From a virus (lineage: Duplodnaviria > Heunggongvirae > Uroviricota > Caudoviricetes), in IMG/VR virus record IMGVR_UViG_3300033146_002139, positions 39,707 through 103,706 of that record: a stretch of DNA of 64,000 nucleotides, one strand, 5' to 3'. The position numbers were made by a program, and so were the translations under genes. Positions within the stretch are counted from its first letter, which is position 1. The number at the start of each line of letters is the position of its first letter. Below the pieces are notes generated by a model. That model was given only the letters and a program-made list of their open reading frames with translations. It did no database searches and was not told where the DNA came from. Positions 1 through 64,000 of this stretch are shown piece by piece.

Positions 1-7
1 TATTGGA

Positions 8-1213
8 ATGTATAAGCTAGTTGCTAGGACACCACAATCTGGGCTCAATAGAATGGTATTCCATAGGTTAGATGAAAACTTTTTTCCGTCATACGGAATT
101 CTTCTTAACGGAGAATGGGGAATAGCAACTCTTAGAAAAGACGCTTTAAAAGGCATAGTTGGTATTTACAATAAGTTCGTGACATCGCCATTAGGGCTTG
201 AAGAAGCTTATTCTGCAAATAGAGAGCTCGTTACAAGGGCAGGGATTGAAGAGAAAATTGCTAGTGCTATTTCTATTATAGCAAAAGCTGATGATATAAC
301 TATAGAAGATAGCATTCAGGATATAACAATACTTTTTAGCACCGAAAACACCTTAAACGAACTTATAGATGAGAATTGGGTAACAGGAATTGATTACGAA
401 TGGGCATTTGAATATGGAACCCTTACTAACGGAAGGCTAGATTCTGAAGATAATACAAAAGGAACTCAAGTTCTATCTTTTGAGGATACAACGGATACAG
501 CAAATAATAAAGTTTGGGATGAGGGGTTTTATGTCCTTTATTCAAATATTAATTTTGACTTATATCCTTTAAAGCAATTACAATTAAATTCAGAGAGTGG
601 TTTTATTCATGAGGGTTTTAACCATGGTCTTGAAGGTGGCTTGTATAAATACTCTTTTTATGTTGCAGGAACGGAAGATGAAAGAAGAATAATAGCATTT
701 ATGATGACAACAGGGGACGCTACCGTTTTTCATGCCTATTTTGCAAATATGTCCCTTTATCCAGTATTTACTGTTCATAAAATAAAAAACATAAACTATA
801 TTATAGACGAAGATTTTGAGTCAATTGATGGTTCGGATACACCTATGTCTGACCCAAATTCAGAATTAGTTACTAGAGCATATGTTGACAATTCTAGTGG
901 AGTTGTTGGTTACACACAAGTTTTTACAAATACAGATTTGATTTCTGGGGAGTTATCAGTTGCTCACAACTTATCTGCACAAGATTCAATATGTCATATA
1001 ACAGTAAAAGATGATAACGACAAAGTAGTAGTTCCTGATGATATCACATTTGTTAACGCTAACACATTGACTATAGACTTTAGAATGGCAGAGCCTATAA
1101 ATGGGTCTTGGGTAGTTCTAGTTACTTGCCTAAAAACAGATATCGTTATACCTGAAACTGAAAACAATAAATATATCAATGGAATGCCATTAAATACAAC
1201 AACTTTAAATTAG
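8..1213 (+). CDS. Putative virion structural protein, possibly 5'-truncated by the window edge
   Basis: 401-aa ORF at the window start. The C-terminal beta-rich segment (HNLSAQD...VVVPDDITFVNANTLTIDF) is of a type common in phage virion proteins, and it sits in a structural gene run. Confidence 0.55.
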   Translation: MYKLVARTPQSGLNRMVFHRLDENFFPSYGILLNGEWGIATLRKDALKGIVGIYNKFVTSPLGLEEAYSANRELVTRAGIEEKIASAISIIAKADDITIEDSIQDITILFSTENTLNELIDENWVTGIDYEWAFEYGTLTNGRLDSEDNTKGTQVLSFEDTTDTANNKVWDEGFYVLYSNINFDLYPLKQLQLNSESGFIHEGFNHGLEGGLYKYSFYVAGTEDERRIIAFMMTTGDATVFHAYFANMSLYPVFTVHKIKNINYIIDEDFESIDGSDTPMSDPNSELVTRAYVDNSSGVVGYTQVFTNTDLISGELSVAHNLSAQDSICHITVKDDNDKVVVPDDITFVNANTLTIDFRMAEPINGSWVVLVTCLKTDIVIPETENNKYINGMPLNTTTLN

Positions 1214-1228
1214 GACTGGAGATTAAAA

Positions 1229-2761
1229 ATGTCTATAAAATTAAAAAATAATGCCAAAGATACTTTGGCTGCTGCATTAGACGGAACGGCAACTACGGTA
1301 ACAGTATCTGACGGCTCAAAATTTCCTGCACTAGGAGGCTCTGACTGGTTTTGGGCTACAATTGCAGACCAAGTTGTAGATACAAATTTTGAGATAGTTA
1401 AAGTTACTGCTATAGTAGGAAATGTATTAAGCATAGTAAGAGCACAAGAAGGTACCGTGGCAAGAGCTGCAAACCTTGGAGACTTAATAGAGCAAAGAAT
1501 TACAAGACAAACACTTATAGATTTAAGTGCAGGAACGGAAGAAAGAATATATTTAGATGAGTTTTATTTTGCACTTATAAACGATACAATAGCTGTTTCA
1601 GGTAATGATTTAATGGGTAACAATTTAAAACACGCTCCAGAACTATTGTCTAATTGGGATTTCTTTTGGGGTGCAAATGTAAAGGTACAATTAGAAGATA
1701 TTACCAACCATATTACAACAGACGATTTGTCGTTTCCAACGCTAACAGATATGCATACTTATATAACGGCAAATATTGGAAATTCAGGGGATACGGCAAA
1801 TGTAACTGTTATTGCAAGACCATATGAGATTGTAGATAACAGCATTCCTGTTCAAACAAAAATATATGGGCTTAATAGATTATTTTCGTCAATGAAAGGG
1901 AGAAGAATGTATACCACTTCTATGTCTGATACATGTAGAAATACTAACGATGGAGCAGCCCCAACAGCCATTTTTAATAGATTGATGGGGACTTCACTAC
2001 CTGAATCGGCAAATATTTTAAATACTGTTTGGCTCGGAAGAGGGAAAAAAAATCATTATGGTCCACGAATGTTCAAAGGAACACAACAAGATTATACTAT
2101 AAACTTCACACAAGGTGGCGGTGGAGCTGGAAGAACTTGCTACGATATTGGTGATGCTAGTTTTAAAAACGTTGGAGCTGGAATTGAGGACTATAAGTCA
2201 CATAAAGACAATGATGTTATTTTTTGTTTGTCTAATAATAATAATAATATAAGTATTATTGGCGCTTTTAAATGGTATAACATGATAAATGAAATGAGAA
2301 AGGGAACATCTACAGTGATGGCTTCAATCGTTACAGGGGATATTAATAATACTAGAAAAGCTATTGTAGTTAAACCAGTAGGAATAGACCAAGTTTTAGT
2401 CCAAATGCCAGATTTTTCAATTTACAATTTCGAGATGGTGTTTTTTAATGACCATACACAGAACCATATATACCTATCCTCTTTCACAGGAAAAGGCGAT
2501 TTTACATATACAGACTTCGATGATAACGGTAGTAAAATGCGAATAGATAGTGCGGAATGGCTTAATACTTCAGTAAATAACAAAGCAACTCATCTTGCTG
2601 AACAGCAAAGAGTAAACGGCATGGTATGGAATACGGTAAGATTCAGACTAAGAAATAAGGCTACAGGAAAGATAAGTAAACTGTCCTATAGTGGAATCGA
2701 AACCGTTAACACAAAAGCTATAAATGCGAAAATAATGAGAATAAAATCTTACGAAAAATAA
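1229..2761 (+). CDS. Tail fibre-like virion protein
   Basis: N-terminus (NNAKDTLAAALDGTATTVTVSDGSKFP...EIVKVTA...VRAQEGT) resembles a widespread phage fibre anchor domain. RBS GGAG lies upstream. Confidence 0.6.
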   Translation: MSIKLKNNAKDTLAAALDGTATTVTVSDGSKFPALGGSDWFWATIADQVVDTNFEIVKVTAIVGNVLSIVRAQEGTVARAANLGDLIEQRITRQTLIDLSAGTEERIYLDEFYFALINDTIAVSGNDLMGNNLKHAPELLSNWDFFWGANVKVQLEDITNHITTDDLSFPTLTDMHTYITANIGNSGDTANVTVIARPYEIVDNSIPVQTKIYGLNRLFSSMKGRRMYTTSMSDTCRNTNDGAAPTAIFNRLMGTSLPESANILNTVWLGRGKKNHYGPRMFKGTQQDYTINFTQGGGGAGRTCYDIGDASFKNVGAGIEDYKSHKDNDVIFCLSNNNNNISIIGAFKWYNMINEMRKGTSTVMASIVTGDINNTRKAIVVKPVGIDQVLVQMPDFSIYNFEMVFFNDHTQNHIYLSSFTGKGDFTYTDFDDNGSKMRIDSAEWLNTSVNNKATHLAEQQRVNGMVWNTVRFRLRNKATGKISKLSYSGIETVNTKAINAKIMRIKSYEK

Positions 2762-3040
2762 AATACAAGGATAATTTTAAAAAGTTTAAAGTACTCTCTG
2801 CCTTATGATAGGTTATGTTTAAAATACTATCTGCCTTATGACTGGTTATGTTTAAAATACGGTCTGCCTTATGAGATGTCAAAACACACAATTTAAAATT
2901 ATCACAAATTTAGAATAAATACAAGGGTTTAAAAAAAGTTTAAAGTACTCTCTGCCTTATGATAGGTTATGTTTAAAATACTATCTGCCTTATGACCGGT
3001 TACGTTTAAAATACGGTCTGCCTTATGAGATGTCAAAACA
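2761..3040. repeat. Two ~125-bp blocks (154 bp apart), each with three 33-bp direct repeats with core GTTTAAA(A/G)TACNNTCTGCCTTATGA
   Basis: Repeat units start at 2784, 2817, 2850 and at 2938, 2971, 3004, read directly from the sequence. The region is intergenic. Confidence 0.95.
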
Positions 3041-3078
3041 GCACTTTATTTAATCCTTAAAGAAATCGGAGTTACTAA

Positions 3079-5616
3079 ATGAGTAAGCAAACATCATTAG
3101 ATATCAAACAAGCCAACAATTCCGTTTCTCCTGAAAATGGATTTATAAGAATAAAAGGTGATGTTGATGGAAACCTACAATATATACTTCCAGATGGAAC
3201 GGAAAGAGCAATATCGTCTCCATGGGAATTGCCTGTTGTTAATAATGATGTTTCTGACCCTGCAACATTAACTCCAACCGCCTTTGAACATTACATAGTT
3301 CCAATAGGAGCTGTCAATGATTGGGCGGGACACGACAATGATATTGCTAATTGGACGGGGACTACATGGGAGTTTATATCACCAGAGCATTCTTGGACAC
3401 TATATGTGAAATCTGTTAATAAGTTAATAGCTTTTGATGGAACAAATTGGATTGGAACATCAGGGGCAAATACTTTTGCAACTTTAGACGATGTTTCTTT
3501 TAACAATACATATGATGATTGGTTTGTTCCTAGTAAAGACGAATTACAAGAATTGTATAATGTTGTTCATTTTGGCGGATTGTATGTGTTTCCAACAGCT
3601 GCAGACTATTGGTCATCAAGTGAAAGTGGAAGCTCAAGCGCATGGAAACTGAATTTTAACACCGGTATTTGGCAAAATGGATACAGTAAGTCAAATTTTT
3701 ATAATTCAATTCCTATAAGAGAATTTACCTCAACTATAACATACTCTGTAGGAGAAATTGGTCCTGCAGGCGGATTTATATTTTATAAAAACGGTGACTA
3801 TTACCTAGAAACTTCAACACGAAGATATAATGAAAGATGGTGTAACACCTCAATATCAAGTCAGCATATTGATAATACCGATAACTTAACAATCGGTACA
3901 GGAAGGACCAATTCTACAGCTATGTTGGCTTATCCAGGATATCCTACAGGAATTGCAAATCATTCAGATACATATTCAGTAGTAACAACCGTTCCATCTG
4001 ATAAAGATATTGTTGTTTTTGATGGAACGGTGTGGAAGAATGTGCATATGGGTAGCTCAGGTAAGTTAGCGAATTTATCCGATGTTTTATTTAAAGATGT
4101 TTATGACGACTGGTATATTGGTTCTATTGATTTAATGCACGAAATGATGCTGTTTGTTGGTGTTGGATATAATGGTGCCGGCCTGAACTCTGAATATTTT
4201 TCTTCAACAGAAGATAGTGCAAGTTCAGTACATACTATTAGGTTCGGCAGTCAAACACATTCTACTAGACTTAAGAATTCAACATTGGCACATGTAAGAG
4301 CAATAAGAGATTTTCAGGCACCAATAGCTACTTATGCTACAGGTGATTATGGTCAAGCTGGTGGAATAATATTTTATATAAATGGTACTACTCATTATGA
4401 ATACGCACTTCAAAATTCTCGTGATAAAGTATGGAGTAATATAAATACATTAATTGGAACTAATTCTGCAATCGGTACTGGATTATCTAATACAGAAGCA
4501 ATCGTAGCACAGGCAGGAGCATTAGATACATACGCACATGAAGTTTTAGATTTTATAGTTTATATAACAAAAGACCCAACTGAGGGTAATTACATAACAT
4601 TTAATGAAGATTTGCAAAAATGGGTAATTTCAGAAGATGCAATTGAAACAATAACAGCAAGTAATGGATTAAATAAAAGTTTAGCTGATATTAGATTAGG
4701 TGGAGCGTTGAATCAAAACACCTCAGTTTCTTGTGGGAATTTTAATTTCTCTGTTTCCACGAACTCAACAGGCATTACATTAGACGAGGCAACTCAAGTA
4801 TTAACACTACAAGGCTTGAGTAACGTTCCAAGACTAGGAACCTCACCTGACGGCACAGTTCCTTTGGCAATTGCTACAGTAGACTATGTACAAAGTTATG
4901 CTTCTTTATTAGCTCATTGGACAAAAGCCTCGAATATATTAACACCGGCTGACTCACTTGTAGAAGGTTGGAGAGTTGAAAGAAACTTTAATGGATATGC
5001 TTATTGTCAAATTAGAAATAATGATGATGTTGGAAATGGTGCTGGTTCTGTAATGGAACTTAAAGGCTCTGGTGCTGACTATACCAATAATGTTTATTTT
5101 GGTAAATACGGAAGTTCTTATTGGTTGCCTTTTTTAGCTGGCAATGCTGCGATGCTAACAGACCAAAATATGATTGTCGGTACTGTTGGTAATACTATGC
5201 AATTAAGATTTGTCGTAGGAGGAGGATATGCGGCTCCTGCTCAAGCAGGTTTCTTTGACAGCAACGGATTAAACTTGGAGAGTTTAAAGACAACATCAGT
5301 ACATCCGGCTAGCTATTCAAATGTCTTTGTAGACTCTACAACAGGACTTCTTTATGCAAGTACTTTGGGAGCTACAACACCAATAAAACAAACAGACAAA
5401 TTCACTATAACGGCAAGTGATATTTCTAATGGATATGTCGATTTGTCAAATATTCCAATAACAACAGAACACGAATTTGTTATTTATAATGGAGTTATTC
5501 TTGATGATGGAATAGGAAATGATTACACTTTGACTTCTAATAGAATTACTTTTGATGCATTGTTAACTCCTCTTTTAACTGTTGGTTCTAAGCTAATGGT
5601 TAAATATAAATATTAA
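3079..5616 (+). CDS. Fibre/receptor-binding protein: DUF2793-like domain plus two DUF1566-like (C-type lectin fold) modules
   Basis: YIVP...WAGHDNDIANW...WEF is DUF2793-like. DDWFVPSKDEL, YWSSSE, VRAIRDF and GPAGGFIFY are DUF1566/CLec-type motifs and occur twice. Confidence 0.7.
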   Translation: MSKQTSLDIKQANNSVSPENGFIRIKGDVDGNLQYILPDGTERAISSPWELPVVNNDVSDPATLTPTAFEHYIVPIGAVNDWAGHDNDIANWTGTTWEFISPEHSWTLYVKSVNKLIAFDGTNWIGTSGANTFATLDDVSFNNTYDDWFVPSKDELQELYNVVHFGGLYVFPTAADYWSSSESGSSSAWKLNFNTGIWQNGYSKSNFYNSIPIREFTSTITYSVGEIGPAGGFIFYKNGDYYLETSTRRYNERWCNTSISSQHIDNTDNLTIGTGRTNSTAMLAYPGYPTGIANHSDTYSVVTTVPSDKDIVVFDGTVWKNVHMGSSGKLANLSDVLFKDVYDDWYIGSIDLMHEMMLFVGVGYNGAGLNSEYFSSTEDSASSVHTIRFGSQTHSTRLKNSTLAHVRAIRDFQAPIATYATGDYGQAGGIIFYINGTTHYEYALQNSRDKVWSNINTLIGTNSAIGTGLSNTEAIVAQAGALDTYAHEVLDFIVYITKDPTEGNYITFNEDLQKWVISEDAIETITASNGLNKSLADIRLGGALNQNTSVSCGNFNFSVSTNSTGITLDEATQVLTLQGLSNVPRLGTSPDGTVPLAIATVDYVQSYASLLAHWTKASNILTPADSLVEGWRVERNFNGYAYCQIRNNDDVGNGAGSVMELKGSGADYTNNVYFGKYGSSYWLPFLAGNAAMLTDQNMIVGTVGNTMQLRFVVGGGYAAPAQAGFFDSNGLNLESLKTTSVHPASYSNVFVDSTTGLLYASTLGATTPIKQTDKFTITASDISNGYVDLSNIPITTEHEFVIYNGVILDDGIGNDYTLTSNRITFDALLTPLLTVGSKLMVKYKY

Positions 5617-5636
5617 GAATAAAAATTATAATTCAA

Positions 5637-5665
5637 TTGACAAATAACATTATAATGATTATTTT
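5637..5665 (+). promoter_or_regulatory. Sigma70-like promoter
   Basis: TTGACA-N17-TATTTT upstream of ORF 5704. Confidence 0.55.
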
Positions 5666-5703
5666 AATTATTACATAGAATAAAAGTAGAACGGAGATAT
5701 TTA

Positions 5704-5901
5704 ATGAAAATAAAAATTAGAAATATAGCATTAGCAAGTTATCTTGACTATAAAAAAATAAAACTCATAGACTACGAAGCTCCATATTTCATATTTGAAT
5801 CTAGTGAGAGTGAAAAAAAATGGCAACTTGAATACTACGACAGCGAATTTGCCAAGTTTGATGCGAGTGTAATGAAACTAAGAAATTTCAAATCAAATTA
5901 A
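5704..5901 (+). CDS. Small phage protein (DUF5659-like)
   Basis: 65 aa with a LASYL...FIFE pattern and RBS GGAG. Confidence 0.5.
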   Translation: MKIKIRNIALASYLDYKKIKLIDYEAPYFIFESSESEKKWQLEYYDSEFAKFDASVMKLRNFKSN

Positions 5902-5912
5902 AGAGGTAACTA

Positions 5913-7181
5913 ATGGCTATAACACAATTAAGAAATGAGCAAGTACTAGACGCTACAGTTGAATTTGGGAAATTAAATACAAATGCGTATTCAAACGACC
6001 TTTCTGTTTCTGCCGCTGCAACTGAGTTAGCAAGAGCAGATGCTATTAAAAACTATGTAGACACGATGGTAGATACTAGTCTTAAAACTCCTGAAGCATA
6101 CGACCCAACAGGAACAGGAAATTACCCATTAACCTACGGCGGAAGTGGCATTGAGGCAGGAGACTCTTTTAGAGTTACTGCGGTAGAAGTTGGTATTGGA
6201 GACGGGACTAGAGATGTAAACATAGAAGATTTAATGATAGCTCTAGTAGACGGACCTAGCGCTACAGTATCAACCGATTGGATGGTAGCTGAAAGCAATA
6301 GAAGTCAAGCAACAGAAACGATTTTAGGTGTTTCAAAAATTGCTACTCAAGCAATAGTAAATGCTGAAGTTAATGATACCGATTACGTAACTCCCTTGAA
6401 AATGGCGACCTATATATCCGCTAACACTCTGGGAGCAGGAGCAGGTCTTGTAGTAAACGGAACAGACGCTGATGTAGTTGCTGCTGATTTATCGTTAGTA
6501 GTAAATGCTGATGATATGGCAGTTAATATTGGAACTACAAATGGAACAACACTAGAAGTGTCTGCAACAGGGCTAGAATTAGCACCGATAGTTATTGGAC
6601 AAAGAACTTTTAACGGCGGTCCATTCTCTGTTGAGACAGGAGTTAATGACCTAGAATTAAACAACGGTTCTGCGGGACAAGTAAATATTGGTGGAGCAAC
6701 TTCAAGTAGAATATACTCGTTTGCACAAAATATCTTATTTAGAGAATCCGAGATTTCTGCGGCAGCTATCACTACAGCAATTCCTTTAGCCGTGACCACT
6801 ACAGTTGATTATGGTTCAGGTACAGCGGCAGGTGATTTAATAGATGCTTTTAGAGCTGAATTTACAGATATAGCATTAATCAATGCTATAATGGAAACAA
6901 AGCAAATTGCAGACAATGCTTCTGTTGTAAAGCTAACAAGATATTCAAATGAGGCCCCTGCTGTTACAAACGGTTCTGCGGTGCTTCCTGCATTATTAAA
7001 CTTAGGAACCCATGCTACTGACAAAGTTGCAAATGTTGAGGTTTATCTTAATGGCTCAGCTCAACAACCAGGAGTCGGAAATGATTATACTTTAAATGCA
7101 TTAACAGGCGTTATTACTATGGAATTTAACTTAATAACAACAGATAAAGTCTTAGTACATTACAACTCTCAAGATGCATAA
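5913..7181 (+). CDS. Virion structural protein
   Basis: 422 aa, G/A/T/V-rich. The C-terminal VYLNG..Q.PG..NDYT beta module is similar to the C-terminus of ORF 3079. RBS GAGG. Confidence 0.6.
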   Translation: MAITQLRNEQVLDATVEFGKLNTNAYSNDLSVSAAATELARADAIKNYVDTMVDTSLKTPEAYDPTGTGNYPLTYGGSGIEAGDSFRVTAVEVGIGDGTRDVNIEDLMIALVDGPSATVSTDWMVAESNRSQATETILGVSKIATQAIVNAEVNDTDYVTPLKMATYISANTLGAGAGLVVNGTDADVVAADLSLVVNADDMAVNIGTTNGTTLEVSATGLELAPIVIGQRTFNGGPFSVETGVNDLELNNGSAGQVNIGGATSSRIYSFAQNILFRESEISAAAITTAIPLAVTTTVDYGSGTAAGDLIDAFRAEFTDIALINAIMETKQIADNASVVKLTRYSNEAPAVTNGSAVLPALLNLGTHATDKVANVEVYLNGSAQQPGVGNDYTLNALTGVITMEFNLITTDKVLVHYNSQDA

Positions 7182-7193
7182 TTACTGATTTTT

Positions 7194-7214
7194 AAGGGGT
7201 GTAAAAACCCCTTT
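7194..7214 (+). terminator. Intrinsic terminator-like hairpin
   Basis: AAGGGGT-GTAAAA-ACCCCTT-T just after the stop of ORF 5913; the T tract is short. Confidence 0.55.
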
Positions 7215-7232
7215 ATAATAAAGGATAAATAA

Positions 7233-7457
7233 ATGAATAAATTATTTGAAAAAAAAATTATAGGATATGCACTTGCTGTTATGATTTTAGCTGTAGCAAT
7301 AAGATTTCTTTTTAACGGAGGAGATATTGCAGTATCTAAAGATGGCTTTAATTTTGATGTTAAAATAGCAGTAGAGTCAACATTAAATAAAAAAGATAGC
7401 CTGAAGGTAGTGAGCGTTGATAGCTTAAAAACAGTAAAGAACGATAGTACAAAATAA
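7233..7457 (+). CDS. Small membrane protein
   Basis: 74 aa with one hydrophobic N-terminal helix. Confidence 0.6.
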   Translation: MNKLFEKKIIGYALAVMILAVAIRFLFNGGDIAVSKDGFNFDVKIAVESTLNKKDSLKVVSVDSLKTVKNDSTK

Positions 7458-7466
7458 GGATTTTTT

Positions 7467-9149
7467 ATGTCAAGAACACAATCTGATTATAGAAATATAA
7501 AAAACAATACACTGACTGGAGCAAGCTTTGTTTCTCAGTTAAATATCTTTGATGAGACAAGAAGTTATTTAATAGATGATACATGTTGGTGGGGTGGATA
7601 TATTTATAAAGCTACTGCAAATATGGCAGGACTTGATGAGGGAGATATTTCAATGTCTCCAACTGGAGGTGGTTCTTGGATAGTAACTACTGAAGCTCAA
7701 AACATTCATAACAGAGTTTCTAATACGCAACAACTAATGACATTGGCCACCCAAACAGTACTGTATCAAACAGAATCTATTTATAGTGGCGGTTTTGCGG
7801 ATTATAGCAACGGGGTGTTCACTTTTAATCGAAATGGCATCTTTGTTATAGACATAGCAATGGGCTTTAACGACCCCGCTGGAAATAGAAGAGAGATAGT
7901 AACAAGAATCAATCACAACGGAACCGTAATTGATAATCTTTATATCCCAGTGTACACTAGAGGTACTGCAGATGCTGCAATAGGCGGAGGGTCTCAACAG
8001 TGTGCCTTGCCTGTGTCAATAGGACAAACACTAGAGGTCGAATGTACTGTGGTAGATGGGGCAAATATAAACACAATCCCTGAAGCTTGTTCTATAAATA
8101 TTTTTATCCCTGGAGGAGAACAAGGGATTCAAGGTGAAAAAGGTGATATAGGCGAATTAGTATGGGTTGGTGATTATGCAACAGGCTCATATGATGATAA
8201 TGAAGTTGTGAGATACAACAATAATATTTTTGTCTGTAGAGCGAATGGGACAATAACAAACCCCGGAACACCATCAAGTCCAAATACTGGATGGGATTTA
8301 GTAATGGCCGCTCCAACAGCAACAGGAGACGGTGTTCAACCATACCTATTAGCACAGCCTGACACGGTTTTTCCAATAAATGCAGTAGGAGTTACATATA
8401 CTCTTATTGGAGGGAATTTTGATAATAACATGTCTATAGACATGGGACCTGAACTTACGATAACATCTTTAACCGCAACTTCAGACATAGAAGCAGAGGT
8501 AGTTTTTAACACAAGCAATACTATACAGACTGATTTTTTTGCTGTTCTTAGTAGAGGCTCGCTTAATCATTTTGGGGGTAGTTTTAAAATTTCTACTGGA
8601 GAAATAATTGGAACAGGTTCTGCAGGAACATTTACAACAAACTTTAATCATGCGACTGGCAATACTAACGGTAATGCTCTTTGGGGTGCAAATTGGGATT
8701 TATGGATTGACACTGGTGTTAATTCATTAGACGGTTTGTTTCAAGATAGTAACAATACTACCGGCTCTGGGGGTACAGGCCCGAATGCCGCACACGATAG
8801 CTATTATATGTTTACAGAAAGAAGTAGCCCTAATTTTGATGGAACAGATAAAGATGCTACCGCTACAACATCAAACTTTAGAGATGCAGATAGTATACAA
8901 TTCTGGTATCATATGTTTGGAACAGATATGGGCGATTTAATACTACAAGCTCAAGATGGTGGTAATAATTGGAATACAGTTCAAACCTGGAGTGGACCAC
9001 AACAAGCTGCACAAGGAGACCCATTTTTAGATAGTGGGGTTATTAGTCTTACAGCATATGCTCCAAAAGCTATAAGATTTTTATTTACAACACCGGTAGG
9101 CTATACAAGTGACGTAGCTTTAGATGACATTATAATAATAAGTTCGTAG
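7467..9149 (+). CDS. Multi-domain adhesin-like virion protein (C1q-like, short collagen linker, Ig/TIG-like, C-terminal MAM domain)
   Basis: GVFTFNRNGIFVI is C1q-like. GEQGIQGEKGDIG is a collagen triplet run. YYMFTERSS, FWYHMFGTDMGDL and DVALDDIII are MAM hallmarks. Confidence 0.65.
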   Translation: MSRTQSDYRNIKNNTLTGASFVSQLNIFDETRSYLIDDTCWWGGYIYKATANMAGLDEGDISMSPTGGGSWIVTTEAQNIHNRVSNTQQLMTLATQTVLYQTESIYSGGFADYSNGVFTFNRNGIFVIDIAMGFNDPAGNRREIVTRINHNGTVIDNLYIPVYTRGTADAAIGGGSQQCALPVSIGQTLEVECTVVDGANINTIPEACSINIFIPGGEQGIQGEKGDIGELVWVGDYATGSYDDNEVVRYNNNIFVCRANGTITNPGTPSSPNTGWDLVMAAPTATGDGVQPYLLAQPDTVFPINAVGVTYTLIGGNFDNNMSIDMGPELTITSLTATSDIEAEVVFNTSNTIQTDFFAVLSRGSLNHFGGSFKISTGEIIGTGSAGTFTTNFNHATGNTNGNALWGANWDLWIDTGVNSLDGLFQDSNNTTGSGGTGPNAAHDSYYMFTERSSPNFDGTDKDATATTSNFRDADSIQFWYHMFGTDMGDLILQAQDGGNNWNTVQTWSGPQQAAQGDPFLDSGVISLTAYAPKAIRFLFTTPVGYTSDVALDDIIIISS

Positions 9150-9157
9150 GGAGAGTT

Positions 9158-9778
9158 ATGCTAGTAGAGCAAGAAGAATTTACGGAAGAAGTTTCTAATT
9201 GGAAGCAATCAATTGGAATAGATGTTAGTGAGAAAATGGAAAATGAAGATGTTTTTTCTTTGTCAATTCAAGCTACAGACAACTATATTTTTATAAAGGA
9301 TACTGCAAAAAAATATATTGATGCCTTTAATGAAATAGGAAATAAAAAATGGCAAAACTTTAATAGTTACGGGCAACTTCCGGATAGTGCCTCAACAACT
9401 GGGCTCAATAAAATATGGGAATTCGAGTTACTTAAATTATCAAAAATTAGCAACAATAAATTAGCCATATTTACATATATGAATAATATGCCAGATGGAT
9501 GTGTTACTGTTAATGGGATTGTAGTAAACTCAACATCCTTAGATTTAAGCAATTTTGAAAGAGCTTACAATTATCTTAACATGGCAAGCGCGACTGAAAC
9601 ACAGATAAGGGATTTCTATAATACAACACATACCGTATCTCTTGCTGAACTTGGTCAAATATGTGCAGATATATTTCAAAAAGGAATAATGCTGTATCAT
9701 ACAAAGTGGCAACTAGAAGAAAACATAAAAAATGCAACAAACTTAACCGAACTAAACGAGTGTAATTTTAATGGCTAA
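9158..9778 (+). CDS. Hypothetical protein, possibly fibre assembly (DUF4376-like C-terminus)
   Basis: 206 aa with RBS GGAG. The C-terminus (KWQLEENIKNATNLTELNE) is typical of such proteins. Confidence 0.5.
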   Translation: MLVEQEEFTEEVSNWKQSIGIDVSEKMENEDVFSLSIQATDNYIFIKDTAKKYIDAFNEIGNKKWQNFNSYGQLPDSASTTGLNKIWEFELLKLSKISNNKLAIFTYMNNMPDGCVTVNGIVVNSTSLDLSNFERAYNYLNMASATETQIRDFYNTTHTVSLAELGQICADIFQKGIMLYHTKWQLEENIKNATNLTELNECNFNG

Positions 9779-10184
9779 ATACTATAAATGGATTTTATCC
9801 GAAAATTTCATATACAAACATGGGATTTCTGGTATAAGCAAAACATACAACATAGAAAATTGGGGTACTATATCCGAATCTGAAATCATTATTTATAAGC
9901 CATATAGCTGGGATGGATGTTCTCCAAAAATAAGTATTTTCAATTGGTTTACTTTTGGGATTTGGGATGGCTCATTATCCGACAAAACAAAGAACCAATC
10001 TTTATATGAAGCAAGTTTAGTGCATGATTTTCTTTGTCAGTTTTCAGACAAAGTTCCGTTTGATAGAAAAACCACTGACAAACTATTCTATAAGATGATG
10101 AAAGAAGCTAATTTCTCCATGTCTTATCTTTATTATTGGTCAGTAATACATTATAGAATTATTAAAAATAAAATAGGGATGTAA
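9771..10184 (+). CDS. DUF1353-like protein
   Basis: SWDGCSP, ASLVHDFLC and TDKLFYKMM motifs. Confidence 0.65.
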   Translation: MAKYYKWILSENFIYKHGISGISKTYNIENWGTISESEIIIYKPYSWDGCSPKISIFNWFTFGIWDGSLSDKTKNQSLYEASLVHDFLCQFSDKVPFDRKTTDKLFYKMMKEANFSMSYLYYWSVIHYRIIKNKIGM

Positions 10185-10185
10185 A

Positions 10186-11106
10186 ATGGAAAAGACTTTT
10201 GCGGTTTTTTTGAGTGCTATATTAGACAATGGGTTTTGGGTGGTAACTGGAGTGCTTTTATTGGTTGTAATATTTACAGCTTTATGGAAGCTAGCTTTTA
10301 ACCCTTTTAAAACTATTGAGTACATAAGAAAGTACTTAAAAAACAAAAAACAAAGTAAAAAAGATGAGCTTCAAGTTACAACTATAAGTCAAACCGAACA
10401 AGCATTTGCTAGCCGGCTAAAAGAAGAAAATGAAAAAGAAGCACTTTCTGTTACAGGTTATACTAAACGTGAAAGAAAAATAAGAGTTGCCGAGTTAAGG
10501 GAAGATATTAATGTTATAGGAAATCTTAATAGATGGAGTAGAAGATTTGAAATGGAATCTACTTTTGATATTTTTACTACTGGAGAACACTCTACTGAAG
10601 ATATTGAAAAAAGAATATGGAATGCTAAAGTTTGGGCAAAAAATAAAGTTGACACATTTTCATTTGGCATGGACAAGATAATGGATGATTTTGAAAAATG
10701 CTATACAGAATACGGAGACAACTACTATCATTATCTTAGCTTTGAATATTGGGAAAAAGTTGTATTAAATGGCGTGGATGAATATAACAAAAAATGTATA
10801 ATGATGGGTATGAATAAAAATTTTTTAAAAAAAATAAGTGATAAACATGAATCTTCAATCCAATATGTTTTAAGTGAAATAAAAAGAACTTTAAAAACAA
10901 GAATTTTCAAGAACGACCCTATTATAATAGTAGAGGTTATATTCAACTCTTTTCAGACAGCATTTGATGAGGCTTTTAAACATTTAGATGAAATTATAAC
11001 TCTTAATGGAGAAGTTTCAAAAATACTAGAAAATTGGAAAATTCCTGCGATTACGTTGTCAGAGGAGTTAGATGCTGAAATCAACAATATAAGTTTTGAT
11101 GATTAA
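10186..11106 (+). CDS. Membrane-anchored hypothetical protein
   Basis: 306 aa with an N-terminal TM helix followed by a helical soluble region. Confidence 0.7.
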   Translation: MEKTFAVFLSAILDNGFWVVTGVLLLVVIFTALWKLAFNPFKTIEYIRKYLKNKKQSKKDELQVTTISQTEQAFASRLKEENEKEALSVTGYTKRERKIRVAELREDINVIGNLNRWSRRFEMESTFDIFTTGEHSTEDIEKRIWNAKVWAKNKVDTFSFGMDKIMDDFEKCYTEYGDNYYHYLSFEYWEKVVLNGVDEYNKKCIMMGMNKNFLKKISDKHESSIQYVLSEIKRTLKTRIFKNDPIIIVEVIFNSFQTAFDEAFKHLDEIITLNGEVSKILENWKIPAITLSEELDAEINNISFDD

Positions 11107-11563
11107 AGGAAGTCAAATGTATATAATAGTAATAATGATGATATATTTTATAGCACAAGGGATAATAGAAGGCCAACATTGGTCTAAGCCTAAAGTATAT
11201 TCAGCATTTAATATTGATTATCACAGTTGGAGATTACTTGAAGTTTTTACTATATGGATAGGATTTTTTATTGCATATTTATTTATTCTTGATATTAATA
11301 GTATATCTATAGATATACTACCTCCTTTTATCGGATTTGTAGGATATGGACTGTTAGGCAATTATGTTTACGAAAAATTTTTAAAAAAAGTATCTAAAGG
11401 GAGTTTTTTTAACTTAAGTACATCAAGAGATTATTTTTTAATTTTTAATTATAAATTCTTTTTTAATAAAAACCGATTTATTAAATTATTTCATAAATAT
11501 ATCTATGAATTAAGCCTGATTTTATCTATAATATTTATTATTATAGGAGAACTTTATGTATAA
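11096..11563 (+). CDS. Multi-pass membrane protein
   Basis: 155 aa with about four hydrophobic segments; overlaps its neighbours in operon fashion. Confidence 0.65.
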   Translation: MMIKGSQMYIIVIMMIYFIAQGIIEGQHWSKPKVYSAFNIDYHSWRLLEVFTIWIGFFIAYLFILDINSISIDILPPFIGFVGYGLLGNYVYEKFLKKVSKGSFFNLSTSRDYFLIFNYKFFFNKNRFIKLFHKYIYELSLILSIIFIIIGELYV

Positions 11564-11924
11564 CTGCGACGGATATAAAGAGCTAATATTAGAAAAAGAA
11601 AATTTATTAAAACTTAAAAAACAAATACTTGAAAAACTTATAGATTTGGCTGCTGTAAATAAAGCTAAAGCAATAGAAATAAAAGAATTACAAGATAATA
11701 TATATAATATACAAAAAGCTATAAAGACAAATAAAGATATAGTAAACAAATTAGACAGAAATATTGAAATACTTCTTAAAAAATATTTTTCATTAAAAGT
11801 TGCCATAGTTATTTTGGTCTTTTTTTTTAGTTTTGTAATGTTTACAGATAATACAACAATAACAAACCATAGTGAGATGAAAACGAATACTAAGTTAATT
11901 AAAGGACTTAAAAAGGAACCGTAA
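11556..11924 (+). CDS. Coiled-coil membrane protein (holin/lysis-like candidate)
   Basis: Coiled-coil N-terminus and one C-terminal TM helix. Confidence 0.55.
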   Translation: MYNCDGYKELILEKENLLKLKKQILEKLIDLAAVNKAKAIEIKELQDNIYNIQKAIKTNKDIVNKLDRNIEILLKKYFSLKVAIVILVFFFSFVMFTDNTTITNHSEMKTNTKLIKGLKKEP

Positions 11925-12056
11925 ATGAGTGATAAGTTATTAAAAGCATTTAACAGAGTAGTAAAAGAGTATGTAAAACAAAGAATATCCATATATGAAT
12001 TAGATATGAAATTATATGCGATACGTTATTATGAAAAGATAGAAAGAAAACAATGA
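11925..12056 (+). CDS. Small hypothetical protein (43 aa, not in the ORF track)
   Basis: The ATG abuts the stop of the previous gene and the TGA overlaps the next ATG (ATGA); MSDKLLKAFNRVV... Confidence 0.45.
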   Translation: MSDKLLKAFNRVVKEYVKQRISIYELDMKLYAIRYYEKIERKQ

Positions 12057-12259
12057 AATCGAATAACAATATACATAAATTTTTTAGTATAAAATTAATG
12101 TTAACTATTTTCTATACTGTACTATTCACATTTTTACTTAAAGAGAAAATGATAACAGAAACTCCATATGTGAATTTAATAACTATTATAATAACCGTAT
12201 ATTTTACCGCAAATGTAGGAACAAAAGCTGTATCAAAATATACAAGAGGTAGTAAATGA
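12053..12259 (+). CDS. Holin-like two-TM protein
   Basis: 68 aa with two hydrophobic helices and a basic C-terminus. Confidence 0.45.
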   Translation: MKSNNNIHKFFSIKLMLTIFYTVLFTFLLKEKMITETPYVNLITIIITVYFTANVGTKAVSKYTRGSK

Positions 12260-12855
12260 AAGTATCTAAATTTATTATATATATTATTATTATTATAAGC
12301 ATTTATATTCTTGGCTTCATATCCAACAAACAGGAAACTAAAATAGTTACAATACCTGATAGCTTAAAAATAACAAGCATGAAATTTCAGTTAGATAGCA
12401 TAAAGAAAAGTATAGTAGCTAAGGTAGATACATCTGAAAAAATAAAACCTAAAATAATAATTAAATGGTATCCTAAATATATAAAAGGCGATACAATAAA
12501 AATCTTTCAAAAGGACACCGTATATAAAGCATTGTTTGAAATAAGCGATAAATATATAAAAATATGGGGACACACAGAATATCATACTTCCGCTAATAAC
12601 ACTTTTGACATACATTATATAATACATCCTAGAGATTTAAGAGCTGAAACATTTTGGACTAATGGTCAAATATTCACCGAAGTATACGAAGGAGATATTA
12701 AGTTAAAAATTAAAAATAAAATTGATTACAAAGAATATAATCTTTACGTCAAAAGCTTAAAACCTAAATGGTACGAAGCTCCAATGTTTGTTATTCCTGT
12801 AACTTTTACAGTGACACTGCTAGGAGTTTGGGGTCTTAACAATGCAATTGACTAA
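12256..12855 (+). CDS. Membrane-anchored protein (spanin-like candidate)
   Basis: N-terminal TM and C-terminal hydrophobic segment; follows the holin-like gene. Confidence 0.4.
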   Translation: MKVSKFIIYIIIIISIYILGFISNKQETKIVTIPDSLKITSMKFQLDSIKKSIVAKVDTSEKIKPKIIIKWYPKYIKGDTIKIFQKDTVYKALFEISDKYIKIWGHTEYHTSANNTFDIHYIIHPRDLRAETFWTNGQIFTEVYEGDIKLKIKNKIDYKEYNLYVKSLKPKWYEAPMFVIPVTFTVTLLGVWGLNNAID

Positions 12856-12882
12856 ATAAAATTTGTTTAAGAGTGGAGGATT

Positions 12883-13659
12883 ATGAAGTACATAACAAAA
12901 AAGATTAAAATGGATAAAGTTGAAATTGTATGCCTTGGAGATTGGCATTTAGGAGATTCAAATTTTGACGAAAGAAAAGCAAAGCAGTATATAGATTATG
13001 TAAATAACAACGACAATGTTTTTGTCATCTGTATGGGAGATTTAGTTAACACAGCATTAAAAGGTAGTGTTAGTGATGTATACGGAAATAGGATGACACC
13101 GAAAGAAGAAATAGACAAGATATGTTCTCAAGAGTATCTTGGAAGTATAGATAAAAGAAAGTTCATAGCCTTTACAGATGGTAATCACGAAGGAAGGCTT
13201 AAAAAAGAAACGTCAATAAGCTCAAGTGATATTATTGTAGATAGGTTAGGAATTAGAGATATTTATGCTCCAACAATCGGAGTTGTAAATGTGCAACTAA
13301 ATCATAATAGTTACTACATATCGTTATCTCACGGAACAGGAGGAGGAAGCACTCTTGGAGGGAAAGCAAACAGACTTGACAAGCTTTCTTCTATAATAGC
13401 CGGATGTGATATTATAATGATGGGGCACACTCATCAAGGAATGCATATCCTTAAGTCACAATTTGTAGTAGATAAAAAACATGAAAAAGTAGTAGAACAA
13501 AAAACCCATCTCATCAACACAGGCAGTTTGCTGAAATACGAAGGAGGCTATGCCGAAAGAATGAATCTTATGCCGGTAACATTAGGGTTGGCAATTATAG
13601 GGCTAACAGCAGGAGGAAAGAGAATTCCTAAAAAAATAACAGCTAGATGGCATATTTAA
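12883..13659 (+). CDS. Calcineurin-like metallophosphoesterase
   Basis: GDWHLG, GDLVN, GNHE, SHG and GHTH motifs in canonical order. Confidence 0.9.
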   Translation: MKYITKKIKMDKVEIVCLGDWHLGDSNFDERKAKQYIDYVNNNDNVFVICMGDLVNTALKGSVSDVYGNRMTPKEEIDKICSQEYLGSIDKRKFIAFTDGNHEGRLKKETSISSSDIIVDRLGIRDIYAPTIGVVNVQLNHNSYYISLSHGTGGGSTLGGKANRLDKLSSIIAGCDIIMMGHTHQGMHILKSQFVVDKKHEKVVEQKTHLINTGSLLKYEGGYAERMNLMPVTLGLAIIGLTAGGKRIPKKITARWHI

Positions 13660-13675
13660 CTATAAAGGAGAAGAG

Positions 13676-14278
13676 ATGCTTGAGTTTGATTCTAATGAAG
13701 AAATATATTTTTCGTGGTACCTAGATGAATTGCTAAAAAGTGGATTTATAAGAAAATGGAAACTACATCCAATAACATTTGAATTGTCAGATAAAAAAAC
13801 ATATGCATGGAATGAACAGCTAAAAACAAAAGTAAAAATAAAAGAACAGACATTGTTTCAGCCGCATAACTACACACCTGACTTCTTGATAGAGTGGACA
13901 GAAAAAGCCAGAAGCTTATTTTTCAATTCTACAGAAGATAGGGCTAATTTAAAAAACGTTCCATTTATTTCACAAAAATTAGCAAACGAACATGGAGACG
14001 AAGTTGAAACCACTATAATAGATATAAAACCAACTTTCGACCAAAATAATATGACAAGATTATTTTCTATAAATCAAAAATGGGTATATGATAAATTAGG
14101 GGTTTATGTTCAAAAGATAATACCACTGAGCAGTAAAAAACCAAAAGTAAAAGGGTTGTTTGAAAAAACTTTTGTTCCAACAAAATACCTTCTTACAGAT
14201 AAAAGTAAAAAAGCAAGAAAGATAAATTTCAAAATAAAACAATTAAAACAATTTCTAATGGAGGCTTATAATGTCTAG
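13676..14278 (+). CDS. PD-(D/E)XK-type endonuclease
   Basis: YTPDFLI...IIDIKP catalytic motif. Confidence 0.7.
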   Translation: MLEFDSNEEIYFSWYLDELLKSGFIRKWKLHPITFELSDKKTYAWNEQLKTKVKIKEQTLFQPHNYTPDFLIEWTEKARSLFFNSTEDRANLKNVPFISQKLANEHGDEVETTIIDIKPTFDQNNMTRLFSINQKWVYDKLGVYVQKIIPLSSKKPKVKGLFEKTFVPTKYLLTDKSKKARKINFKIKQLKQFLMEAYNV

Positions 14279-14996
14279 TGTGTTTAAAACAGATATTAAA
14301 AAAACTATAGCTGATAGCTTATTGGCTCAAAAAATCAGCCCAGAACAATCATCTCAACTCAATGCACTAATAGAGAGTATGTCGTTGTTAAACTACAAAG
14401 AGATAAATTACACCGATTTTGACAAAGAAAATTCAAATGGTATAATCTTCTCGGATAACGACAGAGTGGCAGGATACGCAATAGCAGCTCCTGTAAAATA
14501 CGGAAACACGGTAGAAGAGTCTATCTTTACTGCAGACCCAATTAACACTCTAACAACAACACGAACAGAAATTTCAAATGTTGTAATAAAATCGCAAGAT
14601 GGATTAACTATGTATACAGAAACTACCGATTATACATTTGACTCAACCACTGGAGTTATTACTAGAATAACTGCTGCTCTTGGAGGTAATATTACAGACG
14701 CAGAAGCTGTTTCAATATCTTACTTTTCAAGTGAAAATGTAACACCTGGAACTGCAACACTCCAAACAAAAGTCATTAATATTGGAGCTTCAATGATAAA
14801 AGCTATCAAGTTAAATGCGGTAGATGAAAATGTAGAACTTCAACTTAGTAAAGATGGAATAAGTTATTTCAACGTTCCTTCTTACAATATTTTTGAAGAA
14901 ATTCTAGAAACTGAAGAATTATATATTCGAGTCATTGTGCCTGCGGGAAACAGTATTAGAAATATAATAGTATCTTACGAAAAAATAATTAAATAA
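14271..14996 (+). CDS. Hypothetical protein, probably virion-associated
   Basis: 241 aa with a beta-rich Y.E.TDYT.D..TG.ITR segment; lies just before the head genes. Confidence 0.6.
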   Translation: MSSVFKTDIKKTIADSLLAQKISPEQSSQLNALIESMSLLNYKEINYTDFDKENSNGIIFSDNDRVAGYAIAAPVKYGNTVEESIFTADPINTLTTTRTEISNVVIKSQDGLTMYTETTDYTFDSTTGVITRITAALGGNITDAEAVSISYFSSENVTPGTATLQTKVINIGASMIKAIKLNAVDENVELQLSKDGISYFNVPSYNIFEEILETEELYIRVIVPAGNSIRNIIVSYEKIIK

Positions 14997-15000
14997 ATAC

Positions 15001-15029
15001 TTGATTTTTTAACAAATATTTCTTATTTT
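15001..15029 (+). promoter_or_regulatory. Sigma70-like promoter for head genes
   Basis: TTGATT-N17-TATTTT. Confidence 0.45.
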
Positions 15030-15103
15030 TAACATATGTCTGAAATAGTTCAGACCTTACCCCTTAAATAAGAAGAAAAAAAAGATTATAAAGGAGATTA
15101 CAA

Positions 15104-15511
15104 ATGGCCGAATATAATGCAAAACTAGGAAGTCAAACAACTTCTCATGTTGAGATTTTACAGAGCTTAGGAAACTTTCCATATTTACAGCAAAACTTTG
15201 AAGGACCCGAAACTGCTGGTGTAGCAGATGTTCTTGTTCTAGCAATTGGAGATGCTTTAAAAATGGTTGCAGGAAAAATAGAAAGATATCAAGATGGTGA
15301 TACTGAAGACATCTTTGCTGTTGCTGCTGAGTCTTATGATTCTACAGTGTTAAACACTACTGGAGCACCTGCTGGACACATTGATACATATGCTTTTGGT
15401 TGTCTAAAAAAAGATTCAATTTTTAAGTTAGACGGACCTGGAACTGGTAGAGAGCTTCTGTCAAGTACTGATTTAATCAAAGCAAAGAAAATGGGACTTT
15501 ATCTTTTATAA
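15104..15511 (+). CDS. Head decoration protein (lambda gpD-like position)
   Basis: 135 aa immediately upstream of the major capsid gene with a strong RBS. Assignment rests mainly on size and synteny. Confidence 0.55.
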   Translation: MAEYNAKLGSQTTSHVEILQSLGNFPYLQQNFEGPETAGVADVLVLAIGDALKMVAGKIERYQDGDTEDIFAVAAESYDSTVLNTTGAPAGHIDTYAFGCLKKDSIFKLDGPGTGRELLSSTDLIKAKKMGLYLL

Positions 15512-15577
15512 GATATAGTTTTATATAAAATTTAATACATATTTTATTATGTAGATTAATATTAAGGAGAATACAAA

Positions 15578-16588
15578 ATGGCTTTACAAATTGACTTAGA
15601 TAGATATTTTACTGCAGAGGCAATTGGGCAAGTTCTATATGACGCAGAGCCTGTTAGAACTCCAATATGGAGCAGAGTGTTTAGTAAGACTAAACAACAT
15701 CCACTTCCTCACATAAGTAAAAAAACTTTTGTTGAAACTACTGGTAATATTCCGGTAATAAAAAGAGGTTCGAGCTCTATTGGTGTTTATGACGGTGAAG
15801 ATACTGTTGATTTATTTGACCCACAACCTTTAGCAGTTAATACTATTATAAAAGCAAGTGACTTTTTAAACCTTCAAATGGTTGGTGATGAATCAACTCT
15901 TCAAGATTGGGTAGCTGATAAGCTTTCAATGTTAAGAGACAGAATCTTTACTACTATTGAAGCTTTATGTATCCAAGCTTTTGTTGATGGTGAGATTAAC
16001 TATGCTATCAAGATTTACGAAGGAGACCTTGGTGATTACAAAGTTAACTTTGGTAATTTAATTCCAGTTCCTGTAGCATTTACAGGTGTTTGGGGTGGTG
16101 CTACGATTGAAAACATTTTCAAGGACATTTTAGTCTTGAAAAATGCAATCAAGAAGCATACTAGATATGGTTCTACTATTGGTATCTTAGCAGGTGAAAC
16201 AGCTTTCTATACTTTAGTAGGAAAAGCTGAAGGAATGATGACTTCGACTACAGTTAATATGAGAATTGAAGAAGACACTGTTCTTATCAATGGTACTAAA
16301 ATAGAGTATATGGGCGATGCTGGATATACTGATTTAAAAACTGGTGCTTGGGTTGATGCTATTGGAACTAATGATATAGTTCTTTTTGCAGAAGACGCTC
16401 CGTTCCAATTAAACTATCTAGCAATTGATGACTTTGATGCTATTACAGGTGGTCCTCAAGTTGTTGCTAGAAGCTTCTTCCCTAAGTCAATCAGGCAAGA
16501 TGACCCTAGTGGATACAAGATTCTAGTACAATCGAAACCATTTCCTATGAGTGTTCCTTTGGCTACCCTGAAGGTAACTGTAATTTAG
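15578..16588 (+). CDS. Major capsid protein (lambda gpE-like family)
   Basis: 336 aa. IPVIKRGS, a helical segment ending TIEALCIQAFVDG.I and C-terminal LVQSKPFP are typical of HK97-fold capsid E proteins. RBS AAGGAG. Confidence 0.8.
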   Translation: MALQIDLDRYFTAEAIGQVLYDAEPVRTPIWSRVFSKTKQHPLPHISKKTFVETTGNIPVIKRGSSSIGVYDGEDTVDLFDPQPLAVNTIIKASDFLNLQMVGDESTLQDWVADKLSMLRDRIFTTIEALCIQAFVDGEINYAIKIYEGDLGDYKVNFGNLIPVPVAFTGVWGGATIENIFKDILVLKNAIKKHTRYGSTIGILAGETAFYTLVGKAEGMMTSTTVNMRIEEDTVLINGTKIEYMGDAGYTDLKTGAWVDAIGTNDIVLFAEDAPFQLNYLAIDDFDAITGGPQVVARSFFPKSIRQDDPSGYKILVQSKPFPMSVPLATLKVTVI

Positions 16589-16608
16589 AGGTACCTTGAT
16601 AATAATGG

Positions 16609-16637
16609 TTGACATTTATTAAACAAATCCCTATATT
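16609..16637 (+). promoter_or_regulatory. Sigma70-like promoter of the HNH gene
   Basis: TTGACA-N17-TATATT. Confidence 0.7.
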
Positions 16638-16687
16638 GTTGTTAGTGTGAAATTACTCGCATTGACAACAATATAAGGAGATTTAAA

Positions 16688-17794
16688 ATGACAGAACAAT
16701 GGAAAAGTATTAAAGGATTCGAGAACTACGAAATAAGCAACGCAGGTAATGCAAGAAAAAAAGAAGAAACACTAATAAGAAGTGATGGAAAGCCATACAC
16801 ATTCGAGTTAAAGGTTTTAAAGCAAGAATTACTAGGAAATGGACTCTTGCGAATTGTTCTTAAAAATAGCCATAAAGTTAAAAAGCGAATTAAAGTACAT
16901 ATTTTAGTTGCTGAATACTTTGTTGATAAGAATGACAACGATAATATCATAAGTCATGTTGACGGAAACTTACAAAATAATAATGCATCAAACTTAAAGT
17001 GGAGCCATAGAAGTGTTAGGCAGAAAAAAATACTTAAACCTTTAAGCGATAAAAAAGATGATGCTAAAAACGGTATTTTTTGGAAAGCTGTAAAAAACTT
17101 TGAGGGGTTTTACGAAGTTAGTAATATGGGTACAATTAGAAGCCTAGATAGAGTTGTTAATGATTTAAGATGGGGGTCTAGTTTTGTAAAGGGACAAATT
17201 CTTAATCCAGAAAAAACAGCATCGTTAAGTGTTAGATTGTCAAATAACAGTATATCTAAAAAAAGATTTAAAGTACAAGATTTAGTTTGCAATGCTTTTA
17301 TCAGAGACATCGAATTTAATGAGTATATATTATTTAAAAACAACAATAGACACGACTGTTCAGTTTTCAATATAGAAATAGAAAAGATAAAAGAAACAAG
17401 AGTAACGAAACATCTTGAACAAGAAAAAATGCTTGAAGGGGAAATATGGAAAACAGTACCTTTTGCACTTAAATATCAAATATCATCGAAAGGAAGAGTT
17501 AGAAGTTCTTTTGGAAGACTAATGTCTTTATCTAACTCTCAGGATTATACAAGTGTATCTGTAATAACAGACGAGAAAAAACACAAAACAATTCGTGTTC
17601 ACAGATTAGTAGCAACCACATTTATAGCTAACCCTGAAAATAAGCTTGTAGTTAACCATAAGAATGGGGATAAAAGCGACAATAGAGTAGAAAATTTAGA
17701 ATGGCTAACACAATCAGAAAATGTATTACATGCTCATAATAATAACCTGTATGGCAGAAATAAAAACAATAAAAAAGAAAATAAAGAAAAATAA
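16688..17794 (+). CDS. Free-standing NUMOD4-HNH homing endonuclease with three NUMOD4 repeats
   Basis: Three WK.(I/V)....Y.(I/V)SN/S.G..R motifs. An intact HNH sits at the C-terminus (VHRLVA...VNHKNGDKSDNRVENLEW). Confidence 0.88.
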   Translation: MTEQWKSIKGFENYEISNAGNARKKEETLIRSDGKPYTFELKVLKQELLGNGLLRIVLKNSHKVKKRIKVHILVAEYFVDKNDNDNIISHVDGNLQNNNASNLKWSHRSVRQKKILKPLSDKKDDAKNGIFWKAVKNFEGFYEVSNMGTIRSLDRVVNDLRWGSSFVKGQILNPEKTASLSVRLSNNSISKKRFKVQDLVCNAFIRDIEFNEYILFKNNNRHDCSVFNIEIEKIKETRVTKHLEQEKMLEGEIWKTVPFALKYQISSKGRVRSSFGRLMSLSNSQDYTSVSVITDEKKHKTIRVHRLVATTFIANPENKLVVNHKNGDKSDNRVENLEWLTQSENVLHAHNNNLYGRNKNNKKENKEK

Positions 17795-17796
17795 AA

Positions 17797-18198
17797 ATGG
17801 CATTATTACTAACAGCAGAAACACTTAGAGAAGAACTAGGTTCTCACAACTATAGAATGCTTACTCAGAACGACGATGAGAATGCGGAAAAAGCACTAAG
17901 AAAGGCAAAGATATTTGTTGCTTCTGTATTCAAAAGAGCCAACAAAGAATCTGACTACGACGAACTTGATGACAGCACTTCAGAAGCAGTAGTATTTAGG
18001 GCATTATTTGAACTTTATGTTAAGGTTAAGCAATATGACTACGCAACAAAAGCAAGAAATGAGAGCCAGGCTATTCTCATAAACATATTAGGAGCTGTGG
18101 CAGATATCTATACAGACGATAATATGGTAGGAAACAGTAGAAGTAAAACAACAATTTCCTCTATAAAGGGAAAATCTAAGTGGAACGGATACTCTTAA
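17797..18198 (+). CDS. Head-tail adaptor (Mu gp36/DUF1320-like)
   Basis: 133 aa, helical; first gene after the capsid block. Confidence 0.55.
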   Translation: MALLLTAETLREELGSHNYRMLTQNDDENAEKALRKAKIFVASVFKRANKESDYDELDDSTSEAVVFRALFELYVKVKQYDYATKARNESQAILINILGAVADIYTDDNMVGNSRSKTTISSIKGKSKWNGYS

Positions 18199-18207
18199 GG
18201 ACATAAT

Positions 18208-18798
18208 ATGGACATGAAAAATGCAGTAGATTTAGCAAAAAAACTTTGTTCTCATGAAGTTAGTATTGCAGGGAAAATAGAAAATGGGTTAATTCCAGCG
18301 AATTCTGAATTAAGCATCAGGATTGGCCCGAAAGAATTCAGGCGCTATTATAATTATCCGGAAAAGATAAATATAACATCAACTGCAATTGGAGCTACTG
18401 TTGAAACAACTACTATTACAGTAGACATCAACCCTCTCTTACTCAACCACGATGATATAATCATATCGGAAACTGTTAATTACGAGGGGATTCATGAGGT
18501 TGCTAGATACAACAAATTGAGCAAATCGTTTGATATTGAAATGCCTTTTGTCGGAACAGAAACAGGAACTATTACAAATTACACACTAGATACAATCAGA
18601 ACTGCGCATGCGTGGTTTATTTTATATTTCTCAACTTTTACATTACAAGAGCTAAAGGCAAATGTAGTGATACCTTTATCTGAAACATTCGACAAAGGAA
18701 AGGTTGAGGTGTTCAAGCAAACTGAAATAGAAATATTAAGAAATGACTATCTTAGAAATGCCTTAGTGATAATAGGACAATTAAATGCAATTGTATAG
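18208..18798 (+). CDS. Putative head completion protein
   Basis: 196 aa, assigned from synteny only. Confidence 0.45.
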   Translation: MDMKNAVDLAKKLCSHEVSIAGKIENGLIPANSELSIRIGPKEFRRYYNYPEKINITSTAIGATVETTTITVDINPLLLNHDDIIISETVNYEGIHEVARYNKLSKSFDIEMPFVGTETGTITNYTLDTIRTAHAWFILYFSTFTLQELKANVVIPLSETFDKGKVEVFKQTEIEILRNDYLRNALVIIGQLNAIV

Positions 18799-19417
18799 AA
18801 AGAGGCATTCTATTGATACTGTTCTTCACAAGGTTAACGGTCGGTTGCATGGTGACTTAGCCGATATACTAGAAGAAGACGTAAGAGTTTTCTGTAAAAA
18901 TGTAGTAACTTATTCTGAAATTCTTTTAAAAAAGAAAGGTAGATATGCCACGAAGCAGTTGTATCGTTCTTTACAATACAGGATGTCTAAAGTTCAAAAA
19001 GACGGAGAGTCAAAATTAAGAGCCACCGTATCTGCAAATGCGAAAGCAAAAGGAAACCGTTTCCGTTATGGAAATACGATAGGATACGGATTTAGAGCTG
19101 ACGCTGAAAAAGTACCTGTAGACCCTGAAGGAATTAGAGCATGGGTAAAAGCTAAAAGAATCAAAGGATGGAAAAGAAGGGTTAAAGACTCTTCTGGTCA
19201 ATACAAGGATACTGATAATATTCTGTCGGAAGAACAAATATCAAGATTAATTACTGCTTCACTGTTAAAACGGGGTAGGTTTGAAAAGTTAGCAGAAGAT
19301 GGAGATAGATTTTTTCATAAGGCTTTTAATAAACATATAAAAGACCTTAGACCGACTATAGAAAAACATGTTAAAAAAAATGTAACAAAGTATATTAACG
19401 AAGTATTTGGAAAATAA
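18785..19417 (+). CDS. Putative neck/tail completion protein (HK97 gp10 / Mu gpG-like)
   Basis: Basic 210-aa protein with LYRSLQY, IRAWVKAKRI and RFFHKAF patterns typical of this family; synteny agrees. Confidence 0.55.
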   Translation: MQLYRKRHSIDTVLHKVNGRLHGDLADILEEDVRVFCKNVVTYSEILLKKKGRYATKQLYRSLQYRMSKVQKDGESKLRATVSANAKAKGNRFRYGNTIGYGFRADAEKVPVDPEGIRAWVKAKRIKGWKRRVKDSSGQYKDTDNILSEEQISRLITASLLKRGRFEKLAEDGDRFFHKAFNKHIKDLRPTIEKHVKKNVTKYINEVFGK

Positions 19418-20109
19418 TGAGTTCAGAAATGATTACATATGAAACTCCGGAAGAAACCAGAGACAAATTCATAGACTCGATTGACCTAGAAGTCAGTGGC
19501 ATTCCATTGTTTAATAGAAACGTGCAAATAATAAACATGACCGACTCAACCAAAAGTCCTGGCAAAATGACTACTATAATAGTTAACAGGCCTTTGAATA
19601 AGGTAGAGTCTGATTCTGTATATGTATCAGGAACTTTAAGCTGTGATGGCTCGAAAGTTATATACAATCTCTCAGATGACAGAAAGTCGTTTGACATAGA
19701 TGTTGTTTACACCTCGCCTCAAGGTGGGGAAATAGACGGAACAGGACAATTTTATGGCGAAGACATAGAGGATGATGAGCAAAAAAATCTTCCTTGTATA
19801 GTCGTCGCTGGAGAAGAGACTGATTTTGTCGAAGATAATACTAATCAAACATCATTAACAAAGGTATTATTCTTATATGATTTTATAATATATTCAGACG
19901 ATATAAATAATTATAAAGGGTCAACAAAAAGAGAAAGACTTAAGAGTGCTAAAAAATTCGTATGGAATGTAGCATTCAATATATTCAGAACGGCTAGGGG
20001 TAAGCAATTTGATATAAGTGTTGAAAATCTATATGTTGACGGATATGTGACAAATAAAACCACAGAAATAGCGATAGCTCACTGTGAATTAAAAATATAC
20101 CAAAAATAA
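19417..20109 (+). CDS. Putative tail terminator protein
   Basis: NLPCIVV motif; lies directly before the tail tube gene. Confidence 0.5.
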   Translation: MSSEMITYETPEETRDKFIDSIDLEVSGIPLFNRNVQIINMTDSTKSPGKMTTIIVNRPLNKVESDSVYVSGTLSCDGSKVIYNLSDDRKSFDIDVVYTSPQGGEIDGTGQFYGEDIEDDEQKNLPCIVVAGEETDFVEDNTNQTSLTKVLFLYDFIIYSDDINNYKGSTKRERLKSAKKFVWNVAFNIFRTARGKQFDISVENLYVDGYVTNKTTEIAIAHCELKIYQK

Positions 20110-20130
20110 ATTAAAATCAAGGAGTATAAA

Positions 20131-21036
20131 ATGGCAAGTTTTATATTTAGTGAAGCGAATGTAAAAAAGAATTTCTTTAGAATATTCGTTAAAACTGCTA
20201 CAAACCTTACAGACAATCCTACTGAGCCATTATGGGCTAATGGAAATGCTGCTGGTGTCGATTCTAAAACTGCAAGAGCCGGCTATGCTGGTGATGCAGG
20301 CGATATAGCTACAGGTTTGTTTAATTCTCTATATGTGAATTACTACGAGCAGATTGGTTCTTGTAACTCAGAACCTGTTGTATCATCTTCTGATGTAGAT
20401 GGTATTACAAATAATATCGGTACAACTCTAGGTGCTTCTAAGGAAGTTACTGTTGAGTTTACTCTACATGACTTAGATGGTGGATACCATGCTGGTACAG
20501 GAAGTATTTTCGAAGCTACAGGTGATAGCAATTATGCTTCATTAGTTAGTATTGACGGTACTACAGTAAACTTCGTATTCTTCGATGAAAATTCGGGAAC
20601 TACTTATGTTATTAAAGATGTATCGGTAAGTGTAAATCTTTCTTCTACAGGAAACTCTTTTGAAGAAGTTCCTGTTACTGCGAAGAAAGAAGCAACTACC
20701 ATTTCTCAAATTGTTAACAGATACAAGTATAATCCTGGAGCTGCCGCTGTAGTTCTTGTTGGAACTCCTACTTCTGTGTCTATTTACGATGGTGGTCTTA
20801 ACTACTCTGGCACTGAACTTGCATTACCACAAGTACAGATAATGCCTATATCTTCTACCGCTGCTGGTGTTACAGTAGATATTACTGCGGTTGATGGTAA
20901 TGGTACTGCTACAGCAATTACTCCTGCATTTGGTGGAGCTAACGCATTTTATGCTGTTGGTGACTTACTTGTTATGGATATTGGTGCTGCTGGTGGAACT
21001 GAAAGTCTTATTCTTAGAGTTGATGTTATTGCCTAA
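20131..21036 (+). CDS. Major tail tube protein
   Basis: 301 aa, G/A/T/V-rich, with a strong RBS; followed by a terminator, the chaperone and the tape measure. Confidence 0.7.
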   Translation: MASFIFSEANVKKNFFRIFVKTATNLTDNPTEPLWANGNAAGVDSKTARAGYAGDAGDIATGLFNSLYVNYYEQIGSCNSEPVVSSSDVDGITNNIGTTLGASKEVTVEFTLHDLDGGYHAGTGSIFEATGDSNYASLVSIDGTTVNFVFFDENSGTTYVIKDVSVSVNLSSTGNSFEEVPVTAKKEATTISQIVNRYKYNPGAAAVVLVGTPTSVSIYDGGLNYSGTELALPQVQIMPISSTAAGVTVDITAVDGNGTATAITPAFGGANAFYAVGDLLVMDIGAAGGTESLILRVDVIA

Positions 21037-21060
21037 GAATTTAAGCAAACAGACACAATT

Positions 21061-21091
21061 AAGGCGAATATTTATTTATTCGCCTTTTTTT
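21061..21091 (+). terminator. Intrinsic terminator
   Basis: AAGGCGAATA-TTTATT-TATTCGCCTT followed by TTTTT. Confidence 0.85.
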
Positions 21092-21182
21092 ATGCTTAAA
21101 ATAAAAAAGATAAAGCTTGAGTTTTACAGTTTTATTTTGTATTTTATATGAATACTAACTAAACAATAACAGGAGAAGAGAT

Positions 21183-21533
21183 ATGAAGCTAAGTTTAACA
21201 ATGATAAAAGATGTTTTTAAGGCAGTAAGAGGTATTGTTTTAGTCAACGACAAAGAGGAATTTAATTTACTAAATGCAATCAGCGAAATGAACGATGACA
21301 TTTTAAATGATGTATGTAGTGCTATTTCACAAAAAAAAGAAATAAACTATGCTGAAGATTTGCTAGGAGAAGAAGGTGCCTTGGAGGTCATCTCAGATTT
21401 TTTGCTGAATATTATAAGCAACTATCAGAAGTCAAAGAAATTCAAGATGCTTATAAACACATATTTGAGTCCAAAGATGAAAACCCTTTTCAGCAAGATA
21501 AAGGACAACTTACCCAACTCGGAACTCTCTTAG
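21183..21533 (+). CDS. Tail assembly chaperone (G)
   Basis: 116 aa between the tail tube and tape measure genes. Confidence 0.75.
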   Translation: MKLSLTMIKDVFKAVRGIVLVNDKEEFNLLNAISEMNDDILNDVCSAISQKKEINYAEDLLGEEGALEVISDFLLNIISNYQKSKKFKMLINTYLSPKMKTLFSKIKDNLPNSELS

Positions 21534-21682
21534 AGTTGACATACAATCTTTCTCAGATAGGGAAAAATATCGATATGAATAATGTAGACTTGATAGAAGG
21601 ATATTACTTAGTATACGAGCATTCGAAAAGACAAAAAGAACAAAATGACGAAATTGAAAAACTAAACAAAAAAAGAAAATAA
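21183..21682 (+). CDS. Tail assembly chaperone, -1 frameshift product (GT)
   Basis: Slippery heptamer T TTT TTG at 21398-21404. The -1 frame is open from 21401 to TAA at 21680-21682 (FAEYYKQL...YNLSQIG...LIEGYYLVYEH...KRK). Confidence 0.75.
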
Positions 21683-21708
21683 TTCTCTTATAGAGGATAG
21701 GGACTAAA

Positions 21709-24700
21709 ATGGCTAAAGACTTAACATATAATATAAAAATAAATTCAAATCTTGAAGGTTTTGAAGAAAACGATATTAAAGACTTGTTAAAACAAATTAG
21801 TATTATAAGTGGCACCGATGTTAAAATCGGTGCTAAAGTCGATATGGTAGCTTTACAGAAACAATTAGTTTTTATGAAAAAAACCATAGCTACTATAATT
21901 AAAGAAGTCCCTGATGTAAAATTCGTAGACAACGAAAACATAGTCCCAGCTTTAAACACCATCTCTAAACAATTTGAAGAATACGGAAAAATCTCTGCCA
22001 AGAAATTTACTACAAATTTTAAAGCTAATATCGCATCTGCGGCTACAGCCATGAGCGATTTACATGCCGAATTAGACAAGGCTAAAAGAAATGAAGACAA
22101 ACAAGCTTTAGCCGATTATACGGGACTAACTCTTTACGATGGAAATAAAAAGGCTAACCTAAAACTTCAAAAAGAAGAATCTACTGACAAATCATTTCTA
22201 ACACAAAGAAACACTAGAGAAAAAGTTAGTGCACTTGATGATGGAAGTATGGGTACGAGCAAAGGAGAAGCTCAAGCTAGAGATGAATATGCTAAAACAA
22301 CCGAGTCTTTAAAAACCGAAAAAAAGATTCAACTTGGAGCTGCTAAAGATGCGGCTATCGAAAAAAGAAAGCTACTTGACAAAGAAGAAAATAATCAAAA
22401 AATTATTAACCAAAGAAAACTAGATGAAGAGATAGCACTAATAAACTCTATGACTGATGCAGAAGCAAATGCTGCCATAGATAATGATACTCTTCAGAAA
22501 AAAGAAGTAGCCTCAACAAAAAAAACAAATAAAGAGAAAGCTAAAGATACAAAAAAAACAAGCAAAGAAATGGTCGAGCAGGGGAAAAAAGATACTGACG
22601 AACTTAAGAAATTATTTACAGAACTTAGTGAAATAAAAAACAGAGACAAGCCCAAGGCAGACACTTCTGCAAAAAAAACAAATAAAGCAAAAATTAAAGA
22701 TACAGAGAAAACAAACGAAGAAATAATTCAGGACGAACAAGCTACTGCCAAAAAATTAGCCGAAATTCAGGAAGATTTACAAGCACGAAGAAAACATGCT
22801 ATAAACAAATTGACAAAAGAAAATAAGGCCGCAGGAAGAAATACCACTAAAAGAGAGATAGCGGCACTAGAAGGTGCCTCAAAAGAAGTACTAGATGTTA
22901 TACTTGGGAAAGAAAAGAAAAAAAAGAAAGTAAGAATTAAAGTAGCCAAAGAAACTCAAGAGGAAATATCTAAAATAGAAACTGAGGGAGAGACTAAGAT
23001 TGTCACTCCAAAACGAGTAAGAAAAACAAGAAAATTTGAAACTGTAGTTCCTGAAGAGGCCGTAGATATAGATGCTATTTTAAAAGCAAACGAGAAAACC
23101 TCTGCAGATAAGAAAGAAAATATAAAAGAAGAATCTGCCGTTAAAGATAAAACTATAAAAAAATCTTCATCTAAAGAACAAACACTAGACAAACAAACTT
23201 CTACAAAAAAGAAACAACTCATAAAAGAAGAGTCAATAGCAGAAACACAGGCTGAAAACAAAGTTGCTGCTGCGAAAGCTATCTTGCAAGATAGACTAAA
23301 AAAATCAGAGACAGGTGCTAAATCTTTACAGACTTTAGAAACTGGACAAGAAATTTCAGGTAAAGCTGTAGCGTCTATAGTAGACCCTAAGCAAAAAGCT
23401 AAATCCGAAAAAGAGTTGAAAGAATTTTACAGTAAATGGAAGCTGTTAGAAAAAGACCTTTTCGACACGAAAAAGAAAATAGCTTCTGCAGAAACTATGG
23501 AAGAAGTGAAAGCTTACGTAGAAACTGTTACAGAAATTAAAAAAAGAGCTACTGTATTATCTGCTGATTTAGTAAAAATAAATGATAGACGAAGAAAGCA
23601 AATTACTAGAGCTGATATTGCCGCTAATAAAAAAACAACTAAAAAGCCTACCAAAACTACAGTATTAGAAAAACCTACAGTTGTAGACACAAAACCTTTA
23701 GATAAGCTAGCAACAGTAAGCAAGACAACAATTGGTGATGTTAAGCTAATTGTTGCTGAAATCCAAAAAGCAATCACCGCTATAAATACAATTGTAACAT
23801 CTGTTGACAAAGTCACAAAAGGTGTCGCCGAAACGACTAAAGCTATAACAGGTCAAAATGCCGCTTTTAAAGAATCTGCCGCTCAAAGTTCAATAACAAA
23901 AGAAACTATAGAAGCTATAATAAAAGTAGCTAAAATACAAGCAAAAGAAGAAGCTAAAAAAACAGCGAAAGCCAAAGAAGAAGCAGAAAAAAGAAAAAAA
24001 ATTGCTAAGGAAGAGGCTGAAGAAAAAAAGAGATTAATAAATGAAGCCTCAGCACAAGAACAAAAACCAACTATGCCATCTAAACCTTTTAAGTTAGGAG
24101 AGCAGGCACAGCCTCTTAAGATGAGTGAAGTCTTTAACGAAAAAGACGATAAGGTTTCATTAGACACTCATAATGCTACACTTAAAATGATAGAAGAAGA
24201 AGCTGCTTTCAAAAAGAAACTTGCTATCGAAGAATACAATGCTGAAGTTAAAATGATTGAAAACAATAGTGCTTACGAAGAAAAACTAGCAAAAGAAAGA
24301 CTTGCTAAAAAGAATTTAAAAGGTAAAGTAGATTTAGCAGACCACGATGCAGAAATGAAAATGACCGCACAAGAAATAAAGCACAACAGAGAAGTTGCAG
24401 CAGCAAGGGAAAGACTGAACAATAAAATAATGAAAGCAGACCACGATGCAGAAATGAAAATGACTGCACAAGAAATTACTGACGATAAGAAAGTTGCGGA
24501 TGAGAAAATAAAAGAAAACTTAAGAATTAAGAAACTAGACATAAACACCGCATACTCCGAGAAAGCTAAGAAAGAAGTAACTACTGATAAGGCCTATACT
24601 ATTGACGATAAAGCAAATATCAATAGATATAAAAACGAAGAGTCTTTGTGGGAGAGCTTTGAGGACAAGAAAAAGACAACCGCAAAACAAACAGCAACAG

Positions 24701-27700
24701 AAATCTCCGATTACGAGATAGCCTTAGCTAAAAAAACAGAAAAAGAAAATGAAACAATACTAAAGAATAGAACAGAAACAACAAGGAAACATGGAAAACT
24801 AACATCAGACGCATTACTAGTTTCTGAAATAGAAAACCAAAAAAGAATAGTAGAAATTAAAAAACTTACATATAGCAAAAGCATATCAGAAGCTCAGTCG
24901 TATTATGTAGAACTTACAAAACTAAACAGGCTCAATACAAAACAACAAGCTATAAAGCTTTACCCAAAAGATTCGGTAAAACAAGATGATTTTAGGGCAT
25001 CTTTAAACGCTAAAGATGACGAGACAACATCGAAAGCATTAGACATTCAGATAGAGAAAATAAAGAAAAAAAATGATACCACAGCAAAATCCTTAGCTAG
25101 TTCAATAAAAGCTCAAAAAGATTACACCGCACTTGTTAAGATAGGATATCAAGACAGTGAAGCTGCTGCTGTCAAATATTACAAAGAACTTGAAAAATTA
25201 GAAAATTTACAAAACAAAAAAGAATCGCTATCTTTAGATAATCCTGAGAGAGCCGCACTTATATCAGACGCATCCTCCCATATAAGAATACAGAAAGAAA
25301 GGGCTAAAACTGTCGCTGCTATAAGAAAAAAAGATGCTAAAGACAGCGCAACAAAAAACAAAGAAGAGTTAGCATCACAAAAAAAGAATATAGAAATAGA
25401 AATTAAATTTTGGAAAAAGTATTATAATACATTATCATCAGATGATTTGAAACATGCTCAAGACAGAATCAAAAACTCTAGAATAGCTTTGGCAGGCATA
25501 GAATCTGAAGGAAAATCCGATATAGAAAAATCTGCGATTACTAGCGGTTCTACAGCTCAATACCAAAAAGAAATTGCGGAGATGAAAAAGAGTAGAAAAG
25601 AATACCAAAAGAATTCTAATATAAAGGAAAAAGAAACTGCCGATTACTACAAAAAAGTAAAAGGGCTAGATAGGAACTACTATAAATGGAAAAAAGCTCA
25701 GATATACAAAGATACAGAAATAGATAAAAATGCAAGCAAGGAAGCGATTTACAGGGCAAAAACGACCAGATTAAAAATGATGAACGAACTAAAGAAAGAC
25801 ATGGGAGCTGGTGGAACATTTTTCAAAAATATGATGGCAAATGTTAGAAGTATGCTAGTTGCTCTTGGAGGTTTTTATGCAATAAAACAAATGATTGTCG
25901 AATTAACAAGAGAGGGGCTTGAATTTGAAAGCACAATGGCATCTGTAAAAGCGATTGCACAAGCATCAACAGGTGAATTTGTAGCATTGTCACAATCAGC
26001 AAGAGAACTTGGCGAGAACACAAGGTACACTGCAACTGAAGTTGCAAAGCTCCAAGAAAATTTTGCAAAAATTGGTTTTTCTACGCAAGAAATATTAGAT
26101 GCGAGTCAAGCAACAATATACCTTGCCACTGCAACTGGTGAAGAATTGGCAGAGGCAGCAGAAATTGCAGGTGCTACATTAAAAGGTTTTGGATTACAAG
26201 CTAAGTCAACACAGAGAATTGTCGATGTTATGGCAGCATCGTTTACATCTTCAGCATTAAACCTAGAAAGATTCAAAGAGTCTATGAAACTTGTCGCCCC
26301 TATGGCAAGAGCCGTCGGATTTTCAGTTGAACAGACAACAGCGGTTCTTAGTAAGCTTGCTGATACTGGACTACATGGTAGTTTAGCAGGTACAGCGTTA
26401 AGAAATACATTTTCTCAGATTGGAAATTCAAGTTCTAAGTTATCTAAGGTTTTAGGCGGAACAGCAAATAACTTTGAAGAATTTATAGCTTTACTTAAAA
26501 AGGCCAACGACAGAGGGGAAGCTTTTAAAAAAGAAGCTTTATCTGGATTAGATTTAAGAATTAAAGGTATTATAATTTCATTGGCATCTCAGGCAGATAC
26601 CCTTTCGGACGTAGCAAATAATTATGATTTAGCAGCTGGAGCCGCAAGAAAGATGTCTGAAATTAGAATGGATACTTTATACGGAGATTTACTACTGTTA
26701 AAATCCGCATGGAGCGAGTTGCAATTGTCTTATTTCGATGATGCCGGAAATGGATTTAGGAATATAATACAAAGCATGGTATCTATAGTTAAACATGGTA
26801 AGGAAATAATAACCGTCTTAACAAATGTAGCTATTGGGTTTGGACTGTACAAAGCTATTATAGCAACAAGAACATTGGCTTTTGCTCTAAATACTGTTAA
26901 AATAGCATTTTTAGGAACCGCAGCAACAGCTACTACGGCGACAACTGCTGTAGCAGGAACCACTGTAGCGGTAGGAGGTTTAAAGGCTGGGTTGACTGCC
27001 TTAGTTGCCTCTAATCCTATATTATTAGCTATATCACTAGCACTTGGAGTTATCGCTGGTCTTTACTATTCGATGTCAGACGCTGAAGAAAGAGCTAAAA
27101 AAGAAATGCAGGAATTGAACAAAGAAGCAAAAGATACAATAAGCAATATTGAAATAGAAACAGATAGAAGAAAAAAACTAATGAAACAATATTTAGACCT
27201 TTCTTATATAAAGAATAAAAATGAAGGTCAAATTGAAAGAGAAAAGAAATTGCTAGCAGATATTAACGACTTATATATCGACAAGATTAGTGGGTTAGAC
27301 GATGTAAAAACAAAGTATATTGAAATTAAAAACGAGCTTACAGAGATACAACAACTAGCAACTCTTATGAATATAAAAGATTTAGGCTCCGATATCAACG
27401 ACATACTAATGAAAGCAAATACACTTAAAAAAAGTATGTCTGAATTATTAAGCGAAATAACCAAGAAAAGCAAAATAGCTACAGATATCTCAGTTAGGGT
27501 GAACTACGCTTTTAGTGGGTACGATGATGATGCAAAAAAGAATTTGAAAAAACTAGCTGATGGACTAACTGCTGATGCAGAAAATGCTGTTAAGCTAAGT
27601 GTGGGTATAGACGAGGGCGATACAAAAAAAGTTCAAAATACTATGGTAGTATTGTACAAAGAAAGTCAAAAACATATACTAGATAGGTCAAAAGCGATAA

Positions 27701-30700
27701 TAAACGGAAATAAACAGGAAAGATTGTCTGCAGAAAAAAACATAGAATCCATAAGTAAATTACTAGAAAAGGGAACATTATTTTTACAGCTCGAAGACCA
27801 AAGAATAGAAAAAGCAAAAAAATTACAAAAACTCGTACTAGGATATGAAGAAGACAGCAAGAAAGAAGCCATGACAGTAAGCTCTGTTATGCAGGACTAT
27901 ATAGACCTGCAACAAAAAAAGATAGATAATTTAAAAGCTATAGAAAACGTAAATCTTAATAGTACAGAAAAAGAAGCAATTATAGAAAAAATAGAGGCTT
28001 CTAAAAAATACATTTCAGAACTTGAAGTTGCTAAAAGATTGATTTCATCAATGAGATTAGATTGGGACGATGAGAGCTTAAACGAATTCAGAGATAGTTC
28101 TATAAGTGCTATAGCAGCAATAACAGACTCAGACCAATTTGAAAAAACAAGACAGTCTCTAAGGGATTTATTTACATTCAAAGAAGAAGGTACTATTTTT
28201 GAGCGAGTTACTAATAAGATTAAAACATTTAGTGATGGAATATCTGAGTTCCTTGCGAATGCTAAAAAGCTTGATGCAGAGTCAGGAACTGTAAGCCTTG
28301 TAATGGAAAAAGATAAGATTGATTTCGATAAAGAGTCTACATCATTTTTCAAAAAAAGAGAGGGAGAAAGTCAAGAAGAAGTAAGAGCTAGAGAAGCAAA
28401 AGCCATAGATAAGCATATGAACGATTTAATGATAAAGCAAAGAGACGGCAACAAAGCTATTGACGATGGAGATAAGAATAAGATTAGACTCATGAAATCG
28501 CATTTAGACGGACAAATAGAATTTTATAAAGTAGAGGCCAAAGTTAAAGATTTAGACCTTAAAAAGAATAAACAATATCAAAACGCAAGGTATCTTACTA
28601 TAAAGGCAGGTCTTTTAGCATCCGACAAAGTCTTTGGTTGGAGTGAGGACAGATTAGAAGACCATATTAAAAATATGTTAGAACTCGAAAATAAAGGTAA
28701 CAAAGGAAGAGTTGACAATGCTGAAAGATTAAGAAAAGCCCTAGAAGATATAGAAAAAAGAACATCAGTAAAAGACGACATTAAAGAAATAGCTCAACTA
28801 AAAAAAATAAACGAATACTATGAAAATAAACTTGCTCTACTTGGTGGTACAGGAGACCTAGAACGAAAAAGTGACGAAACGGCTGTTGCGTATTTAAAAA
28901 GAAAACATGAGATACAAAAACTTAACGAAAAAGATATAGTATATGCAAAAGAACTGTTGAACCTTGAAAGAAAAAGAACAATAGCCTCACTTTCTAAGAA
29001 TCCTAGTCAAGAAAATAAGAATAAAATAAAAGCCCTGAAAAAAGAGATTACAAAAGAAGAAGCCAAAGAACACGCTAAACTTCTAATAGTAAAAGCTAGG
29101 GTAACGGAGCAAACTAAAATAGTAAAAGATGTCTTAGAGAGAGAAAAAAAGGCAACTTTAAAAATACAAAAAGAATTAAACAGGGTAAGAGGATTATCTG
29201 TAAAAGAGTCTATAGATTCTGAGTTTGAAGAAAGGTTAAGTAAGGCTGAAAAACACGCTTCAGATATGCTAGCATTAGCTTCTTCAAATAATACCAATAT
29301 TGAAAAATTAGAGGCAACATCAGGTAAAACTAAAGCCCAAGAAATAGAACTTGCAGGATTAAAAGATGCACAAATAAAAATACTTAATGCTGTTACTAAG
29401 AGTTCTAAAGCGGTAGTATTGATAAACAACCTCAAACATCAAAAACTATTGGATTCTGAAGATAGGTTTAATAAAGAATATATCACCCTTAGAGATAAAA
29501 TAGATTCTTTTGAAAAGGGGAATTTAGAAAATAAGATAGATACAATAGAAAAAGCAAATGCAAAACAAAGGGAAAGCGCTAAAGACAACTGGAAAGGTTC
29601 TGCTGTTGCACTAGAAGAGTATTTGTTAATGCTTGATAAACTAGAGAAGATTGACAAAGAAACCGCTATTAACGAATCACTAAGAGATGCCCTTAGTTCT
29701 GGAGATTTTGACTTTGATTCTACTATAAACACGATAAGAAGCCACCATCAATCAATAGTTGATAGCTATAGAGAAATATATAAAGACAATCCTATGAAGC
29801 TACTTAGTCTTGGAATTAGAAGTGCCGTTAAAGATACAGATAAAGCGACTGTAGGAATACTAAATGTTTTTCAAAAGGCAATCCCAAATTTAGAAAAACA
29901 ATTCAAGGAAATAACGTCAATATTCAAAGAAGACCCTTTCCAAGGTCTCGCAAAAGGTGCTAATATAGCATTACAAACAGTTTCTGGAATCATAGATACT
30001 ATGGCAAATATGTGGAATAAGTACTATGAAGACCAAATAAGGCAAATACACGAAGAGAAAGATGCTAAATTACTAGCACTTGAAGAAACTGCAGCTGCCG
30101 CAGAAAGAGAAGCTAGATTCGGATTTGAACAAAGACAAGCATACGACGATATGGAGTTCATTTCTAATAACGAAACTAGAATGGCGGAAGTAGAACGAAT
30201 AGCTCAGCAACATACGGCTATAATACAAATAGAAGATAGACATGCAGCTGCAAAAGAAAGACTAGAAAAAGCAGCTTTAAAAGAAGAAGAAAAGCTTAGA
30301 AAAAAACAAAGAGAATGGGCTATTACTCAAGCTCTTATAAACGGAGCTCTAGCTATCACGAATATCTGGGCTACTACACCAAAAGCAGATTTTGGTATTA
30401 TGACTGCTGTTTTAACTGCAATGTCAATTGCATCTACAGCGGTTCAAATTGCTGCTATAAAATCACAAAATTTTGCTGAAGGAGGGTTTACATCTGCAAT
30501 AGGAGGAAGAGATGAGACAGGCGAAAGAGTAGCTGGCACGGTACATGAAAAAGAAATGGTGTTTGAGAAGAAAATTACATTGCCAAATCTTAAAGAATTG
30601 TTTATATTAAGAAGGATGCTACAGAAAGGTATAAAACTGAAAGATATCATAGCAGGAAATGTTAGCAACTTAAAGTTGCCGTCTATAACACTTCCACAAA

Positions 30701-30915
30701 TGCCTAAGCTAAAGTTTGCATCCGGAGGATATACTGGAAACATCGCTAATGAAAACAATAACATTATAAAAAAGTTTGACGAATTAATAGGTATAATGTC
30801 AGAACTTGATAGCACTATAATCGAAAACAGACCAATCTTAAAAGTTGTAGCGGAAACAACATCTCCAATAATAGTATCCAATCTTACAGAAGAAGGTGAA
30901 ATAGACCTCGGTTAA
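21709..30915 (+). CDS. Tape measure protein (TP901-type core), 3068 aa
   Basis: Core FESTMASVKAIAQAST...ARELGENTRYTATEVA...GLHGSLAGTALR begins near 25918. The C-terminus has FAEGGFT and FASGGYT motifs. Confidence 0.92.
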   Translation: MAKDLTYNIKINSNLEGFEENDIKDLLKQISIISGTDVKIGAKVDMVALQKQLVFMKKTIATIIKEVPDVKFVDNENIVPALNTISKQFEEYGKISAKKFTTNFKANIASAATAMSDLHAELDKAKRNEDKQALADYTGLTLYDGNKKANLKLQKEESTDKSFLTQRNTREKVSALDDGSMGTSKGEAQARDEYAKTTESLKTEKKIQLGAAKDAAIEKRKLLDKEENNQKIINQRKLDEEIALINSMTDAEANAAIDNDTLQKKEVASTKKTNKEKAKDTKKTSKEMVEQGKKDTDELKKLFTELSEIKNRDKPKADTSAKKTNKAKIKDTEKTNEEIIQDEQATAKKLAEIQEDLQARRKHAINKLTKENKAAGRNTTKREIAALEGASKEVLDVILGKEKKKKKVRIKVAKETQEEISKIETEGETKIVTPKRVRKTRKFETVVPEEAVDIDAILKANEKTSADKKENIKEESAVKDKTIKKSSSKEQTLDKQTSTKKKQLIKEESIAETQAENKVAAAKAILQDRLKKSETGAKSLQTLETGQEISGKAVASIVDPKQKAKSEKELKEFYSKWKLLEKDLFDTKKKIASAETMEEVKAYVETVTEIKKRATVLSADLVKINDRRRKQITRADIAANKKTTKKPTKTTVLEKPTVVDTKPLDKLATVSKTTIGDVKLIVAEIQKAITAINTIVTSVDKVTKGVAETTKAITGQNAAFKESAAQSSITKETIEAIIKVAKIQAKEEAKKTAKAKEEAEKRKKIAKEEAEEKKRLINEASAQEQKPTMPSKPFKLGEQAQPLKMSEVFNEKDDKVSLDTHNATLKMIEEEAAFKKKLAIEEYNAEVKMIENNSAYEEKLAKERLAKKNLKGKVDLADHDAEMKMTAQEIKHNREVAAARERLNNKIMKADHDAEMKMTAQEITDDKKVADEKIKENLRIKKLDINTAYSEKAKKEVTTDKAYTIDDKANINRYKNEESLWESFEDKKKTTAKQTATEISDYEIALAKKTEKENETILKNRTETTRKHGKLTSDALLVSEIENQKRIVEIKKLTYSKSISEAQSYYVELTKLNRLNTKQQAIKLYPKDSVKQDDFRASLNAKDDETTSKALDIQIEKIKKKNDTTAKSLASSIKAQKDYTALVKIGYQDSEAAAVKYYKELEKLENLQNKKESLSLDNPERAALISDASSHIRIQKERAKTVAAIRKKDAKDSATKNKEELASQKKNIEIEIKFWKKYYNTLSSDDLKHAQDRIKNSRIALAGIESEGKSDIEKSAITSGSTAQYQKEIAEMKKSRKEYQKNSNIKEKETADYYKKVKGLDRNYYKWKKAQIYKDTEIDKNASKEAIYRAKTTRLKMMNELKKDMGAGGTFFKNMMANVRSMLVALGGFYAIKQMIVELTREGLEFESTMASVKAIAQASTGEFVALSQSARELGENTRYTATEVAKLQENFAKIGFSTQEILDASQATIYLATATGEELAEAAEIAGATLKGFGLQAKSTQRIVDVMAASFTSSALNLERFKESMKLVAPMARAVGFSVEQTTAVLSKLADTGLHGSLAGTALRNTFSQIGNSSSKLSKVLGGTANNFEEFIALLKKANDRGEAFKKEALSGLDLRIKGIIISLASQADTLSDVANNYDLAAGAARKMSEIRMDTLYGDLLLLKSAWSELQLSYFDDAGNGFRNIIQSMVSIVKHGKEIITVLTNVAIGFGLYKAIIATRTLAFALNTVKIAFLGTAATATTATTAVAGTTVAVGGLKAGLTALVASNPILLAISLALGVIAGLYYSMSDAEERAKKEMQELNKEAKDTISNIEIETDRRKKLMKQYLDLSYIKNKNEGQIEREKKLLADINDLYIDKISGLDDVKTKYIEIKNELTEIQQLATLMNIKDLGSDINDILMKANTLKKSMSELLSEITKKSKIATDISVRVNYAFSGYDDDAKKNLKKLADGLTADAENAVKLSVGIDEGDTKKVQNTMVVLYKESQKHILDRSKAIINGNKQERLSAEKNIESISKLLEKGTLFLQLEDQRIEKAKKLQKLVLGYEEDSKKEAMTVSSVMQDYIDLQQKKIDNLKAIENVNLNSTEKEAIIEKIEASKKYISELEVAKRLISSMRLDWDDESLNEFRDSSISAIAAITDSDQFEKTRQSLRDLFTFKEEGTIFERVTNKIKTFSDGISEFLANAKKLDAESGTVSLVMEKDKIDFDKESTSFFKKREGESQEEVRAREAKAIDKHMNDLMIKQRDGNKAIDDGDKNKIRLMKSHLDGQIEFYKVEAKVKDLDLKKNKQYQNARYLTIKAGLLASDKVFGWSEDRLEDHIKNMLELENKGNKGRVDNAERLRKALEDIEKRTSVKDDIKEIAQLKKINEYYENKLALLGGTGDLERKSDETAVAYLKRKHEIQKLNEKDIVYAKELLNLERKRTIASLSKNPSQENKNKIKALKKEITKEEAKEHAKLLIVKARVTEQTKIVKDVLEREKKATLKIQKELNRVRGLSVKESIDSEFEERLSKAEKHASDMLALASSNNTNIEKLEATSGKTKAQEIELAGLKDAQIKILNAVTKSSKAVVLINNLKHQKLLDSEDRFNKEYITLRDKIDSFEKGNLENKIDTIEKANAKQRESAKDNWKGSAVALEEYLLMLDKLEKIDKETAINESLRDALSSGDFDFDSTINTIRSHHQSIVDSYREIYKDNPMKLLSLGIRSAVKDTDKATVGILNVFQKAIPNLEKQFKEITSIFKEDPFQGLAKGANIALQTVSGIIDTMANMWNKYYEDQIRQIHEEKDAKLLALEETAAAAEREARFGFEQRQAYDDMEFISNNETRMAEVERIAQQHTAIIQIEDRHAAAKERLEKAALKEEEKLRKKQREWAITQALINGALAITNIWATTPKADFGIMTAVLTAMSIASTAVQIAAIKSQNFAEGGFTSAIGGRDETGERVAGTVHEKEMVFEKKITLPNLKELFILRRMLQKGIKLKDIIAGNVSNLKLPSITLPQMPKLKFASGGYTGNIANENNNIIKKFDELIGIMSELDSTIIENRPILKVVAETTSPIIVSNLTEEGEIDLG
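24337..24476 (+). repeat. 41-bp intragenic direct repeat (ADHDAEMKMTAQEI twice), 99 bp apart
   Basis: Copies at 24337-24377 and 24436-24476 with one mismatch. Confidence 0.85.
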
Positions 30916-30928
30916 AATAGAAGACTTT

Positions 30929-33352
30929 ATGATATTAAAAATATACGAAAGATTTGAATATAGAGAAGCAACTCCGATAGTATTAAAAGAGTATACTAAT
31001 ATATATGATTATAATATAACGGCCGATAAACTTACAGATATAGATTATTTTAAAAAAAATTCTACACAATTATCATTTTCTCTTATAGATGAAGATGGTT
31101 GGTTATACGACAATATCGTTGACGCTGTTTACAATATAGGTGATTTTATAGGTTTAGTTGTAAGAATTTTTTCTGACGGCAAAGAGGCCATAGGCCAAGA
31201 ATTGTTTACTGGGTATGTAAAAAAATTCAATGAATACGATATTAAAACAAAAAAAATAAGTATGTTATGTTTTGACTTTACAAATCTGCTGACGAAAGCA
31301 GAAGGTTATAATCTTGAAACATTCATAGAAACTGCTACTGGAATTTGTCAAGTAACAGATGAAAAAGGTATTTATCAACACTATACCCCTGAAGAATTTA
31401 ATTTCTCCGATTCAAAAGAAGCTTTAAAGTTCATAGCTCATATTGCAGGTTATAGATTTTTTAATAATAACGAGGTTTTTCAGAACTGGTTACACCGAGC
31501 ATACAAAACAAACGGAAGCGGCGGTTATATAGACAATCCTGACAACGTTGGATTCGACCTTATAACCGGAGATTCTCTTGCTGAATGGAATATTAAGTTC
31601 GACGAAAACGATGGGAAGTGTTTTGACATAGATATCGATTCTTTTACACCGCTTGCTTTAGAGAATTTTGATAATTATATGATGCTTAGCACATATATGA
31701 ACTCTTTTACATATCAAAGCGGCAATATGGTAGCTTGGCGTCTAACAGCATGTTTTCAGGGTATTTATCCTTACTGCGATGTAAACGGCGAAAATTGTGA
31801 CATCCATAGTCCAATACTTATTGAGGTATGGATGCAATCATCATTTTACATTGGAAATCCTACAGTTTACAAATATGATGTATATAGGCTAAGAGGGTCT
31901 ACTTGGGGAAAGATACTGTCATCAAACGGATTGCAAGAATCTTACTGGAACGGAACACAACCTTGGGAGCGCCATATAAAACCTATGATGGATAGATTTC
32001 ATATTTCAACTAGAATGTTTACTTCATCGGGAAAAACTATAATAGCTCCTTATCGAAAAAGAAATATAGCAAATTCCGCATTATCAGGGCTCATATCACC
32101 TGAAGATTACGCACAATTGATGGTTTCAGCAAGTGTAGAAAACTCTATTTTATACTATGAGCTTTCGGATAGAAAATGGAAGTTAGATTGGACTAGCCAC
32201 CTTCCTAGTGCTACGGACACTGGAGCAGACGAGAATTATCAATCAATGAATAACTCTGAAATAGAAGATTATAACAACGTATTTAAAAGATGGACACACA
32301 TGACAGTATCTTCTCCTAGTACTGATGTTTTGTATGCATATACAACATCACTAGGAACCGCAGGCATTACTCCAAGTAGACTAAACTATACGGGAGCTTT
32401 TGATTTTTCATCTATATATTATTCAAACGGTGTTCATTCAGTAAAAGATATACTTCAGCTTTTGACATTAACAAATAATACAGCAATAAGATGTACAAAT
32501 CTAGGAGTTTTATTGTTTGAAGATAAGGACTCAGATATAAATTCTACTAGAACTATAATTGAAGATAGTGATATAATAAACCCTAAAATAAAGCAGTTAT
32601 TAAAAAGAAATATAAAATTTGAATTGCTAGAACATATCTACACCGGAGTAGATACCAGTAATGAATATGCTTCCGATATAAACGAAGTTACAGTAAAAAT
32701 AGAAAGTTTTTACAATAATTTTTTCGGAAGAGTAGTAAAGTCCCTCACTTGTGCAATATCGTATGACATAAATCCTTACATACCTTTTACGATAGGCGAT
32801 GGAATAACCATATTCGAAGAAAACTATAAAATAATATCAATAAAAAACGACCTTAAAGGTAAAAAGTACATTATAGAAACATGGAACGACTCTTCAGGTA
32901 TAAAACTTTTACTAGAAGATGGTAGCGGATTGTTCTTATACGAAGACGGAGACGCTCTTGAAATAGAGTTACCTGGCATCGAAACGAAAACCATTACGGT
33001 CATAGAGCCTGTTTGGGGGCAGCACGTAGATAAAAATCTAGGTTGTACTATAACGTGGTCATCATTCAAAATATCTCCGAGCGAAACGGTAAAAATATAC
33101 CTCTATAAAAATAATTCATTTTACAATGTAATATCTTATGGGACGCAAAATACTGGGAGTTATATATGGACAAATACAGGAGCCGAACCATCAAATGCAT
33201 ATAAGATATATGTAGAACTTTCAAGTAATACAAATGTAAATGATATAAGCGATGGCGTCTTTCACATAGACGAATCAAGTCTAACAACAGAGGATGGAGA
33301 TGAAATACTATTGGAAGATGGAGATGAAATATTATATGAATATGGAGCATAA
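30929..33352 (+). CDS. Tail tip/hub-like protein with a C-terminal Ig-like domain
   Basis: First gene after the tape measure. ITVIEP...ITWS...VKIYLYKN...GSYIW...DISDGVF is an Ig-like module flanked by acidic L.EDG repeats. Confidence 0.6.
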   Translation: MILKIYERFEYREATPIVLKEYTNIYDYNITADKLTDIDYFKKNSTQLSFSLIDEDGWLYDNIVDAVYNIGDFIGLVVRIFSDGKEAIGQELFTGYVKKFNEYDIKTKKISMLCFDFTNLLTKAEGYNLETFIETATGICQVTDEKGIYQHYTPEEFNFSDSKEALKFIAHIAGYRFFNNNEVFQNWLHRAYKTNGSGGYIDNPDNVGFDLITGDSLAEWNIKFDENDGKCFDIDIDSFTPLALENFDNYMMLSTYMNSFTYQSGNMVAWRLTACFQGIYPYCDVNGENCDIHSPILIEVWMQSSFYIGNPTVYKYDVYRLRGSTWGKILSSNGLQESYWNGTQPWERHIKPMMDRFHISTRMFTSSGKTIIAPYRKRNIANSALSGLISPEDYAQLMVSASVENSILYYELSDRKWKLDWTSHLPSATDTGADENYQSMNNSEIEDYNNVFKRWTHMTVSSPSTDVLYAYTTSLGTAGITPSRLNYTGAFDFSSIYYSNGVHSVKDILQLLTLTNNTAIRCTNLGVLLFEDKDSDINSTRTIIEDSDIINPKIKQLLKRNIKFELLEHIYTGVDTSNEYASDINEVTVKIESFYNNFFGRVVKSLTCAISYDINPYIPFTIGDGITIFEENYKIISIKNDLKGKKYIIETWNDSSGIKLLLEDGSGLFLYEDGDALEIELPGIETKTITVIEPVWGQHVDKNLGCTITWSSFKISPSETVKIYLYKNNSFYNVISYGTQNTGSYIWTNTGAEPSNAYKIYVELSSNTNVNDISDGVFHIDESSLTTEDGDEILLEDGDEILYEYGA

Positions 33353-33354
33353 TT

Positions 33355-33966
33355 ATGGGAACTAAAATTTCGAATTTAAGTAGTCAACTCGGGACTAATA
33401 CAGAAAGTACTGACATATTATACACGGTAGATTTAAGCGAAGCTTCTGATGTTGATAAAGGGAAAAAGATAACAATCCACGAGCTAGGAATAGCTATTAA
33501 CGAGCTAATGTATGAAGGTTTTCGCATGAAAGATATTGATGGGAGTAATTATCTTAAACACAAATGGAACGAAGATGCTACCGCTGATAGGTCTATATTA
33601 TGGTCTGTTAATGGTCAGACAAGACAAATAACCATTGGTGGGACTCTTACTGTTGAATCTTCTTCAACAATTGACCAAGATTTAACTAAAGATGCAGTAG
33701 TAGAATTTGCAGGAGTTAAAGTTGGAGCTAATCAAGTCGTAGGGGCTCAATCTGCAGCAGTAGCCGATGGTCCGATAGCAAGTACAGGAACTATTGCTTA
33801 TACAGGCATAGACAACTTACAGGCTGGCAATGTTTATGCTCAATCAAACGACTTGAATAATCTTAGAATTGCACATGAAGAGTTAAGGACTAGATATAAC
33901 AGCCTAAAAGACATAGTTAACGACTTGCTTGCGAAAACAAGAACACACGGACTAATAGCAACATAA
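33355..33966 (+). CDS. Minor tail/fibre protein
   Basis: KISNL N-terminus and a C-terminal coiled coil ending RTHGLI. Confidence 0.6.
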   Translation: MGTKISNLSSQLGTNTESTDILYTVDLSEASDVDKGKKITIHELGIAINELMYEGFRMKDIDGSNYLKHKWNEDATADRSILWSVNGQTRQITIGGTLTVESSSTIDQDLTKDAVVEFAGVKVGANQVVGAQSAAVADGPIASTGTIAYTGIDNLQAGNVYAQSNDLNNLRIAHEELRTRYNSLKDIVNDLLAKTRTHGLIAT

Positions 33967-33975
33967 GGAGAATAT

Positions 33976-34392
33976 ATGATAAATAAAAAACTATCCGAGC
34001 TTACAACATTAACAAACGTTATTTCAGGCGACTATTTATATGTAGTTAAGAACGCTACTGCAGATGGATTTAAAACTTCTAAGTTTGAGTTGCTTAGAGA
34101 TATTCCTACACAAATCAATACAAGTACAAATATAACATCATTAAGAGAAATATGCTTAGTTGATACTACTTCTGCGGCTGTTACATTGTTAATTGCAACA
34201 GAAATAAAACTTGCAAACGGGGCTATTATAACAATAAAGGATGCTACTGGAAATGCCGCTACAAACAATATTACCATAGCTCCACTAGGCGGCGGAACAA
34301 TAGATGGGGTAGGTTCTTATGTTATATCTACTAATTACGGATTTGTTAAAATAATAAGTACTGGGACAGGTGTTTTTAATATTATAGGGTAA
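33976..34392 (+). CDS. Minor virion protein
   Basis: KKLSEL...SGDYLYVV and VDTTSAAVTL...ITIKD..GNA..NNITI motifs are common in phage fibre proteins. Confidence 0.6.
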   Translation: MINKKLSELTTLTNVISGDYLYVVKNATADGFKTSKFELLRDIPTQINTSTNITSLREICLVDTTSAAVTLLIATEIKLANGAIITIKDATGNAATNNITIAPLGGGTIDGVGSYVISTNYGFVKIISTGTGVFNIIG

Positions 34393-34452
34393 ACACATTG
34401 CGTCAAACATACACTAAACCATAAAAATAGTATTTTAAATTTAGGAGAAAAT

Positions 34453-35652
34453 ATGAACTTTAAAAATATAGTATACACTGAAATATATGATAAGCAGGGT
34501 AGTTTAATAAGTAAATTTACAGATAAAAACTTAGTAGTAGACACAGGGAAGGAAATTATTAGAGATTGCTTAATACATGTTGTTGGTAGTGGACTTAGAA
34601 ATGTAAAGCTATCGACAAGTTTAATACCTCCCTCATCAACAGATACCCTGTTAGGTGGTACTGTTTACGATGCTGGTTTGCAATCAAATGATTCTGTAAT
34701 AAATCTAGAACCTGAAATGTATTTTAGTACAGACACGTTGAAACACGACCAATTGAATATTCCTTATAAATGGACAAATAGTACTGGAGGTTCTGTCTTC
34801 TTAGGGAAAATAGGTATTTATGATTATAACGGAGGAACTGAAAGGTTGTTTGGAGCATTATTATTAAACGATGGCTCCGGAGCGTCTGTCCCAAATGGAG
34901 GGTTTACTCTTAGTAAGTATGTAATAACGATAGAAAAAGGTGTAAATGATTATGGATATTTAACTGATTGGGGGGTTGAGGCAGTTATACATGCTTTATT
35001 TTATAATAATGTAGATTATAATTTAGATTATGTAGGGTTGGGGAGTGGACCTTACACAGATGGAAATTCAATAAACGGTCTATTTGACACAACTCAAGCA
35101 ACTTCAATCCTACCATCTGAATCAAATAAATTATTAACTAGCTTTGATTACACTGATGTAGGTGGACACCAAGTTGAAGAGGTAGGGGTTGGTAATGATG
35201 AGTTATTAACCGGCGGTACTATAATATCAACCAGTACTCTAAATAATAACAATGCTTTTGATGGGAATATAGAAACTGAATGTATTATTGTAGGTGGTGG
35301 ATATATAGGTAAGACTTTTACGGAAAGTAATATTCATAGGATTAGATTTAGTGGTAGTGAAAACTCTGCTAGTACTGGAACAGTTATCGTTCAAGGGTCT
35401 AATAATGGAACAGATTGGACAAGTGTAATAGAGATAGATTTAATTAATAACACTCCAAGATGGTATAGTGCCAATTTAAAAGAACTATACAGTAGTGTTA
35501 GATTGATGTATGGAACTCCTAATAATAGTAGATATATACAATCATTTGAATTTTATTCATTAAACCTATTCTCTAAATTTCCACACTCCAAAACTCTTTT
35601 AGATGCTGAACAATGGATAGACACTGTAATAAATGTCGTAGACTGGGATTAA
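34453..35652 (+). CDS. Tail protein with a discoidin/F5-8-like C-terminal segment
   Basis: N-terminal KNLVVDTGK...GTVY pattern of tail proteins, plus NAFDGN...IVQGSNNGTDW. Confidence 0.55.
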   Translation: MNFKNIVYTEIYDKQGSLISKFTDKNLVVDTGKEIIRDCLIHVVGSGLRNVKLSTSLIPPSSTDTLLGGTVYDAGLQSNDSVINLEPEMYFSTDTLKHDQLNIPYKWTNSTGGSVFLGKIGIYDYNGGTERLFGALLLNDGSGASVPNGGFTLSKYVITIEKGVNDYGYLTDWGVEAVIHALFYNNVDYNLDYVGLGSGPYTDGNSINGLFDTTQATSILPSESNKLLTSFDYTDVGGHQVEEVGVGNDELLTGGTIISTSTLNNNNAFDGNIETECIIVGGGYIGKTFTESNIHRIRFSGSENSASTGTVIVQGSNNGTDWTSVIEIDLINNTPRWYSANLKELYSSVRLMYGTPNNSRYIQSFEFYSLNLFSKFPHSKTLLDAEQWIDTVINVVDWD

Positions 35653-35663
35653 TGGAGGATTAA

Positions 35664-36911
35664 ATGCTGCGAGGTAAATTAGCTCCATGTATAAATAAAG
35701 TAATTCTTCCAAATGAAAGAACAAATACTAAGTTATCTGTAAAGCCTTTTTTTTCTGACAATATAGCTATTGATGGGGTTATACATCGTGTTTTTCAAAT
35801 AAGAGGAATCTCTCCAGTATTTACGATTAAGTACACAGTTAAGTGCGAGTCTTTGACGAATGCTGAAGCTTCTAGTTTATTAGCAATAGATGGGACTGAA
35901 GTATCTTTTTATCCTCATAGTGATAATACTTCATACTATACTGGATATTTAAGTGTAATAGAATATAATAAAAATCATAAAAATAGAATTAAAAGTTTGC
36001 GTTTAATATTCATGACGACAGATATATTAAAAATTTCTGATTACCCGCTTAAGATTAATACTGGATTTGGAGATAGACAAAATGAAAGTTTATCAATTAA
36101 AATAAATACCTCTTTGACTAAAGCAATCACAGTAATCCGCCCAGAGGGTGAGGATTTTTTTGTAGATTACAATAACCGTATACAATGGGTCTCGAATTTT
36201 TCTACATCTAGCAGCTTAAACATATCTCTATACAAAAATGATGCATCCTATGGCCATATAGCCTCAGTAATAAATAATAATGAATATGTATGGAGCCCAG
36301 ATTCTTCATTAGTAGGCACTAACTATAAGATACATATAGAAAAAGAAGACGATAGTACAGTAAGGGATATTTCTAATATTCCTTTTAAAATAAAAGAATT
36401 CCCCGTACTACTGCTTGTAGTGCCAAACGGAGGAGATAGTTATGATGTAAACAACACCATGCTTATAACGTGGACTTCCGAGAATATGGAGAATACGGAC
36501 AGTATAACTATAAGACTATTTAAAGGCGGCTTATTCTACAGAACACTTGTAGGCTCAACACCTAACTCCGGTTCTTATTCGGCTTCAGTAGTTGGAGCTG
36601 CAGACGGAAACGACTATACGGTAGTTATCTCATATGCTGGGCTTGCTGAGGATGAAAGTGATACTACTTTTACCATAGAAGAAAAGGTGCAGTCGTCCAA
36701 TTCGTTGCTTAAAATCAATACAGGATTTACTAATATACAGGCGGTTAATTCACCACTTAAGATTAACACAGGATTTGCTAATACCCAGTCATCTAGTTCA
36801 TTGCTTAAAATCAATACAGAGCTCTCTAGCACTTTTACGGTTACGCACCCAAACGGTTCCGAGGTTATTTCAATTGGAAGTAGTGTGGATATAACATGGA
36901 ACAATTTTTAG
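35664..36911 (+). CDS. Tail protein: N-terminal domain, two Ig-like domains, LKINTG repeats and a terminal Ig N-fragment
   Basis: VSFYPHSDNTSYY is shared with ORF 37110. (L/I)KINT occurs five times. The protein ends TFTVTHPNGSEVISIGSSVDITWNNF. Confidence 0.65.
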   Translation: MLRGKLAPCINKVILPNERTNTKLSVKPFFSDNIAIDGVIHRVFQIRGISPVFTIKYTVKCESLTNAEASSLLAIDGTEVSFYPHSDNTSYYTGYLSVIEYNKNHKNRIKSLRLIFMTTDILKISDYPLKINTGFGDRQNESLSIKINTSLTKAITVIRPEGEDFFVDYNNRIQWVSNFSTSSSLNISLYKNDASYGHIASVINNNEYVWSPDSSLVGTNYKIHIEKEDDSTVRDISNIPFKIKEFPVLLLVVPNGGDSYDVNNTMLITWTSENMENTDSITIRLFKGGLFYRTLVGSTPNSGSYSASVVGAADGNDYTVVISYAGLAEDESDTTFTIEEKVQSSNSLLKINTGFTNIQAVNSPLKINTGFANTQSSSSLLKINTELSSTFTVTHPNGSEVISIGSSVDITWNNF

Positions 36912-37109
36912 TTACTCTGTGTCTAGCTCAATGACAAATAGCAGTTCTTGTGCTAGAATGAAACTATCTATTTTGCAAATCGGCAGTTTCATTCTTAAAG
37001 TAAAACTAGAATAATGAGGTAAGTTAAATGATGACACACCTCAAAACAAAGCTCAAGCAAAATAATAACATTTAAACATGTTAGAATACTGACATGTGAA
37101 TATTGCAAG

Positions 37110-37595
37110 TTGGAGTTAATTATGCTACAATACTTTGGAGAAGAAGGCTTCTCTATTACATATCCACTTACAAGTCCAACGATTGATTTTCAAAAATCGG
37201 AAGAAGTTCGTGTAGAAGGAAGTTCTAAATCAAAACTATTCACTGTTTATGATATTGAAGAAAAGCTATATCAAAAAAAATTTGGTAATCGTTGGTCGTG
37301 GAAGATAACATACCCAAATCCAACACAAGAAGATTTAAACACATTAGATATATTAAACTGCCAATTAGTAAACTTTAAGCCTCATACTGAAAACAGTGAT
37401 TATTATAAATGTTACATGTGGTATTATTATGATGACACAACAGCGTATCAACATAAATGCTATATTTACATAGACAGGTCTGATTTAGAGCTTACTTTTG
37501 CAGACAGTCCTAAGACACTTACGATTACACATCCAAACGGAGGAGAATCTTACGAAGAAGGAGATTCGATAAGTATAACTTGGAGTGACGAATAA
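37110..37595 (+). CDS. Tail protein, paralogous to the N-terminus of ORF 35664, ending in an Ig N-fragment
   Basis: VNFKPHTENSDYY motif; ends TLTITHPNGGESYEEGDSISITWSDE. Confidence 0.65.
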   Translation: MELIMLQYFGEEGFSITYPLTSPTIDFQKSEEVRVEGSSKSKLFTVYDIEEKLYQKKFGNRWSWKITYPNPTQEDLNTLDILNCQLVNFKPHTENSDYYKCYMWYYYDDTTAYQHKCYIYIDRSDLELTFADSPKTLTITHPNGGESYEEGDSISITWSDE

Positions 37596-37723
37596 AGGTC
37601 TGTAGAATTTTTACAATTCTTTTCAGAACTAATATTAGAATGGAAAATAGAATCTACAAGTAATCCGCAAATAAACGATATTAGTAATGTTTACTTTGTA
37701 GCTCAAAATTAAAAGGATATAAA

Positions 37724-38902
37724 ATGGCAGTTAAATTAGAATTATATAAAAATGATATTTTCGACAGTGTAATTTCTGCAAGTACACCGAATGATGGTAG
37801 CTATACTTGGGATACTACAGGAATAGTATGTGCTACAGATTATAAAGTAAAGGTAACTGATTTAGATGATGTTAGTAGAACTGATATGAGTGATGGAAAC
37901 TTTGAAATAGCACCACTTCCAAGAGTTATATTCCTACAAGACATAGACAACCTAAGAAATAACTTATCTTCAAACTTAACACTTGACCAAGATTTAGATT
38001 TCAATGATGATGCTAGTTACGACCAGACTGACCCTGATTGGGCTACTAAGAAAGTTGCTTGGACTACTGGGGAGGGGTGGAGAACTATAGGCGATGATAT
38101 ACCGACTGAATTTACAGGCAACTTTGATGGTGCAGGGTTTACGATAAGTAATTTGTATATAAACAGACCTACAATAAGTGGTGGATTATTCGGGGCATGC
38201 TATGACAGTAGCTTCTCTAATGTTGGTATGTTAAATGTGAATATCACAGGGTCCACTAATACAGGAGCATTAGTCGGTAGATTGTCGCGTAACTCACCTT
38301 CGATAACTAATTGTTATTCTACTGGTACTGTTACAGGTGATACTGGGATAGGAGGTTTGGTTGGTCATATTCAACAGACAACAATGTTTAATTGTTATTC
38401 AACAGCTACTGTTATCGCTACAAATCAACAGTCTGGGGGCTTAGTTGGAAATGTAGGAATTGAAAACACAGTCACTAAGTGTTATGCTACAGGAAGTGTG
38501 ACATCTACCAATGCTTCGGCAGGGGGGCTAACGGGTTCAGCTAGTCGTGCTACATTTATTACAGATTGTTATGCTACTGGAAATGTTACAGCCCCTATGA
38601 TGAAAGGTGGGTTAATAGGCACGCTATCTGGTGGTAGTGGTGAAGTTGTAACAGTAACAAACTGCCATTCCTCTGGACTTGTATCTGGGGGTGGAACTTA
38701 TTTTGGAGGCTTGTTAGGTAAAACTTATCTTACTACTGTAGTATCATCTTACTACGACACTCAAACCTCAGGGCAATCCGACACAGGCAAAGGAACTCCA
38801 AAAACTACAGCACAAATGAAACAAGAAGCTACATTTACAAATTGGAACTTCTCGACTATATGGGATATTGTAGAAAATGTATCATATCCTACTTTATTAT
38901 AG
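37724..38902 (+). CDS. GLUG-repeat adhesin/receptor-binding protein beginning with an Ig C-fragment
   Basis: Repeated GGL(V/I/T)G...CY(S/A)TG.V units and FTGNFDGAGFTISNL; starts AVKLELYKN...TPNDGSYTW. Confidence 0.8.
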   Translation: MAVKLELYKNDIFDSVISASTPNDGSYTWDTTGIVCATDYKVKVTDLDDVSRTDMSDGNFEIAPLPRVIFLQDIDNLRNNLSSNLTLDQDLDFNDDASYDQTDPDWATKKVAWTTGEGWRTIGDDIPTEFTGNFDGAGFTISNLYINRPTISGGLFGACYDSSFSNVGMLNVNITGSTNTGALVGRLSRNSPSITNCYSTGTVTGDTGIGGLVGHIQQTTMFNCYSTATVIATNQQSGGLVGNVGIENTVTKCYATGSVTSTNASAGGLTGSASRATFITDCYATGNVTAPMMKGGLIGTLSGGSGEVVTVTNCHSSGLVSGGGTYFGGLLGKTYLTTVVSSYYDTQTSGQSDTGKGTPKTTAQMKQEATFTNWNFSTIWDIVENVSYPTLL

Positions 38903-39018
38903 TGATAGCTAATTGAGCAAGTAGAGGATGTCGTACTTATTACCTATTTAATATTTAACAACACTACGGAAGTAGTTAGGGTTACTCTTAAAAATAAAAA
39001 CAGCATAATGAGGTAAAT

Positions 39019-39135
39019 ATGATTTATTTAGACGAAAGTACAAAGGTAATAATCTTTCTTGGGTCTGTATTTTTTATAGGAATGATTACGATAGGAAGGT
39101 ACTACTGGAGCAAAAGAAATGATAAAAAAAATTAA
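39019..39135 (+). CDS. Small single-TM protein (38 aa, not in the ORF track)
   Basis: GAGG RBS; MIYLDESTKVIIFLGSVFFIGMITIGRYYW... Confidence 0.4.
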   Translation: MIYLDESTKVIIFLGSVFFIGMITIGRYYWSKRNDKKN

Positions 39136-39400
39136 AAATTTCATAAAAATGGGACTATGCCAGAATCAGTGGGCATGGTTCCACTTGTTAGCCGGAGCAT
39201 TGGGAACTAAAATATTCCTAATGTTCTTTTCTAATGCTTATTCTTTTTTATTGGTTGTAATCGCTACTATAGGATGGGAAATTATCGAGTATAAAATAGA
39301 GGGGATTGGAGCTTATTTTAATAGGGAAAAATGGTTCTATGATACATTGGGAGATATTGTCTCAGTTTGGGTTTTAGCCGGAATTATTATCTGGGTGTAA
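39119..39400 (+). CDS. Small membrane protein (VanZ-like)
   Basis: H..AG...WEIIE...D...D pattern across three TM helices. Confidence 0.55.
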   Translation: MIKKIKNFIKMGLCQNQWAWFHLLAGALGTKIFLMFFSNAYSFLLVVIATIGWEIIEYKIEGIGAYFNREKWFYDTLGDIVSVWVLAGIIIWV

Positions 39401-39770
39401 ATATATCATTGCAGGTTTCGCATTCTTCGTCTACATGTTTATTTCTATAGCCCTCGTCATCGTCAGTATCTTCAACTTCTTTTCCACCACTTTTTATTAT
39501 AATCTTCATATTATGTTCTCTGTCATTAAACGAAAACTTAGTATCGAAAATCTCAATCCACGGTGATTCAAATTTTGAAAACAAATCTAATTTAGCATCT
39601 GTCTTTAAAATAGCCTTCCAATCTTCTTCTATAACGGCATACAGTAAAACCTCGTGTTTAGACGGTTTGTAGTTTGAGCTACCAATACCATCAAAAATAT
39701 CTTTAAGTCTCTTATACACCTCTTTATTAGTGGTTATATGCTCTATTGTTCTTTTAGTATTTATTGCCAT
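39387..39770 (-). CDS. Hypothetical protein
   Basis: 127-aa ORF; last gene of the leftward arm. Confidence 0.6.
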   Translation of the reverse strand: MAINTKRTIEHITTNKEVYKRLKDIFDGIGSSNYKPSKHEVLLYAVIEEDWKAILKTDAKLDLFSKFESPWIEIFDTKFSFNDREHNMKIIIKSGGKEVEDTDDDEGYRNKHVDEECETCNDIFTPR

Positions 39771-40047
39771 TGTATTCCTTTACTATTTTCTGTTCTCTAG
39801 TCCTTGTAATAATTTTAAAATTATCATAAAGTCTAATAATGCTTCCGTTTTCATTTGTATACTTGAAAACCCAATCTACAGATTCATTCCCATCATAATA
39901 TCCAACTACAAGAGTATCTTTTCTCTGATAGTCTATTACTATGTATTCTTTAATCGACTTAGTCGACTTAGTTTCTTCTGACCGTTGACAAGCTACGCTT
40001 AAGAATAAAATTGTAAATATTACTATTGCTACTATTTTTAGTTTCAT
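39754..40047 (-). CDS. Putative lipoprotein
   Basis: Signal peptide MKLKIVAIVIFTILFLSVA-C with lipobox and RBS AAGGAG. Confidence 0.65.
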   Translation of the reverse strand: MKLKIVAIVIFTILFLSVACQRSEETKSTKSIKEYIVIDYQRKDTLVVGYYDGNESVDWVFKYTNENGSIIRLYDNFKIITRTREQKIVKEYNGNKY

Positions 40048-40309
40048 ACTTCTCCTTTATAAAAAGAATATCTAAGACAGGATTTACACCTGCATGGATA
40101 CTGTAGTTATCCGAACACCCTCTTATTACGTCAACATTCCACAGTTGCCATATAATAAGAAACCCACGGCAATTCTCCGTGACCCAATCCCTGCTCAGCG
40201 TTTGATTTCGCCACTTAGATATTCTATGTTTTTTAATTTTGCCTAACTTAATAACGTGATGTCTCAGTGCACTTCCAGGACTGCGGAAGTTCTTATGGTA
40301 AGTAGTCAC
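39968..40309 (-). CDS. Hypothetical protein (uncertain)
   Basis: 113-aa ORF with a GTG start, overlapping the lipoprotein gene by 80 nt. Confidence 0.35.
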   Translation of the reverse strand: MTTYHKNFRSPGSALRHHVIKLGKIKKHRISKWRNQTLSRDWVTENCRGFLIIWQLWNVDVIRGCSDNYSIHAGVNPVLDILFIKEKYETKNSSNSNIYNFILKRSLSTVRRN

Positions 40310-40438
40310 CCAAGAGGTTTTTATGTGAAATATGCCTCTATCTTTACTACCTCCTCTAATACCTCTGTTTCGACCAGCTCACATGCCAGCTTATGTTTAC
40401 TAATATTAGCCACTATTAAGCGGAACAGGACTTTATCC

Positions 40439-40858
40439 TTAATTTATTGCTACAGAAAACTCGTTACAATATTGCGAATTTACAGAATGTTTGACTGTTA
40501 CGCTAAACGGATATCGACTTTCTATATAGCTATATATTGATGATGATAATTTTGTATTATGCATAAATAAAAACAATTCATGTATCTTATCTATTATATC
40601 TACAAAATCTTCTTGTCCATGATAAGTTGACCATGATACCGTAATCATCGTATGTGTGTGTTTATGTATGTATTTCATAGTAGTTGTTCTACTAAGTGTT
40701 ATACAATTACCGTCTCTAGTATATATATGTCCACTACCAGCTTGGTCGTGTTTTGTTAAGTAGTCGTATATACCGTATTTTTTAAGTCTGTCAGTCAGAT
40801 GCTCTTCTGTAAAGATTTTATCGTAATTGACTACCTCTTCAAATCTATTCATTTCCAT
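40439..40858 (-). CDS. Hypothetical protein
   Basis: 139-aa ORF overlapping the upstream gene by 14 nt. Confidence 0.6.
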   Translation of the reverse strand: MEMNRFEEVVNYDKIFTEEHLTDRLKKYGIYDYLTKHDQAGSGHIYTRDGNCITLSRTTTMKYIHKHTHTMITVSWSTYHGQEDFVDIIDKIHELFLFMHNTKLSSSIYSYIESRYPFSVTVKHSVNSQYCNEFSVAIN

Positions 40859-41336
40859 TCTCGTTTATATATGCTAATTTTGAGCTTCCCAGTAAAAGTC
40901 TTTCGCTTACTACTTTCAGCATTTTAACAACAAACTCACTTTTTACTTTTTGCTTATGTATTATTTTTGCTGTCTTTTCTACAGTTATGTCTCCATCGCT
41001 ATTTATAGTTATCCATCCATATTTTTCAGGAACATTAAAATCTTTTAAGAGTCCAGGTGGAGTTACAAAGTAAAAATAATTTGGAGATGTATAGCTTCCT
41101 CCATTAGCAAGAAAATAATGCTTTTTGTCTTTTTTCTTGAAATCAGCTTTAAAATCAGAGCGACTTATTTTAATTTCAAACTCAGTAACATAATCGTTTT
41201 TATTTACAGTCACAACATCAGCTTCAAAGTCATTTGCCCATCTACAATTCTCTACGACTATAGGATGGTTTTTCTTTAAAAGCCAGTGTCTTGAAATTTT
41301 TCTTGTAAGATGTTTTGTTATAGTTAAATCTTCCAT
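40845..41336 (-). CDS. MmcB-like PD-(D/E)XK nuclease
   Basis: EADVV...EFEIKISRSDFKADFKK...PNYFYFVTP. Confidence 0.75.
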   Translation of the reverse strand: MEDLTITKHLTRKISRHWLLKKNHPIVVENCRWANDFEADVVTVNKNDYVTEFEIKISRSDFKADFKKKDKKHYFLANGGSYTSPNYFYFVTPPGLLKDFNVPEKYGWITINSDGDITVEKTAKIIHKQKVKSEFVVKMLKVVSERLLLGSSKLAYINENGNE

Positions 41337-41338
41337 AA

Positions 41339-43999
41339 TTATATATTCCCTTTTATAAATTCAGTCATCATTCGTGGTGTTCCAGTGTCAAAGCCGACAA
41401 AATCCATCATTCCTGCATCAGAAGGGTCTGCTATAGTAAAATCATTTGAGACCATTCCTACAACTATGAGCTGTGCATTTGGTTTATTCATTTGATTTCT
41501 ATATCTTTTTAAGGCTTCAAATGGATGGATTTTTCCTGAGTATGTTTCCGAATCTGTATTACCTGTCCAATAAATAGAGCCTTTTCTTCTTGCGAGCCAA
41601 GTCTTGTTTGGAGTAGTAGGGCACCACACTATGCCATCATGTTCTATCCATTCCGCCTTGAATGGTCTATTATCCTTGTTAGTCGAGTTCTGTAATGGTG
41701 CAAATTGACTTCTTTTAAGAATCCCTATCTCCAAGTAGTTTTTATGATGAGCATTGTCTATTTTAGTATAAGACACCGAATGCCCTGCCAATATACATGC
41801 AAAAGCAAATGAATTCGAACGACTCTCTTCTTTTTGGCAAAACCTATTTTTTTTGAGGTGTCCATCGGCAATCATAGAGGTATGGATAAACAAATTAAGT
41901 TGTTCTTTCGTTAACTCCCTAAACCAATCAAGTTTAATGGATTTGTCGTTTTCCATTAGGTTTATAAAAGCACTAGAACCTTTCTTGTTTATATAAAAAA
42001 CAGTCATATCTTCTTTTGGACAATCTTCTCTCCATTCTCTATTGGCCTGTTCTTTGCTTAACGACTCTTTTGAGGCTCCGAGATAATCGTTTAGAGCCAA
42101 TCTGATTTTTTCCACATTCCTAGGATTTGCTTTGTGTGATTGAGAAAAATTAATTGATTTTGACGGAGATATGTAGCCTTCGGTATATATCCATGCTAGT
42201 AATTCTACAAATGAGTTTGACCATTTTTCTTTAACGGGGAGATTACTATCCTGAGCAGAACACTGAATATAATCAACTTTATTTAAAGTTTCTGATGTTT
42301 TCCATCTCCTTCCCCATGCTTCTTCGTTGGATTTATTTGTCGTTCTGTTTTTAACTGGCCATCTGTGATTTGCAGTTGACAAGGAAGAATGCCCCCTTCC
42401 TTCTATGTGTAACATTTTTCTTTTAGCCTTTGGAAATATATTTATTGAAGAAGCATTCTGCCATTCACCATTTCCATTTTCATGATTCAGCGTATACAGT
42501 TCTTCGTTTTCTTTTAAATTATCATACGATTTCCATCCTTCCGATGTTAATATCTCTGTTTCTTCGTCAACACAATACACTATAAATGTATCTATATCCA
42601 TTTTCTTCTCTATAGCATGCATCATTGGAAGTGCACAGTCTGTACCCCTAAAATCTAAACCTTTAACACTGTCTATTATTTTAGGCATATCCATCTTTGG
42701 AGAGATATTTAGTTCCGTTAATGCCGAAGCTCCCCATCCACCATTGCCACCATTACCGCCACCAGCGAAAGCTGTAACTACATAATTTCTCTCAGTTCTT
42801 GCAGTAACCATTGCCATTGCCGCAGAAGCTGTTCTTGGTGTTAATACAGACGACCCTGAAATATTGCTCCATGTCATAGACCCTGATACATCAAGTGCTA
42901 ACATAATATTTTTTCCGGTACTTTCAACATTGCCAAATGATAAGTAAAAAGCTTCATCCAATGCATCAAGTATTCTTTGATTGTGTTTCCATGTTAAGTT
43001 TCCTTTAACTCCACTGCCTGATGCATATACAAGTGTAGCATCTAATAGTTGTAATGGATGTACTCTTGATTTTTTAATTAACTCGGCATTAGTCAATTTA
43101 TCCTCTATAAAGGAAAGTGTTTTCATATCGCTATTAGATATCAATCCACTAGCTGTAAATTTTCCAAGACTTCTAATTATAGCTGTTAGACCTAGATTTT
43201 GTAAAAGAGCTTTTTGAACCTTAGCAGATGTTCTAAACTCTGTTCCAATCATTTCTTCTGTTAATCTGTATTCGTTGATAATAGAGATAATTTCTTTTTC
43301 ATTATCACACATCTTTGCAAGCTCAAATCCTTTTAAAAACTTAAAGTCCGCATCATGTTTTAATTCTTCGGAAATTTCTCCGGTAATAGCATATTTGTAT
43401 AATGCTGAATATCTATTGTCCAATGGAGTAATATGATTTAATCTTAAAAGGTCTTTATGATTCCATCCGTTTCTATTTCTATACTTTACCATTTGGAAAG
43501 TAAGTTTATCAAGTGGCTTATCATACCATTTTGCAAAAGCCGCTTTAACTGTAGTTCCCCATCCTCTTAAAGATTTTATCATAGAGGCAAACTCAAACAA
43601 GTGAGTTCCTATTCTTGCTACCTTGTGCAGGTTTTCTACAACATAAGCTTTTTCTTCATTTGTTCCATATGTCAATACTAAAGCCATAGCATATAATGCT
43701 TGGTCGTTTTTTCTAGCTCTACCATCTTTAGAAATTTCAATAGCTTTACTTGCTACAAGAACCCCTTGTCCATCTTTTATCATATTGATAATATGGTTGG
43801 AGTTTTCTTTTGTAAGTTTTTTTGGTGATGCATAATAGCTTCCACCTTCAGAACCTAGTATTAAAAATCTAAGTAATTTTTGTTCGTCTGTAACTCTAAA
43901 AACAAAACCATTTTCACTGTTTTTTACTTGTCCTGTTTTAGCTTTTGTTTTTTGATGTGTAGGTTTGTTTCTCGTTCCTAAATCTGCATAAATTGACAT
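41339..43999 (-). CDS. rsr: Ro60 (TROVE + vWA) RNA-binding protein, intein-containing precursor (547 aa after splicing)
   Basis: NSENGFVF, LRFLILGSEGGSYY, KYRNRNGWNHKDLLRL, SRVHP, vWA MIDAS LALDVSGSM, GTDCALPM and FIVY|TDSET. Confidence 0.95.
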   Translation of the reverse strand: MSIYADLGTRNKPTHQKTKAKTGQVKNSENGFVFRVTDEQKLLRFLILGSEGGSYYASPKKLTKENSNHIINMIKDGQGVLVASKAIEISKDGRARKNDQALYAMALVLTYGTNEEKAYVVENLHKVARIGTHLFEFASMIKSLRGWGTTVKAAFAKWYDKPLDKLTFQMVKYRNRNGWNHKDLLRLNHITPLDNRYSALYKYAITGEISEELKHDADFKFLKGFELAKMCDNEKEIISIINEYRLTEEMIGTEFRTSAKVQKALLQNLGLTAIIRSLGKFTASGLISNSDMKTLSFIEDKLTNAELIKKSRVHPLQLLDATLVYASGSGVKGNLTWKHNQRILDALDEAFYLSFGNVESTGKNIMLALDVSGSMTWSNISGSSVLTPRTASAAMAMVTARTERNYVVTAFAGGGNGGNGGWGASALTELNISPKMDMPKIIDSVKGLDFRGTDCALPMMHAIEKKMDIDTFIVYCVDEETEILTSEGWKSYDNLKENEELYTLNHENGNGEWQNASSINIFPKAKRKMLHIEGRGHSSLSTANHRWPVKNRTTNKSNEEAWGRRWKTSETLNKVDYIQCSAQDSNLPVKEKWSNSFVELLAWIYTEGYISPSKSINFSQSHKANPRNVEKIRLALNDYLGASKESLSKEQANREWREDCPKEDMTVFYINKKGSSAFINLMENDKSIKLDWFRELTKEQLNLFIHTSMIADGHLKKNRFCQKEESRSNSFAFACILAGHSVSYTKIDNAHHKNYLEIGILKRSQFAPLQNSTNKDNRPFKAEWIEHDGIVWCPTTPNKTWLARRKGSIYWTGNTDSETYSGKIHPFEALKRYRNQMNKPNAQLIVVGMVSNDFTIADPSDAGMMDFVGFDTGTPRMMTEFIKGNI
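41558..42574 (-). mobile_element. Intein with LAGLIDADG homing endonuclease, 339 aa
   Basis: Starts CVDEETEIL, has block B TANH, endonuclease motifs LLAWIYTEG and TSMIADG, and ends WTGN followed by Thr. Removing it restores FIVYTDSET. Confidence 0.92.
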
Positions 44000-44030
44000 A
44001 ATCTTTCTCCTTCGGTCAAATTTTTTATTT

Positions 44031-44726
44031 TTATTGTGGTGTTGGCTTTGTATATACTATCTGATTCTCTATTTTTCCCTGAGCACTATAAGCTATTTTT
44101 AAGAAAGCCATATTTCTTTGCTCTGATATTTTTATATCATATTTTGTTGTTAGCATTGTAATTATATCTTTAATAGAGGTGCATTTTAAAAGATTGAATT
44201 TCATATTTAACCACATATCGTTTACACTTGGGTATTTAGCTAGTATATCATCGTAATAATAGTCAACTATTAAACTTATATTATGTATTGATATGTACGT
44301 ATCACCATAGTACACAGTATAAGAATGATGTTCTCTTTTTATCCATTCCGGGTAGTTTTTAGTAGCTTCGTCATGTTTATCGTTAAAATTTTCTATTTCT
44401 TGTAAAAGGGTGTTCATTTTATTATCAGTCTTTTTTTGTTTTTTTAATTTACTAAAAACGTTTGCAAGATTAAAAGAAGAGTGGTTCTTATTGTCTCTTT
44501 TTTTGCGTACTAAATCTCTAAACAGTGTATTAAGTTTTCTAGCTTCTTTGCTTAGTAAAGAAACTATGTTTACAGCATCCCTCCATTCATTGGTTTTCAT
44601 TTTAGCGTCAATCTTATCTCGATAAACTTTTCCTGCCATTGTCTCTATTTGTCTTTTCCATTGACGGAATATTTCAGCCTTATTTTCGTTTAAAAAATCT
44701 ATTATCAATTCGTTGGTTTCTTTCAT
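44031..44726 (-). CDS. Hypothetical protein between the Y RNA and Ro60 genes
   Basis: 231-aa ORF with RBS GAGG. Confidence 0.7.
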   Translation of the reverse strand: MKETNELIIDFLNENKAEIFRQWKRQIETMAGKVYRDKIDAKMKTNEWRDAVNIVSLLSKEARKLNTLFRDLVRKKRDNKNHSSFNLANVFSKLKKQKKTDNKMNTLLQEIENFNDKHDEATKNYPEWIKREHHSYTVYYGDTYISIHNISLIVDYYYDDILAKYPSVNDMWLNMKFNLLKCTSIKDIITMLTTKYDIKISEQRNMAFLKIAYSAQGKIENQIVYTKPTPQ

Positions 44727-44749
44727 AAACCCTCTTTTTTATAAAGTAT

Positions 44750-44815
44750 AAGCTCAACAAGTAGATGCCATGGAATTTATTTTAGACAGATAACCCATTA
44801 GCTTCGGTTGAGCTT
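44750..44815 (-). ncRNA. Classical end-paired Y RNA candidate
   Basis: AAGCTCAAC-[C]-GAA-GCTAATGG-GTTATC...CCATGGC-[ATCTA]-CTT-GTTGAGCTT: 9-bp terminal stem, bulged C and opposite-strand bulge. Exact ends are uncertain. Confidence 0.75.
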
Positions 44816-44837
44816 TTATATTATTTATTAGTAGTAA

Positions 44838-44909
44838 TAGACCCACAAGGAATCGAACCTCGATTAATTGCACCAAAAGCAATTGTGCTAACCATTACAC
44901 TACAGGTCT
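44838..44909 (-). tRNA. tRNA-Gln(TTG)
   Basis: Cloverleaf with anticodon arm ATTGC-TTTTGGT-GCAAT and T loop TTCGATT; no encoded CCA. Confidence 0.9.
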
Positions 44910-44914
44910 GTTTG

Positions 44915-44999
44915 TGCACTCAGAGGGATTCGAACCCTCATTTCCTTTCAGAAGCCAGCTTCTAAGGCTGGTGCGTCTGCCCAGTTCCGCCACGAGTAC
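44915..44999 (-). tRNA. tRNA-Leu(TAG)
   Basis: CCAGC-CTTAGAA-GCTGG, long variable arm, T loop TTCGAAT. Confidence 0.92.
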
Positions 45000-45020
45000 A
45001 TATGTTAAATTGTTTTTTCC

Positions 45021-45106
45021 TCAGTGCAGTACGGACTTCCACCGTTAGCTCTTATAGTTAGTTTCCGGCTTTAACTATAAGTTCACCCCTGAACATTTCG
45101 AGTGTT
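45021..45106 (-). ncRNA. Unidentified structured element between tRNA-Pro and tRNA-Leu
   Basis: Three hairpins, including a perfect 10-bp stem CTTATAGTTA/TAACTATAAG and ACGG-TGGAAGT-CCGT. Confidence 0.35.
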
Positions 45107-45220
45107 AAGTATTGGCTATCTTTATTTTATTGTTCAGTGTTTAAAATAGCAAAACCACGATATACTCTTTTTTATCTTCGATGCATCTAGGATAAAGGAT
45201 AAATATAAAAACCCTTATAG

Positions 45221-45294
45221 TCAGGATAGCTGGACTCGAACCAGCGTGACCTCCGCCCCAAACGGAGTGAGACAACCAACTGCTCTATATCCTG
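45221..45294 (-). tRNA. tRNA-Pro(TGG)
   Basis: Acceptor CAGGATA/TATCCTG, CTCCG-TTTGGGG-CGGAG, T loop TTCGAGT. Confidence 0.92.
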
Positions 45295-45299
45295 GTATT

Positions 45300-45785
45300 T
45301 TAATACTTCAGTATTCCTACATGAAACTCTTTGTGGTGAGTCGGACATAATACATCAAGATTTTTAATGTCATTATTCTTTCTATCGCAATCTCTATGGT
45401 GAACTTGAAGAACTTTGACTACAGCATATCCACATATTGAACACTTCTTGTTGTAAAACTCTAAAGCCTTTCTTCTATAAGACCATTTTCCACCTTTATA
45501 ATTCGGATGATTAATTCCTGTCCTATAGTGCTTATTATTAAAAGATGCTGAACAACTCCTACTACAAAAAAATCTATTGGACTTGCTGTTTTTAGCCATA
45601 GAGCTCGTTACATACACATCCTTTCCACAATGACTACATTTTTTATCGTTTCCCATTTTCTTTGAATCAAGGTTACACTTTGTACTGCAAAAGTATTTAT
45701 AATTTTGTTTTTTATAGTATTTTACTATTTTTGCTTCTTTCTCAAAGACTGCATTACAATGAGAACAACTGACTTTTGTTTTCAT
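45300..45785 (-). CDS. HNH endonuclease with zinc-finger repeats
   Basis: CSHC and FCS..C repeats; CSICG...LQVHHRDCDRKNNDIKNLDVLCPTHH. Confidence 0.88.
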   Translation of the reverse strand: MKTKVSCSHCNAVFEKEAKIVKYYKKQNYKYFCSTKCNLDSKKMGNDKKCSHCGKDVYVTSSMAKNSKSNRFFCSRSCSASFNNKHYRTGINHPNYKGGKWSYRRKALEFYNKKCSICGYAVVKVLQVHHRDCDRKNNDIKNLDVLCPTHHKEFHVGILKY

Positions 45786-45798
45786 AAATTCCTTATGT

Positions 45799-45840
45799 CC
45801 TCGCCCAAACGAGGAGGCTTACCAATTAGCCCACCACCAG
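45799..45840 (-). pseudogene. 5' half of a second tRNA-Pro (truncated)
   Basis: CTGGTGG-TG-GGCT-AATTGGTA-AGCC-T-CCTCG-TTTGGG-CGAGG, followed by the RBS and ATG of the HNH gene. The T arm and 3' acceptor strand are absent. Confidence 0.7.
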
Positions 45841-45847
45841 GTATTTG

Positions 45848-45930
45848 CAGAAGATAAGAGACTCGAACTCCCAAGTCATTTCTGACGACAGTTTAGCAAA
45901 CTGCTTCCTTACCAATTAGGGTAATCTTCT
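45848..45930 (-). tRNA. tRNA-Ser(GCT)
   Basis: Acceptor AGAAGAT/ATCTTCT, GCAGT-TTGCTAA-ACTGT, long variable arm. Confidence 0.9.
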
Positions 45931-46000
45931 GTGTTGCCTTACACTACTGACAAATAGTGCAAGGACTTTTTTTTGTTCATTATATATTATTTTTAAGGTG

Positions 46001-46204
46001 CTATGCTTTCTTCGATGGTAAAATCTTATACATTCCTGTACCACAATCAGGACATTTTCCTTTCATTGCAGGTCTGCCATTTTTCATAACAACCTCTTCT
46101 GTTTCGCTCATAATCTTTTTGGCTTTGCATTTAACACAATAGCCTTCTTTAGGGTCTTTTACTTCACTCATTTTCATTTCCTCATTTTGTTTTTGGTTTG
46201 ACAT
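46001..46204 (-). CDS. DUF5679-like zinc-ribbon protein
   Basis: GYCVKCK...MKNGRPAMKGKCPDCGTGMYKI; the real start may be the internal MSEVK. Confidence 0.75.
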   Translation of the reverse strand: MSNQKQNEEMKMSEVKDPKEGYCVKCKAKKIMSETEEVVMKNGRPAMKGKCPDCGTGMYKILPSKKA

Positions 46205-46230
46205 TTATATTAAAATGCTTACAATCTTTA

Positions 46231-46351
46231 CTTGGATGACGAGATTCGAACTCGCATCACTCTATTAGAATTAGATAACGATTTTCATTCGGCTTGTGAA
46301 AGCAATAGTTAAAAATCGGGTTTAGTGTTCTACCAATTAAACTACATCCAA
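46231..46351 (-). ncRNA. tRNA-scaffold Y RNA candidate 1
   Basis: Acceptor TTGGATG/CATCCAA, D arm and T loop TTCGAAT. The anticodon arm is replaced by CGATTTTTA-[ACTA]-TT-GCTT-TCAC-AAGC-[C]-GAA-TGAAAATCG-TTATC. Confidence 0.8.
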
Positions 46352-46368
46352 GTATTTTTAATAGTTGT

Positions 46369-46492
46369 ACAAGAGAGAGGGACTCGAACCCCCGACCGCC
46401 TTATTAACTGTAAGATAAAGAATTTCATTCGGTCCGTGAAGACAAATAGTTGAAATTCGTTTTAGTGCTCTAACCATCTGAGCTACCTCTTG
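46369..46492 (-). ncRNA. tRNA-scaffold Y RNA candidate 2
   Basis: Acceptor CAAGAGG/TCTCTTG, GCTC/GAGC D stem, T loop TTCGAGT. Insert GAATTTCA-[ACTA]-TTT-GTC-TTCACG-GAC-[C]-GAA-TGAAATTC-TTTATC. Confidence 0.82.
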
Positions 46493-46501
46493 TACTTTGT
46501 G

Positions 46502-46646
46502 CCGAGAAGGCAGGAATTGAACCTGCGACACGTAATTCCGATAACCAATTACTCCGGCTTAAAAACTAATCTTGTAGGATTACGACATTTAAACGAATAA
46601 TGTAATTGAATTTATATTAATGCTCTACCAACTGAGCTACTTCTCG
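46502..46646 (-). ncRNA. tRNA-scaffold Y RNA candidate 3
   Basis: Acceptor CGAGAAG/CTTCTCG, T loop TTCAATT. Insert CAATTAC-[ATTA]-TTC-GTTTAAA...TTTAAGC-[C]-GGA-GTAATTG-GTTATC. Confidence 0.8.
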
Positions 46647-46663
46647 ATATGTTTGTTTAATTT

Positions 46664-46873
46664 TTAAAGATGTCTATCGTCTTTCTCACTATACTCATGC
46701 TCGAACCTCGGTCGAACCTTGTCGTATTCCTCTTTAATGAGTCTATCTACTATTGCAGATTGGTCTTCATTTTTAGAGAAGAAAGCTAGTTCCTTAATGA
46801 GGCTTATAGACTTCAAGGACAAACTAAACGTTTTATTGTTTTTTTTCATTTGTTTTATTGTTTTTCTTTTCAT
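46664..46873 (-). CDS. Ribbon-helix-helix DNA-binding protein
   Basis: KTFSLS (beta strand), helix, then QSAIVDRLIKEE. Confidence 0.6.
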   Translation of the reverse strand: MKRKTIKQMKKNNKTFSLSLKSISLIKELAFFSKNEDQSAIVDRLIKEEYDKVRPRFEHEYSEKDDRHL

Positions 46874-46897
46874 TTATTTGCTATTAGATTAAATTGG

Positions 46898-46927
46898 GGT
46901 GAGGAAGCCTATCCTTGCTTCCCCACC
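46898..46927 (-). terminator. GC-rich hairpin, terminator or processing signal
   Basis: GGTGGGGAAGC-AAGGATAG-GCTTCCTCACC, an 11-bp stem with a weak T tract. Confidence 0.5.
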
Positions 46928-46974
46928 AAGTTAGTTAAATTGCATTATAGATTCGCAGTCTATTGCATTCTGAG

Positions 46975-47215
46975 TTTTTGCCTATCAAAGATTAAATTGT
47001 GATTTGCTATTACTAAGAGTCATGCTCTACCACTGAGCTATTCCGGGATATTTTCTTATGCTTCTTAGACCCGGAAATTGGATTTGAACCAACGACACAA
47101 ACTTAATTTTTATCACATGCTTAGACTTTTTACGGCTACTATTCGGCGATACACTTACACTCAATATAATACTGAATAGCTACTCCACTCATAAGGGAAT
47201 AACTAGGATGACAGA
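46975..47215 (-). ncRNA. Circularly permuted tRNA-like RNA (YrlA-type Y RNA candidate); ends uncertain
   Basis: The order is T arm (GTTGG-TTCAAAT-CCAAT), then acceptor TTCCGGG...CCCGGAA closed by a loop, then D arm (GCTC-AGTGGTA-GAGC). GCCGAATAG lies upstream at 47139-47147. Confidence 0.7.
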
Positions 47216-47220
47216 TAAAA

Positions 47221-47958
47221 CTAACCGAAAATATGTGAAATTATATCTTTACCAACAAAAGAGTCTACAGCGACACATTCATTCGCTCTACTTCTAGCCG
47301 ATTTAATGTCGTTCAAAAGAGCATCTATCTTATTCAAGATTTCAGCTTTTTTTGCAGAATTAACCATACCTGTTTTATGCACGGTATTATAATATCCAAC
47401 CTGCTTAGTTGTTGAGACTTCTTTTATTTGAGCCTTATGCTCTTTAGTCGCCTTGTCTACAACAATAAAGTCTCTTTCTGTTTCTGTTCTATAGACAGGG
47501 ACAGGAGCTGCTTTAAAAGTAAACTTCCTTTCGTCTGCATTGGATTCCCATAATTGAGCAGAATCATATACTGGTATTACGATGGCAACTTCTCTAATTT
47601 TTTTAACTTCTTTTTCTAGGGCTAACAATGCTGTGGCGGATAAAGAGATAGTTTTATCTCCTAGTGTTAATTCTGCTCTAGCATTTCCGGAGCTATTAGT
47701 TTCTTCTTTAGTAATAACGATGTTTATTGCTTTTGCAATAGCCTTTCCGGTGTACTCTAGTCTCTCAGGAACAGTGGTTATTATTTCTTTCCCATCCGGC
47801 GGAATAACAGTTGTATCTTCCACAAGAGTGTGGTATGTTTTACTAAAACCTTGAAAAGGACTTTGTTTTCCAAAAAGACCTCTAGTTTCTGATACGATAT
47901 CTTCAGTTTGTTTACTAACGCCAGGTAATGATGCTAGTACTTCATGTAGTTTTCCCAT
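47221..47958 (-). CDS. Conserved ~245-aa protein (recalled as DUF7873-like)
   Basis: MGKLHEVLA, FQGFSKTY..L.ED, LLALEKEV, AT.EHKAQ, VGYY and ARSRAN match a family I recognise but cannot verify here. Confidence 0.6.
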   Translation of the reverse strand: MGKLHEVLASLPGVSKQTEDIVSETRGLFGKQSPFQGFSKTYHTLVEDTTVIPPDGKEIITTVPERLEYTGKAIAKAINIVITKEETNSSGNARAELTLGDKTISLSATALLALEKEVKKIREVAIVIPVYDSAQLWESNADERKFTFKAAPVPVYRTETERDFIVVDKATKEHKAQIKEVSTTKQVGYYNTVHKTGMVNSAKKAEILNKIDALLNDIKSARSRANECVAVDSFVGKDIISHIFG

Positions 47959-48026
47959 CTCTCTCTCCTTTGTGCTTTATTGTATTAGTCAATTGCTTAT
48001 ATATTTATTTGTTGCTGACAAGAGTT

Positions 48027-48055
48027 AATATACACAATTAAAACTTATCTGTCAA
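48027..48055 (-). promoter_or_regulatory. Sigma70-like promoter upstream of the RNA cluster
   Basis: TTGACA-N17-TATATT on the minus strand. Confidence 0.75.
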
Positions 48056-48105
48056 GGTTTATTTTGCTTTATTTTTATTTTTATTTGATTTAGCTTTAAA
48101 TTAGG

Positions 48106-48147
48106 ATTATAAGGCAAGATTTAATATTGACAATCTTGCCTTATAAT
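48106..48147. repeat. Perfect 16-bp inverted repeat with a 10-nt spacer
   Basis: ATTATAAGGCAAGATT-TAATATTGAC-AATCTTGCCTTATAAT. Confidence 0.9.
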
Positions 48148-48176
48148 GTATAGGATTTTATTTAAACAACCGCAAA

Positions 48177-48689
48177 TCACCCTTTACGGTTGTTTTTACG
48201 GCTCTTTTTTTGTTGCTTTGTTTTAGCTCTGTTTTTATCTTTTTTATTATCTTTTTGTTTTTTTTTGGTACTTAAATTTTGTACAAACTTGTCTGCGAAT
48301 TTTTTCATACCTTGCTCAACATCTTTTTTATGTCTATCAGCATGGAGTTTAGCTTCATCGTCTCTACTACTCGGAACTTCACTATAGCCCTCTGCCATTA
48401 GCTTTGCATATTGTTCCCTAGACATGTTTGATGTATCAAGAACAATCCTGTCTGAAAAATCAACCAACGATTCTTTCAAGGCCTTTCCTGCTTTCGCTCC
48501 AGAAATACCGGCTTCGCATGTTGAATCTATCAATTTCTTAGCCTCTTTGTTTTCGAAAAAATCACATTTCCAATTACATCCCTCCGTAGTAGGAGTTGTC
48601 GGACAGGTACTGTTTTTAAAGTGGTCGCAATTTAATTCTCCCCAACTCATAATACCTCTACTTTTTTTTAGGTTTGTACCCAACAACAT
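48177..48689 (-). CDS. Hypothetical protein with a Cys-rich N-terminus and basic tail
   Basis: 170-aa ORF; the likely start is MSWGELNC. Confidence 0.6.
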   Translation of the reverse strand: MLLGTNLKKSRGIMSWGELNCDHFKNSTCPTTPTTEGCNWKCDFFENKEAKKLIDSTCEAGISGAKAGKALKESLVDFSDRIVLDTSNMSREQYAKLMAEGYSEVPSSRDDEAKLHADRHKKDVEQGMKKFADKFVQNLSTKKKQKDNKKDKNRAKTKQQKKSRKNNRKG

Positions 48690-48957
48690 GCAATACTGGT
48701 TTATACTTTACAGAAGTCATCCCATGACCCTTGCATATGTCACAATGAACTATTTTTGACTTTATATCAAAATCACTTCTTGATTCAATCTTGTTTTCAA
48801 CAACACCCGAACCATCACACTTAGGACATCTATATTGTCTTTTAGCTATTTTTTCGATTTTACTTGTATGGCATTCAGAGTGGTAAAACTTACCATCTAA
48901 AACTTTTATGCTGTCGTTATCAACAAATTCTTTACGGCATCCAAAACATTGTTCCAT
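48658..48957 (-). CDS. LIM-like plus DnaJ-type zinc finger protein
   Basis: CFGC...YHSECH, CPKCDGSG and CDICKGHG. Confidence 0.75.
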   Translation of the reverse strand: MEQCFGCRKEFVDNDSIKVLDGKFYHSECHTSKIEKIAKRQYRCPKCDGSGVVENKIESRSDFDIKSKIVHCDICKGHGMTSVKYKPVLHVVGYKPKKK

Positions 48958-49227
48958 TTAAGCCTCCTCTTTTTCGTAACCTTTAATTCCATATATAGGC
49001 TCAAATTCCTCATATGTATATCCGTGCCCATTGCAAATTTCACATTCTGTCTTATTTTCTAATTCTCCACTCCCGTTGCATTTTGGACATTCGAAGGCTC
49101 TTCCTTCTCCTCTGTTTATTGCTTTTTTGTAACATTTTTCATGGTAAAGATTTTTCTCAAAGATTTTTATATTGTCATTATCTTCTAGCTCTCCCCCACA
49201 CTCAAAACACATTTGTTTATTACTCAT
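48958..49227 (-). CDS. LIM-like plus DnaJ-type zinc finger protein (paralogue)
   Basis: CFEC...YHEKCY, CPKCNGSG and CEICNGHG. Confidence 0.75.
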   Translation of the reverse strand: MSNKQMCFECGGELEDNDNIKIFEKNLYHEKCYKKAINRGEGRAFECPKCNGSGELENKTECEICNGHGYTYEEFEPIYGIKGYEKEEA

Positions 49228-49260
49228 GCTTTATCTCCTTATAATTATTATGTGTAACAT

Positions 49261-49289
49261 AATATAACTTTTTTTTTCCTAAAAGTCAA
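49261..49289 (-). promoter_or_regulatory. Sigma70-like promoter
   Basis: TTGACT-N17-TATATT on the minus strand. Confidence 0.65.
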
Positions 49290-49292
49290 GAT

Positions 49293-49835
49293 TTAATGTT
49301 GAGCATTTCGATTCCATTTATAATCTTGTAGCCTGCCGTAAGCAACACAGCCCTCGTTTAAGCATGTGAAATAAAGTCCTTCTCCGTCAAGGCGGCCTTT
49401 TCTTTTACATATAGGACACATATCGCTTTTTATTATATTTCCGTTGGCTCTTTGCTTTCTCATTAAAGCAAGTCCTTCTTCGTACACCTTGGCTCTTCTG
49501 TTGCTTTCCCCAATCTCTCTAAAATGATTCTTTAGTTCTATCTTTCTTTTGATAAAAGAAACTACTCGTTCTCGCCTTGTAGCCCGGTATTTTTTTGTTT
49601 TTACTTTTTTTTCCTTGACTTCTTTCTTTTTACTTCGTATTTTACTAGAGTGCTTTTCAAACAATTCTTCACATGTTTTCTTTCTTTCCGAAACCTGGAA
49701 CAAAGCTCTTGAGATATTCTTAAGAGCTTTTTCCTTTTCTATTAACTCTTTATTTCTTTTTTCTTTTACAGTATTCCTTGTTACGGCTGCCACTATTCCA
49801 ACAACTCCTAAGAAAAGTACTATGAGTGTATACAT
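49293..49835 (-). CDS. Membrane-anchored basic protein with a C-terminal zinc ribbon
   Basis: N-terminal TM; CPICK...CLNEGC. Confidence 0.6.
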   Translation of the reverse strand: MYTLIVLFLGVVGIVAAVTRNTVKEKRNKELIEKEKALKNISRALFQVSERKKTCEELFEKHSSKIRSKKKEVKEKKVKTKKYRATRRERVVSFIKRKIELKNHFREIGESNRRAKVYEEGLALMRKQRANGNIIKSDMCPICKRKGRLDGEGLYFTCLNEGCVAYGRLQDYKWNRNAQH

Positions 49836-49846
49836 GTTTTCTCCTA

Positions 49847-50377
49847 TTATTTGCCGGTTGCAGTATCGTCTATTAATTTCTGCTTATCTCTTAACGACTT
49901 CATCTTATCCTTGTTATCTTCTTTGTTCCCTGTAAATATATCTGTTATTGACTGGTAAGCTGCTGATGATGCTTTAGCTGATAAACTTAAAGAATCTAGT
50001 ACTATCTTTATCTGTCTGGTTATTGGAATGGACTTAAAATTCTTTTTCATATTGGCATATGCAACTTCAAAGTCTAGTCCAAAACTGTAATCCTTATATA
50101 GCATATCCACAAAAGATTGTATTTGCATTTCATTTGTTTTCTTCTTTACTAGTTCCCTAGTTTTTTCAATAACCTTCCAATCTATAACAAGACTCATTGA
50201 GTGGATATGGTCTCTAAAATCTATTTCTTCCTCTATAATAAAATAGTCTTTATTGTCTGTTTTACCAGGAATATCAAGAGTTACTATTTTAGAAAAAACC
50301 TTTGCTCCATGCTCTATATCTGCAATGCCTTTTACCTTATACTTTACCTTCATTTTCGACTCCAGTCCAAATAGCAT
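49847..50377 (-). CDS. Hypothetical protein
   Basis: 176-aa ORF; the start may be MKVKY. Confidence 0.6.
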   Translation of the reverse strand: MLFGLESKMKVKYKVKGIADIEHGAKVFSKIVTLDIPGKTDNKDYFIIEEEIDFRDHIHSMSLVIDWKVIEKTRELVKKKTNEMQIQSFVDMLYKDYSFGLDFEVAYANMKKNFKSIPITRQIKIVLDSLSLSAKASSAAYQSITDIFTGNKEDNKDKMKSLRDKQKLIDDTATGK

Positions 50378-50843
50378 ATGACGGTTCGCAATATAGAAGA
50401 GATATGTCTAACCTTTTTTGTATGCTCATTAAAGTTGCCTTACTGTATTCAAATAAGTCTAAACTATAAATTTCTTCCAAAGTAAACCACCCTGTCTCAG
50501 TTATTTCATCTTTTTTTATCTTAGGTTGCTCATCGCTTCTATGTATATAACTTGCGGCGAAATCTAACTTATCATCATAGTTAGTTATTGATAGAGGGCT
50601 TAATTCTGTTACCTCCAATCCTACCTCCTCGGATGTCTCTCTAGCTATAGCATCTATAGGGTTTTCGCCTATCTCTATCGAACCTCCGGGAAATCCCCAA
50701 GTCCCAACACCCTCTCCTCGTGCTCTTTTTCCAAGTAGGTACTTACCATGAATATTTTGTATAACGGCAGCACAACCCCAAGTTGCATTTACCGGCTTTT
50801 TCTCGTTAAACTTAGAATAAATATTATCCATTATTATTTTCAT
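50337..50843 (-). CDS. Nudix hydrolase
   Basis: Nudix box GGSIEIGENPIDAIARETSEEVG. Confidence 0.9.
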   Translation of the reverse strand: MKIIMDNIYSKFNEKKPVNATWGCAAVIQNIHGKYLLGKRARGEGVGTWGFPGGSIEIGENPIDAIARETSEEVGLEVTELSPLSITNYDDKLDFAASYIHRSDEQPKIKKDEITETGWFTLEEIYSLDLFEYSKATLMSIQKRLDISLLYCEPSYAIWTGVENEGKV

Positions 50844-51390
50844 TTACTTCTCCTAGTATGTTATTAAGTAATTCGTAGTAGCCGTATATTTCTCTTGGCA
50901 CATATTTTAGCCACTCTGTTATTCTGCCTGTTCTTAAAAAGCTTCTAATTTTTGTAGCTCTAATATTGACGATATTATCCGACATTATCATTTCTGTTAG
51001 AAATTGACGATGTTCTTTTGAATACCATTTTCTAGTAGACTCTTCATTTCCATAAATAGTAAAGTCAGGGAAAACGCCAAGTTCTTTAGTTGCATTGTCT
51101 AATACATATTGTCCCCAATTTCCATTGTCTCCCAAATCTTTTAAGGGTCTTATTGTGAGATGATTTTTTTCATCTTTATATACAGCTTCTATCAATTCAG
51201 TTCTTTCTTTAAGTGTAAATGGGTTTCTTTCTGTCCTGGATTCTTGGGCAGAGCCAACAAATACAAGCACATTGTCACATAGTCTTAAAGCATTGTCTAT
51301 AAGCACTTTATGTCCATTATGCAAATGCTGAAAACGTCCAATGGTAAACCCAGTTTTAAATGGCTTGTTTGTCATACTCGATTCTCCCAT
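50824..51390 (-). CDS. nadM: NadM-like NMN/NaMN adenylyltransferase
   Basis: IGRFQHLHNGH, VGSAQES..ERNPFT and IRATKIR; likely start at 51375. Confidence 0.8.
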   Translation of the reverse strand: MGESSMTNKPFKTGFTIGRFQHLHNGHKVLIDNALRLCDNVLVFVGSAQESRTERNPFTLKERTELIEAVYKDEKNHLTIRPLKDLGDNGNWGQYVLDNATKELGVFPDFTIYGNEESTRKWYSKEHRQFLTEMIMSDNIVNIRATKIRSFLRTGRITEWLKYVPREIYGYYELLNNILGEVNENNNG

Positions 51391-51848
51391 TCTGATTTTA
51401 CAAATTCAGGTCGTAGTGCTAAATTATCTTCTAGGTCCATCTCATAAGATACAGCCCTTTTGCTCCACCTACTATCAAAATCAGAATCTATAAGAATTAT
51501 TTTTTTTGCGTAGGCAGATAATTCTGCAATCTGTGTGTCGCTATATTGTGAAACTTCTTCGCCGTACCATAAGTAATCATATTCAATATCTCCAACTTCG
51601 TCAATCAAAAAAAGCTGTATATTTTCTCGAAGTTTATTATCTAAATATCGTAATCCCATTTTTTGAAAACTTAGTTCGAGTTCTGTCTTGACTGTTATCA
51701 CAATAGGCATTTGACATGTTTTGATATAATCCGCAACAAGATGTGATTTTCCCGTTCTGTGAACTCCGTAGAGATATGTTGCATAATTATCGTTTATTTT
51801 TCTTTTCACATATTTTTGTTTATTTGATAACATTTTTTCTCCTACCAA
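51372..51848 (-). CDS. Small P-loop NTPase-like protein
   Basis: Walker A GVHRTGKS and Walker B-like FLIDE. Confidence 0.55.
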   Translation of the reverse strand: MVGEKMLSNKQKYVKRKINDNYATYLYGVHRTGKSHLVADYIKTCQMPIVITVKTELELSFQKMGLRYLDNKLRENIQLFLIDEVGDIEYDYLWYGEEVSQYSDTQIAELSAYAKKIILIDSDFDSRWSKRAVSYEMDLEDNLALRPEFVKSEWENRV

Positions 51849-52043
51849 TTAGATTTCTATTTCTTGCTCTTCTTTTTCTGCTTTATTTATAAGAGGACAT
51901 TTTTTTGGAATCTTATCATTTCTTCTGTAAATAAATAAGTCTAGTTTTTTACAAAACTCGTCTTCTGCTTCACCTTTTTCCGCAAGATAAGGGCATTCTT
52001 TACAATTCCTAATCTCTAATATTTTTACTATTTCTTTTTTCAT
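51849..52043 (-). CDS. Small Cys-rich phage protein
   Basis: C..CPY...C...IP..CPL. Confidence 0.6.
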   Translation of the reverse strand: MKKEIVKILEIRNCKECPYLAEKGEAEDEFCKKLDLFIYRRNDKIPKKCPLINKAEKEEQEIEI

Positions 52044-52373
52044 TTAAAGCTCCGTTAAGTCATACTTTTTTATGAAAAAATCCAGATGGTTTATATTCAT
52101 GTTTATCCATAAAAAATAACTAGGACTATTCATTGTTGAGAAACCTGTCTCAATGTATTCTTCTCTCCAGTGCTCCTTCCTGTGAATAAAAACAGTATGG
52201 CATTTGTTATTATACATTCTAATTACTTCATTAAAAGACATATCTATCTTTTGCCTTGCCATAGACTTTGTGCAATCTAAAATATCAACTCTAACCTCAA
52301 AAGCTTTGTTCTTAGCATCTTTAAATAGCTCTATCATATTGATTTTTTTTATATCGTAAAACTTATGGGACAT
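52044..52373 (-). CDS. Hypothetical protein
   Basis: 109-aa ORF with RBS GGAGG. Confidence 0.65.
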   Translation of the reverse strand: MSHKFYDIKKINMIELFKDAKNKAFEVRVDILDCTKSMARQKIDMSFNEVIRMYNNKCHTVFIHRKEHWREEYIETGFSTMNSPSYFLWINMNINHLDFFIKKYDLTEL

Positions 52374-52389
52374 CTGAACCTCCTTGTGA

Positions 52390-52641
52390 CTAAATTTTTA
52401 CATTCACCTTGAAAGCGTTACTTGATATAGGGGTTATTGATATTTCTTTTTCAAAATAGATGTTGAGAGATTTTTCATCTAATGTTTCGCTCATGGAAAA
52501 TCTCTCTCCTTGGCAAGTAAATCTTTTGGTCTCGCTTGTGTTATATACTGCATCTTCAAGCTCCTGTACTCTCTTTTGGAGTAAGACTATATATTCTAAC
52601 AACTGTGCTTTATTCTTCATCTTCTTCCTCTTTTTCTTCAT
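52390..52641 (-). CDS. Hypothetical protein
   Basis: 83-aa ORF; the likely start is MKNKAQ. Confidence 0.55.
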   Translation of the reverse strand: MKKKRKKMKNKAQLLEYIVLLQKRVQELEDAVYNTSETKRFTCQGERFSMSETLDEKSLNIYFEKEISITPISSNAFKVNVKI

Positions 52642-52855
52642 ACATTATTAAAGCAGAATGAATACTGTACCCACCTCTTGTGCTAGTTGAAGAACCTCCA
52701 TAATGATTGGTAGTGGTCCGTGTCTCTGCAACATCAATAACAGTATATTTTATATCTACAATTTTACTATAAAGACTCTTTTCTAACCATGTATTTATGA
52801 TTTCATCTAAATTCCCTTTGTGTGTATAAACTTCAATTACTCTCATATTAAGCAC
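52610..52855 (-). CDS. Small protein (Cse60/DUF2758-like)
   Basis: LDEIINTWLE...IVDIKYT...SALIMY pattern. Confidence 0.5.
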   Translation of the reverse strand: MLNMRVIEVYTHKGNLDEIINTWLEKSLYSKIVDIKYTVIDVAETRTTTNHYGGSSTSTRGGYSIHSALIMYEEKEEEDEE

Positions 52856-53726
52856 CCCTCTTGCTTGTAGTTTGTTATCAACACTTCTATGCTTGTATTT
52901 TTTGTTTTACTCTTTAATTGGTAATTTGAATTTGAATAATCAGCAGTTAGGAAGTTCACTTCATACCCCCTTTTGTCAATCCATTCTTTTAGTATCGTAT
53001 TATCTTTGCCTTTATGATGAATAACGTTGGATAGTGCAAACTTTACACTTCTTGAATTTAGACTATCTAAAATTTTGAGCAATTCTAATTCTTCCTTTTC
53101 CGACCATCCTTTAAAACCTCTTTTTCCGTCATTGTAAGAGCCAGTTGATATTAGGTATGGAGGGTCACAATAAACTAAATCATCTTGATTTAATATGTCG
53201 AAATTAAAATCCTCGAAGCTTAGGTTTTCAAATTTAATATCTTTTGTTTTTAATAGTAATATAAAATCAATAAGATTTTTTTTCATAACCGCATTGAAAG
53301 AACTCCTATTTTTCCCAAAAGAAGTATTAAAATCGTGACTATTATTAAATCTAATCTGATGGTTAAAAGAATAAGCTATCAAAACAAATAAATCCAATGA
53401 ATATCCTGTTTTGTTATAGAAACTTCTAAACGAATTATACCCCTCCTTATTAGATAGCGACAACCCATACTCTTCTATTCTTTTTTCTATATGCGTTATG
53501 GAATTTTGAATATCCTCTAATACAAGTGTCTCAAATAGGTCTACCAGGTAAATAAGGTTATCGTTAAACACTATCTTTTCAGCTTTTATATTCGCCCAAC
53601 ATTAAAACCTCCTGCGAATAAATCAACAAAAATATCAATGTTAGATGGAAATAGTGGCAATATTTGCGGAAGTAGTTTAAACTTCCCACCAGTGTAGTTG
53701 ATTGGTGATTTCTTAAGCTCTTTCAT
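52843..53726 (-). pseudogene. Dam-family DNA adenine methyltransferase with an apparent 1-nt frameshift near 53595
   Basis: The 5' part is MKELKKSPINYTGGKFKLL...VDLFAGGFNVG and the 3' part in another frame carries FN.SFG and YCDPPY. Total length is 884 nt, one short of a codon multiple. Confidence 0.8.
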
Positions 53727-53745
53727 CTTAGCTCCTGTTTTCATA

Positions 53746-55440
53746 TTATCCTATCCTGTATATTTCTTTTTCATTTATAACGGAAAAATATTTACTGTGT
53801 TTTTTGATATTGCTCTCGCCTGTTACTATTTCACAGTCAAAGTCTTTGTAGATATTCTTCTTGTAAGAAAATCCTCTTATCTTCTTATCTTCCGGTATAA
53901 AAATAATATTATTATTTAAGTCGAGATTGTTTAATGATGTATGATACTTTATTTTATTTGTATGATACTCTATTGCATATTTTGACATAATGTAAGTATT
54001 AAAAATACCTTTATCATCTTCTGTAATATACAGCCAATTACCTGTTACATCGTCATGATGAAAGCTCCAATCAACTATTTTTCCAAATGCTCTTATTTCC
54101 TGCATATATCCGGAAATATTGATTACTTTGTAATTATCGTACATATTTACTATGGCGAATACGTCCCTATTTACAACTTTAAACATACTGTTTATAGAAA
54201 GATGTGCTAGGGTAGTTTCAGATGTATAGCCTTCAAAAACAGAAATCTCTACAAGAGTTCCGCTTAAACTATGGTAATATATCTTATCATTATTTACTAT
54301 GATATCAGAATTATATTGTTTTTTTACTAAGTTTCCATGTAGTGTAAAATTAGATTTTGTAGAAACAATCAAATCGTGCTTCTTGACTTGCTTTGTTTTG
54401 TAAAACTTTATTCCGGTCTCATACTTGTATATCCCTATTTTATCCGGAATAGACTTTATCATTCCATTGTCGCTAAGATAGATATCTTTGTTTATTATCA
54501 TGCTTATGTCATCATTTTCAAACATCAACACATAAGGTATTTTCGATTTAGAATCAACTTTTACAGGAGTTCTTAATATCTCTGCATTTTTATTACAAAT
54601 AGGACAACTGTCGAAATCAGCATAATAATAACTATTACAATCCTTACAATGCTTGTTTTTCCCCAAAAAATCATTAATTTGAGGACCAACAGAAATTCGC
54701 AATTTAGATTCAAATATTTCTTTTAACTTGTGCAGTAATATCGGAGATATAAACTCATAACTACCTATAAACTTCGGAATTCTAACATCATCATTACCTA
54801 TAAGAGTTCGCCTTCTTTTTATCCTTTCTACTATGTTCATATCTGGGTTAGTAGTCCCTCCGAAAGGGTGAATATTTGCTAACATCTTAAATGTTAGTAT
54901 TGCAAAAGAAAACCAATCAGTTTCTTTAGAAAAGTGACTATCCGTCAATAAGGGGTCTTTAAATGTTTCCATCGCAACATCACAATCAATTCCAGCAACA
55001 CTCCAACTGTCAGTATCAATAAAGCATATGTTGTTGTACTTATCGAATAAGATATTGCTATCATTTAAGTCTCCAACAACTACACCATTCTTGTGTATTT
55101 TTGTTAATGCAAGTTCTATTGCTACTAATAGCTTTAATACTTTAACCGTATCTATCTTATTGGCTTTCCTAAATTTTTTATTCCCAAGACGCTTAATCTC
55201 ATCTCCATCAAATACATCCATAGAGTAACCAATAAATTTATTGTTGTTATCGTATATAATATCCGTAGGAAAAGATGCGGAACGACCTTTAAAGCTCATT
55301 AAGACATCTATTTTTTTCTTTTTACTATCCATATCTATATGAGATTTGAAAATCTTATATATGGATTTTTTAGATTTATATATAATCCCCTCACCACCTT
55401 CAGCTATTGGGTTTTTGAGTTTATTTTTCTCTACTAGCAT
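53746..55440 (-). CDS. Ser/Thr protein kinase with zinc ribbon (TerY-P-type)
   Basis: IAEGGEGIIY, YKIF, GDLNDSNILF, IDTDSW, DWFSF and HPFGG, followed by CKDC...CPIC. Confidence 0.88.
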   Translation of the reverse strand: MLVEKNKLKNPIAEGGEGIIYKSKKSIYKIFKSHIDMDSKKKKIDVLMSFKGRSASFPTDIIYDNNNKFIGYSMDVFDGDEIKRLGNKKFRKANKIDTVKVLKLLVAIELALTKIHKNGVVVGDLNDSNILFDKYNNICFIDTDSWSVAGIDCDVAMETFKDPLLTDSHFSKETDWFSFAILTFKMLANIHPFGGTTNPDMNIVERIKRRRTLIGNDDVRIPKFIGSYEFISPILLHKLKEIFESKLRISVGPQINDFLGKNKHCKDCNSYYYADFDSCPICNKNAEILRTPVKVDSKSKIPYVLMFENDDISMIINKDIYLSDNGMIKSIPDKIGIYKYETGIKFYKTKQVKKHDLIVSTKSNFTLHGNLVKKQYNSDIIVNNDKIYYHSLSGTLVEISVFEGYTSETTLAHLSINSMFKVVNRDVFAIVNMYDNYKVINISGYMQEIRAFGKIVDWSFHHDDVTGNWLYITEDDKGIFNTYIMSKYAIEYHTNKIKYHTSLNNLDLNNNIIFIPEDKKIRGFSYKKNIYKDFDCEIVTGESNIKKHSKYFSVINEKEIYRIG

Positions 55441-56042
55441 GATATCTCCGATGTCGTAAGTATGTAGTCCAAAATACCCCTTAGTGGTTTTGTTTTTTGA
55501 AACAAGATAAAATCTGTTTTTATCTTGTCTAGTTGTTTTCTTATTTCAGTTCCATCTGATTCGTTTCCAATATTAAAGATTTTGCTTACTACGGTAAGAG
55601 TGCATTTGTAATATGCTCCTATAGACCTTCCTAGATTATCATAAAGAACATCTTCGTCTACTAGTTTTTTACTGCCATACAGTTTTAAAGATATGTATAT
55701 TATGTTTTTAGTATCATCTATGCCATACGAACAGTTCTTCATATTATGAAAAGCATCGTAAATATCTTGAGACAGCCAATAGTAAAACATCCATTTATGG
55801 CTAAAAGACTTAATTCTGTATCCTTCGTAGCTAGTATCTTTGACCGGAATTACAACACTGGGACTTCCTAAAAGATTTGCAGAACAAATGGCTCTTTGCG
55901 GAGATATTATTTCCAGGCATTTAGTTTTTGGATTTTTAACTTTTTTATAATTATAATTAAATAATACAACTTTCCAAAATCTTTTACTAAAAATTAAAAA
56001 TGGTAATGATATGGTAATGTCTAGCAATGATGGTTTATTCAT
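55434..56042 (-). CDS. Hypothetical protein between the phosphatase and kinase
   Basis: 202-aa ORF overlapping the kinase start. Confidence 0.6.
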   Translation of the reverse strand: MNKPSLLDITISLPFLIFSKRFWKVVLFNYNYKKVKNPKTKCLEIISPQRAICSANLLGSPSVVIPVKDTSYEGYRIKSFSHKWMFYYWLSQDIYDAFHNMKNCSYGIDDTKNIIYISLKLYGSKKLVDEDVLYDNLGRSIGAYYKCTLTVVSKIFNIGNESDGTEIRKQLDKIKTDFILFQKTKPLRGILDYILTTSEISC

Positions 56043-56050
56043 ATATTCCT

Positions 56051-56725
56051 CTATAGTATAAAAGTTATATCGTCTTTAAGTTTTTCTTTGTTTATATTTA
56101 AAAACCTTTTCATCTTGAATGTTTCCCTGTTTATAAGTAGTGTCTCAAACTTTGGTTTAATATTTTTATTTCTTAGCACATACCTAAGTCCGTCAGTAGC
56201 CACTCCCACATCTTTGAAATCCGTGTCAATATTTATGTGTCTTATCTTTATATCTTCAATAGTGATTAAGTCTTTATATGCTTTTTTATTACTTATAAAA
56301 TTATACATATAGTAAAACGGATATTCCCCATTGTCAATACAAGTGTAATCAATAACTCTTTCTTCTAAAGTAAAAAAATAACCGTCACCACAGTAGAATA
56401 TGTCTGTTTTTTCTCCATTCTTCTGAGCTATAAATATAGTAAATGACAAATAATCTCTAAGGTCTTTATTTGAGGAACCTGTAGTTTTTATTATTACAGC
56501 AAAAATACTATCTATTAGATAGGTTATAAAATCCAGGTTCAGTGCCACTTCGGCTTTTTCTGTAGCCTCTTCAAATATCTTGCAAAACAATTTAGCACCT
56601 ACCTCAGAATGTTGTCCGGAGGAACAACCATCTACAACAACCTTATACCTGTCATTTTCAAAGCCATAATCCTGATTATTGATTCCATACTCAATATGTT
56701 CCGAACCTGTTTTATTTATAAACAT
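56051..56725 (-). CDS. PP2C-like protein phosphatase (TerY-P-type)
   Basis: G..H....NNQD, VVVDGCSSG..SEVGA, CGDG, VATDG and DDITF. Confidence 0.88.
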   Translation of the reverse strand: MFINKTGSEHIEYGINNQDYGFENDRYKVVVDGCSSGQHSEVGAKLFCKIFEEATEKAEVALNLDFITYLIDSIFAVIIKTTGSSNKDLRDYLSFTIFIAQKNGEKTDIFYCGDGYFFTLEERVIDYTCIDNGEYPFYYMYNFISNKKAYKDLITIEDIKIRHINIDTDFKDVGVATDGLRYVLRNKNIKPKFETLLINRETFKMKRFLNINKEKLKDDITFIL

Positions 56726-56733
56726 ACTCGCCC

Positions 56734-56988
56734 CTAGTTTGGTTGTCTTGTAGTTGGATGTTTCTCTGCTTTTTCTGCTAAAAGAATTACCTCATCAGCA
56801 AATTCTTCATCGAACTCTCTTATAGATTTCGCATATTCTCTTAGAGCGGGTCCCGCATTTACATCTTTAAGCTTTATAACAAAAAACTCGTCTTCTTCGT
56901 TGTCTCCCCATTCAATCTTATTTGTCCTAAGATTTATAAGTGCATACTTGCCTCTTCCATTTTCGTTCTCGTTTTTATCTAACTTCAT
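56734..56988 (-). CDS. Conserved small phage protein
   Basis: GKYAL...FFVIKLKD..A..AL..YA. Confidence 0.6.
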   Translation of the reverse strand: MKLDKNENENGRGKYALINLRTNKIEWGDNEEDEFFVIKLKDVNAGPALREYAKSIREFDEEFADEVILLAEKAEKHPTTRQPN

Positions 56989-56996
56989 AAATCCTC

Positions 56997-57710
56997 CTAA
57001 ATTGTTATTTTATCCAATAAAACTAAGACCCTGTAAACAAACATATCTATACTTTCGTCTTGGTTTTGATTAAATTCTTTTATCCACTCATTATGCTCGT
57101 AACCAACCATTTTATACGAATAGTGAATATCAATGTGATACCCATATCCTGCTGTAGAAAATTTGATATTCTTGATGTATTCATTAACTCTCTCTGGAAA
57201 ATCGGTCTGCCATCCTGACAATTCTTTATCAGTGTCACTTCCTATAAATTCTCTTAGAGAGGACAGTCCTTGTCGTAGAAACCATACAACTCCAACACGT
57301 CCTCCTATATTTTTTGTTATATTTATATCTACTTTTCCCGGTATCTGTGTTTCAATAGGAATGAGCTTATATTTTCCTAAAAAAATATTATAATCCGTTC
57401 TCCATTGTTCTAATAATTGTATTGGAGGTTTTTTAATGACTGCATTGATAAAATAAAACTTTATCATTTCCGTGTTATCACAAATAATATCAAGTAGATT
57501 GGTGTGGCTATCGGTGTTATTGTGTGAATAGTCAAACATTAGCTTATCAACTCCGTATCTATCCCAATTAGATTGCTTCTCATACGACATCCCAGTCGCA
57601 AGCATCCAATTTAAAATTTCAAGATTGAAAGATAAATCACTTGAAATCTTATTGTCAAATAATTTCTGAAAATAAACTCTTTTTCTCTTTAAAACTTTTC
57701 TAAATTTCAC
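56997..57710 (-). CDS. Hypothetical protein
   Basis: 237-aa ORF with RBS GGAGG. Confidence 0.65.
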   Translation of the reverse strand: MKFRKVLKRKRVYFQKLFDNKISSDLSFNLEILNWMLATGMSYEKQSNWDRYGVDKLMFDYSHNNTDSHTNLLDIICDNTEMIKFYFINAVIKKPPIQLLEQWRTDYNIFLGKYKLIPIETQIPGKVDINITKNIGGRVGVVWFLRQGLSSLREFIGSDTDKELSGWQTDFPERVNEYIKNIKFSTAGYGYHIDIHYSYKMVGYEHNEWIKEFNQNQDESIDMFVYRVLVLLDKITI

Positions 57711-57721
57711 GATTCCTCCTT

Positions 57722-57952
57722 TTAATACAAGTCTTCTGCTAAATCTTTTAATTTGTCGTTTAAATCGTCTAAATCGGGCAGTGGCTCTTTCAATATTCCA
57801 ACTATCTCATTGACTCTACTTTCAATATCGTCAATAAAATCTTTGACCTTATCGTGAGAAATCATATTCTCCAACATCTCATTTTCTAGTATTTCATCTG
57901 TATTATAATCTCTTATATCTATAGATTCGCTTAAAATGTCTTGTCTATTCAT
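57722..57952 (-). CDS. Small acidic protein
   Basis: 76-aa ORF with RBS GAGA. Confidence 0.6.
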   Translation of the reverse strand: MNRQDILSESIDIRDYNTDEILENEMLENMISHDKVKDFIDDIESRVNEIVGILKEPLPDLDDLNDKLKDLAEDLY

Positions 57953-57961
57953 CCGTCTCTC

Positions 57962-59593
57962 CTAAAACTGAATTTTTTCCATTCTTATATGGTACGAGTT
58001 TTTTGTTTCTTTTTCTATGTAAAAATCAAACATCTCTCCATATTCTTTATATAATTTATTTATACTTATTTTGTCGTAGAGATGTATTACATTTATATCT
58101 TGTCTGTTTGCTTCATAGTTAGAATCAATAGTTCTTGTTAGAGAGTGTGCTACTATTCCATTTCGGGATACTGACATTTCTAAAGAATCTTTATCGTCAA
58201 TACATTCTTCAACTCTATATGTGTCATATTGCTTTGGAATGTTAAATCTTATAGTTTTAAATATATTTACTATATAGGCAAATATGTCCAATCCAACAAT
58301 TGGAAGACTGTTTAAAAAAAAGACCTCTCTATTGCCCATACAGTTCTCGAAAAAACATTCTTCAGAAAAGTAAGGGTCTATATTAAATATTTGAGATATA
58401 TTATTTCCTGCTCCTATATAATAAGAATTGTCAACTATCTCATGCTCTCTTATATATCTTTTTGGAGGATTGTAATTATTCCAACATCTGTCTGATACAA
58501 CCTTTAACATATCGACTATACTATTTGAAAATAAGAACCATCCTGCATTTTTAGAGTAATATGCTATATTTTGCTCTGTAAACTTGTCTTTAATTTCGCA
58601 CCCGGCAGGAATATACGAAACAAACTCTACATCCCAACTTTTGTCAAAATGATATGCGTTCCTTGGTCTGTGAGAGTGTACGGCATACTTACTTTTTGAT
58701 ACTGCCACTGGGTCGTATGAGGAAAGAATATTGTCTCTATTATGAAATTCTAAAAGTGTTTTTGCCCCATTACTTATCTTGTCAGAATGCAATCTAGCTA
58801 GTTTTTTGTTGTTCCCTCTTTTTGATATATATAGCCTGCCATCCGAGATAACAGAAGCACTTCCATGTCCTTCTTCATCAACAGCATATTTTACTAACTC
58901 CATAAATCCTAGAACTTTTGATATATCAAAGTTTCCATCAATAAAAAATTGCTTATATTCTGTCGTTACTGTAGGTTTTGACTCTATAGCTGTTATTATG
59001 TCGTTCACCATCTCAGACCTATTCTTGTGTTCGTAATATCCTGTTTTATGCACAACTACAACATCTTTTAGGTTGTCAGGATGATTCCATATTACGACAT
59101 CTGCTTTAGACTCTTTTTGCAAAGCGATAGCATCTAAATAAGACTTATCTGAACACTTGAATCCTATCAATGTCTTGTATGGTGCAACTTCTTTTATTTT
59201 GTTTATAATCCTAGGACACAATTCGAATTCTACTGTAAGTTTTTTATTGCTATAAGCCCTGCTATTTATCTTCCCTTTAAAGGGTCTTGATGGCATAAAG
59301 TTGGCAACTGCAGCACCAAGAATAATACCATTGTAAAACTTTGTATCTATTTGCGACTTCATCATATCGAGAACTTTTTCCTGATAATCCATTACATCAT
59401 CAACATCTACAAATTCATATCCGTTTGTGTCAATTTTATTGTATTTCCATTTAACAAGAGTGATGTCATATTCACTAGAAAGTTGATTTGCTAATGTAAT
59501 CATTGACTGTCCTGCAAATCTATTTGAAATGTATTTAACTATATCTAGTTTTGACGGTATAGAGCCAAGTGTTATTATTATATTCTTTTTCAT
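57962..59593 (-). CDS. CoaB/DFP-like ligase domain fused to class II aldolase-like and possible methyltransferase-like domains
   Basis: IIITLG...D.VKYISNRFAG, LGAAVANF and LIGFK are CoaB-like. GSAS...RLYISKRG...AVHSH is aldolase II-like. YIGAG...NIDP is the possible MTase motif. Confidence 0.65.
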   Translation of the reverse strand: MKKNIIITLGSIPSKLDIVKYISNRFAGQSMITLANQLSSEYDITLVKWKYNKIDTNGYEFVDVDDVMDYQEKVLDMMKSQIDTKFYNGIILGAAVANFMPSRPFKGKINSRAYSNKKLTVEFELCPRIINKIKEVAPYKTLIGFKCSDKSYLDAIALQKESKADVVIWNHPDNLKDVVVVHKTGYYEHKNRSEMVNDIITAIESKPTVTTEYKQFFIDGNFDISKVLGFMELVKYAVDEEGHGSASVISDGRLYISKRGNNKKLARLHSDKISNGAKTLLEFHNRDNILSSYDPVAVSKSKYAVHSHRPRNAYHFDKSWDVEFVSYIPAGCEIKDKFTEQNIAYYSKNAGWFLFSNSIVDMLKVVSDRCWNNYNPPKRYIREHEIVDNSYYIGAGNNISQIFNIDPYFSEECFFENCMGNREVFFLNSLPIVGLDIFAYIVNIFKTIRFNIPKQYDTYRVEECIDDKDSLEMSVSRNGIVAHSLTRTIDSNYEANRQDINVIHLYDKISINKLYKEYGEMFDFYIEKETKNSYHIRMEKIQF

Positions 59594-59784
59594 TCTATCT
59601 TCCTTTATAAATTAACACCTGCGTACACGCATCTTCAACCTCCATGGTTGACGGAATAAGCATTTAATTAGTTATGAATAGTTTTAGATATCGTATACTA
59701 TTGTTACTAATATTATCGCAACAGAAAGCTGGCTAATTAGACCCACGAGATTCCGTTTCATTTTCCCAAAGTGTTTTTATATTC

Positions 59785-60939
59785 CTATATTTCGTATATC
59801 TCTTCTAAATAGTTTAAGTAATTTTTGCTTTCCGACATTTTCTTCCCAGGAGTATCCGATATTTTAGCAACAGGAAATCCGTTGCATTTTGTCATTTTTA
59901 TCACAATTCTTGGAGGCTCTACGTTGTCACAATCGTTTGTTAAGTACGTTCCAATTCCTGCAGAAACCTGTATTTCTTGATGAAAATTCATATGCAATGC
60001 AATTGCTTTTGAAAAATTAAGACCATCGGAAAATACTATCGTTTTTGTTCTAGGGTCGATACTATTAGCTTCGTAATTTTCTATTATCATATCTCCGTAA
60101 ACAAAAGGGTCTCCAGAGTCATGTCTTACTCCATCAAATAATTTCATCATACCTAATCCAAACTCTTTTAAAAATACTTTAGAGCTAATGGTGTCTGTAA
60201 GTGCAATACCTAATTTCCCTTTGTATTCGTCATTCCAATTTTTAAGAGCTTTTGCTTGGTGTCCTTGCAATCCATATAATACTTGGTGAGCCATTATATA
60301 TTCGTGTGCCATCGTACCTATTGGTTTAATATCAAATTGTCTAGCCAGGTGAATATTGCTCGTTCCTGTGAAGTATTTTTTTGCTTTGCTCTTAAGGATT
60401 TCCGATATAAAATACTCTTGACTCTCAAAATTCAATCTCCTCCTAGTACCAAAATCTGCAAAAGAGAAATCTTCCGGAGCGGTATTTTCAAGATACTTGA
60501 TTTTATTGGCGGTGTTTATCTTGAAATTTTCCATGTCAACTTTTGGGAGACATAGTATCTCGCTTATTATAGCAAGGATAGGAACTTCAAATAGTATAGT
60601 TTGCAACCATGGCCCTTTAATCTTTAATTCTAGCACACCCTTTTTTCTTATAACGGAAACATATTTTCTTGGTTGTAGTCTGAAGATATTTAAAAAATCA
60701 ACAAAATCATCTTGCAAAAAATCTATTGATTTTAAGTAATCATATTCTCCGTAAGATAAAGATAATGTTTCTAGCTTGTTGATTTCTTCTTGTATTTTAT
60801 CTGCTTGTTCGTTTGTAACAAGATGTTTTCCTCTGTTTATAAACTTATACTCAACACTTGTAGTCGAGAATTGGTGAAAAACAATTTGCATTTGGGTTAT
60901 TTTGTAAAAATCATTATCTAGTAAGCTTTCAATCATCAT
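59785..60939 (-). CDS. pncB: Nicotinate phosphoribosyltransferase
   Basis: LLDNDFYKITQMQ, ADFGTRRR, GTMAHE, RHDSGDP, FSDGL, GIGT and KISDTPGK. Confidence 0.93.
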   Translation of the reverse strand: MMIESLLDNDFYKITQMQIVFHQFSTTSVEYKFINRGKHLVTNEQADKIQEEINKLETLSLSYGEYDYLKSIDFLQDDFVDFLNIFRLQPRKYVSVIRKKGVLELKIKGPWLQTILFEVPILAIISEILCLPKVDMENFKINTANKIKYLENTAPEDFSFADFGTRRRLNFESQEYFISEILKSKAKKYFTGTSNIHLARQFDIKPIGTMAHEYIMAHQVLYGLQGHQAKALKNWNDEYKGKLGIALTDTISSKVFLKEFGLGMMKLFDGVRHDSGDPFVYGDMIIENYEANSIDPRTKTIVFSDGLNFSKAIALHMNFHQEIQVSAGIGTYLTNDCDNVEPPRIVIKMTKCNGFPVAKISDTPGKKMSESKNYLNYLEEIYEI

Positions 60940-60957
60940 GATAACACCTATAATCCT

Positions 60958-61140
60958 TTATTTATGTTTTTGTATTATTGGGATTCCCGTTGAAAGCTCT
61001 CTGCATTCACGCACTAATCCTGCTTCTCTCAGTTGTTTCTTTATTTCTGCCAAGGCGTTTTTTTTGCTTTTAGCAAAGACACTTCCAAGCAACTCTGAAT
61101 CTCCGTTTTCATACTCTACTCCGACCATCCATTTTGTCAT
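60958..61140 (-). CDS. Small hypothetical protein
   Basis: 60-aa ORF between nadE and pncB. Confidence 0.55.
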   Translation of the reverse strand: MTKWMVGVEYENGDSELLGSVFAKSKKNALAEIKKQLREAGLVRECRELSTGIPIIQKHK

Positions 61141-61142
61141 GA

Positions 61143-61955
61143 CTAACCCCCAAATGATGTTAGCGAATATGGAACTAAGTGTTTAAATCTTACATTTTTA
61201 ATATGAGTTACAATCTTTCTTACATCTTCAGGGGATATTCCGGTTTCATCTTCAAAGTCAGCATATTCAAATTTGTCTAGCTGTATACTATGAATGTCTC
61301 CTGTGTAAAAATTCTTCAAAAAAACATCTATAACTTCGTATGAAAGTCCTAATTCTTCCTCGTCTGTTTGCCCATCCCATAATTCTGCCGTTGGAGGCCT
61401 ATTAAGGATAGCATCAGGGATGTTCAGTATTTTACCGACTTTCTGCACATCTGTTTTGTAAAGATGTATTATAGGTTCTAAGTCAGACATTTCGTCTCCA
61501 CCTCTAGTGAAATAGCCCATAATACTTTCTGTTTTATTCTCAGTTCCTAAAACTAGCCAATCATGCATCTTTGCCTCGTTGAATAGCATCATAGCTCTTC
61601 CTCTAGCGGCTATATTCCCAAGTGCTAATTTTTGAGTATCAGTATATGTGTCTAGTTTTGATAAATATTTACTGCCAATAGCACTTGCCAGCTTCATCAC
61701 ATCTATATATTCATTTGTAAATTTAGTTTTAAGGCTTTTTGTTAGCTCATGGCAACAGTCCTTTGACAATGTAGAAGAGGAGTCTGTCGGTAAATAGTAA
61801 AGATGAACCTTCTCTTTCCCAACTGCCTGTATTGCCAGAGAAGCTATAACAGCAGAATCAAGTCCACCTGATAAACCTAATACATATCCTTTTTGATTAG
61901 TCTTTGCTAATGTATTTCTTAAAAATGATTTTATGTTTTCAATTTGTTTTTGCAT
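61143..61955 (-). CDS. nadE: NH3-dependent NAD+ synthetase
   Basis: LGLSGGLDSAV, GNIAARGR, LVLGTENKTE..GYFTRGGD and PTAELWDGQTDEEELG; no glutaminase domain. Confidence 0.93.
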   Translation of the reverse strand: MQKQIENIKSFLRNTLAKTNQKGYVLGLSGGLDSAVIASLAIQAVGKEKVHLYYLPTDSSSTLSKDCCHELTKSLKTKFTNEYIDVMKLASAIGSKYLSKLDTYTDTQKLALGNIAARGRAMMLFNEAKMHDWLVLGTENKTESIMGYFTRGGDEMSDLEPIIHLYKTDVQKVGKILNIPDAILNRPPTAELWDGQTDEEELGLSYEVIDVFLKNFYTGDIHSIQLDKFEYADFEDETGISPEDVRKIVTHIKNVRFKHLVPYSLTSFGG

Positions 61956-61970
61956 TTTGCTTCCTTTTGT

Positions 61971-62645
61971 TTATATTTCAAAAAAACCGTCTGTTTTTGA
62001 GACAACAGATTTAGATTGTTCTATTACACTTTTTGATAAAACATTGAAAGATTTTCTTAAGTCAGAAGCAGAACTGCCGGCATTTAGAACATTTCTAAAC
62101 TCTAATAAGTCAGCTTCTCTTTTTGCTTCTCCACCACCAAATGCTATAAAAGCCGTTACAACTTCTTTTTCATTTAGTTTTTTAATAGCTTCTTTGGCAT
62201 CATGTAATCCTTTATTACTGACAGTATCGTCTCCATCGGAAAAAACTGAAAATACAGCTTTTACTCGCATTCCCTGAGATTTGAGGTGATTCATATATTC
62301 CGTAAGTTTTTCAGCACCTTCAGTCACTACATCATACAAGGCTGTCATTCCTGATGCGACAAAGTCATTGTTAAACTCTTCAATTTTTTTGTACCCTCCA
62401 ACTTTAATGTTGCTATCAAAGTTTGCTCTAGCTATCAATATCTCGTCCACTTCTTTAGAATCCGCAATAGCATCTTTAAAATCTGTTAGACTATTCTTCA
62501 TCATTGCTACATGGCTCGTCATAGAACCTGATTGGTCTATAGCCATAAAAACTAAGTTTATATTCTCAGTTTCTAGTTCGTCAATAGCTGTGTTAGTATT
62601 TTCCAATTCTTCAATTCCTACGATATCTAGTCCGTTTTCTTCCAT
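61971..62645 (-). CDS. vWA domain protein (TerY-like)
   Basis: MIDAS DQSGSM, GMTALYD and FSDGDD. The start is moved to MEENG (62645) because AAGGAG lies upstream. Confidence 0.85.
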   Translation of the reverse strand: MEENGLDIVGIEELENTNTAIDELETENINLVFMAIDQSGSMTSHVAMMKNSLTDFKDAIADSKEVDEILIARANFDSNIKVGGYKKIEEFNNDFVASGMTALYDVVTEGAEKLTEYMNHLKSQGMRVKAVFSVFSDGDDTVSNKGLHDAKEAIKKLNEKEVVTAFIAFGGGEAKREADLLEFRNVLNAGSSASDLRKSFNVLSKSVIEQSKSVVSKTDGFFEI

Positions 62646-62747
62646 TTTATTCTCCTTGATTTGTATAGGATATGTTCCCATTTCGTGTCTATTTATTCTA
62701 CATCCGCTGTCATAATGAATACTGCTTGGGTTTCCGTCTCTTTCCAT

Positions 62748-63722
62748 TTAAAACTCCATATTTTTCAATATGTGACTTATAACTTTAACTGTGAAGCCGT
62801 TTCCTAATAGCTGATATCTACGGGAAGTACTCATCATCCTTTTCCCAAATGGTACTAAAGTGTACTCATCAGGAACAGTCTGAAGTCTTTCTACTTCTAA
62901 TGGAGTAAGTTTTCTCCAAGTTTCTAAATCCTCAGATATTTTAGGTTCTTGATTCCCTCCTGAATTTGCGGTTACAGTTAGACCCTTTCCCTCTATAGAA
63001 TAAACTCTTTTTAATAAGTCATGTCCTTTTAAATCTGCTTCTCCTACCTGTATGCATCCTTGTACCGGAATTATAGTTGTCCCATTGTTTCCAGCTCCTT
63101 TGTACATTGTGGCAGTTGCAGTCAGCCCTTTCCTTTCTAAGCCTCTAAGATGCCTTTTATTTCTCACGGTCTTTAAGACCCGTTTTTCTCCTGCCATCCC
63201 ATCTTGGATAATATCTTTTAAGGTTAGACCCATATCTTCAGGTTGTTTTATATTGGGAATGTTTGTCCAATATAGCCTGCGGCGATTTTGGGCGGAAAGT
63301 TTCGCACTGTTGATTTCAATAGGTTGTACACCTAGAAACCTGCTTATTACATCCTGATATTCTTGCTTCATTTTTACATTTTCAAGTAAAAAATATTTTG
63401 GCTTTATTTCATTCAATAGTCTTACAAATTCAAAAAATAATCTACTTCTATCGTCTGCGAAATTAAGCTGTTTTCCTGCTATTGAAAATCCGGTGCAAGG
63501 AGAGCCGCCTATTAAAAGGTCTATGTCTTGAAACTTTTTACCATCAACTTTCTCTACATCACCAACTTGAAGTGTATTTGGAAACCTGTGTTCTGTTACA
63601 GCTAAAGCATACTTATCTATCTCACTAGCAATGTAAGTATCTACAGCTATATTAGCCTCTTTAAGTGCTAATTGAGCCATAGAGATGCCATCAAACAGTG
63701 ATACTACTCTTATCTTTTTAAT
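62748..63722 (-). CDS. C5 DNA cytosine methyltransferase (probable non-AUG start at 63722)
   Basis: Motif I SLFDG lies upstream of the first ATG. GGSPC, LLENV, RRRLYW, LTPLEVERLQ and GNG are also present. Confidence 0.88.
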   Translation of the reverse strand: MKKIRVVSLFDGISMAQLALKEANIAVDTYIASEIDKYALAVTEHRFPNTLQVGDVEKVDGKKFQDIDLLIGGSPCTGFSIAGKQLNFADDRSRLFFEFVRLLNEIKPKYFLLENVKMKQEYQDVISRFLGVQPIEINSAKLSAQNRRRLYWTNIPNIKQPEDMGLTLKDIIQDGMAGEKRVLKTVRNKRHLRGLERKGLTATATMYKGAGNNGTTIIPVQGCIQVGEADLKGHDLLKRVYSIEGKGLTVTANSGGNQEPKISEDLETWRKLTPLEVERLQTVPDEYTLVPFGKRMMSTSRRYQLLGNGFTVKVISHILKNMEF

Positions 63723-63731
63723 ATATCTTCC

Positions 63732-63995
63732 TTATTTAATTACTTTATATTTTAGCCATTCGGTTCTTGACATTTCTATACATTCGTTTTGTATGAACTC
63801 TGTTCTGTATTGTTTCGCATAATAGTTATAGGCATTTGCAGCAGCGTTTATATTGGTAAAAGTTCCAATATAAACTTGCTTGTTGTCTATATTTATCTGG
63901 GACTGCCAGTTGCCGGTTTTCTTTAGAAAACAAACCCCAATGTAAGAGCTCTTATTATTTTCTTTAAGCATGTAGTAATTATTTGTGGATTTCAA
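63732..63995 (-). CDS. AP2-domain protein (probably the C-terminus of an HNH-AP2 protein cut by the window edge)
   Basis: YIGVCF....NWQSQI....YIGTF.....AA.AYN. Confidence 0.75.
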   Translation of the reverse strand: MKSTNNYYMLKENNKSSYIGVCFLKKTGNWQSQINIDNKQVYIGTFTNINAAANAYNYYAKQYRTEFIQNECIEMSRTEWLKYKVIK

Positions 63996-64000
63996 TACCC

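What the first reader, a model, noticed from the sequence alone, without database searches (positions are those of the whole stretch)
41339..47958. Phage Ro60 locus with five Y-RNA-like genes in three different topologies, interleaved with real tRNAs
Seen: a Ro60 gene, and within 4 kb upstream on the same strand four tRNAs plus five non-coding elements. Four elements share one bulged helix read directly from the sequence: strand A = ...C-[bulged C]-G(A/G)A-upper stem-TTATC, and strand B = upper stem-[A(C/T)(C)TA bulge]-TT(T/C) or CTT-G. The stems differ in sequence but keep pairing, which is covariation among paralogues. The helix occurs end-paired (44750), capped in place of a tRNA anticodon arm (46231, 46369, 46502), and probably linked to a permuted tRNA body (about 46975-47215). 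Established: Ro60/Rsr binds Y RNAs at a helix with a single bulged C, and bacterial YrlA RNAs mimic tRNA; Ro60 and YrlA are known from some phages. Inference: this phage builds a family of Ro60 RNPs from one protein and several interchangeable RNA adaptors. These may act as anticodon-less tRNA decoys against tRNA-cleaving defences or as tethers for host RNases. No RtcB ligase is visible in the window.
Basis: partly seen in the sequence, partly recalled or inferred. Interest (0 to 1): 0.92.

Follow-up and report, generated by a model that had tools for sequence, protein, structure and literature searches.

The report
tRNA-shaped Y RNAs beside phage Ro60
A 168-kb phage carries a Ro60 gene and, in the tRNA cluster upstream, three tRNA-shaped RNAs bearing the hairpin typical of Ro60's partner (Y) RNAs plus one small classical Y RNA; this layout, the reverse of bacterial YrlA, is common beside Ro60 genes yet absent from Rfam and the papers I could search.

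Summary
Four of the five elements are real Y-class RNAs. E5 (44752-44813) is a 62-nt end-paired mini Y RNA. E1-E3 (46502-46646, 46369-46492, 46231-46351) have normal tRNA order and open acceptor ends, with a loop-capped Y-RNA helix (bulged C, G.U/A-U, upper stem, UUAUC) in the anticodon region. My model finds this design 86 times in 26 of 80 viral and 30 of 80 bacterial Ro60 loci. Every copy is on the Ro60 strand, at a median 468 nt. In two 12-14 Mb genomes all five copies lie near a TROVE gene. Both stems covary.

Three corrections:
- The RNAs are not simply anticodon-less. E3 keeps a 5-bp stem and a 7-nt loop (UCU).
- E4 (about 46895-47223) has no Y helix. It belongs to a different conserved RNA that follows DUF7873 genes in phages mostly lacking Ro60.
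- The genome does encode RtcB, outside the window.

Ro60 is interrupted by a LAGLIDADG intein. Rfam sees only "tRNA", and I found no published description. Earlier runs of this scan noted the same design on other DNA. Binding, expression and function remain untested.

The parts
41339..43999 (-). Ro60 (TROVE + vWA) gene, 886 codons, host of an intein
   Evidence: Pfam TROVE and vWA_Ro60, the latter in two stretches. Best relatives are 49% identical and 530-560 aa long.
41522..42511 (-). Intein with LAGLIDADG-type domain (aa 497-826) inside the vWA motif
   Evidence: The insert starts with Cys, ends with Asn and is followed by Thr. Removing it restores FIVY-TDSET, matching the family consensus VYTDNET. 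The Atlas structure search gives TM 0.74-0.81 to inserts in NrdD, portal, helicase and other phage proteins carrying LAGLIDADG_3. Pfam, NCBIfam and PDB sequence searches did not flag it.
44031..44726 (-). ORF of 231 aa between E5 and Ro60, no known family
   Evidence: No Pfam, PHROG or NCBIfam hit. Absent from 80 other viral Ro60 loci.
44752..44813 (-). E5: end-paired mini Y RNA; bulged C at 44806
   Evidence: Model R2, built from 19 mini Y RNAs of other phage Ro60 loci, scores it 39 bits, E 4.8e-7. It is the only hit in the window. Rfam nematode sbRNA (a Y RNA homologue) scores 28.3 bits, below its gathering score of 38. Fold z-score is -3.1.
44838..44999 (-). tRNA-Gln(UUG) and tRNA-Leu(UAG)
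   Evidence: ARAGORN and Rfam.
45220..45294 (-). tRNA-Pro(UGG)
   Evidence: ARAGORN; Rfam 46.2 bits.
45847..45930 (-). tRNA-Ser(GCU)
   Evidence: ARAGORN and Rfam.
46231..46351 (-). E3: tRNA-shaped Y RNA. Y arm 46274-46319, bulged C 46291. Keeps a split 5-bp anticodon stem and a 7-nt loop AUUCUAA.
   Evidence: Rfam tRNA 44.7 bits with a 62-nt insert. R1 111 bits, but E3 is in the seed. R3, with no window sequence in its seed, 18.5 bits, E 0.0076. Parses.
46369..46492 (-). E2: tRNA-shaped Y RNA. Y arm 46414-46459, bulged C 46431. Followed by a hairpin with loop CAGUUAA.
   Evidence: Rfam tRNA 36.0 bits. R1 99 bits, in the seed. R3 15 bits, E 0.077. Parses.
46502..46646 (-). E1: tRNA-shaped Y RNA. 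Y arm 46540-46609, bulged C 46556. The 7-bp lower stem is extended by an extra hairpin, and the helix sits inside a 4-bp anticodon-stem remnant.
   Evidence: Rfam tRNA 46.1 bits with a 79-nt insert. R1 62 bits, E 7e-13, not in the seed. Fold z-score -3.2. Parse. Not found by R3.
46895..47223 (-). E4: about 330-nt structured RNA with one circularly permuted tRNA module (47024-47093) and a terminal hairpin (46898-46927). A partner of the DUF7873 gene, not a Y RNA.
   Evidence: Descriptor hit: T arm, 7-bp closed acceptor, UA, D arm. Rfam YrlA 29.7 bits against a gathering score of 69. No Y helix. Conserved with compensatory changes downstream of DUF7873 orthologues in L179 and L180. Six of 8 diverse DUF7873 phages have the same module, and 7 of those 8 lack TROVE.
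47221..47958 (-). DUF7873 protein gene
   Evidence: Pfam 6.5e-57. Present in 71 phage records. AF2 model pLDDT 82, with no PDB fold match.

Best explanation
E1, E2, E3 and E5 are partner RNAs (Y-RNA class) of the phage's Ro60 protein.

E5 is a minimal Y RNA. Its 5' and 3' ends pair to form the helix with the bulged C that marks Ro60's partner RNAs.

E1-E3 are a second design. Each is a complete tRNA body in normal gene order (acceptor, D arm, T arm, free 5' and 3' ends). The same Y helix, closed by a loop, is grafted between the D arm and the T arm. This is the circular permutation of YrlA.

Inferred steps:
- They are transcribed with the neighbouring tRNAs.
- RNase P and RNase Z cut them out like tRNAs, and the host adds CCA.
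- Ro60, once its intein has spliced out, binds the Y arm.
- The tRNA body then serves as a handle for tRNA-handling proteins. This would link Ro60 to tRNA surveillance, repair or decay during infection. The genome also encodes the ligase RtcB.

Shown here: sequence anatomy, covariation, family membership and genome-wide linkage to Ro60.

Inferred only: processing, binding and function.

E4 is not part of this system. It belongs with DUF7873.
For: Anatomy:
- The shared helix was read in all four elements, with different but pairing stems.
- The tRNA core nucleotides and the three tRNA stems are intact.

Family:
- Model R1 finds 86 insert-bearing copies in 26 of 80 viral and 30 of 80 bacterial Ro60 loci.
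- All 86 are on the Ro60 strand. Median distance is 468 nt and 90% lie within 1.16 kb.
- E1, not in the seed, scores 62 bits.

Covariation:
- All 9 upper-stem pairs and 4 lower-stem pairs show compensatory changes.
- The G.U next to the bulged C is kept in 33 of 37 sequences.

Genome-wide specificity:
- In two genomes of 13.8 and 12.4 Mb, all 5 long hits lie 0.8-6 kb from one of 4 TROVE genes.
- The phage's own 168 kb holds only E1-E3.

E5:
- R2 scores it 39 bits, the only hit in the window.
- R2 hits 85 times in 56 of 80 viral Ro60 loci, always on the Ro60 strand, and never in 8 DUF7873 loci.

tRNA-like 3' end:
- CCA is encoded after 11 of 86 copies, against 1.6% expected by chance.

Context:
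- RtcB is present in the genome.

Published facts:
- Ro60 binds a bulged helix of Y RNAs. YrlA mimics tRNA. Phage Ro60 binds phage Y-like RNAs (PMC4201824, 10.1101/312249, PMC12135203).
Against: - There are no expression, end-mapping or binding data. No sequencing run could be listed.
- E2 and E3 have lower stems of only 4 bp, shorter than in studied Y RNAs.
- R3, the only model of the Y arm alone, has just 4 modelled pairs. It gives modest scores (18.5 and 15 bits) and misses E1.
- R1 scores for E2 and E3 are high by construction, because both are in the seed.
- Ordinary tRNAs can reach about 60 bits with R1, so E1's score alone does not discriminate.
- The pair counts rest on a model-fitted alignment.
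- E1-E3 lie 2.2-2.6 kb from Ro60, at the far end of the family's range.
- Promoter and terminator scans were no better than shuffles.
Confidence: 0.75

Rival explanations
1. E1-E3 are working tRNAs. Either they decode with an extra arm, or they are intron-containing precursors whose insert is removed. E3 would then be a tRNA-Arg(UCU).
For: - E3 has a 5-bp anticodon stem and a 7-nt loop with U33, UCU and A37.
- In the family, 33 of 73 members keep a 7-nt loop framed C32-U33-NNN-A37-A38.
- The phage has no other tRNA-Arg(UCU) although its DNA is 33% G+C.
- ARAGORN in intron mode calls all three.
Against: - E1 has no anticodon loop, and E2 has A at position 33.
- The point of insertion varies from 26/27 to 31/32 across the family.
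- The inserts are 62-79 nt here, with neither group I size nor any bulge-helix-bulge motif seen.
- Members with Ser, Leu or Tyr triplets (7 of 33) have only 2-8 nt where a long variable arm is needed.
- It is the insert that is conserved and linked to Ro60.
- E3 has U20 where ArgRS identity (my own knowledge, E. coli) needs A20.
- ARAGORN's isotype calls (Pyl, Val, Asp) do not correspond to real anticodon stems.
Confidence: 0.07
2. The tRNA-shaped Y RNAs act mainly as decoys. They offer a generic anticodon loop and tRNA body to host tRNA-cleaving defence nucleases. Ro60 then captures the enzyme or the cut RNA.
For: - The anticodon-loop frame is conserved while the triplet is free, with 25 different triplets among 33 loops.
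- The elements sit inside a phage tRNA cluster.
- RtcB is present in the genome.
- Phage tRNA sets and RNA repair as counter-defence are established ideas (PMC7824862).
Against: - The same design is common in bacterial chromosomal Ro60 loci.
- More than half of the members, including E1, lack an anticodon-like loop.
- No nuclease is identified and nothing was tested.
Confidence: 0.15
3. E4 is a third kind of Ro60 partner, a YrlA-type RNA.
For: - It has permuted tRNA order with a closed 7-bp acceptor, as in YrlA.
- Its Rfam YrlA score of 29.7 bits is the best YrlA score in the region.
- A GCCGAA motif is invariant in three orthologues.
- It lies 3 kb from Ro60 on the same strand.
- One DUF7873 phage, Rhizobium phage TM21B, also has a TROVE gene 5 kb away.
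Against: - The score is far below the gathering score of 69.
- There is no Y helix. R2 gives at most 2.7 bits, although it finds end-paired helices enclosing about 125 nt elsewhere.
- The RNA follows DUF7873 in the closest relative, where the next gene is SSB and no Ro60 lies within 4.7 kb.
- Seven of 8 DUF7873 phages have no TROVE gene.
- DUF7873 is absent from 80 viral Ro60 loci.
Confidence: 0.12
4. E1-E3 are decaying tRNA pseudogenes with chance insertions and no function.
For: Phage tRNA clusters do hold degenerate copies. A truncated tRNA-Pro lies nearby (45797-45838).
Against: - The family is conserved across phyla with compensatory changes in the insert.
- It shows strict strand and distance linkage to Ro60.
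Confidence: 0.03

Closest known systems
YrlA (Y RNA-like A; Rfam RF02553; Chen et al. 2014 PMC4201824; Wang et al. 2018 10.1101/312249)
   Same: - A Ro60-linked RNA that joins a Y-RNA helix (shared ACUUG and C-GA motifs) to a tRNA-like body with D and T arms.
- Encoded near Ro60 and near tRNAs.
- Known from phages.
   Different: - YrlA has the T arm before the D arm, a loop-closed acceptor stem and no free CCA end. Its Ro60 helix is made by the RNA's two ends.
- E1-E3 have normal tRNA order and open acceptor ends. Their Y helix is closed by a loop.
- The Rfam model does not reach its threshold. Its 29.3-bit hit spans the E1/E2 junction.
- Chen et al. discarded hits overlapping tandem tRNA genes, which would have removed this class.
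Small Y RNAs: vertebrate Y RNAs, nematode sbRNAs, Thermus phage phiLo Yrl1/Yrl2 (PMC12135203)
   Same: E5 has the end-paired stem, bulged C, CGAA and UUAUC. It gives a weak Rfam match to a nematode sbRNA family.
   Different: - E5 is only 62 nt.
- It falls below every Rfam gathering score.
- Ro60 binding has not been tested for this phage.
D. radiodurans Yrn1
   Same: A Y RNA with some tRNA-like features in D-then-T order (PMC4201824).
   Different: In Yrn1 the Ro60 helix takes the place of the acceptor stem. In E1-E3 it takes the anticodon side, and the acceptor is a true 7-bp stem.
DUF7873-linked permuted tRNA-like RNA (unnamed; for E4 only)
   Same: - It lies directly 3' of a DUF7873 gene on the same strand.
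- It has a T arm, a closed 7-bp acceptor, UA and a D arm.
- It sits inside phage tRNA clusters.
   Different: The Gordonia, Arthrobacter and Rhodococcus phage versions show two tandem modules. I found only one in the window.

Membership tests
Y RNA class (Ro60 partner RNAs) | Helix with a single bulged C followed by G.U and A-U pairs, and a bulge on the opposite strand | tested here: met
   Met for E1, E2, E3 and E5. Not met for E4.
Y RNA class (Ro60 partner RNAs) | Encoded next to a Ro60/TROVE gene | tested here: met
   E5 is 0.75 kb and E1-E3 are 2.2-2.6 kb upstream, on the same strand. Family-wide linkage is shown.
Y RNA class (Ro60 partner RNAs) | Physical binding to Ro60 | not testable with these tools
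   Needs EMSA or RIP.
Y RNA class (Ro60 partner RNAs) | Reaches the gathering score of an Rfam Y RNA family | tested here: not met
   E5 scores 28.3 bits against 38 for ceN72-3_ceN74-2. No RF00019 hit at E up to 10.
YrlA (RF02553) | Permuted order (T arm 5' of D arm) with a loop-closed acceptor stem | tested here: not met
   E1-E3 have normal order and open acceptors. E4 alone meets this feature.
YrlA (RF02553) | Ro60-binding helix formed by the 5' and 3' ends | tested here: not met
   The helix is capped by a loop in E1-E3. It is absent from E4.
YrlA (RF02553) | Rfam gathering score of 69 bits | tested here: not met
   Scores are 29.7, 29.3 and 16.7 bits.
tRNA (RF00005) | Acceptor, D and T arms with core nucleotides; gathering score of 29 bits | tested here: met
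   Scores are 46.1, 36.0 and 44.7 bits.
tRNA (RF00005) | Uninterrupted 5-bp anticodon stem with a 7-nt loop | tested here: not met
   Inserts are 62-79 nt. E3 keeps a split stem and a 7-nt loop, E2 a variant, E1 none.
tRNA (RF00005) | Aminoacylation and decoding | not testable with these tools
   Family members with Ser, Leu or Tyr triplets lack a long variable arm, which argues against decoding.
tRNA-shaped Y RNA (unnamed family defined here by model R1) | tRNA order, open acceptor, loop-capped Y arm plus UUAUC between the D and T arms, on the Ro60 strand | tested here: met
   E1 scores 62 bits and is not in the seed. E2 and E3 are in the seed. There are 86 relatives.
DUF7873-linked RNA (for E4) | Permuted tRNA module within about 0.5 kb 3' of a DUF7873 gene, on the same strand | tested here: met
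   The window module starts 128 nt after the stop codon. Six of 8 other phages and 2 close relatives show the same.
DUF7873-linked RNA (for E4) | Two tandem permuted modules | tested here: inconclusive
   Seen in Ziko, Racecar and NiceHouse. Only one was found in the window.
Intein | Cys at residue 1, terminal Asn, +1 Thr/Ser/Cys; excision restores the host motif; Hint and homing-endonuclease fold | tested here: met
   The penultimate residue is Gly rather than His. Sequence profiles did not detect it.

The most novel reading that the evidence does not exclude
tRNA-shaped Y RNAs are the unpermuted form from which YrlA arose. Two tandem units, read from the 3' half of one to the 5' half of the next, give exactly the YrlA order. 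Rfam's YrlA model already scores the E1/E2 junction.

In phages they would work as CCA-ended tRNA look-alikes. They would carry Ro60 onto the tRNA-handling machinery: the repair ligase RtcB, processing enzymes or host anticodon nucleases. This would protect translation during infection.
Probability: 0.25. Interest if true: 0.85.

Novelty: new variant of a known kind. Interest (0 to 1): 0.7.

Why it matters
Ro60 and its Y RNAs are conserved from bacteria to humans, yet partner RNAs are known for few bacteria. Chen et al. found few YrlAs in delta-proteobacteria and cyanobacteria.

The tRNA-ended design seen here lies beside Ro60 in about a third of the phage and bacterial loci I sampled, including Sorangium and Polyangium. 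In 15 such loci Rfam reports only tRNA hits. It may therefore be the missing partner in many species. Tools that call it a tRNA would miss it, as would the filter that removed tandem tRNAs.

It also gives the published idea that YrlA arose from dimeric tRNA transcripts a concrete living intermediate. An RNA with a free acceptor end is open to RNase P, the CCA-adding enzyme and perhaps synthetases. YrlA lacks such an end.

The separate pairing of a permuted tRNA-like RNA with DUF7873 hints at a second, Ro60-independent RNP of the same style.

Tried and rejected
- Single-sequence locus searches for Ro60 and DUF7873 in viral contigs found nothing close. Alignments or tblastn were needed.
- RNAalifold on MAFFT alignments recovered only the tRNA stems or only the lower stem. 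MAFFT misregisters the variable upper stem, so I parsed helices by script and set R1's structure by hand.
- R3 is therefore a weak model.
- ARAGORN's intron mode labels (Pyl, Val, Asp) were rejected as artefacts.
- E4 as YrlA was rejected.
- The promoter and terminator scan was no better than shuffles.
- The DUF7873 fold search in PDB gave no match above TM 0.25.
- Pfam, NCBIfam, PHROGs and PDB sequence searches did not recognise the intein or the 231-aa ORF.
- The region 45000-45225 folds no better than shuffles.
- Burroughs and Aravind 2016 and the 2020 Annual Review on bacterial Ro60 are not held, so I could not read them. The supplements of Chen et al. are not held either.
- Protein-complex prediction was not used, because the open question concerns RNA-protein binding.

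Full report
**Setting.** The window is bases 39707-103706 of a 167,706-bp virus record with direct terminal repeats. Its G+C content is 33% and it holds 11 ordinary tRNA genes. No close relative is in the phage collection. All parts of the finding lie on the minus strand.

**Ro60.** The ORF 41339-43999 matches TROVE (3.8e-28) and the Ro60 vWA domain (5.7e-54). The vWA match comes in two stretches.
- Relatives are 530-560 aa long and at most 49% identical. tblastn finds Ro60 in 408 phage records, always as two pieces.
- The extra 330 residues (aa 497-826, window 41522-42511) begin with Cys, end with Asn and are followed by Thr.
- Removing them joins FIVY to TDSET, which matches the family consensus VYTDNET.
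- The Atlas model of this segment superposes at TM 0.74-0.81 on inserts in phage NrdD, portal, helicase and other proteins carrying LAGLIDADG_3.
- It is therefore an intein with a homing-endonuclease domain, although sequence profiles missed it.

**The four helix-bearing elements.** ARAGORN finds four tRNAs. Rfam's tRNA model also hits 46502-46646 (E1, 46.1 bits), 46369-46492 (E2, 36.0 bits) and 46231-46351 (E3, 44.7 bits). These carry inserts of 79, 65 and 62 nt where the anticodon arm should be.
- Reading and folding and a scripted parse show the same module in each insert. In order, it runs: upper-stem strand, a 4-5-nt bulge, UU (UC in E1), lower-stem strand, closing loop, lower-stem strand, one bulged C, GA (GG in E1), upper-stem strand, UUAUC.
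- E2 and E3 have 4-bp lower stems closed by UCAC. E1 has a 7-bp lower stem that continues into an extra hairpin.
- E5 (44752-44813) has the same helix with the opposite connectivity: its two ends form a 9-bp lower stem.
- E5 also gives a sub-threshold match (28.3 bits against 38) to a nematode stem-bulge RNA family. Such RNAs are Y RNA homologues (the homology is my own knowledge).

**Is this a family?** I fetched 80 viral Ro60 loci.
- ARAGORN in intron mode found 32 tRNA-shaped genes with inserts. Most carry ...ACUUG-stem-loop-stem-C-GA...GGUUAUC. They align with E1-E3, and their tRNA stems covary.
- I built covariance model R1 from 11 of them, with E2 and E3 in the seed and E1 not. It finds E1 at 62 bits.
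- Across the 80 viral and 80 bacterial Ro60 loci it finds 86 insert-bearing copies, in 26 viral and 30 bacterial loci.
- All 86 are on the Ro60 strand. The median distance to Ro60 is 468 nt, 90% lie within 1.16 kb and the maximum is 2.4 kb. Some viral loci are near-duplicates, so the counts are not all independent.
- On the model-fitted alignment all 9 upper-stem pairs and 4 lower-stem pairs show changes on both sides. The G.U next to the bulged C is kept in 33 of 37 sequences. Sliding the partners by one column drops pairing from 95% to about 50%.
- Whole-genome checks give specificity. The phage's own 168 kb holds only E1-E3.
- In a 13.8-Mb Sorangium genome and a 12.4-Mb Polyangium genome, all five long hits lie 0.8-6 kb from one of the four TROVE genes.
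- A weak model of the Y arm alone (R3, no window sequences in its seed, only 4 modelled pairs) ranks the E3 and E2 arms first and second in the 64-kb window, at 18.5 and 15 bits. It misses E1.

**E5.** Model R2 was built from 19 mini Y RNAs of other phages. It scores E5 at 39 bits (E 4.8e-7), its only hit in the window.
- R2 hits 85 times in 56 of the 80 viral Ro60 loci, always on the Ro60 strand, and never in eight DUF7873 loci.
- A phage Ro60 binding small phage-encoded Y-like RNAs has been shown for Thermus phage phiLo (PMC12135203). E5 is therefore a new member of a known kind.

**Not anticodon-less.** In E3 positions 27-28 (CU) and, after the 47-nt insert, CUA pair with UAG-AG. This gives a 5-bp stem around a 7-nt loop AUUCUAA.
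- E2 has a 5-bp hairpin with loop CAGUUAA. E1 has only a 4-bp stem remnant enclosing the whole insert.
- Across 73 parsed family members, 33 have a 7-nt loop after UUAUC. In these, position 32 is C in 24, position 33 is U in 26, position 37 is A in 24 and position 38 is A in 25. The middle triplets number 25 different kinds.
- Seven of the triplets would need a long variable arm (Ser, Leu, Tyr), but only 2-8 nt follow. Decoding is therefore unlikely.
- The frame of an anticodon loop is kept while the anticodon is free.
- CCA is encoded after 11 of 86 copies, against 1.6% expected by chance and 31% of ordinary tRNAs in the same loci. This fits a tRNA-like 3' end.

**E4 is something else.** At 47024-47093 there is a T arm, a 7-bp acceptor stem closed by a 22-nt loop, UA and a D arm. 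This is the YrlA order. Rfam's YrlA model gives only 29.7 bits against a gathering score of 69.
- R2 with filters off finds no Y helix in 46850-47300, although it detects end-paired helices enclosing about 125 nt elsewhere.
- The element starts at the stop codon of a DUF7873 gene (47221-47958).
- DUF7873 is absent from the 80 viral Ro60 loci but present in 71 phage records.
- In 6 of 8 diverse records the same permuted module lies 200-450 nt downstream on the same strand. Seven of the 8 have no TROVE gene.
- In the closest relative (protein 89% identical) the RNA is conserved, the next gene is SSB, and no Ro60 lies within 4.7 kb. A 48%-identical relative keeps the RNA with compensatory changes in the T stem, the acceptor hairpin and the terminal hairpin.
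- The invariant GCCGAA lies inside a closing helix (CUGUCAU with GUAAUAG), not in a terminal bulged helix.
- The DUF7873 model (pLDDT 82) has no PDB fold match.

**Context and literature.** The genome encodes RtcB at G000:165087-166196, outside the window. It has no PF09414 ligase and no CCA-adding enzyme.
- Chen et al. 2014 defined YrlA and explicitly discarded hits overlapping tandem tRNA genes.
- Wang et al. [quoted passage not shown]
- In the window Rfam's YrlA model scores 29.3 bits across the E1/E2 junction. The Y strands of neighbouring units are not complementary, so each unit folds on its own.
- In 15 bacterial loci carrying the tRNA-shaped design, Rfam reports only tRNA.
- Five literature searches found no description of the design. 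Two relevant reviews are not held.
- Earlier runs of this scan reported the same design on other DNA.

**Verdict.** The Ro60 partnership is well supported by comparative evidence but is untested at the bench. The number of Ro60-linked topologies in this window is two, not three. The design is a new variant of the Y RNA/YrlA kind. What the tRNA body does remains inference.

Noticed in passing
window 45797-45838 (-), 45300-45785 (-), 45220-45294 (-): A truncated tRNA-Pro(UGG), holding the acceptor 5' strand, D arm and anticodon arm only, is followed by an HNH endonuclease ORF and then an intact tRNA-Pro(UGG). This looks like the footprint of a homing endonuclease inserted in the tRNA cluster.
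   Followed up: partly
G000:C1:165087-166196 (-), outside the window: The phage encodes a full-length RtcB RNA ligase (368.6 bits), about 80 kb from Ro60. No Rnl-type ligase or CCA-adding enzyme was found.
   Followed up: partly
G000:C1:133852-133960 (+) = L090:1501-1609, outside the window: A fourth tRNA-shaped gene has a roughly 40-nt insert enclosed by a 5-bp anticodon stem. The insert holds a 7-bp hairpin and GGAUUAUC but no bulged-C helix. It lies 48 kb from Ro60.
   Followed up: partly
window 46433-46548 (-): Rfam's YrlA model scores 29.3 bits across the junction of E1 and E2 (T arm of one, D arm of the next). This is the artefact that Chen et al. filtered out, and also the register shift that would turn tandem units into a YrlA.
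   Followed up: partly
window 46898-46927 (-) and about 47150-47160 (-): The DUF7873-linked RNA ends in a hairpin whose stem covaries while its loop CAAGGAUA is invariant in three orthologues. A GCCGAA motif is also invariant. Neither is explained.
   Followed up: partly
window 45051-45081 (-): A 10-bp hairpin between tRNA-Pro and tRNA-Leu has the loop AAGCCGGAAAC, which resembles the AGC-C-GGA strand of E1. The region as a whole folds no better than shuffles.
   Followed up: partly
L104, L109, L112, L168, L169 (bacterial Ro60 loci): Ro60 genes of Polyangiaceae, Sorangium, Chloroflexia and Haliangiales sit inside dense arrays of 15-25 tRNA genes within 9 kb. All are on the Ro60 strand and are interleaved with tRNA-shaped Y RNAs. 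These may be prophages or tRNA-array islands.
   Followed up: no
G000:C1:26467-26539 (+), outside the window: ARAGORN reports a tRNA with an undetermined anticodon, '(tt)', in the phage's other tRNA cluster.
   Followed up: no
window 46001-46204 (-) and 46664-46873 (-): Two small ORFs are interleaved with the RNA genes: DUF5679, a zinc-ribbon-like protein of 67 aa, and a 69-aa ORF with no family. Neither recurs in other Ro60 loci.
   Followed up: partly

What the first reader, a model, noticed from the sequence alone, without database searches (positions are those of the whole stretch)
44750..44815. Minimal phage Y RNA that resembles animal Y RNAs, including the UUAUC loop motif
Seen: the 5' strand reads CAAC-C-GAAGCTAATGGGTTATCTG and the 3' strand ends CTTGTTGAGCTT, giving a 9-bp terminal stem with no tRNA-like domain. 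TTATC follows the upper stem here and in all three tRNA-scaffold copies. Established (from memory): human Y1/Y4 read GGUC-C-GA...GUG(A/G)GUUAUC and end CUUGAC/UUUGAC, and nematode stem-bulge RNAs conserve a UUAUC loop motif. Inference: the UUAUC element may be shared between phage/bacterial and metazoan Y RNAs, and could mark a second protein-binding site.
Basis: partly seen in the sequence, partly recalled or inferred. Interest (0 to 1): 0.75.

Follow-up and report, generated by a model that had tools for sequence, protein, structure and literature searches.

The report
Animal-like Y RNA hairpin beside phage Ro60
A 66-base hairpin RNA gene just upstream of a phage's Ro60 gene is a small Y RNA (partner RNA of Ro60), and its family, found beside Ro60 in many phages and bacteria, carries the UUAUC motif of animal Y RNAs at the same 12-base distance from the docking site.

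Summary
There is a 9-bp terminal stem, a bulged C, CGAAG, an 8-bp upper stem, then UUAUC opening a 19-nt loop. There is no tRNA-like part.

It lies 22 nt after tRNA-Gln and 0.75 kb upstream of a Ro60 gene (TROVE + vWA) on the same strand.

- **Family.** A covariance model of 12 such hairpins found 63 matches in 29 Ro60-carrying phage contigs plus this window and 159 in 80 bacterial Ro60 loci. Every match is on the Ro60 strand.
- **Independent check.** A model built only from the bacterial matches finds exactly this one site in the 64-kb window (33.9 bits, E 6e-6).
- **Structure.** Both stems covary.
- **Motif.** UUAUC or UUACC follows the upper stem in 197 of 213 aligned matches, exactly 12 nt after the bulged C in 160. 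The Rfam consensus lines for animal Y RNA and nematode sbRNA show the same spacing.
- **Rfam.** Those two families are the top two hits for this hairpin, but below threshold. Seven bacterial relatives pass the sbRNA threshold.

Verdict: a new member of a known kind, closest to Thermus phage phiLo Yrl2. The shared UUAUC is real. Its role as a second binding site is untested.

The scan has noted the same animal-type hairpins on other phage DNA.

The parts
44750..44815 (-). Hairpin-type Y RNA gene, 66 nt as drawn. The true ends are unknown.
   Evidence: Sequence and fold. R1 match 56.7 bits, but this sequence was in the seed. Bacterial-only model R2 match 33.9 bits, E 6e-6, the only hit in the window. 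Rfam RF01656 28.3 bits and RF00019 21.3 bits.
44807..44815 (-). Lower stem, 5' strand (AAGCUCAAC). It pairs with 44750-44758.
   Evidence: In relatives the homologous 7 pairs covary. This copy reads CAAC next to the bulge, where relatives read GGGC or GGGU.
44750..44758 (-). Lower stem, 3' strand (GUUGAGCUU).
44803..44806 (-). CGAA: the bulged C (44806) plus GAA, the core of the Ro60 docking motif.
   Evidence: Sequence. CGAA or CGGA is conserved across the family. In phiLo Yrl2 each CGAA base contributes 3- to 4-fold to Ro60 binding (PMC12135203).
44794..44802 (-). Upper stem, 5' strand (GCUAAUGGG, one bulged A).
   Evidence: All 8 upper-stem pairs show compensatory changes in relatives.
44767..44774 (-). 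Upper stem, 3' strand (UCCAUGGC).
44789..44793 (-). [quoted passage not shown]
   Evidence: Conserved as UUAUC or UUACC in 197 of 213 relatives, with 12-nt spacing in 160.
44775..44793 (-). 19-nt A/U-rich terminal loop, predicted open.
   Evidence: no distal helix in this copy.
44759..44766 (-). 3'-side internal loop AUCUAC, then UU. The UU pairs with the G and A that follow the bulged C in the canonical Y RNA drawing.
   Evidence: Rfam Y_RNA alignment. The G-U pair next to the bulge is near-invariant in relatives (51 of 54 and 139 of 149). RNAfold's own minimum-energy fold pairs this GA with UC at 44765-44764 instead.
44838..44909 (-). tRNA-Gln, the last tRNA of the cluster. It ends 22 nt before the hairpin.
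44031..44726 (-). 231-aa ORF of unknown family between the Y RNA and Ro60. Its start codon lies 23 nt after the hairpin.
   Evidence: No Pfam, PHROG or Atlas family.
41339..43999 (-). Ro60 orthologue gene (886 aa, TROVE + vWA_Ro60), the presumed protein partner.
   Evidence: PDB matches to animal Ro60 (9NEN 7.9e-85, 1YVP 9.9e-83) and Deinococcus Rsr (2NVO 1.7e-80).
46231..46646 (-). Three tRNA-shaped RNAs carrying the same bulged-C helix plus UUAUC in place of the anticodon arm. These are sister Y modules and serve as context.

Best explanation
Window 44815-44750 (minus strand) encodes a small hairpin-type Y RNA, the non-coding partner of the phage's own Ro60 protein.

**Shown here.**
- It has the family's anatomy: terminal stem, bulged C followed by GAA, a G-U pair beside the bulge, an 8-9 bp upper stem and UUAUC.
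- It sits on the Ro60 strand just upstream of the gene.
- It is recognised by a model trained only on bacterial Ro60-adjacent RNAs.

**Inferred from established Ro60 biology.**
- The RNA is cut out of the long tRNA / Y-RNA / Ro60 transcript. No promoter or terminator of its own was seen.
- It docks through the bulged-C helix on the outer surface of the Ro60 ring.
- Having no tRNA-like or other effector module, it mainly acts as a lid or regulator of Ro60's RNA-binding cavity, or as a stabiliser of the protein. It is less likely to tether a nuclease.

**Inferred, less certain.** UUAUC lies a fixed 12 nt (about one helical turn) from the bulged C in phages and bacteria, and in the Rfam consensus for animals. 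It is therefore best read as part of the Ro60-RNP module itself: a second contact with Ro60 or with a partner held against Ro60. A site for an unrelated protein is less likely.
For: **Context.**
- Ro60 (TROVE + vWA_Ro60) lies at 41339-43999 on the same strand.
- The hairpin comes 22 nt after tRNA-Gln and 23 nt before the next ORF.

**Family.**
- Model R1 gave 63 matches in 29 phage Ro60 loci plus this window and 159 in 80 bacterial Ro60 loci. All are on the Ro60 strand and nearly all lie within about 2.5 kb of the gene.
- There is one match in the whole 167.7-kb phage genome.
- The leave-out model R2, built from bacterial sequences only, finds this site alone in the window.

**Structure.**
- 87-94% of cells are paired and 14-16 of 17 pairs show compensatory changes.
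- 0 of 500 shuffles reach the covariation score, and slid controls stay at or below 47% paired.

**Motif.**
- UUAUC or UUACC is present in 61 of 63 phage matches and 136 of 150 bacterial matches.
- A motif-blind scan for bulged-C helices found the motif in 191 of 753 on the Ro60 strand and 2 of 481 on the other strand. Background is 0.8%.
- Spacing is 12 nt in 160 of 213 matches, the same as in the Rfam Y_RNA and sbRNA consensus lines.

**Precedent.** Thermus phage phiLo Yrl2 is a hairpin of roughly 60 nt (its stem is mapped to G4-C15 and G48-G59) with CGAA at C10-A13. A simplified Yrl2 mimic binds the phage Ro60 at 16.6 nM (PMC12135203). Hairpin-type second Y RNAs are known in three bacteria (PMC4201824).
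Against: - No expression or binding data exist for this RNA, and its ends are unknown.
- Next to the bulge this copy reads CAAC-C-GAAG, so it misses the G of the published GNCGAA motif. It is the most divergent lower stem among all matches, and binding to Ro60 could be weaker or altered.
- It scores below the curated thresholds of both animal Y RNA families and is not seen by the YrlA model.
- It lies in what would be the 5' leader of the ORF231-Ro60 message, so a purely cis-acting role is not excluded.
- For UUAUC, the last two bases open a short distal helix in 59% of short relatives against 32% of shuffles. This argues for a structural role in many members.
- In nematode sbRNAs the motif is dispensable in minimal upper-stem RNAs (PMC4450293).
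Confidence: 0.8

Rival explanations
1. The hairpin is a cis-acting element in the 5' leader of the ORF231-Ro60 message. It would be a Ro60 docking site through which the protein controls its own operon (translation or stability), not a free stable RNA.
For: It ends 23 nt before the start codon of the 231-aa ORF that precedes Ro60. In many bacterial loci the best hairpin lies only about 60-140 nt upstream of the Ro60 match. No promoter or terminator of its own was predicted.
Against: In the studied species the Y RNAs are also encoded upstream of rsr. In M. smegmatis they are processed from a single precursor into stable Ro60-bound RNAs (PMC4201824). Many loci carry 2-7 copies in tandem, some downstream of Ro60, which a leader element does not explain. 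The two roles are not mutually exclusive.
Confidence: 0.12
2. The hairpin is only a transcription terminator or an RNase processing signal that closes the tRNA cluster, with no link to Ro60.
For: It directly follows the last tRNA, and any stable hairpin can block 3' exonucleases.
Against: - The pattern scan does not call it a terminator. The stem is A/U-rich with internal loops and no U-run follows.
- Sequence motifs (CGAA, G-U, UUAUC, ACUUG), and not just pairing, are conserved across phages and bacteria and always track Ro60 genes.
Confidence: 0.03
3. On UUAUC alone: it is a structural element (a UUA linker plus the first pairs of a small distal helix, or a turn that caps the upper stem), not a binding site. 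Its likeness to animal Y RNAs would then be convergence or simple inheritance of a fold.
For: In 59% of 90 short relatives, motif positions 4-5 start a helix of 3 bp or more, against 32% in shuffles (0 of 200 shuffle sets reach the observed value). Verrucomicrobial copies switch UUAUCA...UGA to UUACCU...AGG together.
Against: This copy and about 40% of the short relatives have no such helix yet keep the motif. The first three bases UUA are as conserved as the last two. The strict 12-nt spacing from the Ro60 docking site is not needed for a mere loop-closing element.
Confidence: 0.35

Closest known systems
Thermus phage phiLo Yrl2 (and Yrl1), Y RNA-like RNAs of a phage Ro60 (PMC12135203)
   Same: Phage-encoded, upstream of the phage Ro60 gene. 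A short single hairpin whose two ends pair, with CGAA at positions 10-13 exactly as here and no tRNA-like domain. Binding to phage Ro60 has been shown, with each CGAA base mattering.
   Different: The phiLo RNAs were found by eye through CGAA plus folding. No UUAUC or animal-type upper stem is mentioned in that paper, and I could not read their sequences. The phiLo Ro60 is too divergent to appear among my Ro60 matches. Nothing has been tested for the RNA in this window.
Hairpin-type second Y RNAs of bacteria: D. radiodurans Yrn2, S. Typhimurium YrlB, M. smegmatis YrlB (Chen et al. 2014, PMC4201824)
   Same: Encoded next to rsr/Ro60 on the same strand. A long hairpin formed by the 5' and 3' ends, with a small loop and the CGAA-type Ro60 motif. 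They coexist with tRNA-like Y RNAs in the same locus.
   Different: That paper describes GNCGAAN0-1G and a pyrimidine-rich loop and does not mention UUAUC. This copy has A instead of the first G of that motif. M. smegmatis YrlB has a T-arm, which this RNA lacks.
Nematode stem-bulge RNAs (Rfam RF01656 ceN72-3_ceN74-2) and vertebrate Y RNAs (Rfam RF00019)
   Same: - A lower stem with a single bulged C followed by G(A/G)A.
- 12 nt from the bulge to the loop motif.
- An upper stem ending in UGGG...CCCA; this copy has UGGG...UCCA.
[quoted passage not shown]
- ACUUG on the 3' strand.
- Seven bacterial relatives pass the RF01656 gathering score.
   Different: Animal RNAs are RNA polymerase III transcripts with a 3' U-tail bound by La, and they have larger loops. 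sbRNAs were not recovered in immunoprecipitates of the worm Ro60 orthologue ROP-1 and act in DNA replication assays. This copy scores 28.3 and 21.3 bits, below the threshold of 38, and has CAAC where the animal consensus has GGUC.
YrlA (Rfam RF02553), the tRNA-mimicking Y RNA of bacteria and mycobacteriophages
   Same: The same presumed partner (Ro60), the same genomic neighbourhood and the same CGAA docking helix. The window holds a weak YrlA-like element at 46994-47118 (29.7 bits).
   Different: YrlA carries T-arm, acceptor-like and D-arm modules, and this hairpin has none. The YrlA model does not match the hairpin. The Rfam YrlA consensus shows no UUAUC after the stem.

Membership tests
Y RNA in the functional sense (Ro60-bound non-coding RNA) | Encoded close to a Ro60/Rsr gene on the same strand (search criterion of Chen et al. 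2014). | tested here: met
   The hairpin ends 751 nt upstream of the Ro60 start, on the same strand.
Y RNA in the functional sense (Ro60-bound non-coding RNA) | The 5' and 3' ends pair into a stem that holds a bulged-C helix. | tested here: met
   A 9-bp stem, unpaired C at 44806 and G-U beside it. The homologous pairs covary in relatives.
Y RNA in the functional sense (Ro60-bound non-coding RNA) | The GNCGAAN0-1G motif near the 5' end (Chen et al. 2014). | tested here: inconclusive
   This copy reads ACCGAAG. CGAA and the trailing G are present, but the first G is A. Almost all relatives have the G.
Y RNA in the functional sense (Ro60-bound non-coding RNA) | Physical binding to Ro60, and Ro60-dependent accumulation as a stable small RNA. 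| not testable with these tools
   No sequencing run could be listed for this phage. No RNA-protein modelling tool is offered.
Ro60-adjacent hairpin RNA family defined here (models R1, R2) | A significant match to a model built without this sequence. | tested here: met
   R2, built from 150 bacterial sequences only, gives 33.9 bits, E 6e-6, and is the single hit in 64 kb with filters off.
Rfam RF01656 (nematode sbRNA ceN72-3_ceN74-2) | Score at or above the curated gathering score of 38 bits. | tested here: not met
   28.3 bits. Seven bacterial relatives score 38.0-42.8 bits.
Rfam RF00019 (animal Y RNA) | Score at or above the curated gathering score of 38 bits. | tested here: not met
   21.3 bits, aligned end to end. 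The best phage relative, L014:5547-5656, reaches 31.7 bits.
Animal Y RNA / sbRNA | [quoted passage not shown] | tested here: met
   UGGG-UUAUC with CCAU opposite. The motif is defined in PMC4450293.
Animal Y RNA / sbRNA | RNA polymerase III transcript with a 3' oligo-U tail (La binding). | tested here: not met
   No U-run follows the stem (the next bases are AUACUUUAUAAAAAAG). The gene sits inside a phage operon.
YrlA (Rfam RF02553) | A tRNA-like module (T-arm, acceptor-like stem, D-arm) between the two strands of the Ro60-binding stem. | tested here: not met
   The loop is 19 nt. There is no tRNA or YrlA match over 44750-44815.
Intrinsic terminator | A G+C-rich hairpin directly followed by a U-run. 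| tested here: not met
   Not called by the scan. The hairpin's core (44752-44813) is 40% G+C and there is no U-run.

The most novel reading that the evidence does not exclude
The whole animal Y RNA / sbRNA signature is an ancient module tied to Ro60 and shared by bacteria, phages and animals. The signature is the bulged-C helix, a 12-nt spacer, an upper stem with UG-CA, and then UUA(U/C)C. On this reading UUAUC is a second contact inside the Ro60 particle. The DNA-replication role described for this motif in worms and vertebrates would be a later co-option. Alternatively, Ro60 and its RNA moved together between animals and bacteria or phages.
Probability: 0.4. Interest if true: 0.8.

Novelty: new member of a known kind. 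Interest (0 to 1): 0.6.

Why it matters
- **What is ordinary.** Phage and bacterial Y RNAs are known, and a short hairpin Y RNA of a phage has been shown to bind its Ro60.
- **What I did not find in the searchable papers.** A large class of Ro60-linked RNAs in phages and bacteria carries the upper-stem core and the UUA(U/C)C loop motif of animal Y RNAs and nematode sbRNAs, at the same distance from the Ro60 docking site. [quoted passage not shown]
- **Why the motif's role becomes testable.** If the motif belongs to the Ro60 particle, its function is unknown even in animals. It can be studied in simple systems such as mycobacteriophages or Streptomyces phages with culturable hosts.
- **Annotation.** The public YrlA model misses these RNAs, and the nematode sbRNA model can label bacterial sequences.

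Tried and rejected
- **Near-identical phage DNA.** None in the phage collection for window 43000-48000.
- **Public sequencing runs.** None was listed for 41339-47200, and no RNA holder was listed. Expression could therefore not be examined.
- **Broad regular-expression and fold-density scans for CGAA helices.** Far too noisy. Replaced by covariance models and a stricter motif-blind scan.
- **First MAFFT alignment.** It misplaced one 3' strand, so it was redone with trimmed ends.
- **MAFFT alignment of 22 bacterial hairpins (A6).** Not used for a model, because internal loops of 5 or 6 nt shift the upper-stem register. The model-fitted alignment A5 was used instead.
- **Exact-pattern scan of viral contigs for the strictest form of the motif.** Only 8 contigs, not followed.
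- **Reviews by the Wolin laboratory.** PMC10870794 and PMC6542706 are not held. I cannot exclude that the motif is mentioned there.
- **The 231-aa ORF between the RNA and Ro60.** No Pfam, PHROG or Atlas family.
- **Terminator reading.** Rejected.
- **Chance hairpin.** Rejected.
- **Letter-by-letter alignment to human Y1/Y4 and Deinococcus Yrn1.** Not done, because no tool supplied those sequences. Rfam consensus lines were used instead.

Full report
**What is there.** The quoted strings are the reverse complement of window 44750-44815, so the element lies on the minus strand. As RNA it reads AAGCUCAAC-C-GAAGCUAAUGGGUUAUCUGUCUAAAAUAAAUUCCAUGGCAUCUACUUGUUGAGCUU.

RNAfold gives:
- a 9-bp terminal stem;
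- an unpaired C (44806);
- an 8-bp upper stem with one bulged A;
- an open 19-nt loop beginning with UUAUC (44793-44789).

The energy is -16.9 kcal/mol, z = -2.85. The loop is too short for any tRNA-like domain, and neither ARAGORN nor the tRNA and YrlA models touch it. The pattern scan does not call it a terminator, and no U-run follows.

**Surroundings.** The window is part of a 167,706-bp virus record with direct terminal repeats. The minus strand runs in this order:
- a weak YrlA-like element (46994-47118);
- three tRNA-shaped RNAs with long inserts in place of the anticodon arm (46231-46646);
- tRNA-Ser, tRNA-Pro, tRNA-Leu and tRNA-Gln, with small ORFs between some of them (a 69-aa ORF, a DUF5679 ORF and an HNH-like ORF);
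- the hairpin, 22 nt after tRNA-Gln;
- a 231-aa ORF of unknown family, starting 23 nt after the hairpin;
- an 886-aa Ro60 orthologue with TROVE and Ro60-type vWA domains.

The N-terminal 475 residues of that protein match animal Ro60 structures (9NEN 7.9e-85, 1YVP 9.9e-83) about as well as Deinococcus Rsr (2NVO 1.7e-80).

**Is it a family?** The Ro60 protein retrieved 40 IMG/VR loci, 39 of them holding a whole Ro60 gene at 30-43% identity.
- I aligned twelve hairpins from this window and seven of these loci. On that alignment 89% of cells pair and 14 of 17 pairs show compensatory changes. No shuffle reaches the covariation score, and slid controls stay at or below 44%.
- The model R1 built from them found 63 matches in 586 kb, in 29 phage loci plus the window. 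Every match is on the Ro60 strand, and all but one lie within about 2.3 kb upstream of the gene.
- There is a single match in the phage's own 167.7-kb genome.
- An alignment of Ro60 proteins then retrieved 80 loci from bacterial genomes and MAGs. R1 found 159 matches there, again all on the Ro60 strand. The best ones lie 60-140 nt upstream of the gene.
- Pair counts on the two model-fitted alignments give 87% and 94% paired, with 16 of 17 pairs compensatory. These alignments lean towards the model.

**Leave-out test.** The window's sequence was in the R1 seed, so I built R2 from the 150 bacterial matches only. With filters off, R2 finds exactly one site in the 64-kb window on either strand: 44752-44813 (-), 33.9 bits, E 6e-6. 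This is the cleanest evidence that the hairpin is neither chance nor a generic hairpin.

**The UUAUC motif.**
- In the phage set the five bases after the upper stem are UUAUC in 59 of 63 matches and UUACC in 2.
- In the bacterial set they are UUAUC in 109 and UUACC in 27 of 150.
- The models contain the motif, so I also scanned all loci for bulged-C helices while ignoring the interior. UUA(U/C)C lies 10-14 nt after the bulge in 191 of 753 helices on the Ro60 strand and in 2 of 481 on the other strand. Background is 0.8%.
- The distance from the bulged C to the motif is exactly 12 nt in 160 of 213 matches and 11-13 nt in 186. In this window's hairpin it is 12 nt.
- The consensus lines printed by Rfam show the same 12 nt for animal Y_RNA (C-gAagguaGUGGG-UUAu) and for the nematode sbRNA family (C-GGaGucgaUGGG-UUAUC).

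**Likeness to animal Y RNAs.**
- On a 96-nt stretch the two best of 4227 Rfam families are RF01656 (nematode sbRNA, 28.3 bits, E 1.8e-4) and RF00019 (Y_RNA, 21.3 bits, E 0.014). Both align end to end, and both fall below the gathering score of 38.
- A phage relative (L014:5545-5653) reaches 33.2 and 31.7 bits.
- Seven bacterial hairpins just upstream of Ro60 pass the RF01656 gathering score at 38.0-42.8 bits.
- The verrucomicrobial consensus is UGCGGGCCGAAGAACAUGGGUUAUC...CCCACGUUCACCAACUUGUCCGCA. It shares CACCAACUUG and UGGGUUAUC letter for letter with the sbRNA consensus.

Published work describes UUA(U/C)C as conserved in sbRNAs and vertebrate Y RNAs, and as needed for the replication activity of full-length sbRNAs in vitro (PMC4450293). 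[quoted passage not shown] No paper in the held library links UUAUC with bacterial or phage Y RNAs. Two reviews I could not read might.

**Link to characterised systems.**
- 357 phage records encode a Ro60 relative, mostly phages of Mycobacterium and Streptomyces.
- In Mycobacterium phage Cali two unannotated matches with UUAUC or UUACC lie in the 485-nt gap before the Ro gene.
- In Streptomyces phage Jay2Jay one match lies between a tRNA gene and the next ORF.
- Chen et al. reported YrlA-type RNAs in 254 bacteria and 22 phages, and hairpin-type second Y RNAs in three species.
- Thermus phage phiLo Yrl2 is a hairpin of roughly 60 nt with CGAA at positions 10-13, the same positions as here. A simplified Yrl2 mimic binds its Ro60 at 16.6 nM. 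This is the closest validated precedent.

**How it most likely works.**
- Shown: the anatomy, the family membership and the linkage to Ro60.
- Inferred from the studied systems: the RNA is released from the operon transcript, docks on the outer face of the Ro60 ring through the bulged-C helix, and stabilises Ro60 or gates its cavity. It lacks any effector module, so a tethering role is less likely than for the tRNA-shaped neighbours.
- On UUAUC: Ro60 is the one protein certainly shared by all these systems, and the motif keeps a fixed distance from the Ro60 docking site. I therefore favour a second contact within the Ro60 particle over an unrelated second protein. This is inference only.

**Evidence against a binding role for UUAUC.** In 59% of 90 short relatives, motif positions 4-5 begin a small distal helix, against 32% in shuffles. 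One lineage shows a paired change, UUAUCA...UGA to UUACCU...AGG. This window's copy has no such helix.

**Cautions.**
- This copy has the most divergent lower stem of the family (CAAC instead of GGGC or GGGU next to the bulge) and misses the first G of GNCGAA.
- Its ends, expression and binding are unknown.
- A cis-acting leader role is not excluded.
- Several MAG loci carry long tRNA arrays, so some 'bacterial' loci may be phage DNA.

**Earlier notes of this scan.** The same animal-type hairpins beside phage Ro60 have been described on other DNA. I used those only as leads.

**Verdict.** The element is a new member of a known kind. The cross-kingdom motif with fixed spacing is the part worth following.

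Noticed in passing
window 46231-46351, 46369-46493, 46502-46646 (minus strand): Three tRNA-shaped RNAs in normal cloverleaf order. The anticodon arm is replaced by the Ro60-type helix, closed by a loop at the end where a free Y RNA has its termini. This is a circular permutation of the YrlA layout. Each has UUAUC after the upper-stem strand, 12 nt after the bulged C in two copies and 11 or 12 nt in the third, depending on which C is taken as the bulge.
   Followed up: partly
window 46994-47118 (minus strand): A weak YrlA-like element (RF02553 29.7 bits, threshold 69) with the T-arm before a closed acceptor-like stem and the D-arm. I found no convincing Ro60-type stem around it.
   Followed up: no
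window 41339-43999 (minus strand): The Ro60 gene encodes 886 aa, while relatives have about 530-575 aa and align across its whole length. The Pfam vWA_Ro60 match is split in two. This implies an insertion of about 340 aa in the vWA domain.
   Followed up: partly
window 44031-44726 (minus strand): A 231-aa ORF between the Y RNA and Ro60 has no Pfam, PHROG or Atlas family. In the Streptomyces-phage loci examined (for example L020 and L038) a shorter coding stretch occupies the same place.
   Followed up: partly
L120:3801-3869, L062:3488-3559, L093:3800-3872, L091:3863-3931, L058:3763-3832, L074:3862-3930, L072:3861-3931: Bacterial hairpins just upstream of Ro60 pass the curated threshold of a nematode sbRNA family (RF01656), while none of the 15 loci scanned has a YrlA match at threshold. 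Automatic annotation would mislabel or miss these RNAs.
   Followed up: partly
L091, L120, L062, L072 (MAG contigs labelled Verrucomicrobiota): These Ro60 loci carry arrays of about 9 to more than 20 tRNA genes on the same strand. The contigs may be large phages binned into bacterial MAGs.
   Followed up: no
L132:2591-2661 and 2867-2934 (Mycobacterium phage Cali); L133:2076-2186 (Streptomyces phage Jay2Jay): Unannotated Y RNA matches with UUAUC or UUACC in cultured, sequenced phages, next to their annotated Ro-like genes. These are usable as experimental systems.
   Followed up: partly
L014:5369-5955: Five Y RNAs in tandem directly before a phage Ro60 gene. Four are hairpins (two with UUAUC, two with UUACC). 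One is a YrlA-type RNA without the motif (RF02553 43 bits, below threshold).
   Followed up: partly
short hairpins of alignments A3 and A5, for example L074:3865-3928 against L072:3864-3929: The last bases of the motif and a downstream triplet change together (UUAUCA...UGA against UUACCU...AGG). This suggests a small distal helix in many members, though it is absent from this window's copy.
   Followed up: partly
window 45300-45785 and 46001-46204 (minus strand): An HNH-like zinc-finger ORF (weak Pfam matches) and a DUF5679 zinc-ribbon ORF are interspersed among the tRNA and Y RNA genes.
   Followed up: no

What the first reader, a model, noticed from the sequence alone, without database searches (positions are those of the whole stretch)
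46231..46646. Three tandem tRNA/Y-RNA chimeras: canonical cloverleaf order with the Ro-binding helix replacing the anticodon arm
Seen: each has a 7-bp acceptor stem (extended by 3 bp in the first two), T8-A9, a D arm and a T arm in normal tRNA order, but no anticodon loop. In its place is a 55-80 nt insert whose Ro-type helix is closed by a loop (TCAC, TTCACG, or a further TAATC/GATTA hairpin). Lengths are 121, 124 and 145 nt and CCA is not encoded. Established: in described YrlA RNAs the 5' and 3' ends form the Ro-binding stem and the acceptor stem is closed by a loop. Inference: these are the opposite circular permutation, with free acceptor ends that could be cut by RNase P, receive CCA and perhaps be aminoacylated. 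I do not recall this topology being described, but cannot exclude it.
Basis: partly seen in the sequence, partly recalled or inferred. Interest (0 to 1): 0.88.

Follow-up and report, generated by a model that had tools for sequence, protein, structure and literature searches.

The report
Phage Y RNAs wired in tRNA order
Three neighbouring small-RNA genes in a large phage are shaped like tRNAs that carry the docking hairpin for the phage's own Ro60 protein; the same layout, the reverse wiring of the known bacterial YrlA RNAs, sits beside Ro60 genes in many bacterial phyla, and I found no description of it in the papers I could search.

Summary
The three elements are real. Each has an open 7-bp acceptor stem, a D arm, a loop-closed Ro60-type bulged helix, and a T arm. 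No CCA is encoded.

One detail needs correcting. Copies 1 and 2 keep an anticodon-arm-like hairpin with a 7-nt loop, and the Ro module is inserted into its stem between positions 28 and 29. Only copy 3 has the module in place of the loop.

They belong to a widespread family:
- The same layout lies next to Ro60 in two other viral contigs and in at least 34 of 80 bacterial Ro60 loci.
- All helices and the tertiary 15:48 pair covary.
- A model built from bacterial copies alone scores the window's copies 71-97 bits, against 48 or less for the phage's real tRNAs.
- In five whole bacterial genomes, all 14 hits of 59 bits or more lie at the Ro60 locus.

Rfam calls these elements long "tRNAs". Its YrlA model does not reach threshold on them.

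Best reading: these are YrlA-class Y RNAs in native tRNA order, probably not decoding tRNAs. Processing, CCA addition and Ro60 binding are inferred, not shown.

I found no published description in the papers I could search. This scan had already noted the same topology on other DNA.

The parts
46502..46646 (-). Copy 3 (145 nt). Acceptor 46640-46646 / 46503-46509; D arm 46622-46637; contiguous anticodon-type stem 46616-46620 / 46532-46536 (4 of 5 pairs) enclosing the Y module; T arm 46510-46526; discriminator G at 46502.
   Evidence: Rfam tRNA 46.1 bits with a 79-nt insertion. R1, which was not trained on it, gives 61.2 bits. The bacteria-only model R2 gives 71.3 bits. Anatomy.
46369..46492 (-). 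Copy 2 (124 nt). Acceptor 46486-46492 / 46370-46376, plus 3 extra pairs outside; D arm 46467-46483; T arm 46377-46393; discriminator U.
   Evidence: R2 gives 77.5 bits. Own acceptor 7/7 and extension of 3 bp. Anatomy.
46231..46351 (-). Copy 1 (121 nt). Acceptor 46345-46351 / 46232-46238, plus 3 extra pairs outside; D arm 46327-46342; T arm 46239-46255; discriminator G.
   Evidence: Rfam tRNA 44.7 bits with a 62-nt insertion. R2 gives 96.9 bits. Anatomy.
46279..46318 (-). Y (Ro60-binding type) module of copy 1. Upper stem P2 CGAUUUU/AAAAUCG; internal loop UAACUAUU; P1 GCUU/AAGC closed by UCAC; motif GCCGAAUG, an exact match to GNCGAAN0-1G. It is followed by UUAU (46275-46278), the YUAY of YrlA.
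   Evidence: P1 and P2 covary in 58 sequences. The motif is defined in PMC4201824.
46420..46458 (-). Y module of copy 2. P2 GAAUUUC/GAAAUUC; internal loop AACUAUUU; P1 GUCU/GGAC closed by UCAC; motif GGACCGAAUG (compare vertebrate GGUCCGA). It is followed by UUUAUC.
46545..46609 (-). Y module of copy 3. P2 UCAAUUAC/GUAAUUGG; P1 GUUUAAA/UUUAAGC, capped by an extra UAAUC/GAUUA hairpin (46567-46582); motif GCCGGAG. It is followed by UUAUC.
46260..46274 (-). Anticodon-arm-like hairpin of copy 1: 29-31 CUA, loop AUUCUAA (U33, A37, 'UCU'), 39-43 UAGAG. C27-U28 at 46324-46325 pair with A42-G43 across the inserted Y module.
   Evidence: Family-wide covariation at 27:43 and 28:42.
46399..46413 (-). Anticodon-arm-like hairpin of copy 2: 29-31 UUA, loop CAGUUAA ('GUU', but with A33, the only non-U33 among 28 family loops), 39-43 UAAGG. 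C27-U28 at 46464-46465.
46994..47118 (-). Context: a tRNA-like element in the known YrlA order (T arm, then an acceptor stem closed by a 24-nt loop, then the D arm). It lies just upstream of the array and directly downstream of a DUF7873 gene.
   Evidence: Rfam YrlA 29.7 bits, below the gathering score of 69. Fold.
44750..44816 (-). Context: a small Y-RNA-like hairpin with no tRNA domain.
   Evidence: Rfam RF01656 (nematode ceN72-3/ceN74-2 sRNAs; that these are stem-bulge Y-RNA homologues is my own knowledge) gives 28.3 bits, below the gathering score of 38.
41339..43999 (-). Ro60/Rsr homologue, 886 aa, carrying an inserted segment of about 340 aa. It is on the same strand, 2.2 kb downstream of copy 1.
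   Evidence: Pfam TROVE 3.8e-28 and vWA_Ro60 5.7e-54. Homologues.
44838..45930 (-). Four ordinary tRNA genes lying between the array and Ro60: Gln 44838-44909, Leu 44914-44999, Pro 45220-45294, Ser 45847-45930.
   Evidence: ARAGORN. Rfam tRNA.

Best explanation
The three elements are genes for YrlA-class Y RNAs, the non-coding RNA partners of Ro60, written in native tRNA order.

Shown here:
- Each folds as a tRNA-like body: an open acceptor stem, a D arm, a T arm, and U8 and the 15:48 tertiary pair.
- From the anticodon stem a hairpin protrudes that carries the conserved bulged Ro60-binding helix (P2, internal loop, P1, GNCG(A/G)A motif, then UUAUC).
- In known YrlA the same parts are joined the other way round: the Ro helix is made by the RNA's two ends and the acceptor stem is closed by a loop.

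Inferred:
- The array is transcribed with the surrounding phage tRNA cluster.
- Each unit is released by the host's tRNA-processing enzymes, RNase P at the 5' end and 3' trimming, probably followed by CCA addition.
- The hairpin docks the phage Ro60.
- The tRNA-shaped body serves as the effector handle, as proposed for YrlA. It could tether or gate Ro60 towards an exoribonuclease such as PNPase, or towards a tRNA-binding factor, during infection.
- They most likely do not decode.
For: Recurrence:
- The same order lies next to Ro60 in metagenomic contig L047 (two copies directly downstream of its long-form Ro60).
- It lies in viral contig L011 (two copies directly upstream of Ro60).
- It lies in at least 34 of 80 bacterial Ro60 loci from many phyla, on the Ro60 strand, with 58 of 61 listed hits showing 7/7 pairs in their own acceptor stem.

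Covariation on 58 sequences:
- 96.1% of cells are paired.
- 25 of 27 pairs show double changes.
- The covariation score is 0.665, against 0.21 when shuffled and 0.15 or less when the partners are slid.

The tertiary 15:48 pair was not in the model. It is G:C or A:U in 51 of 56 sequences; shuffles give a mean of 27 and a maximum of 40. U8 is present in 58/58.

Membership: model R2 was built only from 43 bacterial copies. It scores the window's copies 96.9, 77.5 and 71.3 bits, against 48 or less for real tRNAs.

Linkage to Ro60 is not an artefact of how the loci were fetched. In five whole bacterial genomes of 4-9 Mb, all 14 hits of 59 bits or more lie at the Ro60 locus.

Ro motif: the family consensus is GGGCCGAAGG opposite CCUUGCC, followed by UUAUC or UUACC. 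This matches GNCGAAN0-1G and YUAY of YrlA (PMC4201824).

Against decoding:
- Positions 34-36 vary freely on a nearly constant body, while U33, R37 and A38 are kept.
- 6 of 58 members lack the hairpin.
- Copy 2 has A33.
- Copy 3 has no such loop.
Against: - There are no expression, end-mapping or binding data for this phage.
- Energy folding alone does not single out the structure for copies 1 and 2. Their z-scores are -1.8 and -0.5, and the comparative structure is 9 kcal/mol above the MFE.
- The acceptor stems of copies 1 and 2 continue for 3 more pairs, which may hinder canonical RNase P and CCA maturation.
- The bacterial sequences used for R2 were themselves collected with a model seeded on copies 1 and 2.
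- A DUF7873 gene, linked to tRNA-mimic RNAs by an earlier unverified note of this scan, lies 0.6 kb upstream.
- Among 44 viral or phage-like Ro60 loci, only 2 besides this one carry strong members.
Confidence: 0.8

Rival explanations
1. They are intron-bearing tRNA genes. The Y-like module is cut out and the ends rejoined, for example by the phage's RtcB ligase, to give working tRNA-Arg(UCU) and tRNA-Asn(GUU).
For: - Removing the module from copies 1 and 2 restores a 5-bp anticodon stem with a 7-nt loop.
- ARAGORN lists no tRNA-Arg among the phage's tRNAs.
- Wang et al. 2018 raise processing of YrlA towards tRNA-like forms as a possibility.
Against: - The insertion site, 28/29 inside the stem's 5' strand, fits no intron class I know of: group I introns lie in the loop and bulge-helix-bulge introns need a splicing endonuclease.
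- Wang et al. [quoted passage not shown] It carries the Ro60 motif and is found only at Ro60 loci.
- The family's 'anticodons' vary on one constant body. They include GCU without a long variable arm and GUG without G-1.
- Copy 2 has A33, and copy 3 and 6 of 58 members lack the loop.
Confidence: 0.07
2. The array is a tandem run of ordinary acceptor-closed YrlA RNAs read in the wrong register. Each unit would be the T arm of one 'copy', then the spacer, then the D arm of the next.
For: - Rfam's YrlA model hits the copy 3/copy 2 junction (46433-46548) at 29.3 bits.
- The 3' acceptor strand of copy 3 can pair 6/7 with the 5' strand of copy 2.
Against: - That score is far below the gathering score of 69.
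- Each copy's own acceptor is 7/7, rising to 10 bp in two copies.
- The copy 2/copy 1 junction pairs only 5/7, three of those being G-U.
- P1 is closed by 4-6-nt loops.
- Across 58 sequences the own-ends acceptor covaries at all 7 pairs.
- Many members are solitary rather than in tandem.
Confidence: 0.03
3. They are tRNA mimics that work without Ro60, either with the neighbouring DUF7873 protein or as free decoys for host tRNA-targeting defence nucleases. Under this reading the Ro-like motif is incidental.
For: - A DUF7873 gene (47221-47958) is on the same strand nearby.
- The anticodon-like loops keep U33 and R37.
- Phage tRNAs are known counter-defences (PMC11555353).
Against: - DUF7873 is absent from every other locus carrying the family (tblastn).
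- In five whole genomes the family occurs only at Ro60 loci.
- The most conserved non-tRNA part is the Ro-type helix.
Confidence: 0.07
4. They are decaying tRNA pseudogenes disrupted by insertions.
For: - ARAGORN does not call them in standard mode.
- Copy 2 falls below Rfam's tRNA threshold.
Against: - Three paralogues keep all helices.
- Compensatory changes are seen across phyla.
- All three score strongly with an independent model.
Confidence: 0.02

Closest known systems
YrlA (Y RNA-like A; Rfam RF02553; Chen et al. 2014, PMC4201824; structure in Wang et al. 2018, 10.1101/312249)
   Same: - Encoded within 4 kb of Ro60 on the same strand.
- Has the Ro motif GNCGAAN0-1G on a bulged helix, followed by YUAY.
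- Has near-invariant tRNA-like D and T arms, U8-A9 and a covarying 15:48 pair.
- Has a hairpin before the T arm, which Chen et al. call 'V'.
   Different: - The connectivity is reversed. Here the RNA ends are at the acceptor stem and the Ro helix is closed by a loop.
- RF02553 does not reach threshold on these elements.
- The hairpin before the T arm has the signature of an anticodon loop and shares a split 5-bp stem with nucleotides 27-28.
Mycobacterium smegmatis YrlA after processing (PMC4201824)
   Same: Its 7-bp acceptor stem is opened by RNase P in vivo and the new 3' end gains CCA. The functional RNA therefore has open, tRNA-like acceptor ends, as these genes encode directly.
   Different: The mycobacterial RNA becomes two pieces held together by base pairing. 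Here a single chain would do the same because the Ro helix is loop-closed. Processing is not shown here.
Deinococcus radiodurans Yrn1 (PMC4201824)
   Same: It is a Y RNA with a T arm and partial D features, in which the arms come in D-then-T order relative to the 5' end.
   Different: In Yrn1 the Ro helix occupies the acceptor position and a closed hairpin occupies the anticodon position. Here the acceptor stem is a separate open helix and the Ro helix sits on the anticodon side.
Circularly permuted tRNA genes of red algae and an archaeon (Soma et al. 2007, as cited in 10.1101/312249)
   Same: They show that tRNA-shaped RNAs exist in both gene orders, and that gene order and mature ends can be uncoupled.
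   Different: Those are precursors of decoding tRNAs and are processed by a splicing endonuclease and ligase. Here both orders appear to be end products of a Ro60 partner RNA.

Membership tests
Y RNA (Ro60/Rsr partner RNA) | A conserved bulged helix carrying GNCGAAN0-1G (bacteria) or GGUCCGA (animals). | tested here: met
   Copy 1 has GCCGAAUG, an exact match. Copy 2 has GGACCGAAUG. Copy 3 has GCCGGAG. The family consensus is GGGCCGAAGG opposite CCUUGCC.
Y RNA (Ro60/Rsr partner RNA) | Encoded close to the Ro60 gene on the same strand. | tested here: met
   The array lies 2.2-2.6 kb upstream of Ro60 (41339-43999) on the minus strand. In five whole bacterial genomes, all 14 strong family hits lie at the Ro60 locus.
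Y RNA (Ro60/Rsr partner RNA) | Physically bound by Ro60. | not testable with these tools
   This needs co-immunoprecipitation or a gel-shift assay.
YrlA (Rfam RF02553) | Order 5' Ro strand, T arm, loop-closed acceptor stem, D arm, 3' Ro strand. | tested here: not met
   The order here is acceptor 5', D arm, loop-closed Ro helix, T arm, acceptor 3'.
YrlA (Rfam RF02553) | Score at or above the family's gathering threshold of 69 bits. | tested here: not met
   The only hits are out of register, at 29.3 and 16.7 bits. There was no RF02553 hit at gathering in 16 loci that carry the family.
YrlA (Rfam RF02553) | A tRNA-like D arm and T arm with a covarying Levitt pair and U8-A9. | tested here: met
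   15:48 is A:U in copy 1 and G:C in copies 2 and 3 (read from the D loops and variable regions). It is of this type in 51/56 across the family. U8 is present in 58/58.
Decoding tRNA | Cloverleaf with an uninterrupted 5-bp anticodon stem and a 7-nt loop with U33. | tested here: not met
   The stem is interrupted by a module of about 50 nt at 28/29 in copies 1 and 2. Copy 2 has A33. Copy 3 has no 7-nt loop. ARAGORN calls none of the three in standard mode.
Decoding tRNA | Acceptor stem, D arm and T arm recognised by a tRNA model. | tested here: met
   RF00005 gives 44.7 bits for copy 1 and 46.1 bits for copy 3, against a gathering score of 29. Copy 2 gets only tRNA-Sec at 19.6 bits.
Decoding tRNA | Aminoacylation and ribosomal decoding. 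| not testable with these tools
   This needs acid-gel or periodate assays and translation tests.

The most novel reading that the evidence does not exclude
The tRNA-order Y RNAs mature exactly like tRNAs, with an RNase P-cut 5' end and a CCA 3' end, and present a genuine anticodon-loop mimic with varied triplets within one array. They would act as Ro60-tethered baits or sensors for enzymes that attack or modify anticodon loops, such as host anticodon nucleases used in anti-phage defence. This would couple tRNA damage to Ro60-directed RNA decay or repair. Some members might even be charged with an amino acid.
Probability: 0.1. Interest if true: 0.9.

Novelty: new variant of a known kind. Interest (0 to 1): 0.66.

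Why it matters
Bacterial tRNA-like Y RNAs have so far been described as 'circularly permuted tRNAs with a closed acceptor stem', and their origin has been discussed as a fusion of two neighbouring tRNAs.

A widespread form in native tRNA order changes that picture in four ways:
- Many Ro60 loci that look devoid of YrlA actually carry Y RNAs, which current annotation either mislabels as long tRNAs or skips.
- One chain with open acceptor ends is what M. smegmatis reaches by cleaving its YrlA. A free, possibly CCA-tipped end may therefore matter for function.
- Tandem arrays of tRNA-order units, such as the one here, offer a simple duplication route to the permuted YrlA order. Both orders lie side by side in this window.
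- Two cultured, fully sequenced carriers, Limnoglobus roseus PX52 and Desulfonema magnum 4be13, make the questions directly testable.

Tried and rejected
- **Phage collection, blastn of the array and of 24 kb around it:** no match.
- **Exact-pattern scan of viral contigs with a motif shared by copies 1 and 2:** no match.
- **The one metagenome scan:** it was seeded on the inserted segment of Ro60 and mostly returned that segment in other proteins. Only L049-L051 were Ro60 loci, and none had a strong family member.
- **Public sequencing runs:** none was listed, and no RNA holder was listed.
- **ARAGORN with introns allowed:** it calls copy 1 'tRNA-Pyl(CUA), 44-nt intron' and fuses copies 2 and 3 into one 'tRNA-Val'. 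I rejected both as artefacts, because they ignore the conserved helices.
- **Energy-only folding:** it recovers the acceptor, T and Y helices but not the junction, and is not better than shuffles for copy 2.
- **Promoter and terminator consensus scans:** no more sites than expected by chance, or sites that are merely T arms.
- **Two review papers on bacterial Y RNAs (PMC10870794, PMC6047535):** not held, so I could not read them.
- **The inserted Ro60 segment:** no Pfam or PDB sequence match.
- **Long tRNA-like elements of Streptomyces phages:** first taken as family members, then set aside. Their insert is different and they score only 25-43 bits.

Full report
**What is there.**
On the minus strand, three elements lie head to tail at 46646-46502, 46492-46369 and 46351-46231. 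They are 145, 124 and 121 nt long, with gaps of 9 and 17 nt.

- Rfam's tRNA model matches the first and third end to end (46.1 and 44.7 bits), with 79- and 62-nt insertions on the anticodon side.
- The middle one falls below threshold.
- ARAGORN calls none of them, but it does call four ordinary tRNAs just downstream.
- The genome is a complete 167.7-kb phage record with terminal repeats, 33% G+C and 11 ordinary tRNAs.
- A Ro60 homologue (TROVE plus vWA_Ro60) lies 2.2 kb downstream on the same strand.

**Anatomy.**
Each copy has these parts:
- a perfect 7-bp acceptor stem made from its own two ends;
- U8-A9, a D arm and a T arm;
- a module consisting of an upper stem (P2), an internal loop (AACUAUU-like), and a lower stem (P1) closed by a short loop, or by an extra hairpin in copy 3;
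- the motif GCCGAAUG (copy 1), GGACCGAAUG (copy 2) or GCCGGAG (copy 3);
- the return strand of P2, followed by UUAUC.

The motif and the UUAUC correspond to GNCGAAN0-1G and YUAY, which Chen et al. 2014 (PMC4201824) define for YrlA and relate to the vertebrate GGUCCGA. The module is therefore a Y-RNA Ro-binding helix whose two strands come in the opposite order to a normal Y RNA and are joined by a loop.

**Correction to the observation.**
Copies 1 and 2 are not without an anticodon loop. After UUAUC comes a hairpin with a 7-nt loop, AUUCUAA in copy 1 and CAGUUAA in copy 2.
- Its 3' strand (positions 39-43) pairs partly with the three nucleotides just before the loop (29-31).
- It pairs partly with the two nucleotides that follow the D arm (27-28).
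- The Y module is thus an insertion between positions 28 and 29 of an otherwise normal 5-bp anticodon stem.
- In copy 3 a contiguous stem (4 of 5 pairs) encloses the module and no such loop remains.

Chen et al. noted the same hairpin in many YrlA RNAs and named it 'V'.

**Relatives.**
No close relative of the phage is in the phage collection. The closest Ro60 proteins share 44-47% identity and the same long form.
- One of them lies on an 11-kb metagenomic contig (L047). It is followed directly by two tandem elements of the same layout (tRNA model 53.1 and 39.8 bits with 60- and 62-nt insertions), with visible compensatory changes relative to copy 1.
- I built model R1 from copies 1 and 2 and one L047 element. 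It found two more copies directly upstream of Ro60 in a 164.5-kb viral contig, L011.
- R1 also found full-length hits of 103-203 nt in at least 34 of 80 bacterial Ro60 loci fetched with an alignment of intein-free Ro60 proteins.
- The bacterial carriers include Limnoglobus roseus, Desulfonema magnum, Chloroflexota, Armatimonadota, Myxococcota, Verrucomicrobiota, a cyanobacterial MAG and Gemmatimonadota.
- The hits lie on the Ro60 strand, mostly upstream and often in tandem. Of the 61 listed, 58 have 7/7 pairs between their own ends.

**Structure tests.**
On 58 aligned members:
- 96.1% of cells are paired and 25 of 27 pairs carry double changes.
- The covariation score is 0.665, against 0.21 in shuffles and 0.15 or less with slid partners.
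- The acceptor helix is paired in 99.3% of cells and varies at all 7 pairs.
- The closing helix P1 is paired in 99.6% of cells.

This alignment was fitted to the model, so it leans towards it. Two features that were not in the model give independent support:
- The tertiary 15:48 pair is G:C (29) or A:U (22) in 51 of 56 sequences. Shuffles give a mean of 27 and a maximum of 40 in 2000.
- The split anticodon stem is perfect in 30 of 58 members, against a shuffled mean of 8.7 and a maximum of 17. Position 27:43 reads C-G 18, G-C 8 and U-A 4.

The 28 seven-nucleotide loops keep Y32 (25), U33 (27), R37 (28) and A38 (25), while positions 34-36 vary freely.

**Membership and linkage.**
Model R2 was built only from 43 bacterial members.
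- It scores the window's copies 96.9, 77.5 and 71.3 bits. The phage's real tRNAs score 48 or less.
- The bacterial members were collected with R1, so this test is not fully independent.
- In five whole bacterial genomes of 4-9 Mb, all 14 hits of 59 bits or more lie at the Ro60 locus. Every other hit is a 71-75-nt tRNA at 55 bits or less.
- Rfam at its own thresholds labels these elements as tRNA (40-59 bits, 105-140 nt) and gives no YrlA hit in 16 such loci.
- DUF7873, whose gene lies just upstream of the array here, is absent from all other loci with the family.

**Ends.**
- CCA is not encoded here, but neither is it in the phage's real tRNA genes.
- In the family, CCA is encoded in 7 of 58 members: 2 directly after position 73 and 5 after one more nucleotide. 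Real tRNA genes of the same loci have it in 36 of 196.
- In Desulfonema magnum, all five neighbouring tRNAs and the element carry CCA.
- Position -1 can pair with position 73 in 45 of 58 members, against 30 of 196 real tRNAs. An eighth acceptor pair is therefore a family trait. Copies 1 and 2 extend it to 10 bp.
- How this affects RNase P cutting is open.

**The other register.**
In any tandem array, the T arm of one unit followed by the D arm of the next imitates YrlA. Chen et al. discarded such hits at tandem tRNA genes for that reason.
- Here the YrlA model scores the copy 3/copy 2 junction 29.3 bits, and the neighbouring acceptor strands can pair 6/7.
- Each unit's own stem is better, and the family evidence favours the tRNA order.
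- This ambiguity, together with a true YrlA-order element at 46994-47118, shows how easily one order could turn into the other by duplication.

**Literature.**
- Chen et al. 2014 and Wang et al. 2018 describe YrlA as acceptor-closed, and Yrn1 with the Ro helix at the acceptor position.
- M. smegmatis YrlA is cut by RNase P and gains CCA.
- Full-text searches found no paper on a tRNA-order Y RNA. Two reviews were not available.
- Notes of this scan report the same topology on other DNA: cyanobacteria, crAss-like and other phages, and a giant virus. These are unverified AI notes. My bacterial survey independently agrees with them.

**Verdict.**
The finding is real. These are phage members of a widespread, apparently undescribed tRNA-order variant of YrlA-class Y RNAs. 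They are probably Ro60 partners and probably not decoders. Expression, processing and binding remain to be shown.

Noticed in passing
window 41339-43999 (-), protein residues about 476-815: The Ro60 protein is 886 aa, against about 540 aa in most homologues. The extra ~340 aa sit inside the vWA domain and have intein-like borders (VY|C...GN|T). Four other long-form Ro60s share the insert, and similar segments occur in about 70 metagenomic loci in other contexts. It has no Pfam or PDB sequence match.
   Followed up: partly
window 46994-47118 (-), next to DUF7873 gene 47221-47958 (-): A tRNA-like element in the known YrlA order (T arm, loop-closed acceptor, D arm; YrlA model 29.7 bits) lies between a DUF7873 gene and the tRNA-order array. 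Both gene orders therefore coexist in one locus.
   Followed up: partly
G000:C1:133852-133961 (+), outside the window: A fourth, weaker tRNA-order-like element (R2 38.7 bits) has a 7-bp acceptor stem, a T arm and a GGAUUAUC motif. It lies 48 kb from the Ro60 gene.
   Followed up: partly
L126:12241-12357 (Streptomyces phage LilMartin MT684590.1, about 85092-85208), and L017-L036 at about +5 kb from Ro60: Unannotated tRNA-like elements of 109-128 nt, with open acceptor ends and a different insert containing GUCGAAAG, lie in gaps of the tRNA arrays of cultured Streptomyces phages that encode Ro-like proteins. They score only 25-43 bits with my models.
   Followed up: partly
L146:1555-1626 and 2390-2459, L134:2414-2482, L178:2850-2943; window 44750-44816: Rfam's nematode ceN72-3/ceN74-2 model (stem-bulge RNAs, Y-RNA homologues by my own knowledge) scores above its gathering threshold on small hairpins next to bacterial Ro60 genes. 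It scores 28.3 bits on a small Y-like hairpin in this window.
   Followed up: no
bacterial loci L167, L194, L164, L201, L188, L187, L182: Many bacterial Ro60 loci with tRNA-order Y RNAs are embedded in dense tRNA arrays of 13-20 tRNA genes within 7.6 kb. This resembles the phage arrangement.
   Followed up: no
58 family members (alignment A7) and their flanks: Position -1 can pair with position 73 in 78% of family members, against 15% of genuine tRNAs in the same loci. Five members read 'eighth pair, one nucleotide, then CCA'.
   Followed up: partly
window 45300-45785 (-) and 46001-46204 (-): Two small protein genes are interleaved with the tRNA and Y RNA genes. One has weak, sub-threshold Pfam matches to HNH endonuclease and zinc-ribbon models. 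The other is a DUF5679 protein.
   Followed up: no
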